64,000 nucleotides of DNA from Octopus vulgaris (taxonomy: Eukaryota), in contig OX597823.1 in assembly GCA_951406725.2 (NCBI GenBank), positions 78,926,001 to 78,990,000 of the forward strand, read 5' to 3'. The position numbers and the translations under genes are program-made. Below the pieces are notes generated by a model. It searched no databases, was not told the origin of the DNA, and saw only the letters and a program-made list of their open reading frames with translations. This document shows, one piece after another, positions 1-64,000 of the stretch; position 1 is the first letter of the stretch; each line of letters starts with the position of its first letter.

Positions 1-167
1 GCTCCTTATTCGAGTTATCACTATTTCTAGATCTTTGTATTTTGAAAGTTTCGCCATTTCTTTTAGAGAATCATTGTCATCCTTTGGTATTGATACAGCG
101 ATTAGAATGCGCTTTTTTCTCGATCGTCTCTAATAACTATATCCGGCCCATTGTCCTTAATTTCTGT
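1..167 (-). mobile_element. R4/Dong-clade non-LTR retrotransposon fragment (restriction-like endonuclease region), degenerate
   Basis: Minus strand translates, with a frameshift, to TEIKDNGPDIVIRDDRE.../LIAVSIPKDDNDSLKEMAKLSKYKDLEIVITRI, matching the RPDIV...D.SIP...K.EK..KY.DL RLE motif; abuts an (AAT)n tract, the known Dong target. Confidence 0.75.
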
Positions 168-185
168 ATTATTATTATTATTATA

Positions 186-241
<56 letters not shown>

Positions 242-266
242 TTTTATTATTATTATTATTATTATT

Positions 267-298
<32 letters not shown>

Positions 299-318
299 CA
301 TCATCATCATCATCATCA

Positions 319-352
<34 letters not shown>
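167..352. repeat. (ATT)n/(ATC)n microsatellite
   Basis: Directly visible trinucleotide tandem repeat. Confidence 0.97.
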
Positions 353-353
<1 letters not shown>

Positions 354-2761
354 TACTTACTACATGTTGCATTCTCAGGAATTATAAACACACACACATA
401 CATGCATACATACATGCACACATACATGCATACATACATGCATGCATGTGTGTGTGTGTGTGAATCAATACATAAGTAGTTTATATTTTCTCCTCACTCG
501 AATGTATTTTCGGTATTCACATCAGGCGTTCAAAAAACTATATGCATGAATGAAAGGATAGAAGTGGTAAAAATGGAGAGCCATTAGTGACTTTTCTGTT
601 TAAACTTAAACCTTCTTTTATATCAGGAGATATATATATGAAAGCAGACCAAACCTCAAAAATACACACAAAAAAAAACATTATATACCTTTAAAGTAAT
701 TTATAAATAGTTTTGAAATTACTGTAATTTCCATGAGAAACACAATTTTCCATTAACTTTCGGTGATAAGTTAGCATGGAGACCACAGGATAAAATACCC
801 CTTAACTATAACGATGTTTGTTTTGAAGTAATGCCGTATAATGTGATCTGGTTACAAAAACACTAAAGCGGAAACACGCTAGCAGTACGAGCTGATGAGA
901 GACCCTGTGAATGTTCTTTTGATGTGCTAGATATAGCAACCAGATCACCAGTAAAGCGTCTCATTAAACACTTCTCTGAAGCCGAATAAATCAATGATCA
1001 AAGATATTTCTGACATCACTACTGTGTCATTACGTTTGGCCTCGCGTATATTGTTCAAAATGTCCTTCATTTTATATGATGATAGAGTAAGATCTAGACG
1101 AAATATGGTTACATTTATAGCAGATGGAACAATTGCATAAGGTTTTCTCTTTGGCTCTAGAACACAAATGCTTTATAAGCAAGTATTTGCGGGGAAGAGT
1201 GCTTGAATGAAAATTATACATGTGTACGTAAGTATATTTGTGTACAAAGAAAGTAGTAATAATCTCCATTTGACAACAATTAATGTATGATGAATTCAAG
1301 AAGATGGAGATTTTAAATTGCAGTAAACATTGAAAATTCTTATCCCAATCACTTCATCGCTCACGAAGAAATATAGACCTAATTATAAATTTCTATGGTC
1401 CTTGAACTTATAAAACTATCTTGTTATATGAAGTATATATTTTTGTAAGTAGTATTTACTTGCTTACGTTTGAGCCATTTGACTGCGTAATCATTCCTGT
1501 AATTATGTTAATTATCCATCGAAAAGTTAGAATTGATACTTTCTGCTTTTACAATACTATTACAGTATCTGCTTTTGGTACGGTTTTTCATTTCCATAAC
1601 AGCATTTGATTCTTACTCTGTACAGTGATATTTGATGAAATATGTAAAAAGAAATTCAGAAAATCTGAAATATTGTCTTTTCTGAAAGGTGTCGATAGGA
1701 TGTTTCTGTACAAGTGGGGATTTATTTTTCTGAAAATGCGTTGGGGTAAGACTGCTTTCCGCAGTTAATTGTAATAACATTTTGGACGGATACATCCACC
1801 CTCTGCGTTCAAATGGTTAAACATTTTAATTTAAATTTTCATCATGAAATATACAAAATATAATAAAAATGGAAGGAAAATAATTCGGCTATTGAAAAGA
1901 GAACAAGAAAGGTTCAGATTTGTATTAAAACAGAGAACGATAAAAGAAAAAGAGAATAATTCAAAATATACAGTATCATAAATAATAACTTTATTAAATA
2001 TGTGGACTGTCATGAAGAAGACTATACATATACAAGCAATTGTCTCATTGTTACATAACTGATGCATTTTACTGAGGCACGAAACGACAAACGTTTTGGT
2101 GGTAGAATGGAAAATAGGATATTATATGTAATATATATATTTTCGCCGCTGGAATTAGCGCCAAAAATAGAACAAAATGGCTTTAATTAAAAATCAAAGT
2201 ACCAGGAAATATACCACTTCATATGACATTTTTCTTTTTGTATTTTCGAACCATGATGCTAGAGGTTTATAGATGAATGTAATCACATTGGATATGAGCA
2301 TAAGATGGCAAAAATATTGAAGGGAGTTTGTTGTCAGCTACGTCAACTCTCAGTAATATCCCTGTAGTTATTTTATCTAGAACTTAAGGATGACGCACAA
2401 AGTACACCTTGACGAGATTTGCATGTTCAATGTAAAGGGTCATAGCTAAATACCATCGAAATTTTAATCCACTCACGTTCGATTGTAACTGGGAGAGTCC
2501 TAACAACAAATCCAGCAATAAAACAAAGACGAAAAATTCAATTCAATTACATTCACTGTTAGTTACTATTGCTCTAATTTGTGAGTAGTATTTCATAGGT
2601 GTAAATGTCATGCAAGCCCGTGCTATTTGGGTCCAGAGGAAAGGTCATCACAGACGGCCGTGGCTGCTCTTGAGCCACCAACACCTATGAAAGAGAAGGA
2701 AATCGTTTGTTATCAAAATCCCATTATATGCCCAATAAAATCCGTTGGTAACGATGTCGTA

Positions 2762-2849
2762 CATCTCTTGGTATTGATACAGAGATTAGAAAGCACTTTT
2801 TCTTGGCGGTCTCTAACAACTATATCCGGTCCCTTGGCCTTAATTTCTG

Positions 2850-2850
<1 letters not shown>
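2762..2850 (-). mobile_element. Second R4/Dong endonuclease fragment
   Basis: Clearly similar to ~78-167; minus strand reads TEIKAKGPDIVVRDRQEK/CFLISVSIP; followed on + by (ATT)n. Confidence 0.7.
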
Positions 2851-3015
<165 letters not shown>

Positions 3016-3284
3016 ATTGATATGCAGACCAGTAAGGTAGACCGAAGCCTAATTATTCCGAAATCTGGTCCGTGATTACTTCAAAATCTGACTTGTGAGA
3101 CACTGTATACATACAGACCCAATGTGGATTTGTGGGGGTATTGAGCTAATGTACAGCAAAAGCATTTGATTACTATAAGCATATCATCATTGCAGGTTGT
3201 CAAACAAACCGGTGGCCCAATATGATATTGAGTCTTTGGCTGTGGAATCCTAATCAGTCAACCAGTCATTTACGTCAGACACCT

Positions 3285-3341
<57 letters not shown>

Positions 3342-3353
3342 CACGTGTCTACG

Positions 3354-3388
<35 letters not shown>

Positions 3389-3589
3389 CAGTATATGTGT
3401 GTGTTTGCCTGTATAGACATGTGTACATATTACATATGCATGTAGATATATGTACATATGTGTAGAAATGTAGATATGTATATGCCTGCATCTATGCATG
3501 CATACATATGTATATATATGTACGTATATATTCATATATATATATATGTATACATACATACAAACCTATATATATATATACATAAAAAC

Positions 3590-3634
<45 letters not shown>

Positions 3635-3638
<4 letters not shown>

Positions 3639-3856
3639 CAACAATTGAGGGTAAAATTAATTAGTTATTAATCAATTTCACCAAGTTTTCTGTATGTAAA
3701 AGGACCATTTAAGGAAAATTCAAAATATTACATTATATAAAAGGGGGCTTAGTAAAATAAAATAAAAGGGCTTAGTAAAATAAATTACTTTGCCACATAG
3801 TTCAGTATGTGGCAAAGTAATTTATTTTACTAAGCCCTTTTATATAATGTAATATT

Positions 3857-3862
<6 letters not shown>
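3635..3862. mobile_element. (TA)n-embedded repeat ending in a foldback hairpin (3718-3862)
   Basis: attcaaaatattacattatataaaaggg...ctttgccacata/gttcag/tatgtggcaaag...tatataatgtaatattttgaat; a related unfolded copy lies at 24700-24878 in reverse orientation. Confidence 0.7.
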
Positions 3863-3896
<34 letters not shown>

Positions 3897-4367
3897 GTGC
3901 GTACAAAATATAGGGTTGTAGTTCACAGTGAACGACTGTAAATCTTTTTTCCAAATAATAATAATGTATATGACTTGAAATGTTAGCCTTGCCTTAACGT
4001 TTGTTGTCCTCTTTAACAATTATTTTTGTGTGTATCTAGATGACTATGTGTGTGTGTATTTATAATCCATATATACTGTCTGTCTCATTTACTGGAGCTT
4101 CTACATTGCTATCTCTTAAAACCTGCTGCATTAGAAAGGTGACTTTACCTCATGGTTAATATATGTTCCGTAAAATATATAACGCATGCGAAGAACTGAG
4201 GCCGACATGAAAGACTAACATCTTAGAAGTCGGTAATCCAGTAATGGCTGCAGAATGGTAACTGTAACCAGCAAAAAAATAAATCAAAAACATTATGAAT
4301 AACAGTACTTCTTATACAATTATGAAATTTAAAATTATTCATTAAAAGAAATATAATATAGTTTGAT

Positions 4368-4465
4368 ATGATATAATATAATGTAATATAATATAATATA
4401 ATATAATATAATATAATATAATATAGTATAATATAATATAATATAATATAATATAATATAATATA
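4368..4465. repeat. (ATAAT)n pentanucleotide microsatellite
   Basis: Visible tandem repeat. Confidence 0.95.
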
Positions 4466-4639
4466 ACATAACAGCATGTCGCAAACACTTTTAACAAAAG
4501 GAATAAACTATTCAACGTATTTTCAAAGTAAAAATATATTATGATATAACATTTCTCAAATAAACAATAGCATTAACAACAAAAACGAAAAATGTATTGC
4601 GTATATAATGTTAATAGGTAAGTAAACAAAAATTCAATG

Positions 4640-4641
4640 TT

Positions 4642-4699
<58 letters not shown>

Positions 4700-4936
4700 C
4701 TGTGTGTGTGTATGTATATGTGTGTATATATATATGTATATATATATATATTTATATACATATATATACACATTTATACATATATACAAACAGATGTGTG
4801 TGTGTATACACGCGGATCTATATATATATATATATCTATATATATATTTACATATATTTACATGTATTCTCTCTCTCCCTATATGTATATACATATATAT
4901 ATATGTACATATATATATATACATATATATATATAC

Positions 4937-4984
<48 letters not shown>

Positions 4985-5267
4985 TGCGTGGGCGTATTTG
5001 GCAAGAGAAAAAATACCATCCCAAATACAACAATATATGTTTAAACACACGACTTTACATCAAGAATCTTGCAACACAAATTTATAAACACACACGCGCG
5101 AGCACACAAACGTATATATATATATATATATATTTGTATATACATACACACACATACACATATATATACGTATATGCATATATGCATATATAATATATAC
5201 ATATATACACATTTATATATATATATATATATATTCGTATGTATATATATATATATATATATATGTA

Positions 5268-5337
<70 letters not shown>

Positions 5338-5548
5338 TTTCTCTCTCCATCTATATATAGAATATCGAGGCCCATGAGCATCAACATTACTACTTTACAG
5401 TAAGCTGAATGGGTTTTGAATGGATCAGTGAAACTAAAAGTACTTTTCACTGGAAGACAAATACAATTGTAAATACACACACATACACAGAGACGCATAC
5501 ACACATAGACACAGGCACACACACATATATATGCAAGAAAATATACGC

Positions 5549-5610
<62 letters not shown>

Positions 5611-6143
5611 GTCCATGAATATAAATAAATATAAGTATATATGTAAATATTTACAAAAGATTATATTTCAATGTTTTTATTTGTGTCTGCATGTGTGTAT
5701 CTATAGATATATACATTATCTGCAAATGCTTCAAGCTTCTTTTTCTTTTCTAGCGACATTAATATGAAAAATATTTCTGTTTCTCTTTCTCTCTCTCCAT
5801 CTCTCCGTTTTTTTCTCCCCCCCTCTCTCTCTGTCTTTCTCTCACTCTCTCCTTCTCTCTGTATGCATGATTCTCTTCCATAGGATAGTTGGTTGCGTAC
5901 ACGATGGAAAAACTGTTGATTGAACTTCCATTGAACGTGCAGACATTGTTTATCTCTTTCATTTTCTCTTTTGTATTGACCGCTAACTTCACAAGTTTTT
6001 TTTTTCTCTCTCTGTTTATTTCCTCGAGGACCTTTCTGTTGAAGAGCGTCAAACTAATACACCTGCTTGTTGTGTATACACCTGTCTTCAACTCTTGTCT
6101 TTCGGTACATACCTTCATACATACACACACACACATATATATA

Positions 6144-6178
<35 letters not shown>

Positions 6179-6191
6179 ATGTATGTATATG

Positions 6192-6231
<40 letters not shown>

Positions 6232-6243
6232 CAAACACACACA

Positions 6244-6279
<36 letters not shown>

Positions 6280-6294
6280 CAAACACACACATGC

Positions 6295-6340
<46 letters not shown>
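4640..6340. repeat. Compound (TA)n/(CA)n/(CT)n microsatellite-rich region with short unique interruptions
   Basis: Visible dinucleotide arrays; source of many spurious IYIY ORFs. Confidence 0.9.
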
Positions 6341-6345
<5 letters not shown>

Positions 6346-6531
6346 GGAGTAAACACATAAATGTGAAACAAGGTGGAAAAAAGAGTACTCAAATACCAGT
6401 GGTAGAAAAGCAGCAGAAAATTCAACAAAACCTGTTACTCTGTTAATTTTTTTTTTTTTTTGCAGCACCTTTTTACGATAGCGCATTAAGGAACATACTT
6501 TAAATAAATAATAATAATACTTTAAATAAAG

Positions 6532-6565
<34 letters not shown>

Positions 6566-6605
6566 CCATGTGTGTGTGCGTTTGTGTGTGTATGTGTGTG
6601 TTTGT

Positions 6606-6990
6606 GTCATTTGACTGCCGGCACGATGGAGCATACATCACCTTTAGTCGAACAAATCGTCCCTGAAATTTATTCTTTGTAAGCCTAGTACTTATTTCAT
6701 CGGACTCTTTTACCAAACCGCTAGTTTACAGGGACGTCAACACACCAACATCGGTTGCCTAGTGATGGTGGGGGATAAACACAGACACATAAAAACAAAC
6801 ACACAAACTTTCACACAGACATATACATGACGGGCGTCTTTCAGCTTCAGTCTACCAAATCCACTTACAAAGCTTTGGTCAGCCCGTGGCTATAGTAGAA
6901 GACACTTGTCCAAGATGCCATGCAGAGGGACTGAGCCCGGAACCATGTGGTTGGTAAGCAAGCTACTTAACCCACAGCCACTCCTGCGTC
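6606..6990 (-). mobile_element. tRNA-derived SINE, family A
   Basis: Reverse complement of the family A consensus (head ggcgcaggagtggctgtgtgg with A-box-like motif, ggttcagtccc B-box-like motif, internal CA/TA tract, tail ...cagtcaaatgactgaaac). Confidence 0.85.
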
Positions 6991-7008
6991 TATATATTTG
7001 TATATATA

Positions 7009-7060
<52 letters not shown>

Positions 7061-7134
7061 CATACATATAGATATAATTATACACACCCACACACACACA
7101 TCTATATATATATATATATATATACATACATACA

Positions 7135-7227
<93 letters not shown>

Positions 7228-7332
7228 AAATAGGATAAAATCAGTATAGGAATTTATCAAGTAGTCAGCGTGAAAAACGACATCAGGGAAAAATTATTAA
7301 TTATTCACTTTAGATATATTCATTTATATTAA

Positions 7333-7512
7333 GGGCATTCATACACATAAATGCCTCACGCTACTAAGGACTCTCGAAGTCAAAACTACCATGTGTGTGT
7401 TTTGTGTGTGTGTGAGTGTGTGTGTTTGCGCGCGCGCTTTCATTTATTATGGTAGTTTTGAGTTTAAGAGTCCCTCGTAGCGTGAGGCATTTATGTGTGT
7501 ATTAATGCCTTT
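7333..7512. repeat. Imperfect inverted repeat (~60-bp arms) around a (TG)n spacer
   Basis: ggcattcatacacataaatgcctcacgctac...caaaactaccat versus atggtagttttg...gtagcgtgaggcatttatgtgtgtattaatgcc. Confidence 0.8.
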
Positions 7513-7533
7513 CATATATACATACATTCATAC

Positions 7534-7574
<41 letters not shown>

Positions 7575-7767
7575 CTGAAGTTAGTATAAGTTGAATTTGG
7601 TACTTGCTTATTCTCCAAATCTTGATGTCTTAAACTTTGTTTCTTTCAGTGCAATCCCTATGTAATCGTACCGAGCCACCATTTGCATCCTTCGAGTTAA
7701 CATGCCTACATCCTTATGAATCCTCATTGCAAAATCGCATACATGTATTTGTGTATATGAGTATGCC

Positions 7768-8170
7768 TTTACCTTTACCTTTTACTTGTTTCAGTCATTT
7801 GACTGCGGCCATGCTGGAGCACCACCTTTAGTCGAGCAAATCGACCCCAGGACTTATTCTTTGTAAGCCCAGTACTTATTCTATCGGTCTTTTTTGCCGA
7901 ACGGCTAAGTGACGGGGACGTAAACACACCAGCATCGGTTGTCAAGCAATGCTAGGGGGACAAACACAGACACACAAACACACACATACATATATATACA
8001 TATATACGACAGGCTTCTTTCAGTTTCCGTCTACCAAATCCACTCACAAGGCATTGGTCGGCCCGGAGCTATAGCAGAAGTCACTTGCCCAAGGTGCCAC
8101 GCAGTGGGACTGAACCCGGAACCATGTGGCTGGTTAGCAAGCTACTTACCACACAGCCACTCCTACGCCT
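7768..8170 (-). mobile_element. tRNA-derived SINE, family A (full length)
   Basis: Full match to the other family A copies from tail to tRNA-like head. Confidence 0.92.
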
Positions 8171-8609
8171 ATGTATATTTAAATTAGGCACCAGACAGTA
8201 AAAACCATAGATTCACAATGACTTAAATTTAAATATTAAAAAATAAATTGAAGTTCGCAGAAATTATAAGAATATAAAAACATTTCCTTTATGCTTCCAG
8301 TATGAGGAACGAAATATATGAGTGATTCCAGTAGAAGCGTTTCGAAACGGGGTGACGCATTACTCTCCCAAAATCGATAACCTTTACAGTTCAAGCATTA
8401 TATAGGGCCTCATTTATATATATGTACTTCTGAGAGATCACTATTCATAAAAGAATATACATTTTATGCTCAAAAGAGCATGAAATAGAAGAGGGACTCA
8501 AACTGAATTAAAAGCAAAAATACACAAATTAAACTATCCACTACAGTAATAGCGTAATTTATAAACGTTCTGTCTGTCTTCCAGTCTGTGTGTGTGGCTC
8601 CCTCTATAT

Positions 8610-8610
8610 T

Positions 8611-8677
<67 letters not shown>

Positions 8678-8692
8678 CTCTCTATCTATCTC

Positions 8693-8756
<64 letters not shown>

Positions 8757-8844
8757 CCTATCTCTTTTTCCTCCCCCAAAAGAAAAGCTCTACTTTGTAA
8801 TTTGTCCTGCTTGTGTTCGGCCCTGTGTGGCTAATAAAGAAACA

Positions 8845-8935
<91 letters not shown>

Positions 8936-8950
8936 CATATCTATCTATCT
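8610..8950. repeat. (TATC)n microsatellite interrupted by a ~85-bp retroelement-like 3' end (8762-8845)
   Basis: Visible repeat; the insert ends ...ccctgtgtggctaataaagaaac with an AATAAA signal. Confidence 0.85.
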
Positions 8951-9304
8951 AACTCTGTGTGTGTGTGCGTGTGTCAGCTGAATACTCAACACTAGGGGGT
9001 GGAAATCAGTTACCTCCCTTATAAAAGCACGAAACTGTCTACATTCAAAATATCGAAAGCATAGAATGAATGTCTTTACATCACTTTTATTTCCGATCAG
9101 AGTTAGGCTTTCTGTTATGTGTGTGTGTATATGTATATGTGTTTGTGTATTTGTTTGTGTGTGTATGTGTGTGTGCGTGTTTGTGTGTGTGGCTGTGTGT
9201 GTATGAATATATAATATAGTACATATATCCTCATATGTATGTGTGTGCGTGGGATTATGTGTGTTACACAAGCGAATGGAGAATGCAGTCAACACGTTTA
9301 GTAT

Positions 9305-9520
9305 TCTCTTATTCTTTTATTTGTTTTAGTCAGTTCACTGCGGCCGTGCTGGAGCACCGCCTTTACTCGAACGAATCGACCCTACGACTTGTTCTTTGTA
9401 AGCCAAGTACTTATTCTATGGATCTCTTTTGTCGAACCGTTAAATTGTGAGGAGGTGAATACACCAAAATCAGTCGTCAAGCGATGGTGGGGGAACAGAC
9501 ACAGATACGCAAATATAAGC

Positions 9521-9618
<98 letters not shown>

Positions 9619-9819
9619 GTGTGTGTGTGTATGTATATATATATATATATAAATACGACGGGCTTCTTTCAGTTTCCGTCTACCAAATCCGCTCACAAGA
9701 CTTTGGTCGGCCCGAGGCTACAGTAGAAAACACTTGTGCAAATTGCCACGCAGTGGGACCGAACCCGGAACCACGTAGTTGAGAAGCAAGCTTCTTAGGA
9801 CAGAGTCACGCCAGCGCCT
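9305..9819 (-). mobile_element. tRNA-derived SINE, family A, with expanded internal (TA)n/(TG)n
   Basis: Family A tail and head flank a ~135-bp microsatellite. Confidence 0.9.
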
Positions 9820-10930
9820 TGTAGTGTATATATTTCACTGAAGTAGAAGCCTGATTCAGCTTAGCATTACTAAAAAGGATTCAAAACTTTTAGAAACTTG
9901 CATTCAAAAGATCTGGTGAGTATTTGCAATTCGGAGTTTGTATTTCATACACATATACAGACATATGCACATGCGTACCTATGCATAGGCAAATATGCAC
10001 GTGTCCAAGGGACTACAGAGCAAGAACACTACGCACTAACCACTCTAGGAATTGAAACCACAAGGCCGTGCATCCTCTCTCTCTCTCTCTCTCGTTCTTT
10101 CTCTCTCTCTCTCACACACACACAAACGAAAAATTAATGTAATCACAATTTTATATTAAACTCCTTACATGCGTTTCACCATTATGGTTCTTTGGAGCCC
10201 TGCAATAAATGTTTCAAATGCATGTGGATGCTCGATGAGAACATGATTAGTGAACAATTTATTGTATGAAGTTATGAATTTACACATGCCCCCGTTTGAA
10301 AATAGAAACAAAGGAAGAAGTGAACTATATACAAAAATACTTGAAAGGAGCAAGATGAAAAGGAGTGGTCAAAATGTAGAAGAATGTGTTCACGATAAAG
10401 GCAAGTAAGGTGCTTGAATTTGAACATAAAGCGCTATTCCGACAACGGCAGGGATCCGATCCTAAACTTGGGTAAAATTTCAACGGGGACCTAGTAGACC
10501 GGTTGAATTCTTTGAAGTTCAACATTGGAAGACTGAGCTGACTGACGAAGAGGATGGAGTTGGTAGTATTGTACAGAAATACGACAGACATTTACTAAAA
10601 TCAAAATACGATAAGGTGTTAAGGAAACAATATCCCCACCACCACTAGGTGTGTGTCGGAGATTTCTTAGGTTACTAATCACCTAGGGATGCACTGACCG
10701 TTCTTATCGTTTCATCTTTTTACGACTGAATTTTCTTTTATTCTGTGTACAGCATTTCTAACTTGTTTAAATATATTACACTTCATTGTTTATTATTATT
10801 ATTATTACTTTTTTTTTCTTCTTTCTTCAAATTTTCTTCTATTTCTCGCCGGGTGTTTTCTGTACACCTAGGGCTGAGAAGCTCATTGTATGCATTCCCA
10901 GATTACACGCGCAAATTCACAGGTAAAATA

Positions 10931-11055
<125 letters not shown>

Positions 11056-11350
11056 TGCATATACATATATACACACGCGCACACATCTTCATACATTGTG
11101 TTTATATATATGTACATCCTCATTTTGTGTGACATGCTTTGCTTTGTATATGTGTAAGCCTTTATGGCCAATAGAGAAAGGTTTGTTATCAAGCGACTTT
11201 AATTACCCTTGGTGCTCTCTGCACTCTATTAGCCGAGCGACGCTGTTCATTATGCTTTTGTATATGATTAAAAACAGTCATTATCCAGTTTTTATTCAAA
11301 CCATTAATGGCTATAAGAGCTATTGCAAGAAATCAATCAATAAGCCGTAG

Positions 11351-11457
11351 CTTCTTCTTCTTCTTCTTCTTCTTCTTCTTCTTCTTCTTCTTCTTCTTCT
11401 TCTTCTTCTTCTTCTTCTTCTTCTTCTTCTTCTCCTTCTTCTTCTTCTTCTTCTTCT
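11351..11457. repeat. (CTT)n microsatellite
   Basis: Visible tandem repeat. Confidence 0.97.
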
Positions 11458-11984
11458 CCCCATCCTGCTCCTCCTGCTGTTCTCGTTTTCCTTCTCATTC
11501 TCTTCCTTATCCTTCTTCTTCTCCGTACTTTTATTGTTTGGCCTTAATTCTTCCAAGGCGCACTCGAGTTTCAAACAGAGACGTCAAGGGACAATAAAAG
11601 CTTCCATCAGGAGAAGCCGACAGGTCAGAACTGGTCAGATGCAATGCAAATTACAAAAAAAAAAAAAGAATGATGTCTGTGTGTAAAATAATACCGTTAC
11701 AAAATTTTTAAAATCATAATAACTTTGAATGAGTAAGACTGATTTATAGAAGGAAGAATTTACGCAAAATATGTTATGTACCTATAAATATGACCTTTGC
11801 TCATGCACTTATTTTGGTGCTGCCATGAATTTGGTCTACATATTTGTTTGCTTCATTCGATATTATACGAAGTGCTCTAATAACTATAGGTAATGTGGCT
11901 TTGCGACAACGTTGTCAAACTTCAATATCGTCAGACGCTGACTGCCCTGCAGGAGTCGGGAAATGCATTCGGCATAAATTCTAA

Positions 11985-12840
11985 GTTAGGAATATGAAGA
12001 AATATATTTGTGGGTAAGGGCGATGACGTTGTCGGGGAGAATCTAGGTGTCGACGAGGATGAAATAGCTGGCTTGTTTGAGAGGTGTTTGGACACGGAAT
12101 TCTCATAAATAATTCCCCCAAAACTCTGGTCAGGCAGTGGTGTTGAGAAGCGCCACCAGCCAGGACTGACAAAGATGCGCGCAGTGCGTGCAAATAGCGC
12201 TGCTCGCAGTCGTGTCCGAACATTGCTGTCTGGTTGGGTTACGTCGAACAGCTATTATCGCATGTAGGACGAATCCGACTATTCGCTGAATCCACCGTGT
12301 TAATCGCCCCACCATATACATATTTTGCTTTGTTATGAGAGTCGGGAGATAGTGTTCCTTTGTTTAATGGTTATAGTGAAAGAGGCCGTGTGGTGGACCA
12401 CACTGAAAAGCTTGAGGAAAGGTAATTTTCTCTTCGGTCCATCCCCCATTGAATTTTGACGCTCCATTTGGAAATGAAAGTGAAAGTTGAGAGGGAAGAG
12501 CTTCCTCTCAGTGATTTTGTGATAAGTGGGTGGCCGTGGCAAATGGGTTAGGGTGAATAGATCTGCTCTCAGCATGCACAAGTAGATTAGAGAGCAACAA
12601 CTGAGCGAAGGCTCATGCTTTTGATGGTCGGAGTAATTCTGGATCTGTGGTCTTTCTTGATTGCCCCTAGTTGGAATCGCTCTTGTATCAAGAAGACTGC
12701 ATCATTCACGCTATCACATACTTTGTATACTATGTAACATTCCTTTTCCGTATCATAATCTTTTATATAAATCCCCACACAAATTGTAGACTGTTCTTGT
12801 GATGTCCCACTTATCTATGATCCCGTGGCTAATAATAAAA

Positions 12841-12845
<5 letters not shown>
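11985..12845 (+). mobile_element. Degenerate 3' end of an L1/Tx1-like LINE (ORF2 C-terminus and 3' UTR)
   Basis: GC-richer segment; + strand pieces CPNIAVWLGYVEQLLSHVGRIRLFAES and EIVFLCLMVIVKEAVWWTTLKSLRKGNFLFGP resemble the region after the Tx1 ORF2 zinc knuckle; ends gtggctaataataaaaaaaa followed by (ATC)n. Confidence 0.6.
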
Positions 12846-12911
<66 letters not shown>

Positions 12912-13042
12912 TATCGTTATCGTTATTATTATTATTGTTGTTGTTCTCCCTTCTTTTTCTTCTTCTTCTTCTTCTTCTTCTTCTTCTTCTTCTTCTTCTT
13001 CTTCTTCTTCTTCTTCTTCTTCTTCTTCTTCTTCTTCTTCTT
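12845..13042. repeat. (ATC)n and (TTC)n microsatellites
   Basis: Visible tandem repeats. Confidence 0.95.
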
Positions 13043-14467
13043 GGTCTGCTTTTTGTGTAAGCGTATTGTCAAATTATGGCAATATTTATAAAATTAATCC
13101 GTATCAAATATGGTTACATGTTGCACACATATACACATGTGCATATGTACAGATATACAAGCATAAACATATACACTAAAAAACATATACACTTACCCCT
13201 ACAACACGTACACATATATGATGATGCTGCCGCACCTCATTCAATTAAACGTCCGCACCGATCCTCTTTGAACTACATCTCCGTTACATCAAAGCGCTGT
13301 ATTATGCACGTTGTTTTGTAAACCTTCCTCCATGCAGAATACATAATTTTGTTGACCGTTTGCGTTTTAGATCAGAATTAGTTCTTCCTTCTTTAGATCT
13401 TAAAATGTTTTGGCGATTACTTGCAAATTAACATGAGTTGAATAGAAACTTAGAGAAAGTTTAAGAAAATTACTTAAGTCTCGTTGTTCGTAATCACACT
13501 TGCATATCATGGATCTTGGAAACAATTGTATATAAAATGAGTATTGAATGCTGTTTTGCCTTTTATTATCTCCTACTACAGGTAATTTCCGTTGCACTTA
13601 TTTCTCACAAGTAGATTTTGCCAAACTGTCCTGGAGCAATAGGTAATCGAGATACACTCGTTGCATATATTGCAATGAGATTGTTTCGTATCGATATCTT
13701 GTCTCAATGCATGAAATTGATTATCAAGTAATATGCCGGCTAATCAATACTTACATGTGAATTTAGATCTACGATTATTATGCATGCATATAAATATCAT
13801 GTTTACAGTTGTATGCGTAAATGATCTTGTGTGTGTGTTTGTGCGAGCAAAATGTTCTTGTATATTTTAGAAAACAATTATGTCTCACCGTATGTGAACG
13901 AATTAGTCAAATATATATCGGACACACGTATACAGGCAAATTTAAGTATGATTATATACAACGTATAAATAAATTTCTATATTTGTTTTTGTAATAAAAG
14001 GTGCCTACTGTGAAAACTGAAATGGAAAGATGTAAAGATCATATCAAGCAATATGTTTTTATTGACAGAATCGGTAGAAATGGCGAAGAACAAAGCCGTT
14101 GTTGTATCTAATTATATCCGCTAAATGTACCACCGTTATTTATCTCACATTTGAATTCCCTTCCTTAAGGGCTTGGATAGTTCTCAGTCCAATTTTGTTC
14201 TTTGACCATGATTCTTTTGCACCTAAGTATTGCTATATCAATTATATCACATCCTCTTGTTTCTTGTGTTCTTTTTAAAAATATCGAAGTCAGCGAAGTG
14301 GTGGAGTCTTTAGGGTGTGAGATAGGTCGCCTTGCTTTATGTATTCCGGTTCATTGCAATCTGAGTTCAAATAAGACTGGGTTCAAAACTGCCTCCCGTC
14401 CTTCAAGAATCAATACATTACCTAAGGCCAGTACTGGATAAAGTCTTTTCTATTTCTTAGTGTACCA

Positions 14468-14605
<138 letters not shown>

Positions 14606-14849
14606 AGGTCTGTCTATATATCTTTTCCATTGCTCCTATTGTGTGTTTCTCCCTCTAAGCCGGATATGTTGAACCCTGAGAAGAATTTTCATAGATTACT
14701 CATGTCTTTTGCATCAGAGATAACGGAGAGTTGAGCGAGGAGCTGGCTCCCTATTTTCAAAGAAGCAAAAGAATCTGTTAACTAATCGAAATCCTTTAAA
14801 GACAAGCTGACAGACATCACAGCACCAAACAACAGTAATAATAATACTT

Positions 14850-15298
14850 TCAAATTTTGGCACATGTCCTGCAATTTCAGAGGAGCCATAAGTCGATAAC
14901 ATCGACTTCAGTTCTTTACGGATAATTGTTTTATCGATCCCGAATTGGGAATAAAACGAAAAGTCAAACTCAGCGGAAGCGGAATTTGAACACTGGACGT
15001 AAAGACGGACGAAATACTGCTATGCAAGTTGATAGGCAGGCTAACAATTCTGCTAGCTCACCGTCTCAATAGTTATAATAAACATTTCTACAATAGACAC
15101 AAAGCCTGAAATTTGTGGGAGGGGGTTTAGTCGATTTCACTGACCCCAGTGTTTCATTGGTGATTAATTTATTAACCCCGAAAGGATGAGAGGCAAAGTC
15201 GATCTCGGCGAAATTTTAACTCAGACCGTAGCGACGGGTGAAATACCGCTAAGCATTTCGCCCGGCGTGCTAACGATTCTGCCAGCTTGCTGCCTTAA
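14850..15298 (-). mobile_element. Two adjacent SINE family B copies (first one degenerate)
   Basis: Both contain the ccccgaaaggatgaaaggcaaagtcgacctcggcggaatttgaactcagaac-type core and the ...ctgccagctcgccgcctt head (reverse complement). Confidence 0.85.
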
Positions 15299-15524
15299 TA
15301 ATAATGACAATAATAATAACAACAACAACAACTAAAACAACAAAAATAGTAATAATAATAATAATAACATCAATAATAACAATAATAACAACAACAACAA
15401 TTACAATAACAACAACAATAACAACAACAACAATAATAATAATAATAACAATAACAACAACAACAACAATAATAACAATAATAACAACAACAGTAATAAT
15501 AATAACAGCAACAACAACAACAAC

Positions 15525-15555
<31 letters not shown>
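15298..15555. repeat. (AAT)n/(AAC)n microsatellite
   Basis: Visible tandem repeat. Confidence 0.95.
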
Positions 15556-15675
15556 GAGCATCACAAAAAATCACAGCACATACCTAAGGCACACAGAGCT
15601 GCGCTCGGTAGTGAAGTGAAAGCACGCTATAAAAATAAAACTACTGAATAGTAATAATTATAATAATAATAATAA

Positions 15676-16232
15676 ATGCCCTGATGCAGTACCAGACAGT
15701 GGTTCTCATGGTTTCTCAAATTAACTGATTGGAAGTGTTATCATGTACATTGCTTTGTATTGGTATAAAAGATGGGCTACAGCAAATATTCTGCTCAATA
15801 CAACAGTTTTGCTTGTCAGTTGTTTGACCTTAACCCGTTGACCATATCCTTTAGTGGCTGACGATATGCGCATCTCTGATCATAAGCAGAAGTAGTGAGG
15901 GAGCATCATAGCCATGTTTTGAAAGGGATGCTTTTGGGTGTGAATAATTCACCTCTGGAAACATGGGTGGTTCGTTCAACATGCTTAAACAACCCTTATT
16001 CAGGGACTTTTGAGCAGGATGGGTTACTCGACCAGAAGAAATTTCTAACTGGGCGCCACCTGCAAGGTCATGTACTGTTTATCTTAATATGAGATCACCA
16101 TCTCGCGCACACATGGTTGTGATGCATGTGCTTTGTGTACCCTTATCAGACGGGTAGTCATGATGGATATACTGGGCTTCGTATATTTTACCCCAATGTT
16201 ACTTTGATGGCATGCACTGCTCTCTCACTCAA
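15676..16232. mobile_element. ~560-bp apparently non-coding insert within (AAT)n, probably a site-specific retroelement fragment or non-autonomous element
   Basis: Sharp boundaries with (AAT)n on both sides; no recognisable ORF; neighbours Dong-type fragments. Confidence 0.5.
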
Positions 16233-16380
<148 letters not shown>

Positions 16381-16386
16381 AAGAAG

Positions 16387-16663
16387 GGAACCGAAAATTA
16401 TATGAGAATGATCCCTGGCTTACCATCCCTGCAAGAAGTGCAAAAGATTGTCTTAACTGGTACTTCACACGTATTGAGAAGAGCATTGTCGATGTGAGAA
16501 CTGTTGCTGCTCATGTATATTAATTTAACTTAAAAAAAAAAAAATGAACGAACTATTGAGTTTGGTTTAATGGCCTACCAATGTATACTATGAGGTTCTT
16601 TGCCCTAGGAGTCGGGAAGACACTCGGCAAGAAATGGAAGCAAATTTGAAAGAAGAAAAAAAA

Positions 16664-16664
<1 letters not shown>
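16387..16664 (+). mobile_element. R4/Dong-clade retrotransposon 3' end
   Basis: Encodes GTENYMRMIPGLPSLQEVQKIVLTGTSHVLRRALSM*, the QK..L.GT..ILR C-terminal motif of R4/Dong ORFs; short 3' UTR then (TAA)n. Confidence 0.8.
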
Positions 16665-16712
<48 letters not shown>

Positions 16713-16726
16713 TAATAATAATAATG

Positions 16727-16802
<76 letters not shown>

Positions 16803-18027
16803 TGATAATTTCTTTGCTACAAGGTCACGAAGAGATGCTTTCTTCTACAGAGCACAAGTCCTGTATTGTTTCATATTATGTGGATTACTTAGGACATGCA
16901 TGTCCATGGTAACCCCTAATCAGTCAATATATCGCCTACAGTTATATCTGCACTCACCATGGGGCATAGTGTGTAGCAAAGGTATACTAATAGCCAGGAT
17001 AAAGTTACTAACGACACTCTGTGTTTCACCATCTCAAATACAACGAAATCAATTTGCGCATGAGTCCTGCTATCTCGTTTTAAAGCTGACACAACGAGTG
17101 CCACATTGTTTCTCACAAAAAAGGAGATTATACTTAAAGCGTTTGACTGGTGCGTCTTCGACTCTTGCTCAGATGGAGGAAGAAAAACTTACCGTGGCCT
17201 TGATAAAGCACAGGTAGGTTACCTCCCTTCTATCTCACACTTTTGTGAAGCCAAGATTTAGATTTTTTTTTTTATCAAAATGTTTTATATTTAGAAATTT
17301 TTGAGAAGATTGCACTTTGTTATAGAATCGCCTCATTTGACGAAGAACCCCACGTGTTATTGTTGTAATATTGATGTGAAACAACATTCGTTACGCTACG
17401 ATTTTCGTACATGTTATTGATATTTGTTTTATTTTCCGTCATTTTTGTCTCTATATACTGTTTCTATTTATTATTTGCTTGGTAGTTCTGCTTTGTGCAA
17501 TGTAATTTCTCTAAGGAGTATATCCTGGAAAAACTGGAAGATTTTACTATAGAGAAACAAATTAAAATAAATTAGAAATATTTAAAAAAACAACCGTGTT
17601 GTTTTATCCCAGTAATGATAATTCCAAAATGTTCGATTATAGTTCCGGCTCGAAATAATATTGTAAAATATTAGTTATTTAAAAAAATTTTTATAAAATA
17701 GGGAATTCTCAGCGCAATATTTTATTATATAAGCATATATTTCTAAATGCATGAGTGATAAATGAATTTCTATTACTGGATCTATAACAAATATTGCAAG
17801 GAAATTCGTACGTGAAGCACGGTTAGTTTGTCAATTGTTTTGTTTTTACTTATCCTCTAGGAGCTATATACCGATATATATGGGGGAAGTTTATACACCC
17901 ACGCACACACCCACACACAAAAACACACACACATATATGTATATACGAATGAGTAGACAAACGAATGAAAGAGGCATATGTAATAGGAGATTCACGAGGC
18001 CGAATGTTTTTAATAATAAGAGTTTTT

Positions 18028-18105
18028 AATAATAATAATAATAATAATAATGATGATGAAGGTGATGATAATAATAATAATTTTAATAATAATAATAATA
18101 ATAAT

Positions 18106-18195
<90 letters not shown>

Positions 18196-18221
18196 AATAA
18201 TAATAATAATAAATAATAGTA

Positions 18222-18294
<73 letters not shown>

Positions 18295-18322
18295 TAATAA
18301 TAATAATGATACCAACAACAAC
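18028..18322. repeat. (AAT)n/(GAT)n microsatellite
   Basis: Visible tandem repeat. Confidence 0.95.
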
Positions 18323-19011
18323 ATATGGTTATGCGCGTGTGTTAGAGGCCTTTAAGTTTGTGTGTCTTTGAAGTGATCGCTTTCAAGCACGCCTTCTCTT
18401 CAATACTTTAGTTTGGCGTCCTTCCATGATGCGTATGCCTTAATCACCCTTATCTAATTTAGGTTAGATTTAGGCATGAACAATCACCTATGGAAGTATT
18501 CTGTTCTAAAGTCTTCTAGTTTTTATTGTTCCTTTTATTTTATCTGACATCTGTTAAGCTTAATTACTTATAACCTTCTCTATTAACCAATTATGCGATT
18601 TTCTTATCTATTAATTATATCCCATTACTTCCAATTTACCTTAATATAACTGGCCGCTTTTTTTTTTCTGCACAACGTAGGTTCGAAATTTTATATTTAT
18701 ATGGTATTTTGTTTATTAAGGATTTAATGAAGTGAAGATGGAGCAAAGACGTGTGTTTTGCCTGCGATATTTGTTCTAGTTCGCTGAGTTCAAAACTTGC
18801 TGAGGTCATTTTTGCATTTTAATCCTTACGAGATTGATCGACAAAGTACCAGTCATGGGTGATACATTGGCGAGATCGACAAAAGTAAGAACGAGATGCC
18901 TTGCGATATGTAGTCTGCCGTTTTGCGTCCTAACAGCAACGGTGCTGCGACATTGGTGCCAAGCTGTAGCGCCCTCTGCCTTTTATTTTTCGGATAACCT
19001 CATTGGGGTGG

Positions 19012-19260
19012 TAGAGACGAGTAGCTTAGTGGTTAGGGTGTTGAACTCATGATCGTAAGATGGTGGTTTCGATTCCTAAACCGAAGGACGCGTTGTGCTC
19101 TTGAACAAAACACTTCATTTCACGTTGCTCAGTCCACTCAGCTACAAAAATGTGTAATCCTGCGACGGCCCGCCGTTCTGTCCACATAGGGAATTAACAC
19201 GCCATGGAAACCGGAAAACCGGTCCTATGAGTCTTTATGACTCGGAAAAGAACTTTGCTT
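19012..19260 (+). mobile_element. tRNA-derived SINE, family D (diverged copy)
   Basis: tagcttagtggttagggtg...ggtttcgattcc head; aligns along its length with 39636-39895. Confidence 0.85.
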
Positions 19261-19429
19261 ACATTGACGGGCGAAGAGAGACTTTCACGTGTGAATAACT
19301 GCTAATTTTCCCTTACAAAAAACCCTTCCCTGTATTTGCTTGCGATCTATGATATGAGGCTTTACAAATAATGGGTGTGCTCTACATTTTCCAACGTCTG
19401 TCAATATGTATAATCATTGATTGTTGTGC

Positions 19430-19675
19430 TTGATGTTCTTTGATCGCACAAAGAAAATCACAAATTCATAAATCGCCAAGTTCTGTGGAAACTTACGATG
19501 AAACTCACTGGGCTAAACACAGAGAAATATCCTAGAACTCTGCCTTCTATACGACAACATAGAAGCTGGAGTGCTGTTCTAGACTTCCGTAAGGAATCAT
19601 CTGAAGTGAGATATGAAATGAGGTAGGGTTGTATAACCGCCCCTACGCTCATTTCTATTCTCATTTTATCAATGC
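19430..19675 (+). mobile_element. Degenerate RTE-type reverse transcriptase fragment
   Basis: Frameshifted translation FFDRTK..INRQVLWKL...LYDNIEA...R*GCITAPTLISI resembles F.DLTKAFDSVNR..LWK and RQGC.LAPTLFSI. Confidence 0.6.
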
Positions 19676-21166
19676 TTAAAACCACTACGAACAAATTCCT
19701 TCCTGAAGTTCAACCGTCATGCAATGAAAACAGAAAGCTATGCGATGTCGGTAAATTAAATACAGAACAAGATCCTACGGATTTATTCGTATTTTAACTT
19801 CATTACAGCAATTATGCCAGGTTGCAACTAAGAAAACAATTACTATCATTGTTATTGACGAGTTAAAGAGCGGGGGTTTAAGTTTAGCTTAACTAAAAGA
19901 AAAGTTTCGCAACAATAAGCTGTATACAAGCCACAGACATAACTGAAAGTTTTGAAGTCCGAATGAGGGTGTTCTACTTTAAATCAATAAAGAAAAACAT
20001 TAAAAAAAATAGTGAACCACATGGTAGTTTATTAAATCGAGTTCTATGTATACACATATACATATTTATATACTATTCATATATATATGTGTGTGTGTGT
20101 ACATCCATGAAAAAAAAATGTGACTATGCACATATATAATCATATATATCTTAGATCACAACGGCACAAAAAGAAGATATCGCGAGAGGGACAAGTTTTA
20201 ACAAATGTCGTGTAAGATTAATGCTACTGAAAGCGAAAGGAAAGATTCTTGATGTTTAGGACGCCATTAGTTTATAAAAAAAACAGAGTGGAAAGAAAGA
20301 AAATAAGAGGAGAAAAAGTAATTAGAAGAGAGAAAATCAGACTTGGGATATAAAAAAAAAAAAAAGAAACAAGATGAAGATGTTTAGGCTGGACATGATG
20401 ATAAACTGAATGAGTGAGAGCGACAGATAGAAGTAAAAAGAGAGTGAGACATAGATGGTTAATTGGCAAGGGGGAAGAGAAAGAGATGGGGGTAAAACAG
20501 CCGGTGTCGGTATATTATGGACTTCGACTATCAACTTCTCATCAGTGTACGTTGACTGAAATACAAATCTGACAGCAACACAGCCACGCACACGACAACA
20601 AAATACGCACTGAATCACACAAATGCCTTTCTCATTATCAGTTCCTTGTAGTGAGCTCTAGAGAGCATCAAATAGATTTAGCAGTGTGTTTAAAATGGCT
20701 GGAAATATTTATACAAAAATTCTGTATAGCTAGCTATACGTTTACCTTGAGTTTTGTATCATTCATAACTTGTAAATATTGTACGCTGTATACAATGATT
20801 CATTCATATAAAAGACAAATGGTAAAGCATTAACCGTCTCTCATCACTTACTGTAATCATTAGGCTAGTGAATACCGTTTAAGATACTTAAGTTATTTGC
20901 CAATTCAGTTAAATCGAAGAAACCAGAATTTCTATCCACATTTGATTTTCCCAACCCGTATGAAGAGCATTAGTTGTACATAGGCTTCAATGTTGAATAG
21001 AGGTATACCGTATATACTCGACGAAATCAAGGAAACCGGCCTTATGAGCCTATGGATCGAGGAGAACTGATCGTTTTCATATATATACGCATATATATAT
21101 ATAGACATATATAGACACGCGCATACACACATGGAGATATATATATACATGCACACATACACACAA

Positions 21167-21204
<38 letters not shown>

Positions 21205-21231
21205 GAGTATATATATGTATGTAAATCAATA

Positions 21232-21500
21232 TCCCTTAAAAGAGTCAGTCACTTGTTGGGGTGCCACTCTACACGTCTTTGCAGCTGGCCACTGTCACTT
21301 GTCTCTTTTCTCTGTCATCCGTAACAATTTTGCAGTGTTGTAACCTATACTGTCCTTGATGTCAAACCACGATTTTTTTCTGCCTGACGCTCGTTCGACT
21401 TTCCTCAATTGTCCTTTGACGAATGGTCTTGGAGAGGGAGTTCTGGTGGAATACATGACCGTACCAGGCAAGGTTTTATATTTGTACCTGCACAAGGAAT
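21232..21500 (-). mobile_element. RTE-clade LINE 3' end remnant
   Basis: Minus-strand pieces LAWYGHVFHQNSLSKTIRQRTIEESR..RQKKSWFDIK and AKLLRMTEKRDK...RVAPQ match the RTE C-terminal WYGHV...KTILQGT.EG.R.RGRQ.K.W motif. Confidence 0.75.
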
Positions 21501-21803
21501 GGTTCCTGCCTGCAAGCGTATTTGTGTACTTGCTGCCTGACGAAGCTGTTTGTTTCGTGTAATCGGATTTTGCGTCAGTTTTGAAAACGAATATTTAAGT
21601 TACTTGTCTATCGTGTTATTGTATTAATATGTAAATATCTGAATATATCAGGGCGGATTTCTTTACTCAGCTGGGTCTTACTATCTGCATACACAAGTCT
21701 GATATTCACTTAATATTGATGAGAATGCATGTTACTCCGACCTAACAAGGTGATTCAATTTAAGTACCTAATTCAACTGAATCTTAGTTGTATTTTATAT
21801 AAG

Positions 21804-21897
<94 letters not shown>

Positions 21898-21901
<4 letters not shown>

Positions 21902-22819
21902 ATTACTATTATTGTTTCTTGTATTTATATTCGTGTGGCATAGTCCGTTTTTCTGTCCTTGTTTCGTATACTTTCGATCCTTTTTCCAAGAAATCTAATG
22001 CTCGTAGCTTAGTTTTTTCTTGGGGCTGGCCGGATCGGAGCGATCTCAAGATTAATCAGCCGAAATTGTGAGGAGGATCGGGTTCTTGACTGAAGATTAG
22101 AGACTTCGAATGTATACATATACATACATATATATATATAAAATATAAATTAGAGATAAAACTACTATCATGCAATTCAAAAAGTGAAAGACATAAACCA
22201 AAACATAAATAAGAAATATTATATATTTCTATAAAACATAAAAATACATATTATTTGTTATTTATGCTTTGCTTTATGTCTATCACTGTTTGAGCTGCAT
22301 AATAGTGGTTTTATCTCTAAATTATATCTTATATATTTATATTGTGAATTTGATTTAATACTAAATTGAATTTTTCCCAGTAAGTTTGGAGTTATACTCC
22401 CTCTGTCCCTCTTTTCCTCTTTCTTCTCCTCACACGTGACTGACTGACCGATTGCTGGCCTTTCGTGCTTAGCAGTCGTCGCGGCAAGACACATTTTTTT
22501 CTCCCTGCCCTAAGGCATGTTTCTAACACGCCAGCTCAAAGTTTACTCGTCCTGTGGAAAGACGCCTGTCTGTGACGTCCTGTTTTTGTTATTACTATTA
22601 TCATTATTGTTTCTACGTATTTTTGTATTCTTATTCGTGTAACCTCATTCGTTTTTCCGTCCTTGTTTTGTATACATTCGAGGCTTTCTTCTAAGGAATC
22701 TAATGAGCTTGGCTTAGATTTTCCTTTGGGGCTGGCCAGATCGGAGCAATCTCAAGATTAATCAGCTGAAATTGCGAATATGATCCGGTTCTTGACTGAA
22801 GATTGAAGGCTTCGAATGT
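21898..22819 (+). mobile_element. (TA)n-embedded composite: ~215-230-bp diverged direct repeats (21898-22112, 22587-22819) enclosing an AT-rich foldback (22144-22327)
   Basis: Both repeats contain tggggctggcc.gatcggagc.atctcaagattaatcagc.gaaattg...gttcttgactgaagatt; inverted arms visible between them. Confidence 0.7.
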
Positions 22820-22885
22820 CCCGTCCGTGTTTTTTGTATCGTCTTCTAAATGTTTTGCGTTCTTGTCCCAGTTTGTATTTTTTTT

Positions 22886-22941
<56 letters not shown>

Positions 22942-24699
22942 GTTTATCCTTACACATTTTCTTCTCTCTCCATGTTTCTTCCTCTCAATCCTTTCTGTCG
23001 AAGAACGTAAGCTCGAATCCCCAAAGATATTTCCATTCTTAACGAGCGTTAGACCTGTTTGTTGTTATTTCGCCTGTCTTCGTTTTTTGTTTTCCGTAAA
23101 TTTGAGCTATGTGTGTATGTGTGTGTGTGTGTGTGCATGTATGTATATATATATATGTATGTATGTGTATATATATAAATTATATATATATATATATTTG
23201 GTACCGTACGGCACCCACAAACATTGTCAGACAGTAAAAGGGGAGAATAAGATTCCCCTTTCATCTGTAGCCTGGAGTAACACATTGGACAAGTTCTAGC
23301 AAGTGATCTAGTCGTGCGGAGTAGCCTCATCATTGACCTTGCTCGTTGTACAGTTGTAAACCAGTTAGTATTTGGAGTGAAGACCCAGAGATGCAGTGTG
23401 TCAGGGGATTCGACGCCAACTGCCTACTGACCGCCGTCCAGGACATTTGATGTCAACTCAATGTTGACCTACGACGGTAACTAGTTCTCAGCATATTTAT
23501 CCGTTATTTGAATAGGGAAATGCAATTTCAAGAAACATAAATATCTTAATGCAGTAATCCCATGACACACTACGATGCACACATATGTACAGACTGCAAT
23601 TTTATGTCTTCAAACTTGCACGCAAGTTATAACAGAGGTTTATTGAAATACAGGTCAAATGAAAGTTTCTTTCTTCATATGATTTTCTTTCTATCAACTA
23701 CTATTAGTTTAGCTACTAAATTAAACGCATACATATTTGGTGAAAATGTATACATTATTTTAGCGGGATTTCAGCGTTTAATTGCCTTATGGCTAATTGG
23801 TTAGTTTATCTGCTCTAATTCATATATTCTTTAATGAATTTACTCTGTATTTAAAAACGGAGTAGTTTGATCTTGAAATTAAAGTGATTATTGATTTTCG
23901 GAATTCACTACTTTAATTATGATTTAAGTTTAGACTAAAGTTTTGTTAATTATACATCCAGATAAAAACCACAACAATCTATATATTGTTATGATATGTG
24001 GGCAACTGGTTCCATTCTGAGAAAATGGAAGCTATCAAATGGAGATAGAATCAAGACAACCAATACAGAAACAAGTATAAACCATTTTGTACGTGTGTCT
24101 ATAATTTTGCGACGGTGACTATGATGCTATTCTGATTGTCACGATATACGCTCAAATATTATGCTTTCAATAATCTTGGAATAACGACATGAGAGAGGAA
24201 ATTTAAATCTTTGACTAAATGAGTAAATCTTATGCCTTAATGAAATTGATATTAACTGTAGAAAAGAAAGATATTGAAGATTTAATTGAAGACTCAATCG
24301 GAGATTTTAACAGAAGACAATAGATGTTATGTAATCTATAAATATGTATGTGAAAACACAAATAAGTTAAAATATATAGAATTTCCATGGATCCCGCTTA
24401 TTGCATGTTATTATAAGGTTACTTCTTGCTTGTTCTAACGTTACCCGCAAATCACATGGAAGCAGATTCAAAAGAAAATTGACTCATAAGATAATTTAGT
24501 CTCAGAGACACCGTGTCAAAATAAATAAACGAATAAATAAAGGGAAATCACCGACCCGAAAGAATTTCCTTGAAAATCTCCAATGAACTGCTACATGTAC
24601 GACAATAATCAATTTATACTTAAAAACATAATATAATACCATTATATAAGAAAGCAGAACTAATATATATACATATAGGTTCTTTGGCTGCTATTTTTA

Positions 24700-24874
24700 A
24701 GGTTCGGTATGTGGTGAAGGAAATTTTTTTTGCTGAGCCCTAATTATAATTATACTCATAATTATAAAAAATATTGTTTAAGTTTACCGAAAATGGTCCT
24801 TTTAACATGCCGAACACTACTTGGTGGAATTATTAATTACTAATTAATTAATTAATTTTACCCTTTATTATTAT

Positions 24875-24878
<4 letters not shown>
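24700..24878 (-). mobile_element. Copy of the repeat at 3635-3800, adjacent to (TA)n
   Basis: Reverse complement shares agggtaaaattaatt...caccaagt...aaaaggaccattt...gggct.ag.aaaa...ccacata. Confidence 0.65.
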
Positions 24879-24926
<48 letters not shown>

Positions 24927-26074
24927 ACATGTTTATATATGTGTCTATAAGCATGTATATATAAACATGCATACATATACACGTATGCATATGTGTCTCT
25001 GTGTAATCGTTACGTATCTAATGTGATTCTACGTGGTATTATTGTTACGCAACATAAATCTGCGTAAAAGTATTTTGTTTCAAGTTTATATTTAACATTT
25101 CATAATTTTTTAAAGAGTATACAGTGTATATGCTTGTATGTATGTATTTATGTACAAGTTGCTCCCATCGGTGCTTGCTCCAGAATCTACAAAGCTAAAA
25201 CAAAATAAGAAGCTCTTTCTCTCATATAACGCCAATCCTATGGCGATTAAGTTTATTACGTAATTATGAGAAAACAGCGTGATTAACGAAATATTTCAAG
25301 ATATTCTTAAACGTTGCAAGTCCACCGGGAAATAGAAAAAAATAGGACTTATATATACTCACTGACACAAACCACACATAACTGCCTGTATGTGTGAGTG
25401 TACTTACGTATGGTATAAGTTTATACGCACGCACACTCACACGCACGCACGCGCGTACACACACATGTACGCACGCACACGCATACGTATATATACATAT
25501 ATATGTATACAGAAAGAGAGAGAGAGGAAAGAATGATAATGCAAAAAAAGAAATGTGGTATTTTAAATATAGATACATATATATACATGTAAATATATAT
25601 ATAGTGATATATATATATAGAGAAATAAAAACTGAAAATATTCAGTAGATGAACATTCATGTATAAGCATGTAGATATTTGTATATTTACAGAACAGATT
25701 CACATAGAGTACAAAAGATAGAGACAACTAACAGGAGACGGTGTGGAATTTCAGGTCCTACAGGTGTTTCAGGGGGCTCGGACTGACATAGTATTTGCAA
25801 TTTTGAAAGGTAGAATTTGCAAAATGTCACGAATACGCAACAAATAGTGGATGCATATAAACATTACCATAACTCGAGCCTCTGTCTTTTGGATGGAGAG
25901 ATTGGTGAGTTTCTTTATGAAGTTGCATCATTATCTCCATATCAGCTTATCTGGATTTCTCATATATCCACGTATCACCAGCGGACTCAGGTCTCAAAAA
26001 AGATTTCGGAGTGTAAACGAAAAATCATTTGAGTGTTTTCTATTTTAAGTACCTCTAGATCTCATCTGTTGATT

Positions 26075-26138
26075 ACATACATACACACACACGCACACAC
26101 CACACACACACATACACACACACACACACATATATACA

Positions 26139-26192
<54 letters not shown>

Positions 26193-26358
26193 TATATTTC
26201 AATAAGTTGTTTATAATTTTAACCGTAAAGATATTTTAATATGCTGCCACATTTTTTTATGGAATTTTTTCTGTAGAAAAAAACTTCATTCTATATTAGT
26301 AGTATATATATATGAATATATATATATATATTCAAATATATATACATTCATACACATT

Positions 26359-26400
<42 letters not shown>

Positions 26401-26575
26401 AATAAATATATACCTATATATATTTATATATATATATAAATATATATACCTATATATATTTATATACATATATATATATGTATAAATATATATGCATATA
26501 TATGTATGTATATATGTGTGTGCATATACGTATGTATATATATGTATATATATATATGTATATATGTGTGCGTAT

Positions 26576-26611
<36 letters not shown>

Positions 26612-26832
26612 GCACGCAGATGTACATATAAACAACTATGCATGTCCGTTCAATATACGATATACATGCATGCATATGAGTATAAACCATATATAAATAG
26701 ATATCCGCAGATATTACAGTCTAAAATAAAGATTAAAATGAATTGTGCTTCTTATATAGAAACCAATTTCTTCCTATTTATGTATCTATCAACATGATAC
26801 ATTCCCACGTTATCTCATATTGCGCTCGCTTG

Positions 26833-26871
<39 letters not shown>

Positions 26872-27194
26872 ACCAAACTCTCCAGGCTTCTATAGATATA
26901 GTAGCTCTTCCTCTCTCTATATATATATGTATATGTATAAATATATGTATGTATATATGTGTATCTGCCTGCATGTGTGTATGTGATTGTGTGTGTGTGT
27001 GTATGTGCGTATGTGTCTGATGAGATTGTTTTGATTTGCGAACCGATGAAACTTTAAATTGTATAAAGCTGAGTACACTGATATACGTAACTCCGACCAA
27101 ATATGTTGGGTGCCAATTCTTGTATGTATGTATGTATGTATGTATGTATGTATGTATGTATGTATGTATGGATGGATGGATGTATGTGTGTATG

Positions 27195-27225
<31 letters not shown>

Positions 27226-27715
27226 ATATATATACATACATACATATATATATATATATATCTGATAACACAGATTAATACTGACATGACGTAGTATCCA
27301 ACATCATCATCCAGACCCAGTTCCTCAGTATCAATAATTATGAATACATTATTACTTTTCTTCCCTTATTCTGTAATATGCATTTTGTATTGTATGTAAT
27401 TAGACGCTTTTCAGCCCAGCTGTGTTTATCTCCCTGTTTAACACTCTCTCGTTATAAAACTATACATCTATACACGAATGAATATATATGTCTGTGTATG
27501 TGTGTATTTCTGTGAGTGTGTGTGTGCGCGTGTGTATATACATATGCATGTATTTGCATGCTTATGCATACGCATGTGTATGTACATATATATCCATGTG
27601 TTTGTATATATATATATATATATATATATATGCATGTACATAAAAAATATTATTAGGATGTTAACCCTGGAATTTATACTATTAAACTCGCTCCATTTTC
27701 CTTGGTATATATTGG

Positions 27716-27779
<64 letters not shown>

Positions 27780-28050
27780 GTCAAGTCAAAAAAATAAACA
27801 ATTCAAAATTTAAAAAATCAAATAAAAACAAAAAGGACGAATTCTTGTGCACATCCTCTTGTGACGACGTGCACAAGGATACACACCGACACACATGTAT
27901 ATATATGTGTGTGTATGTGTGTATGTGTGTATGTATGCATACATGTAGGCATGGATGCACGTATGTATGTATGTATGTATGTATGTACGTACGTACGTAT
28001 GTATGTATGTATGTATGTGTGTATGTATGTATGCGTGCATGTATATACGT
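26075..28050. repeat. Compound TA/CA/TATG microsatellite-rich region
   Basis: Visible arrays with short interruptions. Confidence 0.85.
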
Positions 28051-29894
28051 ATGTAGACAAACTTTTGCTAGGAAAGGTTTGATTGTGACTTCGAAGTTTT
28101 GCTTTGTTTGCAGTTATCAATCTGATAGCGGCCAGAAAGGTATCACTTCAAAGTCGTCATTGCCAATCTTGTCTGTTTTAGGATTTAATAAATATGTTCT
28201 CCGCGAAATGTATCTACTCTACTATAATGTGATCTTTAAGTGTAATGTTAAATTGTTTTTACTCATCATTTTACATTAAAGCAAGTCTGAATGCACACAG
28301 GCATATAAGTATATGTTTGTGTATGTGTGTATTTGTGTGTGAGTGAATTTATGTGTGAGTATGTGTGTGTCTGCGTGTGTGTGTGTGTTGTGTGTGTGTG
28401 CGTGTATATATTCAAAAATAACTATGTATATACATATTAACCATACACACCCTCAAAGATAGAAATATAATACATACACACGTACTCACATACGTACACA
28501 CATGTAAATGTGAATGGATTCGCGTGTCCGGCAGTAACTGATTATCTTACAGGATGTGACTTTAAATCTGTTTGTAGGTTTATATGCACTATTCCGATAT
28601 ATTCTATATTTTTTATATCTGTCGTTCTTTATGTTATGCGGCAAATGTTATATAAAATATACGTCGGTAATAAACGATTTATAATGTTAATGAAAATGTC
28701 TTTCTTTTTTATTTCTATTGTTTCTCTTGAATGAATTTCTTTTTTTTTTAATTTATGATATGTGGGTTTTATTTTTATTTTTTTATTTTTCCGATTAAGT
28801 CACCCATTTGTTTCATATTATTACAAAAATACAACAACAGAGAGAAATAAATACTTTTTTCTTTGCTTTTAAACTTGTTTGAATAAAAATTATGAATAAT
28901 GCCAAATTCAATGGTCACAAATACGTAATGAAAGCTCCAACTCAACAACAACAATAACAACAATAACAGCAATATTGAGTGTAATACATAGCAACAATAT
29001 CTACAGCGTGAACCACAAAATTTGTAGAAAACTTATTTCGGTCACTTGACCCAGTAGTTATCGAACTGTTTTTGAATTCAGCTCGTTATATAGATTTTAG
29101 ATTTACTCTTTGTAGAAATTTATTTACATAAAATATACATAACTATACACAACGTCCACTTACAATTTTATGCAAATTTGAGCTTCACTATAATCTTTAG
29201 TTCAGCTTCAGGTTATTTCACTTATTAGTATCCTCGACTGAAACTCAAATCTAGCATCAAATATAAAATGTATTGTCTTGAATTACAGTGCAAATTGAAA
29301 TAAATGGTTCGGAAATTTTATGGTCATTTTCCATATGGAAGATTTCCAGTATCTTCCAGAATTCTTTTCATTACTGTCTAATTTTCACAGTAACATCTCA
29401 TTCTATCAGGCAATTTGCAAGCATTTAAAACTGTGCTGCAAGCCAGTTGTGGTTTGCCAGACAATCATTACTGTAAAATCTTACATCTGCCCAGAATTCA
29501 CCATAGAAAATACCGGGATTGTTTATACAAAATACAGATTTTCTTTCGTTCAACGAAGATAAATCTACCGCTGGGCACTGTATATGATGATTGTAAAGTT
29601 TACTTTGATAATTTTAATTGAAGTAAGTTTCATCCAATTTTATACCTTTCTTCTTGAAAATTTCATCTAATTTAGGATTCTTCTCAGTTATAAATCGCTC
29701 GGATTATATTCGGATGATTTTAATTTTAGTAGTTATTTTTTCACGTCCTCGTATTCTGTCCGAATACGAGGGCATTGAATACAATAAGCTACATACTGAA
29801 CATAAACCTTTACTGTCAGAAAATAAGGTTTCATTGATTGAATTCGAATTATATTAAATATGACTATAAAGCCCTTTAATGAAGATGATATTAA

Positions 29895-31019
29895 TCAAAC
29901 ACCGGTTTCTGTGGCATTGTCTACGATTACAGTACCTGATGTCGTTGACTTTCGGTCCATCATGGAAATATGATGCATGCCAGGTTTTCGCTTTTTACAT
30001 TTGCACATACGTAATAGGCGACGATAGCTATTTTGCATGTCAGGCATACGTATCGCGTAAATGAGCGGATCAAATATAGAGTTCAGTGCAATTAGATTAT
30101 ATAGATAATACTGAGCTTGTTGTGATATCTGGTAGTAATTCATCATATCTGGTAAGTTTGTAGCACTAACGATAGTCATAGTCAACTCCATTAAACAGTA
30201 CGGCAACCAACAGATTATGTAGGATAGCAGTATAATGATTGTGGTAACGAGACCTTTGTTGTTACGGCGTATATTTGGTGCGTGACGAGTTTGCAGTTGA
30301 GGATACCTATAAATAGTTATGAATACTTGGCTATAAAGGAAAACCATTTCAAAGAGGCACAAAATGACAACAGCGAATAAAACGAAATTCGGTTCAAACA
30401 TAGTACACTTAATCGTGTCACAATAATTCAAAAATTTCTGATTCCTGCAGTTCTTGTACAAAGGTGTGAAAGGTAAAAGAAAATCAGAGAAACCACACAA
30501 TGAACCGAGCACCCACACTCCAGCAATTAATATTCCAACATGACGTCTGTCCATTAAATAAGAATGCTTCAGTGGAATATTAATAGCAATATAATGATCA
30601 AGAGCCATTGCTGCTAAGTTCAGCAAGTTGGTCAACTGTCCACTGATCATTAACGCCTCAACAACGGCATAGATACAAATTGATTTACCTTCATCTTCAC
30701 CTTCTACTGGAAACATGAAGTTATTGTTGTTGGTGAGAGATGCAGTCAAAAAGCAGAGACTGATAAATAGATCTGACATGAGCAGGCTAGTAACCAATTG
30801 CTTATTGGCCGTGAATGTACCTTTGAATTGCATTATTGCAAACAAAGAAACAGCGTTGGCAATGATAGCAACTATGCAAAGAATAATAGCTATCAAACGA
30901 TCAATCCTCATAGAACCGTTTCCGCGGAAATCAATATTTGGAAAGGTGATGTTCGAAAAGTCAGTTTTGTTCCCAAAAGTGTATTCGTAGAAAGATATGT
31001 CGAATGGGAGGTCTTCCAT
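29895..31019 (-). CDS. Class A (rhodopsin-like) 7TM GPCR, 374 aa, melanocortin/adenosine-receptor-like orphan; coding region uninterrupted
   Basis: Seven hydrophobic helices; TM1 AN, TM2 SLLMSD, TM3 MALDHYIAI..PL, TM4 W, TM5 LY, TM6 CWLP, TM7 NSIFDPLIYA, helix 8 followed by CKC; N-terminal NKT/NIT/NGS sequons. Confidence 0.96.
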   Translation of the reverse strand: MEDLPFDISFYEYTFGNKTDFSNITFPNIDFRGNGSMRIDRLIAIILCIVAIIANAVSLFAIMQFKGTFTANKQLVTSLLMSDLFISLCFLTASLTNNNNFMFPVEGEDEGKSICIYAVVEALMISGQLTNLLNLAAMALDHYIAINIPLKHSYLMDRRHVGILIAGVWVLGSLCGFSDFLLPFTPLYKNCRNQKFLNYCDTIKCTMFEPNFVLFAVVILCLFEMVFLYSQVFITIYRYPQLQTRHAPNIRRNNKGLVTTIIILLSYIICWLPYCLMELTMTIVSATNLPDMMNYYQISQQAQYYLYNLIALNSIFDPLIYAIRMPDMQNSYRRLLRMCKCKKRKPGMHHISMMDRKSTTSGTVIVDNATETGV

Positions 31020-31034
31020 GTCCTCTGGATTAAA

Positions 31035-31054
31035 CTGAAAGGAAAGAAGAAGTG
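31035..31054 (-). promoter_or_regulatory. Putative 3' splice acceptor of the GPCR coding exon
   Basis: Minus strand cacttcttctttcctttcAG|tttaatccagaggacATG: polypyrimidine tract plus CAG, 15 nt before the ATG. Confidence 0.7.
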
Positions 31055-31824
31055 AACAACGTTAACTGTTATTTAAATGTACAAAGATAATTTATTTATG
31101 TGAACAAAACAATAAAGTTAATTGTTATTCAAGTAAACAAAGTTATTTTTTATTTAAGTGGATAAAAATAACGGACATCTAAGCAAACGAAGATGTGTTA
31201 CGTGAACAAATGTAACTGACATTTAAGCGAACAACGATAATTGTTATTCAAATTAACTGTGATAGCTGTTATTTAACAAAAATAAATATAACTATCATTT
31301 AAGATTATAAATGTAGCTGATATTTATGTCAAAATGAATATTTTTTAGTTTTTAACAGGTAAGAATTAAATACGTGGCAGAAGGAACCAGAAAGGAACAT
31401 CAAGGTTTCTATGTCTGAATTATATGCCTGCAAAGATTCGTACAGTAAACTGGAAATAAATTGCTGCAAGCTGGTAGTCTAAACCCCCGAAACAGGGTTT
31501 ATTCCGATTCATTTTGAGTCACTGTTAACATTCCATTCTCTCCATATATTGAAGTCGGATCTATAAACTATTTTCAGCAACAGATCAGTAGGGAACACAA
31601 ACAACTGAAGAAAGTCACTAGGACGATAAGTTTGGAAGTTTAGAACTAATGAAGTCGATTGTGGCTGGCAGGGGATCTCAGATGAAATTCTTTTGTAGGC
31701 GAATGTTAATTCTGTGTATGCTGTTCCACTCAGACGAACCGTACTGGATAAGGAGCAAAATTGTCGAGTGATAACTGTTGATGATATAGCAGAGTTTCCA
31801 AAGAGAACAAGTCTAATAATCAAT

Positions 31825-32185
31825 TCTACAATAAACAAAAGGCCTGAAATTTAGGGGAGGTGGATAGACGATTATAGCGACCCCACTGTTTCACCGGTAC
31901 TTAATTTATCGACCCCGAAAGGATGAAAAGCAAGGCGACTGTGGTAGAATTTGAAGTCAGAACGTAGCGGCTGACGAAATACCTATTTCTTTACTACCCA
32001 CAAGGGGCTACACACAGAGAGGACAATCAAGGACAGACAAACGGATTAGGTCGATTATATTGACCCCAGTGCGTAACTGGTACTTATTTAATCGACCCGG
32101 AAAGGATGAAAGGCAAAGTCGACCTCGGCGGAATTTGAACTCAGAACGTAGCGGCAGACGAAATACCGCTAAGCATTTCGCCGCC
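31825..32185 (-). mobile_element. SINE family B, two-core form
   Basis: Two tandem cores separated by the tttactacccacaaggggcta...ggacagacaaacggatta linker. Confidence 0.9.
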
Positions 32186-32707
32186 ATTGTAATGATGAAA
32201 ATAATGCACTAACAACATCGATCTGTATAATAGCAACATGTCTGATCTATTCCAATTTACGTGATACGCATGATATAATGTTACTTCACATTAAAAAGCA
32301 AGTAATTTTACATTGTCAATAGTTCTTAATTTTTGTTAAGGAATTAAGATCTTTGTGTGGTTGCTATTAATACGACAACGGGAATATGAGAAAAGAGGAA
32401 CAAACAATGCGATTGCTTCGAATTTTCTATTCAAAAGATGGGTGAACGACATTTTAAATGTACGGTAATCACCTGCTATAGTCAAGTCGTAAATGCTTTC
32501 TCCTGGGCGTGCGCGTGCGCGCGTGTGTGTGCGTGTGCGTGTGTGTGCGTGTGTGTATACGTGTGTGTGTACGCGCAATGTATTAACATATTTGTATGCA
32601 AACATGCACGCCCACATATGCTACACCACAGGAGCGAAACCGAGGCCACGGGATTTCAAAACGCACTTATTGACCGTAGAAAAGAGACTGTGTAGTTGTT
32701 CATATAT

Positions 32708-33122
32708 ACTCTTACTCTTTTACTCTTTTATTTGTTTCAGTCATTTGACTGTGGCCGTGCTGGAGTACCACCATTAGTCGAGCAAATAGACGCCAGGACT
32801 TATTCTTTGGACGCCTAGTACTTATTCTATCGGCCGCTTTTACCGAATCCCTAAGTTACGGGGACGTAAACACACCAGTATCGGGTGTTAAGCGATATTG
32901 GGGGGACAAACACAGATACACAAACACACACATATATATATGTACATATACATATATACGACGGGCTTCTTTCAGTTTTCGTCTACCAAATTCACTCACA
33001 AGGCTTTGGTCGGCCCGAGGCTATAGTAGAAGACACTTGCCCAAGGTGCCACGCAGTGAGACTGAACCCAGAACCATGTGGTTGGTAAGCAAGCCACTTA
33101 TTACACAGCGACTCCTGCGCCT
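32708..33122 (-). mobile_element. tRNA-derived SINE, family A (full length)
   Basis: Full match to family A. Confidence 0.92.
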
Positions 33123-33243
33123 ATGTGTATATATATCTGTGCATGTGTGTGTCTGTGTATATGTCTATGTATGTGTGTGTCTGTCTGCGTGTGTGTGTGT
33201 GTGTGTAACTTTTTCTTTGTGTCTGCTCATATTCAACCGCGTA

Positions 33244-33627
33244 GGAGGCGCAATGGCCCAGTGGTTAGGGCAGCGGACTCGCGGTCGTAGAATCGCAGTT
33301 TCGATTCCCAGACCGGGCGTTGTGAGTGTTTATTGAGCGAAAACACCTAAAGCTCCACGAGGCACGGCAGGGATGGTGGTGATCCCTGCTGTACTCTTTC
33401 ACCACAACTTTCTCTCACTCTTACTTCCTGTTTCTGTTGTACCTGTATTTCAAAGGGCCGGCCTTGTCACTCTCTGTGTCACGCTGAATATCCCCGAGAA
33501 CTACGTTAAGGGGTACACGTGTCTGTGGAGTGCTCAGCCACTTACACGTTAATTTCACGAGCAGGCTGTTCCGTTGATTCGGATCAACCGCAACCCTCGT
33601 TGTCGTAACTGACGGAGTGCTTCCACC
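33244..33627 (+). mobile_element. tRNA-derived SINE, family C, with 12-bp TSD
   Basis: Head ggaggcgcaatggcccagtggttaggg...gtttcgattccc (A/B boxes); TSD attcaaccgcgt at 33231-33242 and 33628-33639; near-identical copies at 38.8 and 51.0 kb. Confidence 0.95.
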
Positions 33628-34060
33628 ATTCAACCGCGTGACTAGGGGTTTTCATTTGCTAACGTCCTTAGAACTTTGATTTGCGACAAAACGAAACGAT
33701 AGAATAAGTATCTGCCATTAAAAAATAAAATAACCACCGGAGTCAATCTGTTCAAATGAATTATACAAGGCAGTGTCCCAGCATGACCGCGGTCCATATG
33801 ACTGAAACAAATAAAATAATTAAAATAAATGAACAGTGACCTCATCTAAATTCAAACTCGAACCATTTTTCTATGACCAAAGACGCTTAATAACAAATAT
33901 GGGAGCGAAATGTTAGATATAATTTTCGTTTTAGGTATCTGAATCACTTAAAGCTCTTCTTCTATATATCGTTCTGTCGCTTGCAGTACCGCGAAGAAAC
34001 AATGCAGAGACATATCAGCTTCATATGTGTATGTATACATACATACATACGCACATATAT

Positions 34061-34130
<70 letters not shown>

Positions 34131-34388
34131 GCACATAAATATATACATACATATATGGGAATCTTACATTGCTTATAAACTCTATATTTAGAAGGACTCA
34201 TTTTAAACTCTGTTGGACTTTTGGACTTTACTCATAGGATATTGGAATATTGCATATATAACATTATGCCTAAAAAATGGGTTTACTACTTCAATACCCA
34301 TACACATCTTGCATCTATTTTCCTCCACCTCACTTTCTATTTTGTATCACATCTAAATTAACTATGACTAAACTATCCTCTCACGCCA

Positions 34389-34438
34389 TCTCCGATGAAG
34401 GGATGTAATTAATAAATATCCTAGAAACAGCTGCAAGA
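34389..34438 (+). ncRNA. Degenerate minimal type I hammerhead-like motif
   Basis: tct-CCGATGA-agggatgt...atatccta-GAAA-cagctg-ca-aga; palindromic stem III; C at core position 4 and GCA in place of a GUH cleavage triplet. Confidence 0.5.
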
Positions 34439-34513
34439 CCTTCTATATATAAATGCTCTAATATCTACACACTCTTGGGTTTTTTTTATCTTATTACGCA
34501 AAAAATTCTTATA

Positions 34514-34561
<48 letters not shown>

Positions 34562-34730
34562 GAGATAAGCCACCCATACCTGGATACTACTTACACGACA
34601 AGAGCTCACTATTTGAATGGACCATAAACAAAACTTGACTTAAAAAGGATTTAGATAAGCCTATCAAGTGGTGCTATTAAGTTAGACGTGGTCTGGACCA
34701 ATCTTTGGTCGAAACATATCAGAGTTTTAC

Positions 34731-34761
<31 letters not shown>

Positions 34762-34821
34762 TATATGTTTTTATTTATATACCTCTTATTTACATCTTAT
34801 ATATGTGTATGTGTATATTTA

Positions 34822-34940
34822 TTCTTATATTCTCTTATTCTTTTATTTGTTTCAATCATGCCACTGTAGGCATGCTGGAGCACCCCCTTTAGTCGAACAA
34901 ATCGACCCTAGGACTTATATTTGGAAGCCTAGTACTTAAT
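34822..34940 (-). mobile_element. SINE family A, 3' fragment
   Basis: catgctggagcaccccctttagtcgaacaaatcgaccc matches the family A tail. Confidence 0.8.
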
Positions 34941-35614
34941 CTAGCTCGAAACGTAACACCACCTATCTTTCCTTCCCTGAGCGTCTGCTAATTCTTTGCA
35001 TGTACCACGTCCTCACGTTGTTTTTTATTATTTTGTGCTTGTTCTTCGTTTTTGGGATTTTTATATATATATACATATACATACACAATCATACAATGAA
35101 ACAAGACATGTCTTTTATACTTATAGATACACACGCAGACATGCAGACACACAGGAACACACACATATGTATAAATATATATATATATATATGCACACAC
35201 ACACCTACATATCTACACATACATGCAGTCACGTTGCATTGGTGTTCAGACCTACAAAACTTCTATATTTAATGTACGTTTAACAACAAAATTTTTGTAT
35301 CCCACCTCGTTGGAATCTTGCTCGTGGCAAAATCTACTTTAGTTTCCATTTATATTCTCTAGAACTTTTTTCATCTTTTCTCTACAAGGCTTGATTTGTT
35401 CCCCTTCGAAAGAATGAACAATCTTTTCTTGATGCTATCATCTCTTGTTGCCTGCATTTATATTTTTGTTTATGACAGTTCATTGTCTGTTATATATTAT
35501 TAGTGTGTGTGTGTGTGTTAATCTTTTAATACGTTTCAGTCACTAGAGTGCTATCAAACTTGGCATCACCTTCAAGTATTTTATTCTATATAGATATATT
35601 CATATATACATACA

Positions 35615-35693
<79 letters not shown>

Positions 35694-35700
35694 GTATGTA

Positions 35701-35771
<71 letters not shown>

Positions 35772-35787
35772 ATATATATATATATAT

Positions 35788-35992
35788 TAAAAAAGTTAAT
35801 CTAAACAAGAAAGCACAAAAAACACAACAACGCGAGGACGGGGAACAAATATAGTATTATTGAACGCTCAGGAAAGAAGGAAAGAAGGAGGGTTTAACGT
35901 TTCGAGCGGAGCTCTTCGTCGGAAACATAGGAAAAGGAAAGATCCAGAGAAGGGAGGACAGAGGGAAAAAATCGCCAACGGTACACACGAGG

Positions 35993-35996
<4 letters not shown>
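35788..35996 (-). mobile_element. (TA)n-embedded ~210-bp element carrying a minimal hammerhead variant (Penelope pLTR-like)
   Basis: Flanked by (TA)n on both sides; related partial copy at 34943-35062 on the + strand (gctcgaaacgta...cctgagcgt...cgtcctc.cgttgtt). Confidence 0.6.
35892..35926 (-). ncRNA. Minimal type I hammerhead-like motif (variant core)
   Basis: Minus strand guuu-CCGACGA-a-gagc-ucc-gcuc-GAAA-cguu-aaac: 4-bp stem I, 4-bp stem II, palindromic ACGU in place of stem III. Confidence 0.6.
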
Positions 35997-36034
<38 letters not shown>

Positions 36035-36086
36035 CGTTTCTGTCAGCTCGCCGCCTTCTTGGAAAGTAATATTTAAAAAACTATTA

Positions 36087-36537
36087 AGAAAAAAAAACAC
36101 ATTTTATTAATTCAGTAATGAAAAATTAAATTATACCATTTAGAAAACTTACATATTAATAGAAAGATTAATTATAAGATAAATCATATAACGATGATTA
36201 AGTAATGTGCAAAATATTGTAAAAATAATAGTAGTAGTAGTAAAATCATTGCAATATAAATATAGCCACTCTTTAGGTTAAAGATAACAATAATGATAAA
36301 ATAATTAATTAGATAAATTAATAAATATACGTAAATAATCTTGTAATATACGAAATATCTTAACACATATCGCTATTCTACCAAATATATACGTTTTATT
36401 TACTATTTTGCACATTGCTTAATCATCGTTATTTGTTTTATCTTATATTCAATATTTTTATAACATGTAATATTTCTAAATGGTACAATTTAATTTTTCA
36501 TTATCGAATTGATAAAAGGTGTTTTTTCTAAATTATA
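36087..36537. repeat. AT-rich foldback, ~140-bp imperfect arms
   Basis: taatgaaaaattaaattataccatttagaaa...ataacgatgattaagtaatgtgcaaaata is mirrored by tattttgcacattgcttaatcatcgttat...tttctaaatggtacaatttaatttttcatta. Confidence 0.85.
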
Positions 36538-36937
36538 TCTCTTACTCTTTTACTCTTTTACTTGTTTCAGTCATTTGACTGCGGCCATGCTCCAGCACCG
36601 CCTTTAGTCGAGCAAATCGACCCCGGGACTTATTCTTTGTAAGCTCTGTACTTATTCTATCGGTCTCTTTTGCCGAACCGCTAAGTGGCGGGGACGTAAA
36701 CACACCAGCATCGGCTGTCAAGCAATGCTAGGGGGACAAACACAGGCACACAAATACACACACACATACATATATATATACATATATACGACAGACTTCT
36801 TTCAGTTTCCGTCTACCAAATCCACTCACAAGTCATTGGTCGGCCCGGGGATATAGCAGAAGACACTTACCCAAGATGCTACGCAGTGGGACTGAACCCG
36901 GGACCATGTGGTTGGTTAGCACACAGAGACTCCTGCG

Positions 36938-36940
<3 letters not shown>
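36538..36940 (-). mobile_element. tRNA-derived SINE, family A
   Basis: Match to family A with a small deletion in the head. Confidence 0.92.
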
Positions 36941-36975
<35 letters not shown>

Positions 36976-37043
36976 TTTGTAAAATTTGATTTAGTATTTC
37001 TAAATTGAATTTGTCCCTGTAAGTTTGGAATAATATTCTTTCA

Positions 37044-37148
<105 letters not shown>

Positions 37149-37200
37149 AATATAATTCCAAAACTTATAATTTTAAATCAAATTTCACAATATATAATAT

Positions 37201-37449
37201 ATGTATATAATTTAGAGAAAAGCCATTATTAAATAATTCAGTAAAGAAAGAAGTTATTCACGCCTTATAGAAGACATATACTATAAAAAACATTCTTTTA
37301 AATCAATAAAGTACAATTACTATTTACTATTTATTGTACTTTATTGATTTAAAATAAGTTATTTTTTATAGTATATGTTTTCAATATGCGTGAATGACAT
37401 CTTTCTCTATTGAAATGTTTAACAGTGGTTTTTCTCTAAATTATATACA

Positions 37450-37450
<1 letters not shown>
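37201..37450. repeat. AT-rich foldback, ~115-bp arms with ~16-nt loop
   Basis: atgtatataatttagagaaaa...aaatcaataaagtacaat / attgtactttattgattt...ttttctctaaattatatacat. Confidence 0.9.
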
Positions 37451-37511
<61 letters not shown>

Positions 37512-37519
37512 CAACGCGC

Positions 37520-37600
<81 letters not shown>

Positions 37601-37602
37601 AA

Positions 37603-37790
37603 GGCGCAGGCGTAGCTGTCTCAACCACATGCTTCAGGTTTCCATCCCACTGCGTGGCATCTTCGGCAGGTGTCTTTTACAATAACTTCGAGCCGAACAA
37701 AGCCTTTTGAGTGGATTTCGTAAATGAAACTGAAAGTCCGTCGGCGGATGGTGTGTTTATGGGCGCGCAACTTAGTGGTTCGGAAAAGGA
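37603..37790 (+). mobile_element. SINE family A, internally deleted copy
   Basis: ggcgcaggcgtagctg...cccactgcgtggca...gaaactgaaag. Confidence 0.75.
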
Positions 37791-38006
37791 TAAAAGATAC
37801 AAGTAAACATATATACATTAATAATATCATTTTCGCGCCACCAGGGTATGAATGAATTTATTTTCGATTTTTTCTACTATATTTTGCTTTTTCCTTTCTT
37901 GCTTTGTATTTTCTAGTTTAATGTATCTATCGCTTCCTACATATTCAATAGTTCATAAATATTGTTTCCCACATATTCAACTACTTAGAAATATTAAAGA
38001 TACATA

Positions 38007-38380
38007 GGCGCAGGAGTATCTGTGTGGTAAGTAGCTTGTTTACCAACTACATGGTTCCGGGTTCAGTCCCACTGCGTGGCAACTTGGGCAAGTGTCTTCT
38101 AGTATATGGCTTCGGGACGACCAAAACCTTGTGAGTGGATTTGGTAGACGGAAACTGAAAGAAGCCCATCGTGTATATGTATATATATATATATATATAT
38201 ATGTCTGTGTCCCTCCAACATCGCTTGACAAGCGATGCTGATGTGTTTACATCCCCACCACTTAGCGGTTCGGCAAGATAGCCGATAGAATAAGTACTAG
38301 GCTTACAAAGAAAAGTCCAGGGCGGTGCTCCAGTATGGCCGCAGTCAAATGACTGAAACAAACAAAAGAACAAAAGAATA
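38007..38380 (+). mobile_element. tRNA-derived SINE, family A
   Basis: ggcgcaggagtatctgtgtggtaagtagc...gcagtcaaatgactgaaacaaacaaaagaac. Confidence 0.92.
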
Positions 38381-38835
38381 CTATAGTGAAATCTCAAGAC
38401 CAATAAAGGGAATCAAGAGGTTCTAACGAAGAAATATATTTGTATTCAGTGAGAATATTGCCTCTAAAACCATATTTTCTAATGCTCAGGCAGACGCACA
38501 TAAACACGTACACACACAGAGTGATACACACGCCAACACACAAACACACACACAGGTAGCGTACATTATAGAATACCACAATCATTGTTATGCAATCTAT
38601 GGATGGTTTCAGGTATGAAGCAGACATTATGTGGGCTTGCGGATTGCCAGTAGCTGTCAGATTTAACTGAACAGCAGACGAAATATTCTAGATTGTTATT
38701 CTGGGAAGACTTGTAGAAGAGGTAAAATTACAACAAAATCACTTCATTATGAATAGCAATTATGAATAGCAATTATAAAGTAACTATAATGATTCGTCTC
38801 TGCACTTAATCGCTTAGGCTAAATAAATCGATGGT

Positions 38836-39223
38836 TTTGGAAGCTCTCCGTCGGTTACGACGATGAGGGTTCCGGTTGATCCGAATCATCGGAACAGCCT
38901 GCTCGTGAAATTAACGTGTAAGTGGCTGAGCACTCCACAGACACGTGCACCTTTAACGTAGTTCTCGGGGATATTCAGCGTGACACAGAGAGTGACAAGG
39001 CCGGCCCCTTGAAATACAGGTACAACAGAAACAGAAAGTAAGAGTGAGAGAAAGTTGTGGTGAAAGAGTACAGCAGGGATCACCACCATCCCCTGCCGGA
39101 GCCTCGTGGAGCTTTTAGGTGTTTTCGCTCAATAAACACTCACAAGGCCCGGTCTGGGAATCGAAACCGCGATCCTATGACCGTGAGTCCGCTGCCCTAA
39201 CCACTGGGCCATTGCGCCTCCAC
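38836..39223 (-). mobile_element. tRNA-derived SINE, family C, with 12-bp TSD
   Basis: Reverse complement of 33244-33627; TSD taaatcgatggt at 38824-38835 and 39224-39235. Confidence 0.95.
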
Positions 39224-39635
39224 TAAATCGATGGTATTACTTGAGCAAAAGTATTCATATTAATATTATAAACATATTGATTCAAAGTACAAGTAAGAGA
39301 GGTTAAAGGATAATCTGATATTTTTATAAGTAAACGAAAAGAAGAATAAAATGTACCAGCCAAGGGAATGCAAAATTTATCAGTTAAGCTTAGAACCTGC
39401 AACAATAATTTTGAAAGGAACAGTTCTTACCTTACATACAATCAAGCAAATGCTGTTCCTTTACTTATGGTAAGGATTACGTACAGTCGCATATCTGACA
39501 AGCATCATAATTACTTTTACATACAGATTAAACGATCAAATCGTTTATATGATGCTTTGTCTCGGTGATAGATGGTGTATACCTCGGCCAGGTCTGGAGA
39601 TATACAATTATCTGAGGAGTTTTTAAGGCACAGGT

Positions 39636-39895
39636 GGAGGCGCGTGGCTTAGTGGTTAGGGTGTCAGCACCATGATCGTAAGATTGTGGTTTCGATTCCT
39701 GGACCGGGCGACGCGTTGTGTTCTTGAGCAAAGCACTTCATTTTACTTTGCTCCAGTCCACTCAGCTGGCAAAACTGAGTAACGCTGCGATGGACTGGCG
39801 TCCCGTCCAGCTGGGGAACACATACGCCATAGAAACCGGGAAACCGGGCCCATGAGCCTGGATAGGCTTTAAAAGTGCGCATTTGCTTATTTATT
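39636..39895 (+). mobile_element. tRNA-derived SINE, family D
   Basis: ggaggcgcgtggcttagtggttaggg...ggtttcgattcc head; CORE-like ttgtgttcttgagcaaagcactt...ccactcagctg; probable TSD tttttaaggca. Confidence 0.9.
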
Positions 39896-42800
39896 TTTTT
39901 AAGGCATAGTATATAAAGTACTGCATTGTTCACTGTGACATTCGTTTATTAATTCTGTTGTGAGTGAAATGTGAAAGGACTATAATTTATTACAGCGGAC
40001 TGTATCAATAATAATTTAATGACGATGCGTTAAGCACACAAACTGATCGCTTTGGTTGTTTAGTTATTGTAATTCAATTTTTAGATAATTCTTTTTTTGA
40101 TAAAACTTTGTTCCTTCAGATGCAGGTGAAAAAATAGTGAAAGATTAATTGTTTATATCCAGGGAAGGATTTTATCCTTAGATATATCTCGCCTCAACTG
40201 CATGACCATAAAATATACAATATATCTATGAATGTAACCTGAACGTTTCCAGCGCCACATCGTTATGAAGTAAACAAAGGAATTTACACTTGGACTATCT
40301 GCCAAAATTTGATGTCTTATTTTGGATAGTAATGAGTCTTAACAAAGTAAAGTTAAATTTTCATTGACTCAAATAGCTTATTAAAGTAAATGTACTTCAT
40401 TATGATAAGGAATGACAAGTTTTAAGACAAGGCTAGAGTCACTCGGAGGACCTCGAGAGAATTCATGGTTAAGTTTGTATTGCTCTCAAGCAGACGGCAT
40501 ATAAATCCCTTTTAAGATTAAATGTCAGTCTGTTTCAAGTTACAAACGTAGAAGAGTTTTTATTTGTGTCATGTGATGAAATGAGCGTCAATAGATGAAA
40601 TGTTGTTCCCAGAAGCACAGCAAATGCATTCATATTTAAACATGATCAATTTTTCAATAAATCACTCACTCGGTTATTTCATTTCTATTTAAAGAAAACA
40701 CACACAGAAAGGAAAGAACAAAGACAATATGTTTGACGGGGATACATTGTAGGACTGAAGTTTGTCTATAGTCCACCGCTAAGAAAGTATCATTCATAAA
40801 TCCAGAACCATCCATGATATCAGCATCCCAACAAATCAGGAATGATATGTTTAAAGGAATTGATCCTGTATAAAATATATTTCCATTACCTTTAGAATTC
40901 AGCAGCGATTTTAGCATTTACCCCATGTTACTGTTTAAACATATTTATATTCTTATCATTGTTAATGCAGAAGAAAGAAAATAGCTAATTGATTAATTTC
41001 TTGCAACGACTCTTATAACCGTTAACGATTTGAAAGAAAAAAGTAGATAATGAATTTGTTTTTCAAGCATAATGAATTTACTAACGGAAATCAAAGAACC
41101 TTGAACAAATAATAAAATGTCAATGTAATGTGCACAAGAGACATATTCTTTTATTTGGATTCTCATTAGTTGGAAGAATAAACCCTATGTAAATTATATT
41201 TATGCAGTGTCAGATTCATTGAGTCATATTGAGATTTGCAGCTGTCTTAAGATAAGTAAAATATATGTATGCCTAATTAATGAACATGATTTTAATAAAT
41301 CAACTGTTCTGGATAAACTAATATAATGAACAAAATTAAATGAAAGAAGAATATGACCCTATCAAATCAAATGACTCGAGGAAATTTGTCAAAAGTAAAA
41401 CTATATGTAACTGCTAATATTTATTTTAATGAGATTAATTCATTTGGATCAAATTTCATTCTACAATTCAATATTCTCTTTTACAAGCAAAACCCAGGTA
41501 TCAACAGTGAATTAGATGTTCAAAGAAGTTCTTCATCTCAACAGATCTAAAATAATCATCTTTCTGTGCCTTCAATTCATTCTTACATTTTTTACTTTTT
41601 TTGTATTTAATATAGGGTGCACAGCTTTTACCTAGTGACATAATTCCTGCAAAACCATCGTCAAAAGTAAAGGATAACATCGTGCATCTTGCTTTCCAAA
41701 CTGCAGTTGATTACTTTGTATTTTTCACAAAAGAACCTTTGACGACTTTATATAGGTCTCCTTTGCACTATTTCGCAGTTACGATTAATTCTGTAAGCAG
41801 TACACTTGCAGAGTCGGATTCCGCAATTGCTGTCCACCCTTTATCCGATTGAACAAGCCACCCACTTTGTAAATCTCCTTTCCAAACGATCCTTTACAAC
41901 TACATTAGGCTCATATTTATGTGCATTTACAGGCTGTATGAAAAAGCACCGCCGGTTGTTTCATCTCTTCCAATATCAACGAATAATGAACTTTTGAGCT
42001 ATTCCCTATTCTTCTCTCTTCTTTCGTCTCTTTCTCTCTTCTTCTTGCGCTCTCCCTCCCTCCCCTATCAAACTCTTTTCTCACTTTCTCTTTTTCTCAC
42101 GCTCGCTATTTCAATATTTCCCACCTCGGGTTTCAAGGTACAGTGTATCCAATTCCGAAAAGCAGAAACTCCTCTATTGCCAACTTCTAAGATTTCATAG
42201 TCGATGGAGACAGCTATTAGGAACAGTATACTTCTGTCTTAATTTGTTCCGCTATAGTCTCCCTGAACAAGATCTACTGGAAACCTACGTCAGAAATACA
42301 TTAGTTCTCACCCTAAAAAATTTTATGTGAACAAATTTCCAAATGAAACTAACTGCTTAGGGGGTCCATCTGTTACTCGTCTCTTGACTCGGTACCTTCT
42401 TTCATATCGTTTCATCGTAGGATAAGCTAAAAGTACTCTTTTTAACCTGCAATATATTATTGCGAGGTGTGCGATAAGGTTCACTTCTGCACTCACTACA
42501 TTTTTCGTACTTCAGTACATACCTACTGTCACCTTCAACAATACTGATCTTACGCAAACGAACATTAATTCTTCTCAATCTGCCAATCTTCAGAGAAGAT
42601 ATTGAATAATAGATTCTTAGACACAATGTGCTTGATAAAAGACGGCCTTCACAGCTGAAAACCTTTCGTATTTTGTTATGGTTTATTCCTTTATGTGTGA
42701 GGTATAGCTAGATAACAAATGCAGTACAAACATTCCTTTTCATATGCACGTGTCTTTACACGTAATATATGATTACATGAGGTTATTTCAGAAGGGAGAG

Positions 42801-44110
42801 GAAATATAAGTGAGGTTTTGTCTTATAGGATTGTTGAAGAAGCTAGTTAAAAGAGATAATATTGACAGACAACGATCTACGAGAAGAAAATAAGAAACGA
42901 AAGGAATGAAGAAAACGAGAGATAAAACCAATCAAATAAGGAAAGTAAAATGTGAAGCAACTTCAAAAGCAGGAATAATGGCTACAATTGCATATGGAGA
43001 AGTATTGCATTATATTTTCATATAAAACTATTTAAAACAGTAAATGTATACAACGGACGTTAGACGCAATAGAATTTTGCATTACATTTCTCAATTTAAA
43101 AATGGTAACAGGAATAAATATAAAACAAATGTAACTAGCCGACGATTTTTTTAATATGTATTTTACAATCATTGCAAACATATATTTATTATCCTTTTAT
43201 TGATGTTTTACCAGACTATTTGGTTTTTAAAATAAGTTTGTTTTAGATATTAATGTAGGTATCAATCATATATGTGTGGTGGGGTGGAATGTTGAGTAGG
43301 TCTTTTAGTTTGCATCTTAATATATCGATTCTGAAATATTGAGAGATAGAAAGCATGTAAACAGTTTTCTAGTTATCTTCAAAAGTTTAAAACATGTCAG
43401 CTTATTTCATGTAGTTGTAATTACTTTTTTTCTTTTGCGTCAATTTAAATCGGGAAAATTATGTAGAAGAATCGTTCTTGTGTAGTAAACTAATAGGCAG
43501 CGAAACTTTGAAAATGAAAAATAAGAGACAATACAATTAGAAGAGGCCGTTGTGTAGGCAGGCAGAATTGACTAGAAATAAACCGCAACCAAAAATAAAA
43601 TCAAATAGATTCAATAAATATATCAATAAAGAATAGCACTCGGGGAGCGAATGTATGAACTCTAAAATATATTGTTACAAAAGTTATTCCCAAATGGAAA
43701 GTTCACATCTAACGTTATGCTGATAAATCAGCTAGAGTCTAAGTTATTTGCGTAACATTGACGCCTCAAGTTACGCAATTATTTGTGTATTTATCTTTTA
43801 TTTATAAAGCTATTTGTTTATTTACATTTCTTTTTAATTCATTTACGTTTTCTTCTCACTTTTTCCTATTAACGTTGAAATTTTGCCTATTAAATGAGAA
43901 TTAATCATTTCTCTATATAATTGCAAGGAAATCTATTTATCCGAACCACTACACTCTGTTTGTATGCCTAGGCAGTGTTCCGCCTACTTATTCCGCAGCA
44001 AATGTCAAATATCGTAAACCTCGTCCATGAAAACAACATTTTGATTATCCAAGAAATACATTCACACAAATCTGTATAATACACTCGCACAAACAAATGG
44101 GGAAAATACG

Positions 44111-44151
<41 letters not shown>

Positions 44152-44274
44152 ACATACATATACATGCTAGCCAAGGCAGTGGAGGTTGCTCTGGAGTCGA
44201 ATATATTGAAACAGCTCTCTTTATAATTATTGACTTAAATTATAGCAATTTTGTTCCATGTTCACTACCACAAA

Positions 44275-44575
44275 TGTTGGAAGAAATGCCACCTATTCTG
44301 GGAAATTGAAAATGCTCTCAAAGTGATGAAGACAGACAAAGCAGCAGGAAAACTGGCATAGCAACAGAGCTATTAATGTGTGGAGCTGAAGAAAATTTTC
44401 GGACTACGCTTCAATCGCCCTCTGAAGAATGGGTAAAATACCAGCGTTGTGTAAAGAGTTGAATATCATCTTGCATCATAAAAAGGGTGATAAAGAAGAT
44501 TTAAGAAGCTATAGTCCTATATGCCTCTTGTCTCACCTCTATAACCTGTTACAAACGTTATAGTAACCAGACTTT
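44275..44575 (+). mobile_element. RTE-type LINE reverse transcriptase N-terminal fragment
   Basis: Frameshifted translation EEMPPIL/WEIENALKVMKTDKAAG/GIATELLMCG.../KIPALCKELNIILHHKKGDKEDLRSYSPICLLSHLYNL. Confidence 0.85.
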
Positions 44576-44624
44576 CGAAACGCGCACGCACACACATACG
44601 CACACACACACACACACACACACA

Positions 44625-44684
<60 letters not shown>

Positions 44685-44688
<4 letters not shown>

Positions 44689-44808
44689 GACAGGCTTCTT
44701 TCAGTTTCCATGCACCAAATCCACTCCCAAGGCTTTGATCGGCTCGAGGCTATAGTAGAAGACACTTGCTCAAGCTGCCGCGCAGTGGAAATGAACCTCG
44801 AACCATGC
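44685..44808 (-). mobile_element. SINE family A, partial
   Basis: tacgacaggcttctttcagtttcc...gaggctatagtagaagacacttgc. Confidence 0.85.
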
Positions 44809-45357
44809 ACCTATGTATATATATATATAGTGAGTGTGTGTGTGATATATGAGTTTTAATGTAGAATGTGAATTTTTTCCTGAACAATGAAAACAAACTT
44901 AATTGAAAAATATCATGCTGTCAAGCATAATTTACTATCTATCTACTCAAATTCTTTTATTGTTAAATTCCAACACCATCAAATTTGACTATGAAAGGCC
45001 GATAAAAGAATTACCGAGCTTTATAAAAAAAAATAATAATTACTGTGGTTATTCGTTCGACTCAAACTCTTTGAAGAAAGAACCCAGCACGGCCGAATTC
45101 TAATAACTGAAACAAGGAAAAGTGAAGGAAAAGGTATATAAATATCTTTTCCTTCTATATTTTATAACCTATATTTTGTGCTCCATGTAATTATTTGTCT
45201 CAATCCATTTTCTCTCTCTCTCTCTCTTGTTACTTCCATAATGAGTCGTTTTGGATTGATCCTACAGTCACTTCGATGCTGTGAACGAAGCCCTATTCCT
45301 GCTATCACTCATCCACTCTAACTAACATGACATGCAGATAATATGACAATAATTTTT

Positions 45358-45903
45358 TTTACTGCTCTAGGCACAAGGCTCGAAATTTTGGGGGAGGGTG
45401 CCAGTCGATTAGATCGACCCCAGTACGCAACTGGTACAGAACTTATCGACTCCAAAACTATGAAAAAATACCGACCTCGGTGGAATTTGAACTCAGAACG
45501 TAACGGCAGACGAAATACCTATTTCTTTACTATCCACAAGGGGCTAAACACAGAGAGGACAAACAAGGACAGACAAACGGATTAAGTCGATTATATCGAC
45601 CCCACTGCGTAACTGGTACTTATTTAATCGACCCTAAAAGGATGAAAGGCAGAGTCGACCTCGGCAGAATTTGAACTCAGAACGTAGCGGCAGACGAAAT
45701 ACCAATTTCTTTACTACCTACAAGGGGCTAAACACAGAGAGGACAAACGAATTAAGTCCATTACATCGACCCCAGTGCGTAACCCCGAAAGGATGAAAGG
45801 CAAAGTCGACCTCCGCGGAATTTGAACTCATAACGTAACGCCAGAGGAAACACCGCTAAGCATTTCGCCCAGCGTGTTAACGTTTCTGACAGCTCACCAC
45901 CTT
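45358..45903 (-). mobile_element. SINE family B, three-core form
   Basis: Three tandem cores with the same linker, one head and one terminal tail. Confidence 0.9.
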
Positions 45904-46313
45904 GGATGATACGACAATAATATAACATTGAGATATGCATATCCAGCCTGTGTCACTCAGATTTGACTATGTATGCACACATGCGCAAGAATGGTAGTAG
46001 AATACACACGCAAGTTCTCCTCACCAATTCGATCATCCTGGCAACAGTATCATCGTTCGCAAGCATTGCTCCCAGAATGCAATGAGCCGGAACAATGTCT
46101 GCCGTTTCAGCAATCCGTAATACACAATTCTAGCTTCTTTTTATTAACCGTGAAAGAATGTAGGACGAAATTGACCTCGTTGGGATTGTAACTTATAGAA
46201 TGATAGAGTCGTGTAAAATATAGCAGAACAGTCAAGCTAAAGGTTTAACCACTCTCCTAATCTTCTGCCTTGTAGCATATGCATATGTAACGTGTATTTA
46301 TAGAGAATGTTAA

Positions 46314-46458
46314 TATAAAGTTGTCCCAAAAGTTCGTAGAAAGTCTTGGAAAATAATGGTCTTTATTTTGAGGAATAATTTTTGTTGTTTTTGTTAGTAC
46401 TTGGCGAGTAAAAATTCAATTTTTGCAAGTGTTTACGAACTTTTGGGACAACCTAATA
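46314..46458. mobile_element. Tc1/mariner-type MITE
   Basis: TIRs tataaagttgtcccaaaagttcgta / tacgaacttttgggacaacctaata with TA ends. Confidence 0.75.
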
Positions 46459-46539
46459 TGATATTCAAAATATTATGCACTAGAAATAGTAGCTAAGTGA
46501 CACTCGAGTCTCAATATATCTCTTAAATAATTATTCATT

Positions 46540-46712
46540 TTCTGTTGTGTCTGGGGAGAGTCATTCTCTTTTGGTGCCTTATAATTTACCACACTCACAG
46601 GTAAAATTTCCATTTATTTCTTTTTTATTTTTCTAAAATTTTTGTTGCATCTTGCAACCTTTACAATCGTTTTGACACCAAAAGAGAATGACTCTTCCCA
46701 GATACAACAGAA
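46540..46712. mobile_element. MITE-like element with 37-bp inverted termini
   Basis: ttctgttgtgtctggggagagtcattctcttttggtg / caccaaaagagaatgactcttcccagatacaacagaa (2 mismatches). Confidence 0.7.
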
Positions 46713-49187
46713 TACGCTTCAACACACGAACTCGCATAAAGAATCTTGCAAACCATATCCAAAATGTAAATATATCAAATGAACATCAAATATATTTAAT
46801 AAAGCCGTTCTCTATAGGTGCACTGTCAGAAATAAGCAAAAGTCAAGAATATAAGACATTTTTTTCATATAATCGGTCACGATTGTTCCTTTGGCTAAAC
46901 AGGAATGACGACAGCGAGTACAACAACAGCAATTCCATTAATGCTTCCTTGCTTGTTGAATTGTGTACATCTTTTACCGATTCATAGTATAAAAAATATT
47001 TTATTCACTCGCAAATGAATATTTACGTTTTGTCGTGTGCAAAAATATCTCAATATAAACACTCCGGGAAATAACTTGATTCATATAATAAAACTGTTAA
47101 TGGTTTTTAATGCTTCTTAATACAGCACTTAATAGGCTATCACAGGCTTTTAATAAATCTTAATAAGTAAAGTGCAACATAAGATACTTAGCAAATGTAA
47201 TAGTGTCAGTTATTAGCAGCAACCTCCTTACTTGGAAACAACTGACATCATATAACCGTAAGACAAGTTGAAAGGCAATTGTATAGAAAAAATACACACA
47301 GAGATATAAGCTGTTCTAAATTCCAGAATATTAGCACAATATTAGTCCCCGTTAAGCAGTTTCGTGGCTGTTAGATTTGCTAGAGATAGCAGTTAAATCT
47401 CTTTAAAATCAAACCTTGTTGTATTAAAAAACGAGTGACTCATTGATTTACTTAGATTACCCAAAGTACAGGATCATCTCAGATGAGGGGTTTTGATTAG
47501 GGCAAACTATGGCTAAACAACAGTTAAAAACAAATAAATAACAAAGACGCGACGGTGAGAGTGGGAACCTTTGGAACTGTAAGTACGAAAGATCTAGTAC
47601 TAGAATTGTTATTCGATCTATCAACATGCTAAGAATAGGAACCATATAGTTTTCAAACTTCGATCTATTCTCCTCGATAAAAGGGAAGACACGTCTGATA
47701 ACGCTTTCTGGCGAATACAATCATGATATTAATAGCTGAAATGACTGTCAGCGAAGACAGTTTCAGTCAAATACAAAATGTCAAACTTTCAATGCAATTA
47801 GGCTTTCAAACAAAACAATTGGACCAATGAATTCGAAGATATTTATAGAAAAAAATCAATATGGTTTTTCAAAAAGAGAATTGTAATTTGTGAAAACAAA
47901 GTACAAATCGCAAATTTCACAATTGAATACATTTTTTGGTTTTTAGTTTGAGATTGCAGTCAAAAAGAAGTCATCAGAGGTTTTCTAACTGCGAATTAGT
48001 TTAAAGTAAGTTATTTCGGAACTCAATCATTTTGAATAGTCTTAAAAGTGTACTTTGTGATCTCATGTTAATAATAAAGACCTAAATTTTAACTTCATCC
48101 CAACTAAAGAATGATCTAATTAAAATGATGCATGTGAGTCTTAAGGGAACTTGAACCTGTGTTTCTGAGGAAGGGAATAATATCAAATGACCTTAATATT
48201 TGCTTTGGTAGTCCTATTTGAACTTATTTGGTGGTGTTTACTTTGAAATGGAGATCTTAAATTGCATATGCAAATAGTTCATCCCTGTAATGTTTATGAT
48301 AGCGTAAATCCTTTAAAATAAGGTTAGAAATAATTGAAACGTTTAGGAAGGAAAAGATAATTGTTATTTCTAATAAGGTGTACATGATATTTTAGAGAAG
48401 AATTCTGGAAACGACTCTCTCAAACAATCAAATAATCCAAACTGCTCCAAATTTTAAGACAAAGATTAAATGCATTGAAAAGTTTTAAAAATTGCTTTAT
48501 AGCTTTTTAAGTTATCAATATGCCACCATTTATCGAACATCTGCAAATCATTCTAGTTTCAAAGAAGCAACAGAATTTGCATTTTCGTTTCCGACCTGAC
48601 AGCATGCATATGAATATTAGTTATTGAAACTTGAAGATGAGTAACGAGTGTTGTAATGTTGGTGTTGTACTATTGCATAGACCTTCAAACACTGTTGTTA
48701 CTCAGTTACCAAGGAGTATTCCAGCCTTTCAGAGAGCTCAAAAATTGCTTGAGAAAGACGTCAAGTATATGATGAACGGAAGGTATTGTATAGAGTCTAA
48801 AAAGAATTTTGTTTGTTACCTTCTGAACTAGTAAATGCCGCTTCTATGGATGATTATAGGCCATCGAGATACTGGTAATTTATCTGTCAGTGCCATTTTG
48901 ATATGAACACCTATAGATGATTCAAGACACGTATCATGTCCAACAGTTTCATGAGTAAGTTCACTGGATAATATATTGTATAAATTATATTTACCATGAA
49001 GTTTGATTGTTTTATTTTCTTTTATATTATTTTTGGTCTGAAATATCTTCGCAATAGCAATTAAATTACCAGATATTAAAGTTTTTACATATCATAAACA
49101 TTGTTCCTTACTGAGATACAATAATAGTAAATACGATTACATACTTTCATCTAAAAGGGAAGACAACAAATATGTTCTAATTAATAC

Positions 49188-49229
<42 letters not shown>

Positions 49230-49319
49230 AGTATAGTAACAAAATAAATAAATAAATAAAACACGGGCTCATAGCGCTAATTCATGCCCACTTAGGCTCT
49301 GCAAACTCCCTCATTCCGA

Positions 49320-49660
49320 TATTTCATCAAGTTCCGCTGATTCGCTAGGTGACTGGCACACAAACACACCAATACTAATTGTCAAGCGGTGATGGGGTGG
49401 AGGGACAAACACAGACATGATGACAAATACACACACATACACACACACATATGTATATATATATATATATATATATGTATATGTATATATACTTATATTC
49501 ATTCGACGAGCTTCTTCCAGTTTACGTTTGCCAACCTCGCTCACAAGGCTTTGGTCAGCTCGAGGCTGTAGTAGAAAACAGATGTCCAAAATTCCACGCT
49601 CTGAGACTGACCCGGAACCATGTGGTAGAGAAGCAAGCTTCTTACTACACAGCCACGCTT
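49320..49660 (-). mobile_element. SINE family A, diverged
   Basis: ctcacaaggctttggtc...cccggaaccatgtggt...cacagccacgc. Confidence 0.8.
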
Positions 49661-49985
49661 GCAACTTTACCATTTTACCGATTCAACAAATGATTCGGTT
49701 GGTATTTTCTATAGAATGACAAGGCGACTTAGCTTGAACCCTTCATGAGGATTACTTTAATTCGAACTCAACGTGATGTGGCACCCTCGCTTGCTTATAG
49801 TGTTTATTCCTCCTTGTCAGTCGACAGATAAGTGCTTTTGTATAAAATAAATGCTCTGTTCGTGGCTAAAAGTTATTTTAATTCTTATTTCTAGCAATGG
49901 TAGTGCTAATTTGCGCCCTTGGTCACTTTTAATGACGATTGTAATTGTGCCTTTTGGTTTTAAATTGCAGGCAGCCACTTTAATA

Positions 49986-49986
<1 letters not shown>

Positions 49987-50077
<91 letters not shown>
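49987..50077. repeat. (TG)n microsatellite
   Basis: Visible tandem repeat. Confidence 0.97.
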
Positions 50078-50078
<1 letters not shown>

Positions 50079-50949
50079 GGATAGTTTGCAGTACAATTTC
50101 CGTCAGCCATATTTCACTTTTGCATCTATTTTAAGACATCCGAAATGACGTACGTGGATGTTGAAACAACTGCTACTTCGATGAGGATTGAACTTCTTAA
50201 TTACCCAACCATACCAGCATATAAAAAGAAAAATTCATTTCATCTGGCGATTGCTTAAGATTTTTAAGAGACCATAATCATTTCATCTTAGTTTTTAAAA
50301 GAAATATCACTTGAAATACTTCTAATGAAATCAGTTGCTGCAGCTTTTCTCTGAAATTTTTTGTTTGATTTTGTTAATTTTGGAACATCTTTAACAGCCT
50401 GTATCAATCAATTAAAACAAGCCAGTGTTATTTTGTATAGAAAGACAAACATCATTTTAATATTTGATCATCGGTTTGATGTAAAGAATGATAGGAAGAT
50501 AAAACAGAAGTTAATGAAATTCAGAAAATTGGACATCGAGTGAAACTTAAAGTTTTCCTATTTCATCGACCAACTTGATTTTGTTGCTGCCTGTGCTGTT
50601 GTTGTTGTTAAGCAAAAAGACGGGTAAGGGTGATTAGGCGACGTTCTAGGGCTTAAGGGCGGGAGACGTTGGAAAAAAAAAGACTTTGGTCGTCTTGTTG
50701 TAATCGAGGGCTCTTCGTTGACGCCCGACACCACTGGGAGGTGGCCCTCGAGTCGCTGGAAATAGAGATCTCCAGGTCCAAATTGTTGAACGGCTGCTGT
50801 CTGTGCTACAGATGTTGGCCTTTCTTCCGTCACCGTTTTTATTGTAGCTTTGTCCCGACTAAGCCCTGATCGAAAAAATACACTTCAGCCGTAAATCTTC
50901 ATGCTGCTTACAGACTATATTACATAACAAGTTCCATATATAAAAGAAT

Positions 50950-51336
50950 TAGAACCCCCTCCGTCGGTTACGACGACGAGAGTTCCGGTTGATCTGAATC
51001 AACGGAACAGCCTGCTCGTGAAATTAACGTGTAAGTGGCTGAGCACTCCACAGACACGTGTACCTTTAACGTAGTTCTCGGGGATATTCAGCGTGACACA
51101 GAGAGTGATAAGGCCGGCCCTTTGAAATACAGGTACAACAGAAACAAGAAGTAAGAGTGAGAGAAAGTTGTGGGGAAAGAGTACAGCAGGGATCACCACC
51201 ATCCCCTGCCGGAGCCTCGTGGAGCATTAGGTGTTTTCGCTCAATAAACACTCACAACGCCCGGTCTGGGAATCGAAACCGCAATCACTATGACCGCGAG
51301 TCCGCTGCCCTAACCACTGGGCCATTGCGCCTCCAC
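50950..51336 (-). mobile_element. tRNA-derived SINE, family C
   Basis: Reverse complement of 33244-33620; probable TSD atataaaaga at 50938-50947 and 51338-51347. Confidence 0.95.
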
Positions 51337-51994
51337 AATATAAAAGATAGATCCTGGTTTATAGGATACTAGGGTGTTAATTCTAGAAGACTCTGCACCA
51401 CGTAAAGGTTTCTTCGAAGATACATTGATCTTATTACAGTGGTTGCATAGCTGAGTTATAAACATTTACTTCTAAATATAGTAGAAATAGAGATTATGAA
51501 ATAGTTATACCTTAGCTATATATTACATGGTTGAATATCAAAGTAATTGATTTACGGTAATGAAAAAACAATATCAAGGAAATATGGAAATGCATATGAA
51601 GGTGTTTAATATCAGAAATAATAAAGAATATTAAGAACACAGGATTTATAAAATAAAGTCGTCTTTGTACTAACAGAAAAAGAGTTGAAAAGTTTACGCC
51701 TTGATACTATAAACTAAATGATTTATGTAAAAGTAAATATATACATGAACCAACTGTTACTTTCTCAGATGCAGTACAGAATTTTATCAGTGAACAGGTC
51801 GTGGTCTCAAGGAGACAAAAATATTTTGGCAAATTAAATTTAAATGTTCAAGCGAATCTAACGGTTCTGGTGTGTTTTTAAGGGACTTATAAACACCTTC
51901 CACGCTGCAATTGATTTTGCTTCAGCACACGAACTCCGATCAGGTCACCTGCTATGCAAGTACATCTCCGTAAATATATACAAATATATATATA

Positions 51995-52410
51995 TATTCT
52001 TTTATTCGTATCAGTCATTTAACTGCAGCCATGCTGGAGCACCACCTTTAGTCGGACAAATCAATCCCAGGATCGTTGTAAGCGTAGCACTTAATTTATC
52101 GGTCCCTTTTGTCGAACCCCTAACTTACGGGGACGTAAACACACCAACATTCAGCGTCAACGATGGGAGATGCGGACAAACACAGACACAGACACACACA
52201 AACACACACATACACACATACACACAGACTCATATATATATATACACGACGGGCTTCTTTCAGTTTCCGTCTCCCAAATCCACTCACAAGGAATTGATTG
52301 GGCCGAAGCTATAGTAGAAGATACTTGCCCCAGGTGCCACGCAGTGGGATTGAACACGGAACCGTATAGTTGGTAAACAAGCTACTTACCACACAGTTAC
52401 TCCTGAGCCT
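51995..52410 (-). mobile_element. tRNA-derived SINE, family A
   Basis: Full match to family A. Confidence 0.9.
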
Positions 52411-52419
52411 ATATATATG

Positions 52420-52458
<39 letters not shown>

Positions 52459-52523
52459 ATGTATATTATCTGGAGTTATATTTGCGTTAATTATAACGGT
52501 AGGGAATACGGAAATTGGTACAT

Positions 52524-52562
<39 letters not shown>

Positions 52563-52621
52563 TATCTGGAGTGTATATCTGCGTTAATTATAGCGGTAGG
52601 GAATACGGAAATTGGTAATCC

Positions 52622-53025
52622 TATATATATATATGTGTGTGTACATATGTATATATATATATGCATAGATATGTGTACATATGTGTATATATATGTGTAC
52701 ATATGTGTACATATGTATATATGTATATATATATGTGTACATATGTATATATATGTATATATATGTATGTATATATATGTATATATATGTATGTATATAT
52801 ATGTACATATGTATGTATATATATGTATGTATCTATATATATATATATATGTATGTATATATTTATATATAGCTATGTATATATATGTATATATATATAT
52901 CTATACAAGTATGTATATGTATAAGTATATATATATATGTATATACATATGTATATGTATATGTGTATATATATATATATTTGAAAATGTATGTCTGTAT
53001 ATATGAGTACATATATATGTATATA

Positions 53026-53055
<30 letters not shown>
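52622..53055. repeat. Degenerate (TA)n/(TATG)n tract
   Basis: Visible low-complexity array. Confidence 0.95.
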
Positions 53056-53058
<3 letters not shown>

Positions 53059-53214
53059 TTTTGCCATTTCAATATGGCTAACCCCTAAGGGTGGATGCTA
53101 CTGTAGTTTTTAGCCCCAGGAGGACACACTCCTCCAGCTGGCCATAAACACACTATCTGTGTCCTGTCAGTATTTGCAAAGGGAAGTCATCCTTCCCGTC
53201 TTCAACTTATGATA

Positions 53215-53259
53215 CACACGGACTCGAGTTTCGAGGTATTGACCTCTCGTCAGCGTGTG
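53215..53259 (-). ncRNA. Type I hammerhead ribozyme (left copy)
   Basis: Exact reverse complement of 53582-53626; predicted cleavage between 53221 and 53220. Confidence 0.9.
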
Positions 53260-53581
53260 ACAATCATAGTTGTCGCCGAGAATTAGATTTCCTTCACAAA
53301 TACTTATACTTTTTCCAGCGTCCACTGTCGCTGATATTGAAAAAGTGAAATCAAACAATGATAAATATCAAAGTGAGTTATATACAGTAGCGGTAACACA
53401 TCGTGACGTATTTTTGCCATTTCAATATGGCTAACCCCTAAGGGTGGATGCTACTGTATATAACTCACTTTGATATTTATCATTGTTTGATTTCACTTTT
53501 TCAATATCAGCGACAGTGGGCGCTGGAAAAAGTATAAGTATTTGTGAAGGAAATCTAATTCTCGGCGACAACTATGATTGT

Positions 53582-53626
53582 CACACGCTGACGAGAGGTC
53601 AATACCTCGAAACTCGAGTCCGTGTG
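53582..53626 (+). ncRNA. Type I hammerhead ribozyme (right copy)
   Basis: cacacg-CUGACGA-gaggu-caau-accuc-GAAA-cucga-GUC-cgugug: complete conserved core, 6-bp stem I, 5-bp stem II closed by G-C, short palindromic stem III; predicted cleavage after 53620. Confidence 0.92.
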
Positions 53627-55264
53627 TATCATAAGTTGAAGACGGGAAGGATGACTTCCCTTTGCAAATACTGACAGGACACAGATAGTGTGTCTATGGC
53701 CAGCTGGAGGAGTGTGTCCTCCTGGGGCTAAAAACTACAGTAGCATCCACCCTTAGGGGTTAGCCATATTGAAATGGCAAAAATACGTCACGATGTGTTA
53801 CCGCTACTGTATATAACTCACTTTGATATTTATCATTGTTATATATATATATATATATACATATATAAATATATGAATGTATGTGTGTGTGTGTGTATGT
53901 GTGTGTATGTATATATGTATATGTGTGTATTTGTTGTTTAGAGACACACACAGATCTCAATATGCATTTCACAGTTACGATAAGGCAAGAGGATCACCTT
54001 CAAAAATATTACGATTCATTGGACAGATTTTTATCGTTCAAGATTGACCCGGACATAATCCATAATACGAATATCATGGACGCCAAAACAAAACATTTCT
54101 AGGTTGTATCTTTCCAATGTCATTGGTTACGAATCACTTTATTGTTTGTCAAAGAATTTTACACGTAAATCTTCTCTACATAGATATTAAAATAAACGAA
54201 GATAAGCACATGGAGGTAACCTATTATTTATTCTCGGTTTCTCTCTCGTTTTCATTCTCAGATCATATCTTCCATATGTATCCTGTCATTTTAAATAATA
54301 TTTCAATATAGAAATAGAATATTGTACGGTAGGAACAGTCTAGAAGGAAAAATTTGAAAAAATATGTTTAAAAACCCCTTAAAGTGGTTAACACGATTGC
54401 CAAATCAAGAAGAAATGTAAATGTCATGTCGACATATATAGACGTGTGATATATATGTTTAAAAGTTCCAAGAAACATCTTGAAACGATAAGGAAAGAAG
54501 AAAATGCTCTTGTTTTACATTTGTTTTATTTTGCATTCGATTTAGTTCCATTTAGTTTCTGCTGCCAACTGAAATTAAGTCGAGGAATTGTAAAAGTGAC
54601 AGCCACTCCATTTGTTTTCCTGAAACTAAATTTGCTTCCGTATACACTACTTGATGTTGGACGTTGGCAATATGGCGAAGGGTGAACAAGTAAAATTTTG
54701 AGTTATTGCTTTACAATCGTTTTTTGGCGGCTTTGAGTTCAAATCAGGAGAACCTCAAATTTCCATTTTATCCATAATTTTTTACGTAGGACAAATGCCA
54801 ATAGCACTCGAAGTTCGAATAATTTCATTATGCCCATATTCTCAAGAAACAGAGAAAATAGATATTTTGTCTAGTTACGAATAATCAAGATTTAAGTGGG
54901 TTAGATTTAATATAATGGGCAGAGTGGAGGATTAAATATTGAAGCGAGTATAGTTTTGTATTTGTATGTTCTGAGTTCCATATATGTTGTATATAATGTA
55001 TTTTATGTATTTATTGCAATTCAAGTCTTGTGTTTACTTTAGATAAGAATTTTTAATAATTTTTACGCAAGAGGTAAAATTTCTTTGTTTGATACCCAAT
55101 TTAAACAAATTTCTGTAACGTAAGTTGCACATGCACTCAAAAGATATATGGTTACCTTTATATCTTGTAATATGCCTTCTAAAAATGTACAGTTTCTTCT
55201 TCTGCTAGGTAGAAGAATAGTTTCTTCTTCTGCTAGGTAGCAGAATAGTTATGAAGCGAGGCAA

Positions 55265-55455
55265 AAATTATTTGCAGCAATTTCGTCCGTCTTTACATTC
55301 TGAGTTCAAATTCCGCTCAGGTGGATTTTATCTTTCATGATCTAGGAGTCGGTAAAATAAGCACCAGTCGGTCACTGGGATCGATGAACCGGCTTACCCA
55401 CAGTGCCCCCCCCCAAAAAAAAAATTGCTGACCTTGTGCCAAAATTTGAAGCCAA
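55265..55455 (+). mobile_element. SINE family B, diverged
   Basis: tttcgtccgtctttacattctgagttcaaattccgc...gtcggtaaaataagcaccag...ccttgtgccaaaatttgaa. Confidence 0.8.
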
Positions 55456-56094
55456 CATAAGAGTGTTAATATCGTAAGTAGCAATTTTAAACAAATGATT
55501 TGGCAGAATATAGAAAATAATTCGAAACACATTTTTAGTGTTGTAGATAAAGAGACAGATTGGCAGAGGATAAATAGATAGGGGAGAGAGGAAATGTTGC
55601 TGAAAGATAAGAATATAAAAAAAAATAGATGCAAATTGCTTGGAAGGATACGAAATATGTAATATGATAATGGAAAGAAATAATGAAAATTGCGGTAAAG
55701 AGAAAATAAACACAAAAGATAGATTCAAGTATGGAAATAGATTGAAATAAAATGAATGAAAAAGAAGGAAGAAATAGTGAAGGAAAGAGAGAAAGAACAA
55801 GGATGTGCATACATTGGCATATAATAAAAAAAAATGAGTACAAAAGTACAAGGTGGACAAACAGAAAAGATAATAAGAAAAGGAGTTTAAAATTAATATA
55901 GATAGAGAACTAAAAGCATGGAGGGGCGAAAATTATGATGCAGAAAAAATATGGTTCCAACACATAATGGCGCAAATACACACTCACATACACATGATAG
56001 ATAAATAGATAGATACATATATACATACATGCATATACATACACACGCATTCATATATACATGATTATGTTTGAAAGGGAGAAGACTACTAGAT

Positions 56095-56715
56095 TCTTTT
56101 CTACTCTAGGCACAAGGCCCGAAATCTTGGAGGAGGACGCCAGTCGATTAGATCGAACCCTAGTACGCAACTGGTACTTAATTTATCGACCCCGAAAGGA
56201 TGAAAGGCAAAGGCGACCACGGCGGAATTTGAACTCAGAAGGTAAAAACAGACGAAATACCTATTTCTTTACTACCCACAAGGGGCTAAACAGACAGAGG
56301 ACAAACAAGGACAGACAAACGGATTAAGTCGATTATATCGACCACAGTGCGTAACTGGTACTTATTTAATCGACCCCGAGTGGATGAAAGTCCAAGTCGA
56401 CCTCGGCGGAATTTGAACTCAGAACGTAACGGCAGATGAAATACCCATTTCTCTACTGCCCACAAGGGGCTAAACACAGAGAGGACAAACAAGGACAAAC
56501 AAAGGGACTAATTCGGTTATATCGACCCCAGTGCGTAACTGGTACTTATTTAATCGACCCCGAATGGATGAAAGGCAAAGTTGACCTCGGCGGAATTTGA
56601 ACTCAGAACGTAACGGCAGACGAAATACCACTAAGCATTTCGCCCAGCATGCTAACGTTCTTTATTTCTTTACTGCCCAAAAGGGGATAAACAAGGACAG
56701 ACAAAGGGACTAAGT
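56095..56715 (-). mobile_element. SINE family B, three-core form plus extra linker fragment
   Basis: Three tandem ~180-bp core and linker units. Confidence 0.9.
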
Positions 56716-56888
56716 CTATTATTTTTTTTAATAAATATAACGAACAGTACTTTATACATAGGCATATACTTTTCATTATTTTTAATCGGAAGATAGTTAC
56801 GGAAGTGACTCAAGGACAAAAATGTTATTTCTATAAGCGCGATGCGCAAAAGCTCCGACTCTTGAGTCAATCTAGTAGTCTTCTCTTA

Positions 56889-57205
56889 AGGCGGTGAGCT
56901 CGCAGAAACATTAGTACGCCGGGCGAAATGCTTTGAGGTATTTCGTCTGTCGTTACGTTCTGAGTTCAAATTCCGCCGAGGTCGACTAAGCCTTTCATCC
57001 TTTCGGAGTCGACGAAATAAGTACCAGTTACGCACTGGGGTCGATATAATCGACTTAATCCGTTTGTCTGTCCTTGTTTATCCTCTCTGTGTTTAGCCCC
57101 TTGTGGGTAGTAAAGAAACATGTATTTCGTCTGCCGTTACGTTCGGTGTTCAAATTCCGCCGAGGTCGACTTTGCCTTTCATCCTTTCGGGTAGTAAAGA
57201 AATAA
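56889..57205 (+). mobile_element. SINE family B (head, core, linker, partial second core)
   Basis: aggcggtgagctcgcagaaac...ttctgagttcaaattccgccgaggtcgac. Confidence 0.9.
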
Positions 57206-58490
57206 GAAATTATATTTATAGCTTAAGAAAGCTGAAGTATGTTACCATATTTACAGGTTTAAAAGAAAGGAACGGTAAAAACTAAGTGCTTGACATATTG
57301 AAAGAAATCCCGGTCTAAATAAATGAGATATATAAACGTAATAATGTTCATGATTTACGTAGTAACGCATGAGCAGATTCAATCAGAGAGTAGAGATGGA
57401 AATTAAGATAATTGGCAGAATTTCAAAATCCTTCAATATTAATATACGCACTCGAAGCTGCATTAGATTAAAATGCAGGTGATTATATCACATTTATAAT
57501 ATGTATGCAAACGTGAAAAGGAACTTAGTGTAATATTTTTGTCTCGAAGAAAAAGCCGTTAAAAATTCAAACTTCGCTTAGAACGATGGTGGATAATTCA
57601 TCACGGCGTTTCGAGCTGATTCGAGTGATGAATACCTCAGGCGTTCTCAGCTAAGGCGAAGATACATATTTTAGTATTGAAATCGGTAAACGAAGTGTTT
57701 ATTGATTTGTGAGAAATCTAGCCAAGCTAGAATCAAATTATCAAACACATTGGATATTGTTTCTTCTTTCAGTGTAAGTTACGAATATTGGTATTACTTT
57801 GATGTTAAACCTAGAATGAGATGTTAGCTTGAATTCTATAACAGTTATTTTAATAGCATCTGCCTAAGTATACAGCTTGGAATCACTCATGCTGTGTTGT
57901 CCGTAACACGGACAACACAGTATGATCCAACAGTGATGATCCAACGCTCTGTTAAGGTCTACATAAGATTCTGTTCTAAATTACGATTGCATATAATAAT
58001 CAGCTAAAATGATATAACTTACAGAAGGTACAAAAGCTATCTTACATGTATTACCAAAATGTTATGTTCACAACACATACTCTAGATTGAAATTCAGGAA
58101 GATAACAACACTTCCCGGTGTCTCAAACACAGTAGAGTGTTCTGAAAACCATCCCTTCTATGCAATATGGCCATCTTTTATTTAATTCAGAAACCGTCCA
58201 TAAAATTTTTACCATTTTTCTTTCACTTCTTTCAGTGACCAGACTGTGGCTAAGCTGGAGCGCCGCATCGAAGGGCTTAGTCGAACGAATGGACTACAAT
58301 ACTCATTATGACTGATACATATTCTGTCGAGCTCTTTTGACGAACCACTGTGCGGATATAAAAACAACACTAGTTGTAAAGTGGTGGCGAGTAAGAAATG
58401 TAAGCACACACACACACATATACACGCGGATACATACAAACCTATAAAAGCATACACACACACACACACAGACACACAGAGACTCACACA

Positions 58491-58810
58491 TACGAGGGGC
58501 GTTCAATAAGTAATGCCCCTGACCCACTTCCCATAGCAGTAGAGCAACGAAACTTGGCACAGTTATTAGTCTTTTTCTATATAGAAACCACCCAGAGTTA
58601 CGCATTTCTACCATTGTTTGATGCAGCTCTGGAGACCGTTTTTGTAGAAGACCCCAGCTTGGTCCTCCAACCACGACGTGATGTCAGAAATCAAGGCTGC
58701 ATCATCTGGGAAACGCTTTCCTTTCAAAAACAACTTCATGGCTGGGAAGAAGTGAAAATCCGAGGGTGCAAGGTCAAGAGAGTAGGGGCATCGGGGAGGA
58801 GTTCATAGCC
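58491..58810 (-). mobile_element. Mariner transposon 3' end with TIR; transposase pseudogene fragment
   Basis: Minus strand GYELLP../YSLDLAPSDFHFFPAMKLFLKGKRFPDDAALISDITSWLEDQAGVFYKNGLQSCIKQW*KCVTLGGFYIEKD* (YSPDLAPSDF motif); terminus tacgaggggcgttcaataagt. Confidence 0.92.
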
Positions 58811-58819
58811 GCTACTTTA

Positions 58820-58992
58820 TTATTTTATTTGTTTCAGTCATTTGACTTCAGCATTAGTCGAGCAAGTCGACCCCAAGACTTATTCTTCGCAAGCCTAATA
58901 CTTATATCTCTTTTGCCGAACCGCTAAGTTACAGGGACGTAAACACTCCAGTATCGGTTGTCAAGTGATGTTGGGTGGACACAGACCCACAA

Positions 58993-59074
<82 letters not shown>

Positions 59075-59238
59075 GACGGGCTTCTTTCAGTTCCCCTCTA
59101 CCAAATCCATTCACAAGGCTTTGGTCGGCCCGAGACTAGAGTAGAAGATATTTACCCAAGGTGGCTAGGCAGTGGGACTGAACCCGAAACGAAGTGATTG
59201 GTAAGCAAGCTACTCACTACACAGTCACTCCTGCGCCT
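58820..59238 (-). mobile_element. tRNA-derived SINE, family A
   Basis: Match to family A; further degenerate pieces at ~58220-58400 and ~59330-59460. Confidence 0.9.
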
Positions 59239-59571
59239 ATATATATATATATGTCCATACATACATACATACATACATACATACATACACACACATACAC
59301 ATTCAGAGAGAGACGGTGAGAGAGAGAGAGGGACGGCTTTCACTCAGTTTCCATCTCCTAAATTCACTGTCAAGGTTTTGGTCGGCCTGAGGCTACAGTA
59401 GAAAAAGACTTAACCAGAGTGGTGCACAGTGAGGCTGAACCTGGAAACACGTGATTTCAAAGCGAGCTTTTAGAGCCAGGGATGTGCTTGATATTATTCC
59501 GGCATTTACCAGAATTATTTGTTTTTCCTGTTATCAGATGTACGGTGGATCTCATTCAAGCTAGTATATAT

Positions 59572-59805
59572 CTATTTCTTTATTACCCACAAGGGGCTAA
59601 ACATAGAGGGGACAAACAAGGACAGACATAGGTATTAAGTCGATTACATCGACCCCAGTGCGTAACTGGTACTTAATTTATCGACCCCGAAAGGATGAAA
59701 GATAAAGTCGACCTCGGCGGAATTTGAACTCAGAACGTAACGGCAGACGTAATACCGCTAAGCATTTTGCCTGACGTGCTAACGTTTCTGCCAGCTCGCC
59801 GCCTT
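59572..59805 (-). mobile_element. SINE family B, single-core form
   Basis: Linker-type tail, one core and head. Confidence 0.92.
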
Positions 59806-59814
59806 CTGGCTTCA

Positions 59815-60005
59815 AAGTTATTGCAAAAGGCCTAGCCGGAAGCCCACACGTCTGGGCTCTTTTATATGGCTTATAAAACCGGAAGGACGGCTGCAATAAG
59901 TGTCTGGAACTAAGGGGGAGGAATACACTCAATAAAACCATAATTAACTGATCCTTCTGTATTTTCTTTAACCCAAAGCCAGGACCTTTTCAGCACACCC
60001 TCGTA
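59815..60005 (+). mobile_element. Second mariner 3' end remnant
   Basis: ...CNKCLELRG/EYTQ* resembles the mariner C-terminal W.KC....GEY motif; ends ttttcagcacaccctcgta (TIR tacgagggtgtgctgaaaa). Confidence 0.65.
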
Positions 60006-60461
60006 AAATTTCTGGCGCTTCTACCCTTTGATTCGTGTCCATTTTATCATGATTTCTGCTTTTATTTGTTGTTATTGCTGATTGGCAGAAACTAGAACCT
60101 TATGGAGCCAGTCTTTATTCAAAACTGTATCAGTCATGGCGATCTATTCATTTTTTCTTTTTCTCAGGTTTCTTGTGGTTTCGCCTGTGGTCTTACTTTT
60201 AGAAAACGAAACAGTATAATTTCAAAGGAATTCGGCAACTATTTCGAGAGGTACAGGTCTATGATAAAATTAAACAATGACATTAATTTACACAATACTA
60301 AGACTTTGAACGACTTTAAGGCATCTATCCTCTTGCAAGCGTTCGGGTAAGGTACTTTGTCTGATGATAATCTCTTCTTACCTACCAGACATGGAGCTCT
60401 TGGAAAGAATTGCACATGGGTGCTACCCATTCTCCTTCATCAAAATCACTTTGAAAAGAAC

Positions 60462-60670
60462 GCTTTCAAAATTTGGCACAAGGCCAGCAATTGCGGGTAA
60501 GGGGTAAGTCGATTACATCGACCCCAATGATCAACTGGTACTTATATTATCAATCCTGAAAGTTTGAAAGCCAAAGTCAACCTCGGAGGTATTTGAACTC
60601 AGAACATAAAGACGGACAAAATACCGCTATGCATTTCCCGCAGTGCTAACTATTCTGTCAACTCACCGCC
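60462..60670 (-). mobile_element. SINE family B, diverged single core
   Basis: tttcaaaatttggcacaaggcc...gtcgattacatcgacccc...tttgaactcagaac. Confidence 0.85.
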
Positions 60671-61436
60671 ATATTTGACTATGAATATTAAAACGGTATA
60701 CACTAAAAAAAAAAAAAAAAAAAAATTGAGTCACTTTCCTACATTCTAATTCCGTAACATTTTGAAGAATTTCCTCTTCTTTCACACGAAAATTTGCAGA
60801 GCTATTTGTAATATACTGTAAAGAACATCGGAAATAGAAAATTATTATAATGGTGGGTTATAAATGCTTGCATATATTATTTGAATTATGTGATTGTGCG
60901 TGCATGTATGTATGTATATATGTATGTATGCATGTTTACGTGTATATATATATGTATGAATTCATGTATATTTGTATGTACGTATGGGTGTGTGTATATA
61001 TGTATGTATTTATATATGCATATTTGTATGTACGTATCAACCTATCTATTTATATATCTATCTGTCTGTCTATCTTTGTTTCTTTCTTCCTTCCTTCCTT
61101 TCTTTCTATCTTGATTATATATTGTGCTCAGTTGATAATGAATAGTATGGATGTGCTTCCGTGTAGATGTATGAGTCGATACTAGAGACTAGACACGCTT
61201 GTCGTTACGTAATTGTCTTGGCTCTATTCTTTATAATAGATTAAACTATTGTTCGATACATAAACAGCTATCTACTCCTAATACTACTACCACCATCACC
61301 TCCACGACTACTACTTCTACTACTACTTCTATTACTACTACCGTTGGTCACGATGATACAATCCCAGTCTTCTTATTTGCCCAAATGACTATGAATTCAA
61401 ATCAAAATTGCGTATATGCGTATAAACATATATATG

Positions 61437-61587
61437 GCGCAGGCGTGTCTGTGTGGTAAGAAACTTATTTCCCAACCTCATGGTTCTGGATTCAGTCCCA
61501 CTGCGTGGCACCGTGGGCTAGCGAAAGCCTTCTGAGTGGGTTTGGAAGAAGGAAACAGAAAGAAGCCCGTCGTATATATATACATAC

Positions 61588-61620
<33 letters not shown>

Positions 61621-61875
61621 AATGTATGTATGTATGTATGTATGTATGTATGTATGTATTTATGTGTATGTATCTGTGTTCCTCACCCTGCCATCACTTG
61701 ACAATCGATGCTGCTGTCCTTATGTCCCCGTAACTTAGAGGTCTGGCAAAAAAGGACTTAGAATTAGGGTTACAAAGAATAAGTCTTGAGGTCGATTTCT
61801 TCGACTAGAACCCTTTATGGTTGTACTCCAGCATGACCGCAGCCTAATGACTGAAATGAGTGAAAGAATAAAAGA
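61437..61875 (+). mobile_element. tRNA-derived SINE, family A
   Basis: ggcgcaggcgtgtctgtgtggtaag...atgactgaaatgagtgaaagaataaaag. Confidence 0.88.
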
Positions 61876-61881
61876 AGATAT

Positions 61882-61945
<64 letters not shown>

Positions 61946-62154
61946 GATGAAGGACTGTCTCGTGGTTAGACGACATATGAGGGTTGGACAATTTATCAAA
62001 CAACCACGCAGATATTTGTTTATTGTGATCAGATGTTTTTCTACACATAAGCTCACTCCCTCCATCTAACCGTAAAATGTCATGAACAGTAACCTTTTTC
62101 ATCTGACAGTCGCCTGCATCTTCAATTATACCATCTTCATAATTTTACTGTATA

Positions 62155-62554
62155 TTCTTCTCTACTCTAGGCACGAGGCCCGAAATTTTTGGGAAGGGGC
62201 CAGTCGATTAGATTGATCCTCAGCACACAAATAGTACTTAATTTGTCAACCCCGAAAGGATGAAAGGCAAAGTCGACCTCGGCGGAATTTGAACGCGTAA
62301 CGTAAAGACAGACAAAATACCTATTTCTTTACTATCCACAAGGGGCTAAACACAGAGAGGACAAACAAGGACAGACAAACGGATTAAGTCGATCACATCG
62401 ACCCCAATGCGCAACTGGTACTTAATTTATCGACCCCGAAAAGATGAAAGGAAAAGTCGACCTCGGCGGAATTTGAACTCAGAACGTAGCGACAGACGAA
62501 ATACTGCTAAGCATTTCGCCCGGCACCCTAACGATTCTGCCAGCTCACCGCCTT
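62155..62554 (-). mobile_element. SINE family B, two-core form
   Basis: Same architecture as 31825-32185. Confidence 0.92.
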
Positions 62555-63396
62555 CCCTACAACTAATATTGTCATTGCCTTGGCTACTTTAAAACAAATC
62601 CATCACCACTTCGAAATATAATTGTTACGGTTACTGCCACTAATACTATAAGTAGTGTACAAGTATTATTAAGATAAATAAATGTCTTTAAAATACCATT
62701 ACTGATGTTAGTACTGCTGCTGATGCTGACTGTGTTACGAACAATGTAACTGTTTCGTTTGTTGTTGTTTTTTCTCAAAGAAATCAATCGATTTTTGCAT
62801 TTAACCAGTTTCCTTCCTATTCCAGTTTAGCGCAAATGCGTTTCAGTTAGAATTCATTTGATGCAATTTTCCGTCCTCAAAGCAAAAATAATCTATGGCA
62901 CAGGTGTGAAGTAAACCGATTCCGTAGAAATGCAAATAATAAAATGTATATTAGATAGTTAATTATAGGCCATCGATTTCATTTGATTTGAAAGATAATC
63001 TTTTTCTTCAGTAGAATGTTTAGATGGCACCAGTTTTATTTCCTTTCAATGCTGAAATGTCCACCACTTAATTTGATAGATTTATTGCTCGGCATTTCGA
63101 AGTTCGACATTTTGCTAAAAGTGTCGATTAAAAAAGACGATTCATGAAAACTTTTATGTTGTTTTCCCTTCCTTACGTAACACAATCAAACAATTGTAAA
63201 ACACACGTCTGTATACAAATATACCACATGTATTATCATCCAGTTTGCAATAGCCATCAACCGCAATTTTTAGATCCCATTTGCAAAACTTTCCGGCTTA
63301 TATTTTTGGGGTAGTTGAAGCACCACTCAGCAGCAAACGTGTCATATTTTCAGCTTAGTAGGCCGGAGCATAAGCAATGAATTTCCCGTATGTATA

Positions 63397-63629
63397 TATT
63401 TATTTACTACCCACAAGGGGCTAAACACAGAGAGGACAAACAAGGACAGACAAACGGATCAAGTCGATTACATCGATCCCAGTGCGTTACTGGTACTTAA
63501 TTTATCGACCCCGAAAGGATGAAAGGCAAAGTCGACTCCGGCGGAATTTGAACTCAGAACGCAGCGGCAAACGAAATACGGCTACGCATTTCGCCCGGCG
63601 TACTAACGATTCTGCCAGCTCGCCGCCTT
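63397..63629 (-). mobile_element. SINE family B, single-core form with 17-bp TSD
   Basis: TSD aatttcccgtatgtata at 63380-63396 and 63630-63646. Confidence 0.95.
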
Positions 63630-64000
63630 AATTTCCCGTATGTATAAATGTTTAATGGAGATCGCTATAAATATAGTTATACACAAATGCTCAATAAAAT
63701 TTAATTCAAACAAATATAAAGGGCTTCATTAAGACGTTGATTAAACTAATGAGCTTGCCAATGAAGTGATAGCGATTTTTATGATAACATACACTACCAT
63801 AACTTTTTCTTATATTAATTAAACCAATATAAATGTGAACTTAGCATCTCTTTCAAATGGTGTATTTAGTAGAGTTCCTCCTGTGAAAGGTTGTATGTTG
63901 GTATTGATTTGTTGTCCCTAATTAGATTAGATCAGTAAGATTGATGGCTTTGCGATTCGATCTCTCGTTCTCATCTAGTGACCAGATTCAAAATGAATTT

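What the first reader, a model, noticed from the sequence alone, without database searches (positions are those of the whole stretch)
53056..53840. Candidate retrozyme: 353-nt hammerhead RNA unit inserted as circularly permuted, over-unit-length copies
Seen: a 353-bp non-coding unit contains a complete type I hammerhead (CUGACGA / GAAA / GUC). Stem I extends beyond an internal loop (caacuaugau-ugu-cacacg ... cgugug-u-aucauaaguug) that could dock with loop II (CAAU). The unit has further hairpins (gggaag/cttccc, ggagga/tcctcc, gccat/atggc, tacagtagc/gctactgta). The left tract spans about 403 bp and the right about 391 bp, so each wraps past its own start, and they end at different points of the unit, both running into (TA)n. 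Known: metazoan non-LTR retrozymes are tandem units of a few hundred nt with type I hammerheads that accumulate as circular RNAs and are thought to use Penelope-like element enzymes. Inference: this is a young (2 mismatches in 336 bp) insertion reverse-transcribed from a circular or multimeric ribozyme RNA. I cannot tell whether this cephalopod family has been described.
Basis: partly seen in the sequence, partly recalled or inferred. Interest (0 to 1): 0.9.

Follow-up and report, generated by a model that had tools for sequence, protein, structure and literature searches.

The report
Hammerhead retrozyme with Penelope two-site ends
This is a young copy of a 353-base mobile repeat carrying a hammerhead ribozyme motif, whose head-to-head copies nearly always end at two fixed points 46 bases apart, one per side, the footprint of Penelope-like retrotransposon enzymes, which likely copy it from a circular or multimeric RNA.

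Summary
The two tracts are head-to-head: the left arm is on the minus strand. The unit is a young family with several hundred insertions, mostly in (TA)n. Its 3' ends are not random permutations. They fall at two fixed sites, A (unit 342-345) and B (35-38), 46 nt apart. Of 61 inverted insertions, 53 have one A and one B end, none has A+A or B+B, and 8 have one off-site end. A sister family about 69% identical keeps both sites. Two autonomous Neptune-type Penelope-like families in the same genome follow the same one-short-one-long rule in 22 of 23 inverted copies. Five non-microsatellite loci show 12-15 nt duplications. Arms run up to six units and read through the ribozyme cut site, so the template was a circle or an uncleaved multimer. 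Best model: a Penelope-like RT/GIY-YIG enzyme primes both ends of a staggered break from the two sites. Untested: self-cleavage, a circular RNA, and which enzyme family is the partner. Verdict: a new member of a known kind that makes the Penelope integration mechanism testable.

The parts
53056..53458 (-). Left arm, 403 nt, unit 287 to 353 then 1 to 336. Its outward 3' end at unit 336 is an A-class end, 6-9 nt short of the usual 342/345, running into (TA)n.
53450..53840 (+). Right arm, 391 nt, unit 1 to 353 then 1 to 38. Its outward 3' end is at fixed site B.
53450..53458 (.). Inner junction: a 9-nt overlap of the two arms' 5' ends, formed by the unit's own inverted repeat. It is the longest overlap among 44 junctions measured.
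53569..53638 (+). Type I hammerhead with extended stem I. Core 53582-53626; predicted cut after 53620.
53613..53618 (+). Palindromic helix III (CUCGAG). Related families have CUAUAG and CUGCAG. Predicted to pair between two hammerheads (dimer form).
   Evidence: PMC4209133 passages
53215..53259 (-). Second hammerhead core, in the left arm; predicted cut after 53221 on the minus strand.
   Evidence: mirror position
53736..53811 (+). Terminal multi-branch domain closed by a 9-bp stem (53736-53744 with 53803-53811) that encloses site A. The stem covaries in the sister family.
53791..53794 (+). Fixed site A (unit 342/345), read through in this arm. Inferred start site of reverse transcription.
53795..53840 (+). 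The 46-nt A-to-B interval, equivalent to the Penelope-like 'tail'. Site B is at 53837/53840.
   Evidence: PMC11167929
52622..53055 (.). Left flank: degenerate (TA)n microsatellite, the target site.
53841..53874 (.). Right flank: (TA)n microsatellite, the target site.

Best explanation
It is a non-autonomous hammerhead repeat (non-LTR retrozyme) whose inverted copies end at two fixed sites, one per side, likely because a Neptune-type Penelope-like RT/GIY-YIG enzyme cuts (TA)n with a stagger and would prime both broken ends on the same circular or multimeric RNA, one at site A and one at site B. Shown here: the unit, the family, the two fixed ends and their one-of-each pairing, (TA)n targeting, duplications at non-microsatellite targets, arms of up to six units, one haplotype shared by both arms, microhomology at inner junctions, and the same end rule in two autonomous families. 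Inferred: tandem transcripts self-cleave as dimeric hammerheads and are ligated to 353-nt circles; the enzyme, probably a dimer, starts two cDNAs 46 nt apart; each runs a variable distance round the template; the two cDNA ends anneal through a few bases and are repaired into a head-to-head insertion. When only one end extends, a direct insertion results.
For: Ends: 53 of 61 inverted insertions are A+B, none A+A or B+B, 8 have one off-site end; in the set chosen by hammerhead match on contigs 1-3 the count is 23 of 23 among those with both ends on-site, of 27 inverted. Direct insertions end at A 30, B 14, other 4 of 48. Sister family: ends at 153 and 199, 46 nt apart, 13 of 19 inverted A+B and none A+A or B+B, counted by eye. 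Autonomous families: one short and one long end in 12 of 12 resolved inverted PLE-A copies and 10 of 11 PLE-B copies. Both have intact, near-identical ORFs of 784 and 811 aa with RT, a CxxC motif and a GIY-YIG-type C-terminus. Targets: 91 of 109 loci have (TA)n on at least one flank; 5 of the 18 without show 12-15 nt flanking duplications including 1-2 nt of microhomology. Arm haplotypes agree at 36 allele calls against 1; permuted arms give 0.20 on average and 0.46 at most. 68 of 86 A arms pass the ribozyme cut site, and only 2 of 170 5' ends lie at it. Locus-private alleles fill all units in 14 cases. Overlaps of 3 nt or more occur at 13 of 31 filler-free junctions against about 5.5% at random. 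PAc in vitro cuts and extends both strands and starts at two internal sites that bound the tail (PMC11167929).
Against: No sequence similarity was found between the unit and PLE-A or PLE-B, so the partner is not identified. Their tails (about 34-38 and 42-43 nt) do not exactly equal 46 nt. The three junction-level chimeras with PLE-A or PLE-B (L004, L081, L164) each have an off-site end and could be neighbouring insertions plus deletion; L265 shows such neighbours sharing a TA tract. One PLE-B copy has two long ends (L275). The window's own copy is the single arm-discordant case and its A end is short. A few arrays are mosaic (L003, L070, L073), which a monomer circle does not explain. Conversion between inverted arms could inflate arm agreement, although private variants are on one arm in 75 cases and on both in 12. 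No RNA-level evidence was obtained.
Confidence: 0.8

Rival explanations
1. Same enzyme and same two sites, but the template is an uncleaved linear multimeric transcript from genomic tandem arrays. No circle is involved and the hammerhead is dispensable for insertion.
For: In vitro, PAc inserts from unprocessed RNA and ribozyme mutants do not change insertion (PMC11167929). Eight of nine Xenopus retrozyme dimers did not cleave (bioRxiv 10.64898/2026.07.22.740005). Mosaic arrays exist, and in L070 both arms show the same mosaic order counted from the 3' end. The sister family carries a C3U core variant.
Against: Locus-private alleles fill whole arrays, for example 5 of 5 units in L064, 6 of 6 in L070 and 4 of 4 in L023, which needs a monomer-to-multimer step. 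Recurrent alleles fill all covering units in 260 of 296 cases. The hammerhead helices covary across families.
Confidence: 0.3
2. The inverted structure comes from one priming event followed by fold-back: the new cDNA, or an antisense RNA, primes on itself, as proposed for rotifer Penelope elements.
For: Proposed in PMC3846280 (passages). In about 14 of 44 junctions the two 5' ends lie within 30 nt of each other, against about 8 expected (counted by eye).
Against: Fold-back on the cDNA limits the second arm's length. 16 of 49 two-arm insertions, the window's included, break that limit, and the 33 that fit equal the 33.8 expected for independent arms. Most junctions join distant unit positions.
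Confidence: 0.07
3. These are solo or truncated pLTRs of an unfound autonomous Penelope-like element, later duplicated locally as satellite DNA.
For: Xenopus retrozymes are homologous to pLTRs (bioRxiv 10.64898/2026.07.22.740005). Only the best candidates of each genome search were scored, so a rare master element could be missed.
Against: None of 109 loci continues from the unit into an ORF that shares it. Head-to-tail unit junctions are seamless at dispersed loci, and 47 of 56 insertions on contigs 1-3 total more than one unit.
Confidence: 0.08
4. A LINE (L1- or RTE-like) enzyme mobilises it, with ordinary twin priming making the inversions.
For: LINE ORF fragments are common in the flanks. 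Twin priming gives inversions with junction microhomology (recalled, not looked up).
Against: There is no poly(A) or simple-repeat tail. The second end is at a fixed site, not a random internal one. The geometry is the same as in the autonomous Penelope-like families here.
Confidence: 0.03

Closest known systems
Metazoan non-LTR retrozymes (coral, mussel, axolotl; Cervera and de la Pena 2020, PMC7229834, parts 2-4 of 6 read)
   Same: Tandem units of 150-450 bp (about 350-390 in mussel, 330 and 350 in axolotl) with one type I hammerhead, low GC, no ORF, a self-paired predicted circle, and duplications longer than 4 bp when present.
   Different: Those were shown to self-cleave and accumulate as circles; this one is untested. 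The parts read and a term search report no inverted insertions, fixed 3' ends or microsatellite targeting, and do not mention octopus or cephalopods.
Vertebrate retrozymes as non-autonomous Penelope-like derivatives (bioRxiv 10.64898/2026.07.22.740005, parts 1-3 of 5 read)
   Same: Same conclusion, that Penelope-like elements mobilise retrozymes.
   Different: Their evidence is co-occurrence and pLTR homology. Here there is no detectable pLTR homology; the evidence is the integration footprint itself.
PAc, Poseidon-clade element of Anolis (Frangieh et al. 2024, PMC11167929, parts 1-2 of 4 read)
   Same: Two internal start sites bounding a tail, AT-rich targets, both strands cut and extended, predicted dimer, hammerhead upstream of the sites.
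   Different: PAc is autonomous with a 30-40 nt tail. The text read does not link the two sites to opposite ends of one insertion and reports no start-site difference between strands.
Penelope/Neptune/Naiad insertion architecture (Craig et al. 2021, PMC8557442; Arkhipova et al. 2013, PMC3846280; passages read)
   Same: [quoted passage not shown]
   Different: Described qualitatively for elements with ORFs and pLTRs. Here the rule is near-absolute, counted in four families of one genome, and applies to a 353-nt non-coding unit with a 46-nt tail.

Membership tests
Type I hammerhead ribozyme | Catalytic core and three helices in type I topology | tested here: met
   RF00163 full-length alignment, 32.2 bits, E 5.9e-6, 1.8 bits under the gathering score. 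Compensatory changes in stem I across three lineages (only 6 related sequences).
Type I hammerhead ribozyme | Self-cleavage after the NUH triplet | not testable with these tools
   Needs in vitro transcription. The palindromic helix III folds only as a dimer.
Non-LTR retrozyme | Short (about 150-450 nt) non-coding unit with one type I hammerhead, in tandem repeats | tested here: met
   353-nt unit, arrays of up to six units.
Non-LTR retrozyme | Dispersed multicopy family without LTR or ORF | tested here: met
   412 exact 41-nt hammerhead matches and 1,994 matches of a 23-mer with up to 3 mismatches, controls 0. No ORF shares the unit. PBS and PPT were not searched for.
Non-LTR retrozyme | Highly self-paired predicted circle | tested here: met
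   -117 kcal/mol, z = -6.2; the reverse strand gives z = -4.2.
Non-LTR retrozyme | Accumulates as unit-length linear and circular RNA | not testable with these tools
Penelope-like-mobilised element | Two fixed 3' ends separated by a tail | tested here: met
   Sites A and B, 46 nt apart; 158 of 170 outward 3' ends are on-site.
Penelope-like-mobilised element | Head-to-head inverted 5'-truncated arm with the tail at one end only | tested here: met
   61 of 109 inverted; 53 A+B, none A+A or B+B.
Penelope-like-mobilised element | AT-rich or microsatellite targets and duplications of about 10 bp | tested here: met
   91 of 109 with a (TA)n flank; 12-15 nt duplications at 5 of 18 other loci.
Penelope-like-mobilised element | Shares terminal sequence with an identified autonomous partner | tested here: not met
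   No blastn similarity to PLE-A or PLE-B copies. Other Penelope-like families seen in flanks were not followed.
Neptune/Nematis-type PLE (candidate partners PLE-A, PLE-B) | [quoted passage not shown] | tested here: met
   RVT_1 in both; GIY-YIG hit in PLE-A just under its cut-off, none reported for PLE-B; homologues of PLE-B carry GIY-YIG. Motif read from translations. No tree with reference clades was built, so Neptune versus Nematis is open.

The most novel reading that the evidence does not exclude
Penelope-like enzymes integrate by programmed double priming: one enzyme dimer on one RNA starts one cDNA at each of two fixed sites, one for each end of a staggered break. Here the RNA is a ligated 353-nt ribozyme circle copied by rolling circle and recognised by shape, without sequence homology to its partner. 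This would explain the tail, the head-to-head inversions and the tandem arrays in a single mechanism, and would be direct genomic evidence of circle-templated retrozyme integration in animals.
Probability: 0.45. Interest if true: 0.75.

Novelty: new member of a known kind. Interest (0 to 1): 0.55.

Why it matters
The element class is known, and mobilisation by Penelope-like elements has been proposed. What is new is the quality of the footprint. Craig et al. 2021 call the origin of Penelope-like tandem and inverted structures undefined, and Cervera and de la Pena 2020 only nominate these elements as a candidate. This family shows that the two in vitro start sites map one to each end of an insertion, in four families of one genome. 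It also supplies a 353-nt substrate and two intact, recently active candidate enzymes. That makes two open questions directly testable: how Penelope-like elements finish integration, and whether an animal circular ribozyme RNA is a real reverse-transcription template.

Tried and rejected
Rfam at the gathering threshold found nothing in the window. The microRNA-family hits at relaxed threshold come from the long inverted repeat and the TA tracts. Random circular permutation of the 3' ends is rejected. Cleaved linear monomer as template is rejected: 2 of 170 5' ends lie at the cut site against about 2.4 expected, and most arms cross it. Fold-back as the general route is rejected. A-to-I editing captured in copies is not seen: A>G 16 against T>C 21 among rare single-unit changes, and 6 against 2 among whole-array changes. 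No sequence was found shared with PLE-A or PLE-B termini. A pair of hammerheads 3.2 kb apart on contig 2 was a local duplication with no ORF between them (L080). Expression: no RNA holder listed, and no reads were laid, so expression is open. The Pfam family first asked for was not in the library. Earlier findings of this scan: nothing by sequence or by words. Three scripts stopped on indexing errors; the analyses were repeated, and the end sequences printed before the error were used. Nine literature searches listed no cephalopod retrozyme and no analysis of retrozyme ends. Repbase, Dfam, subscription journals and all supplements were not seen and may hold this family.

Full report
Observation. 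The window holds two tracts of one 353-nt unit between (TA)n microsatellites. The left tract, 53056-53458, is on the minus strand and runs from unit position 287 to 336 (403 nt). The right tract, 53450-53840, is on the plus strand and runs from 1 to 38 (391 nt). They overlap by 9 nt and differ at 2 of 336 bases. Unit positions count from 53450. Each arm carries a type I hammerhead: RF00163, 32.2 bits, E 5.9e-6, gathering score 34. Helix III is a 6-nt palindrome that does not fold alone but pairs as a dimer, as described for most animal type I hammerheads (PMC4209133, passages).

Family. The genome is 2.8 Gb. A search with the unit gave 2,553 candidates, of which 40 were scored, with many copies at 99-100% identity. 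There are 412 exact matches to the 41-nt hammerhead and 1,994 to a 23-mer with up to 3 mismatches; controls were 0. I analysed 109 insertions: 56 from all exact hammerhead matches listed on contigs 1-3, 16 further best hits, and 37. L037 and L157 were dropped as duplicates of L032 and L156. Contig 1 alone holds at least 53, which extrapolates to about 650 or more genome-wide. Rare substitutions run at 0.4% in the main subfamily, so it is young. A second subfamily about 90% identical makes up 28 of the 109. A sister family about 69% identical, with units of 352-358 nt, has 2,154 candidates. Across these lineages stem I, the closing stem of the terminal domain and other helices change in compensatory fashion: 9 of 65 pairs, in six related sequences. 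Helix III stays palindromic: CUCGAG, CUAUAG, CUGCAG.

Ends. The 3' ends are fixed. They fall at site A (342 or 345) or site B (35 or 38), 46 nt apart. I scored 336-345 as A and 33-42 as B. Of 61 inverted insertions, 53 have one A and one B end, none has two of a kind, and 8 have one off-site end, mostly in non-TA flanks. The set was selected for holding the A-B interval, so the fair test is the contig 1-3 set: 23 of 23 with both ends on-site, among 27 inverted. Direct insertions end at A in 30, B in 14 and elsewhere in 4 of 48; one inverted locus (L162) was scored as direct because one arm has a deletion. The window's copy fits the rule, but its A end is 6-9 nt short. The sister family ends at the homologous positions 153 and 199; 13 of 19 inverted copies are A+B and none A+A or B+B (by eye). 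91 of 109 loci have (TA)n on at least one side. Of the other 18, five show flanking duplications of 12-15 nt including 1-2 nt of microhomology, three lie in trinucleotide repeats, and the rest show no clear duplication. The 5' ends vary, with a hot spot at 281-305 (28 of 170; p about 3e-5) and no excess at the ribozyme cut (2 of 170).

Template. 68 of 86 A arms and 47 of 72 B arms cross the cut site, and arms reach six units. The template was therefore a ligated circle or an uncleaved multimer. Recurrent alleles fill all covering units of a locus in 260 of 296 cases, and private alleles fill whole arrays in 14 cases, against 3 partial and 125 single-unit. That points to a monomer-to-multimer step. 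A few mosaic arrays (L003, L070, L073) point to multimer templates in some events. The two arms share haplotype alleles 36 to 1; permuted arms give 0.20, at most 0.46. The one discordant case is the window's own copy, at unit 71. Conversion between arms cannot be excluded, but private variants lie on one arm in 75 cases and on both in 12. Among 31 junctions without filler, 13 overlap by 3 nt or more, against about 5.5% at random. Fold-back cannot be the general route, since 16 of 49 insertions break its length limit.

Enzyme. Flanks revealed two autonomous Penelope-like families with RT, a CX4CxxC motif and a C-terminal endonuclease region. PLE-A has a 784-aa frame with copies differing by 0-48 of 2,352 bases. 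PLE-B has an 811-aa frame with copies differing by 2-15 bases. Both carry a minimal variant hammerhead with a palindromic helix III, insert in (TA)n, and have a short and a long 3' end. Inverted copies have one of each in 12 of 12 resolved PLE-A cases and 10 of 11 PLE-B cases. The tails are about 34-38 and 42-43 nt. Neither shares detectable sequence with the unit. Three of the retrozyme loci join directly to one of them without a TA tract: L004 head-to-head with PLE-A, L081 and L164 with PLE-B. Each has an off-site end, and shared targets create neighbours (L265), so these are suggestive only. Other Penelope-like families were seen and not followed. The partner is not identified.

Mechanism. 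PAc protein cuts and extends both target strands, starts at two internal sites that bound the genomic tail, is predicted to be a dimer, and does not need ribozyme cleavage in vitro (PMC11167929, parts 1-2 of 4 and passages; supplements not seen). Penelope-like insertions are known to carry an inverted truncated copy and a tail often at one end only (PMC8557442 and PMC3846280, passages). The simplest reading is that the enzyme makes a staggered break, primes one end at A and the other at B on the same RNA, and the two cDNAs anneal and are repaired. I put mobilisation by a Penelope-like enzyme with two-site priming at about 0.8. Within that, a circle as the usual template is about 0.6.

Comparison and novelty. 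The unit meets every sequence-level feature of animal non-LTR retrozymes (PMC7229834, parts 2-4 of 6); self-cleavage and circular RNA are untested. A 2026 preprint already argues from co-occurrence and pLTR homology that vertebrate retrozymes derive from Penelope-like elements (10.64898/2026.07.22.740005, parts 1-3 of 5; supplements closed). PMC8490949 (passages) added nothing. Nine searches listed no cephalopod retrozyme and no study of retrozyme ends; repeat databases and supplements were not seen. The element is a new member of a known kind. Its value is the near-absolute one-site-per-end rule, and a small substrate with live candidate enzymes for testing it. Interest 0.55.

Noticed in passing
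L135 (about 965-9529) and L133-L152: PLE-A: a very young autonomous Neptune-type family with a unit of about 4.4 kb, a 784-aa RT-EN frame, an upstream frame of about 400 aa and a variant minimal hammerhead. Many copies are intact and near-identical.
   Followed up: partly
L271-L282: PLE-B: a second young Neptune-type family with an 811-aa frame and a tail of about 42 nt. Both of its end sites are followed by a TATATA-like motif in the element itself, unlike the retrozyme's.
   Followed up: partly
L004 1265-1290; L081 3720-3790; L164 3229-3270: Direct junctions between retrozyme and PLE-A or PLE-B with short retrozyme-derived filler; possible co-integration or template switching.
   Followed up: partly
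L221-L250: Older sister retrozyme family (about 69% identical) with a C3U hammerhead core and the same two ends.
   Followed up: yes
L199 1146-1346: Fragments of a third related retrozyme lineage with helix III CUGCAG.
   Followed up: no
unit 281-305 (window 53730-53754): Hot spot of 5' truncation at the start of the terminal domain, perhaps where the polymerase meets protein-bound RNA. Unexplained.
   Followed up: partly
window 29898-31061 (-): A 388-aa open frame with a rhodopsin-family seven-transmembrane receptor domain (PF00001, E 8e-24), 22 kb from the insertion.
   Followed up: no
window 56142-56629 and 55280-55338, 56940-56998: A different 184-bp tandem repeat (2.6 copies) with related dispersed pieces; SINE-like by my recall, no Rfam match at the gathering threshold.
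   Followed up: no
window 52430-52658: A 96-bp duplicated unit embedded in TA tracts just left of the insertion.
   Followed up: no
(window 53450-53840): Twenty public runs from 10 studies under seven organism codes hold 0.69-0.94 of the sampled words, so the family may be shared by related species.
   Followed up: no
L187, L160, L069, L166, L146, L221: Fragments of further Penelope-like families, 28-65% identical to PLE-A, any of which could be the true partner.
   Followed up: no
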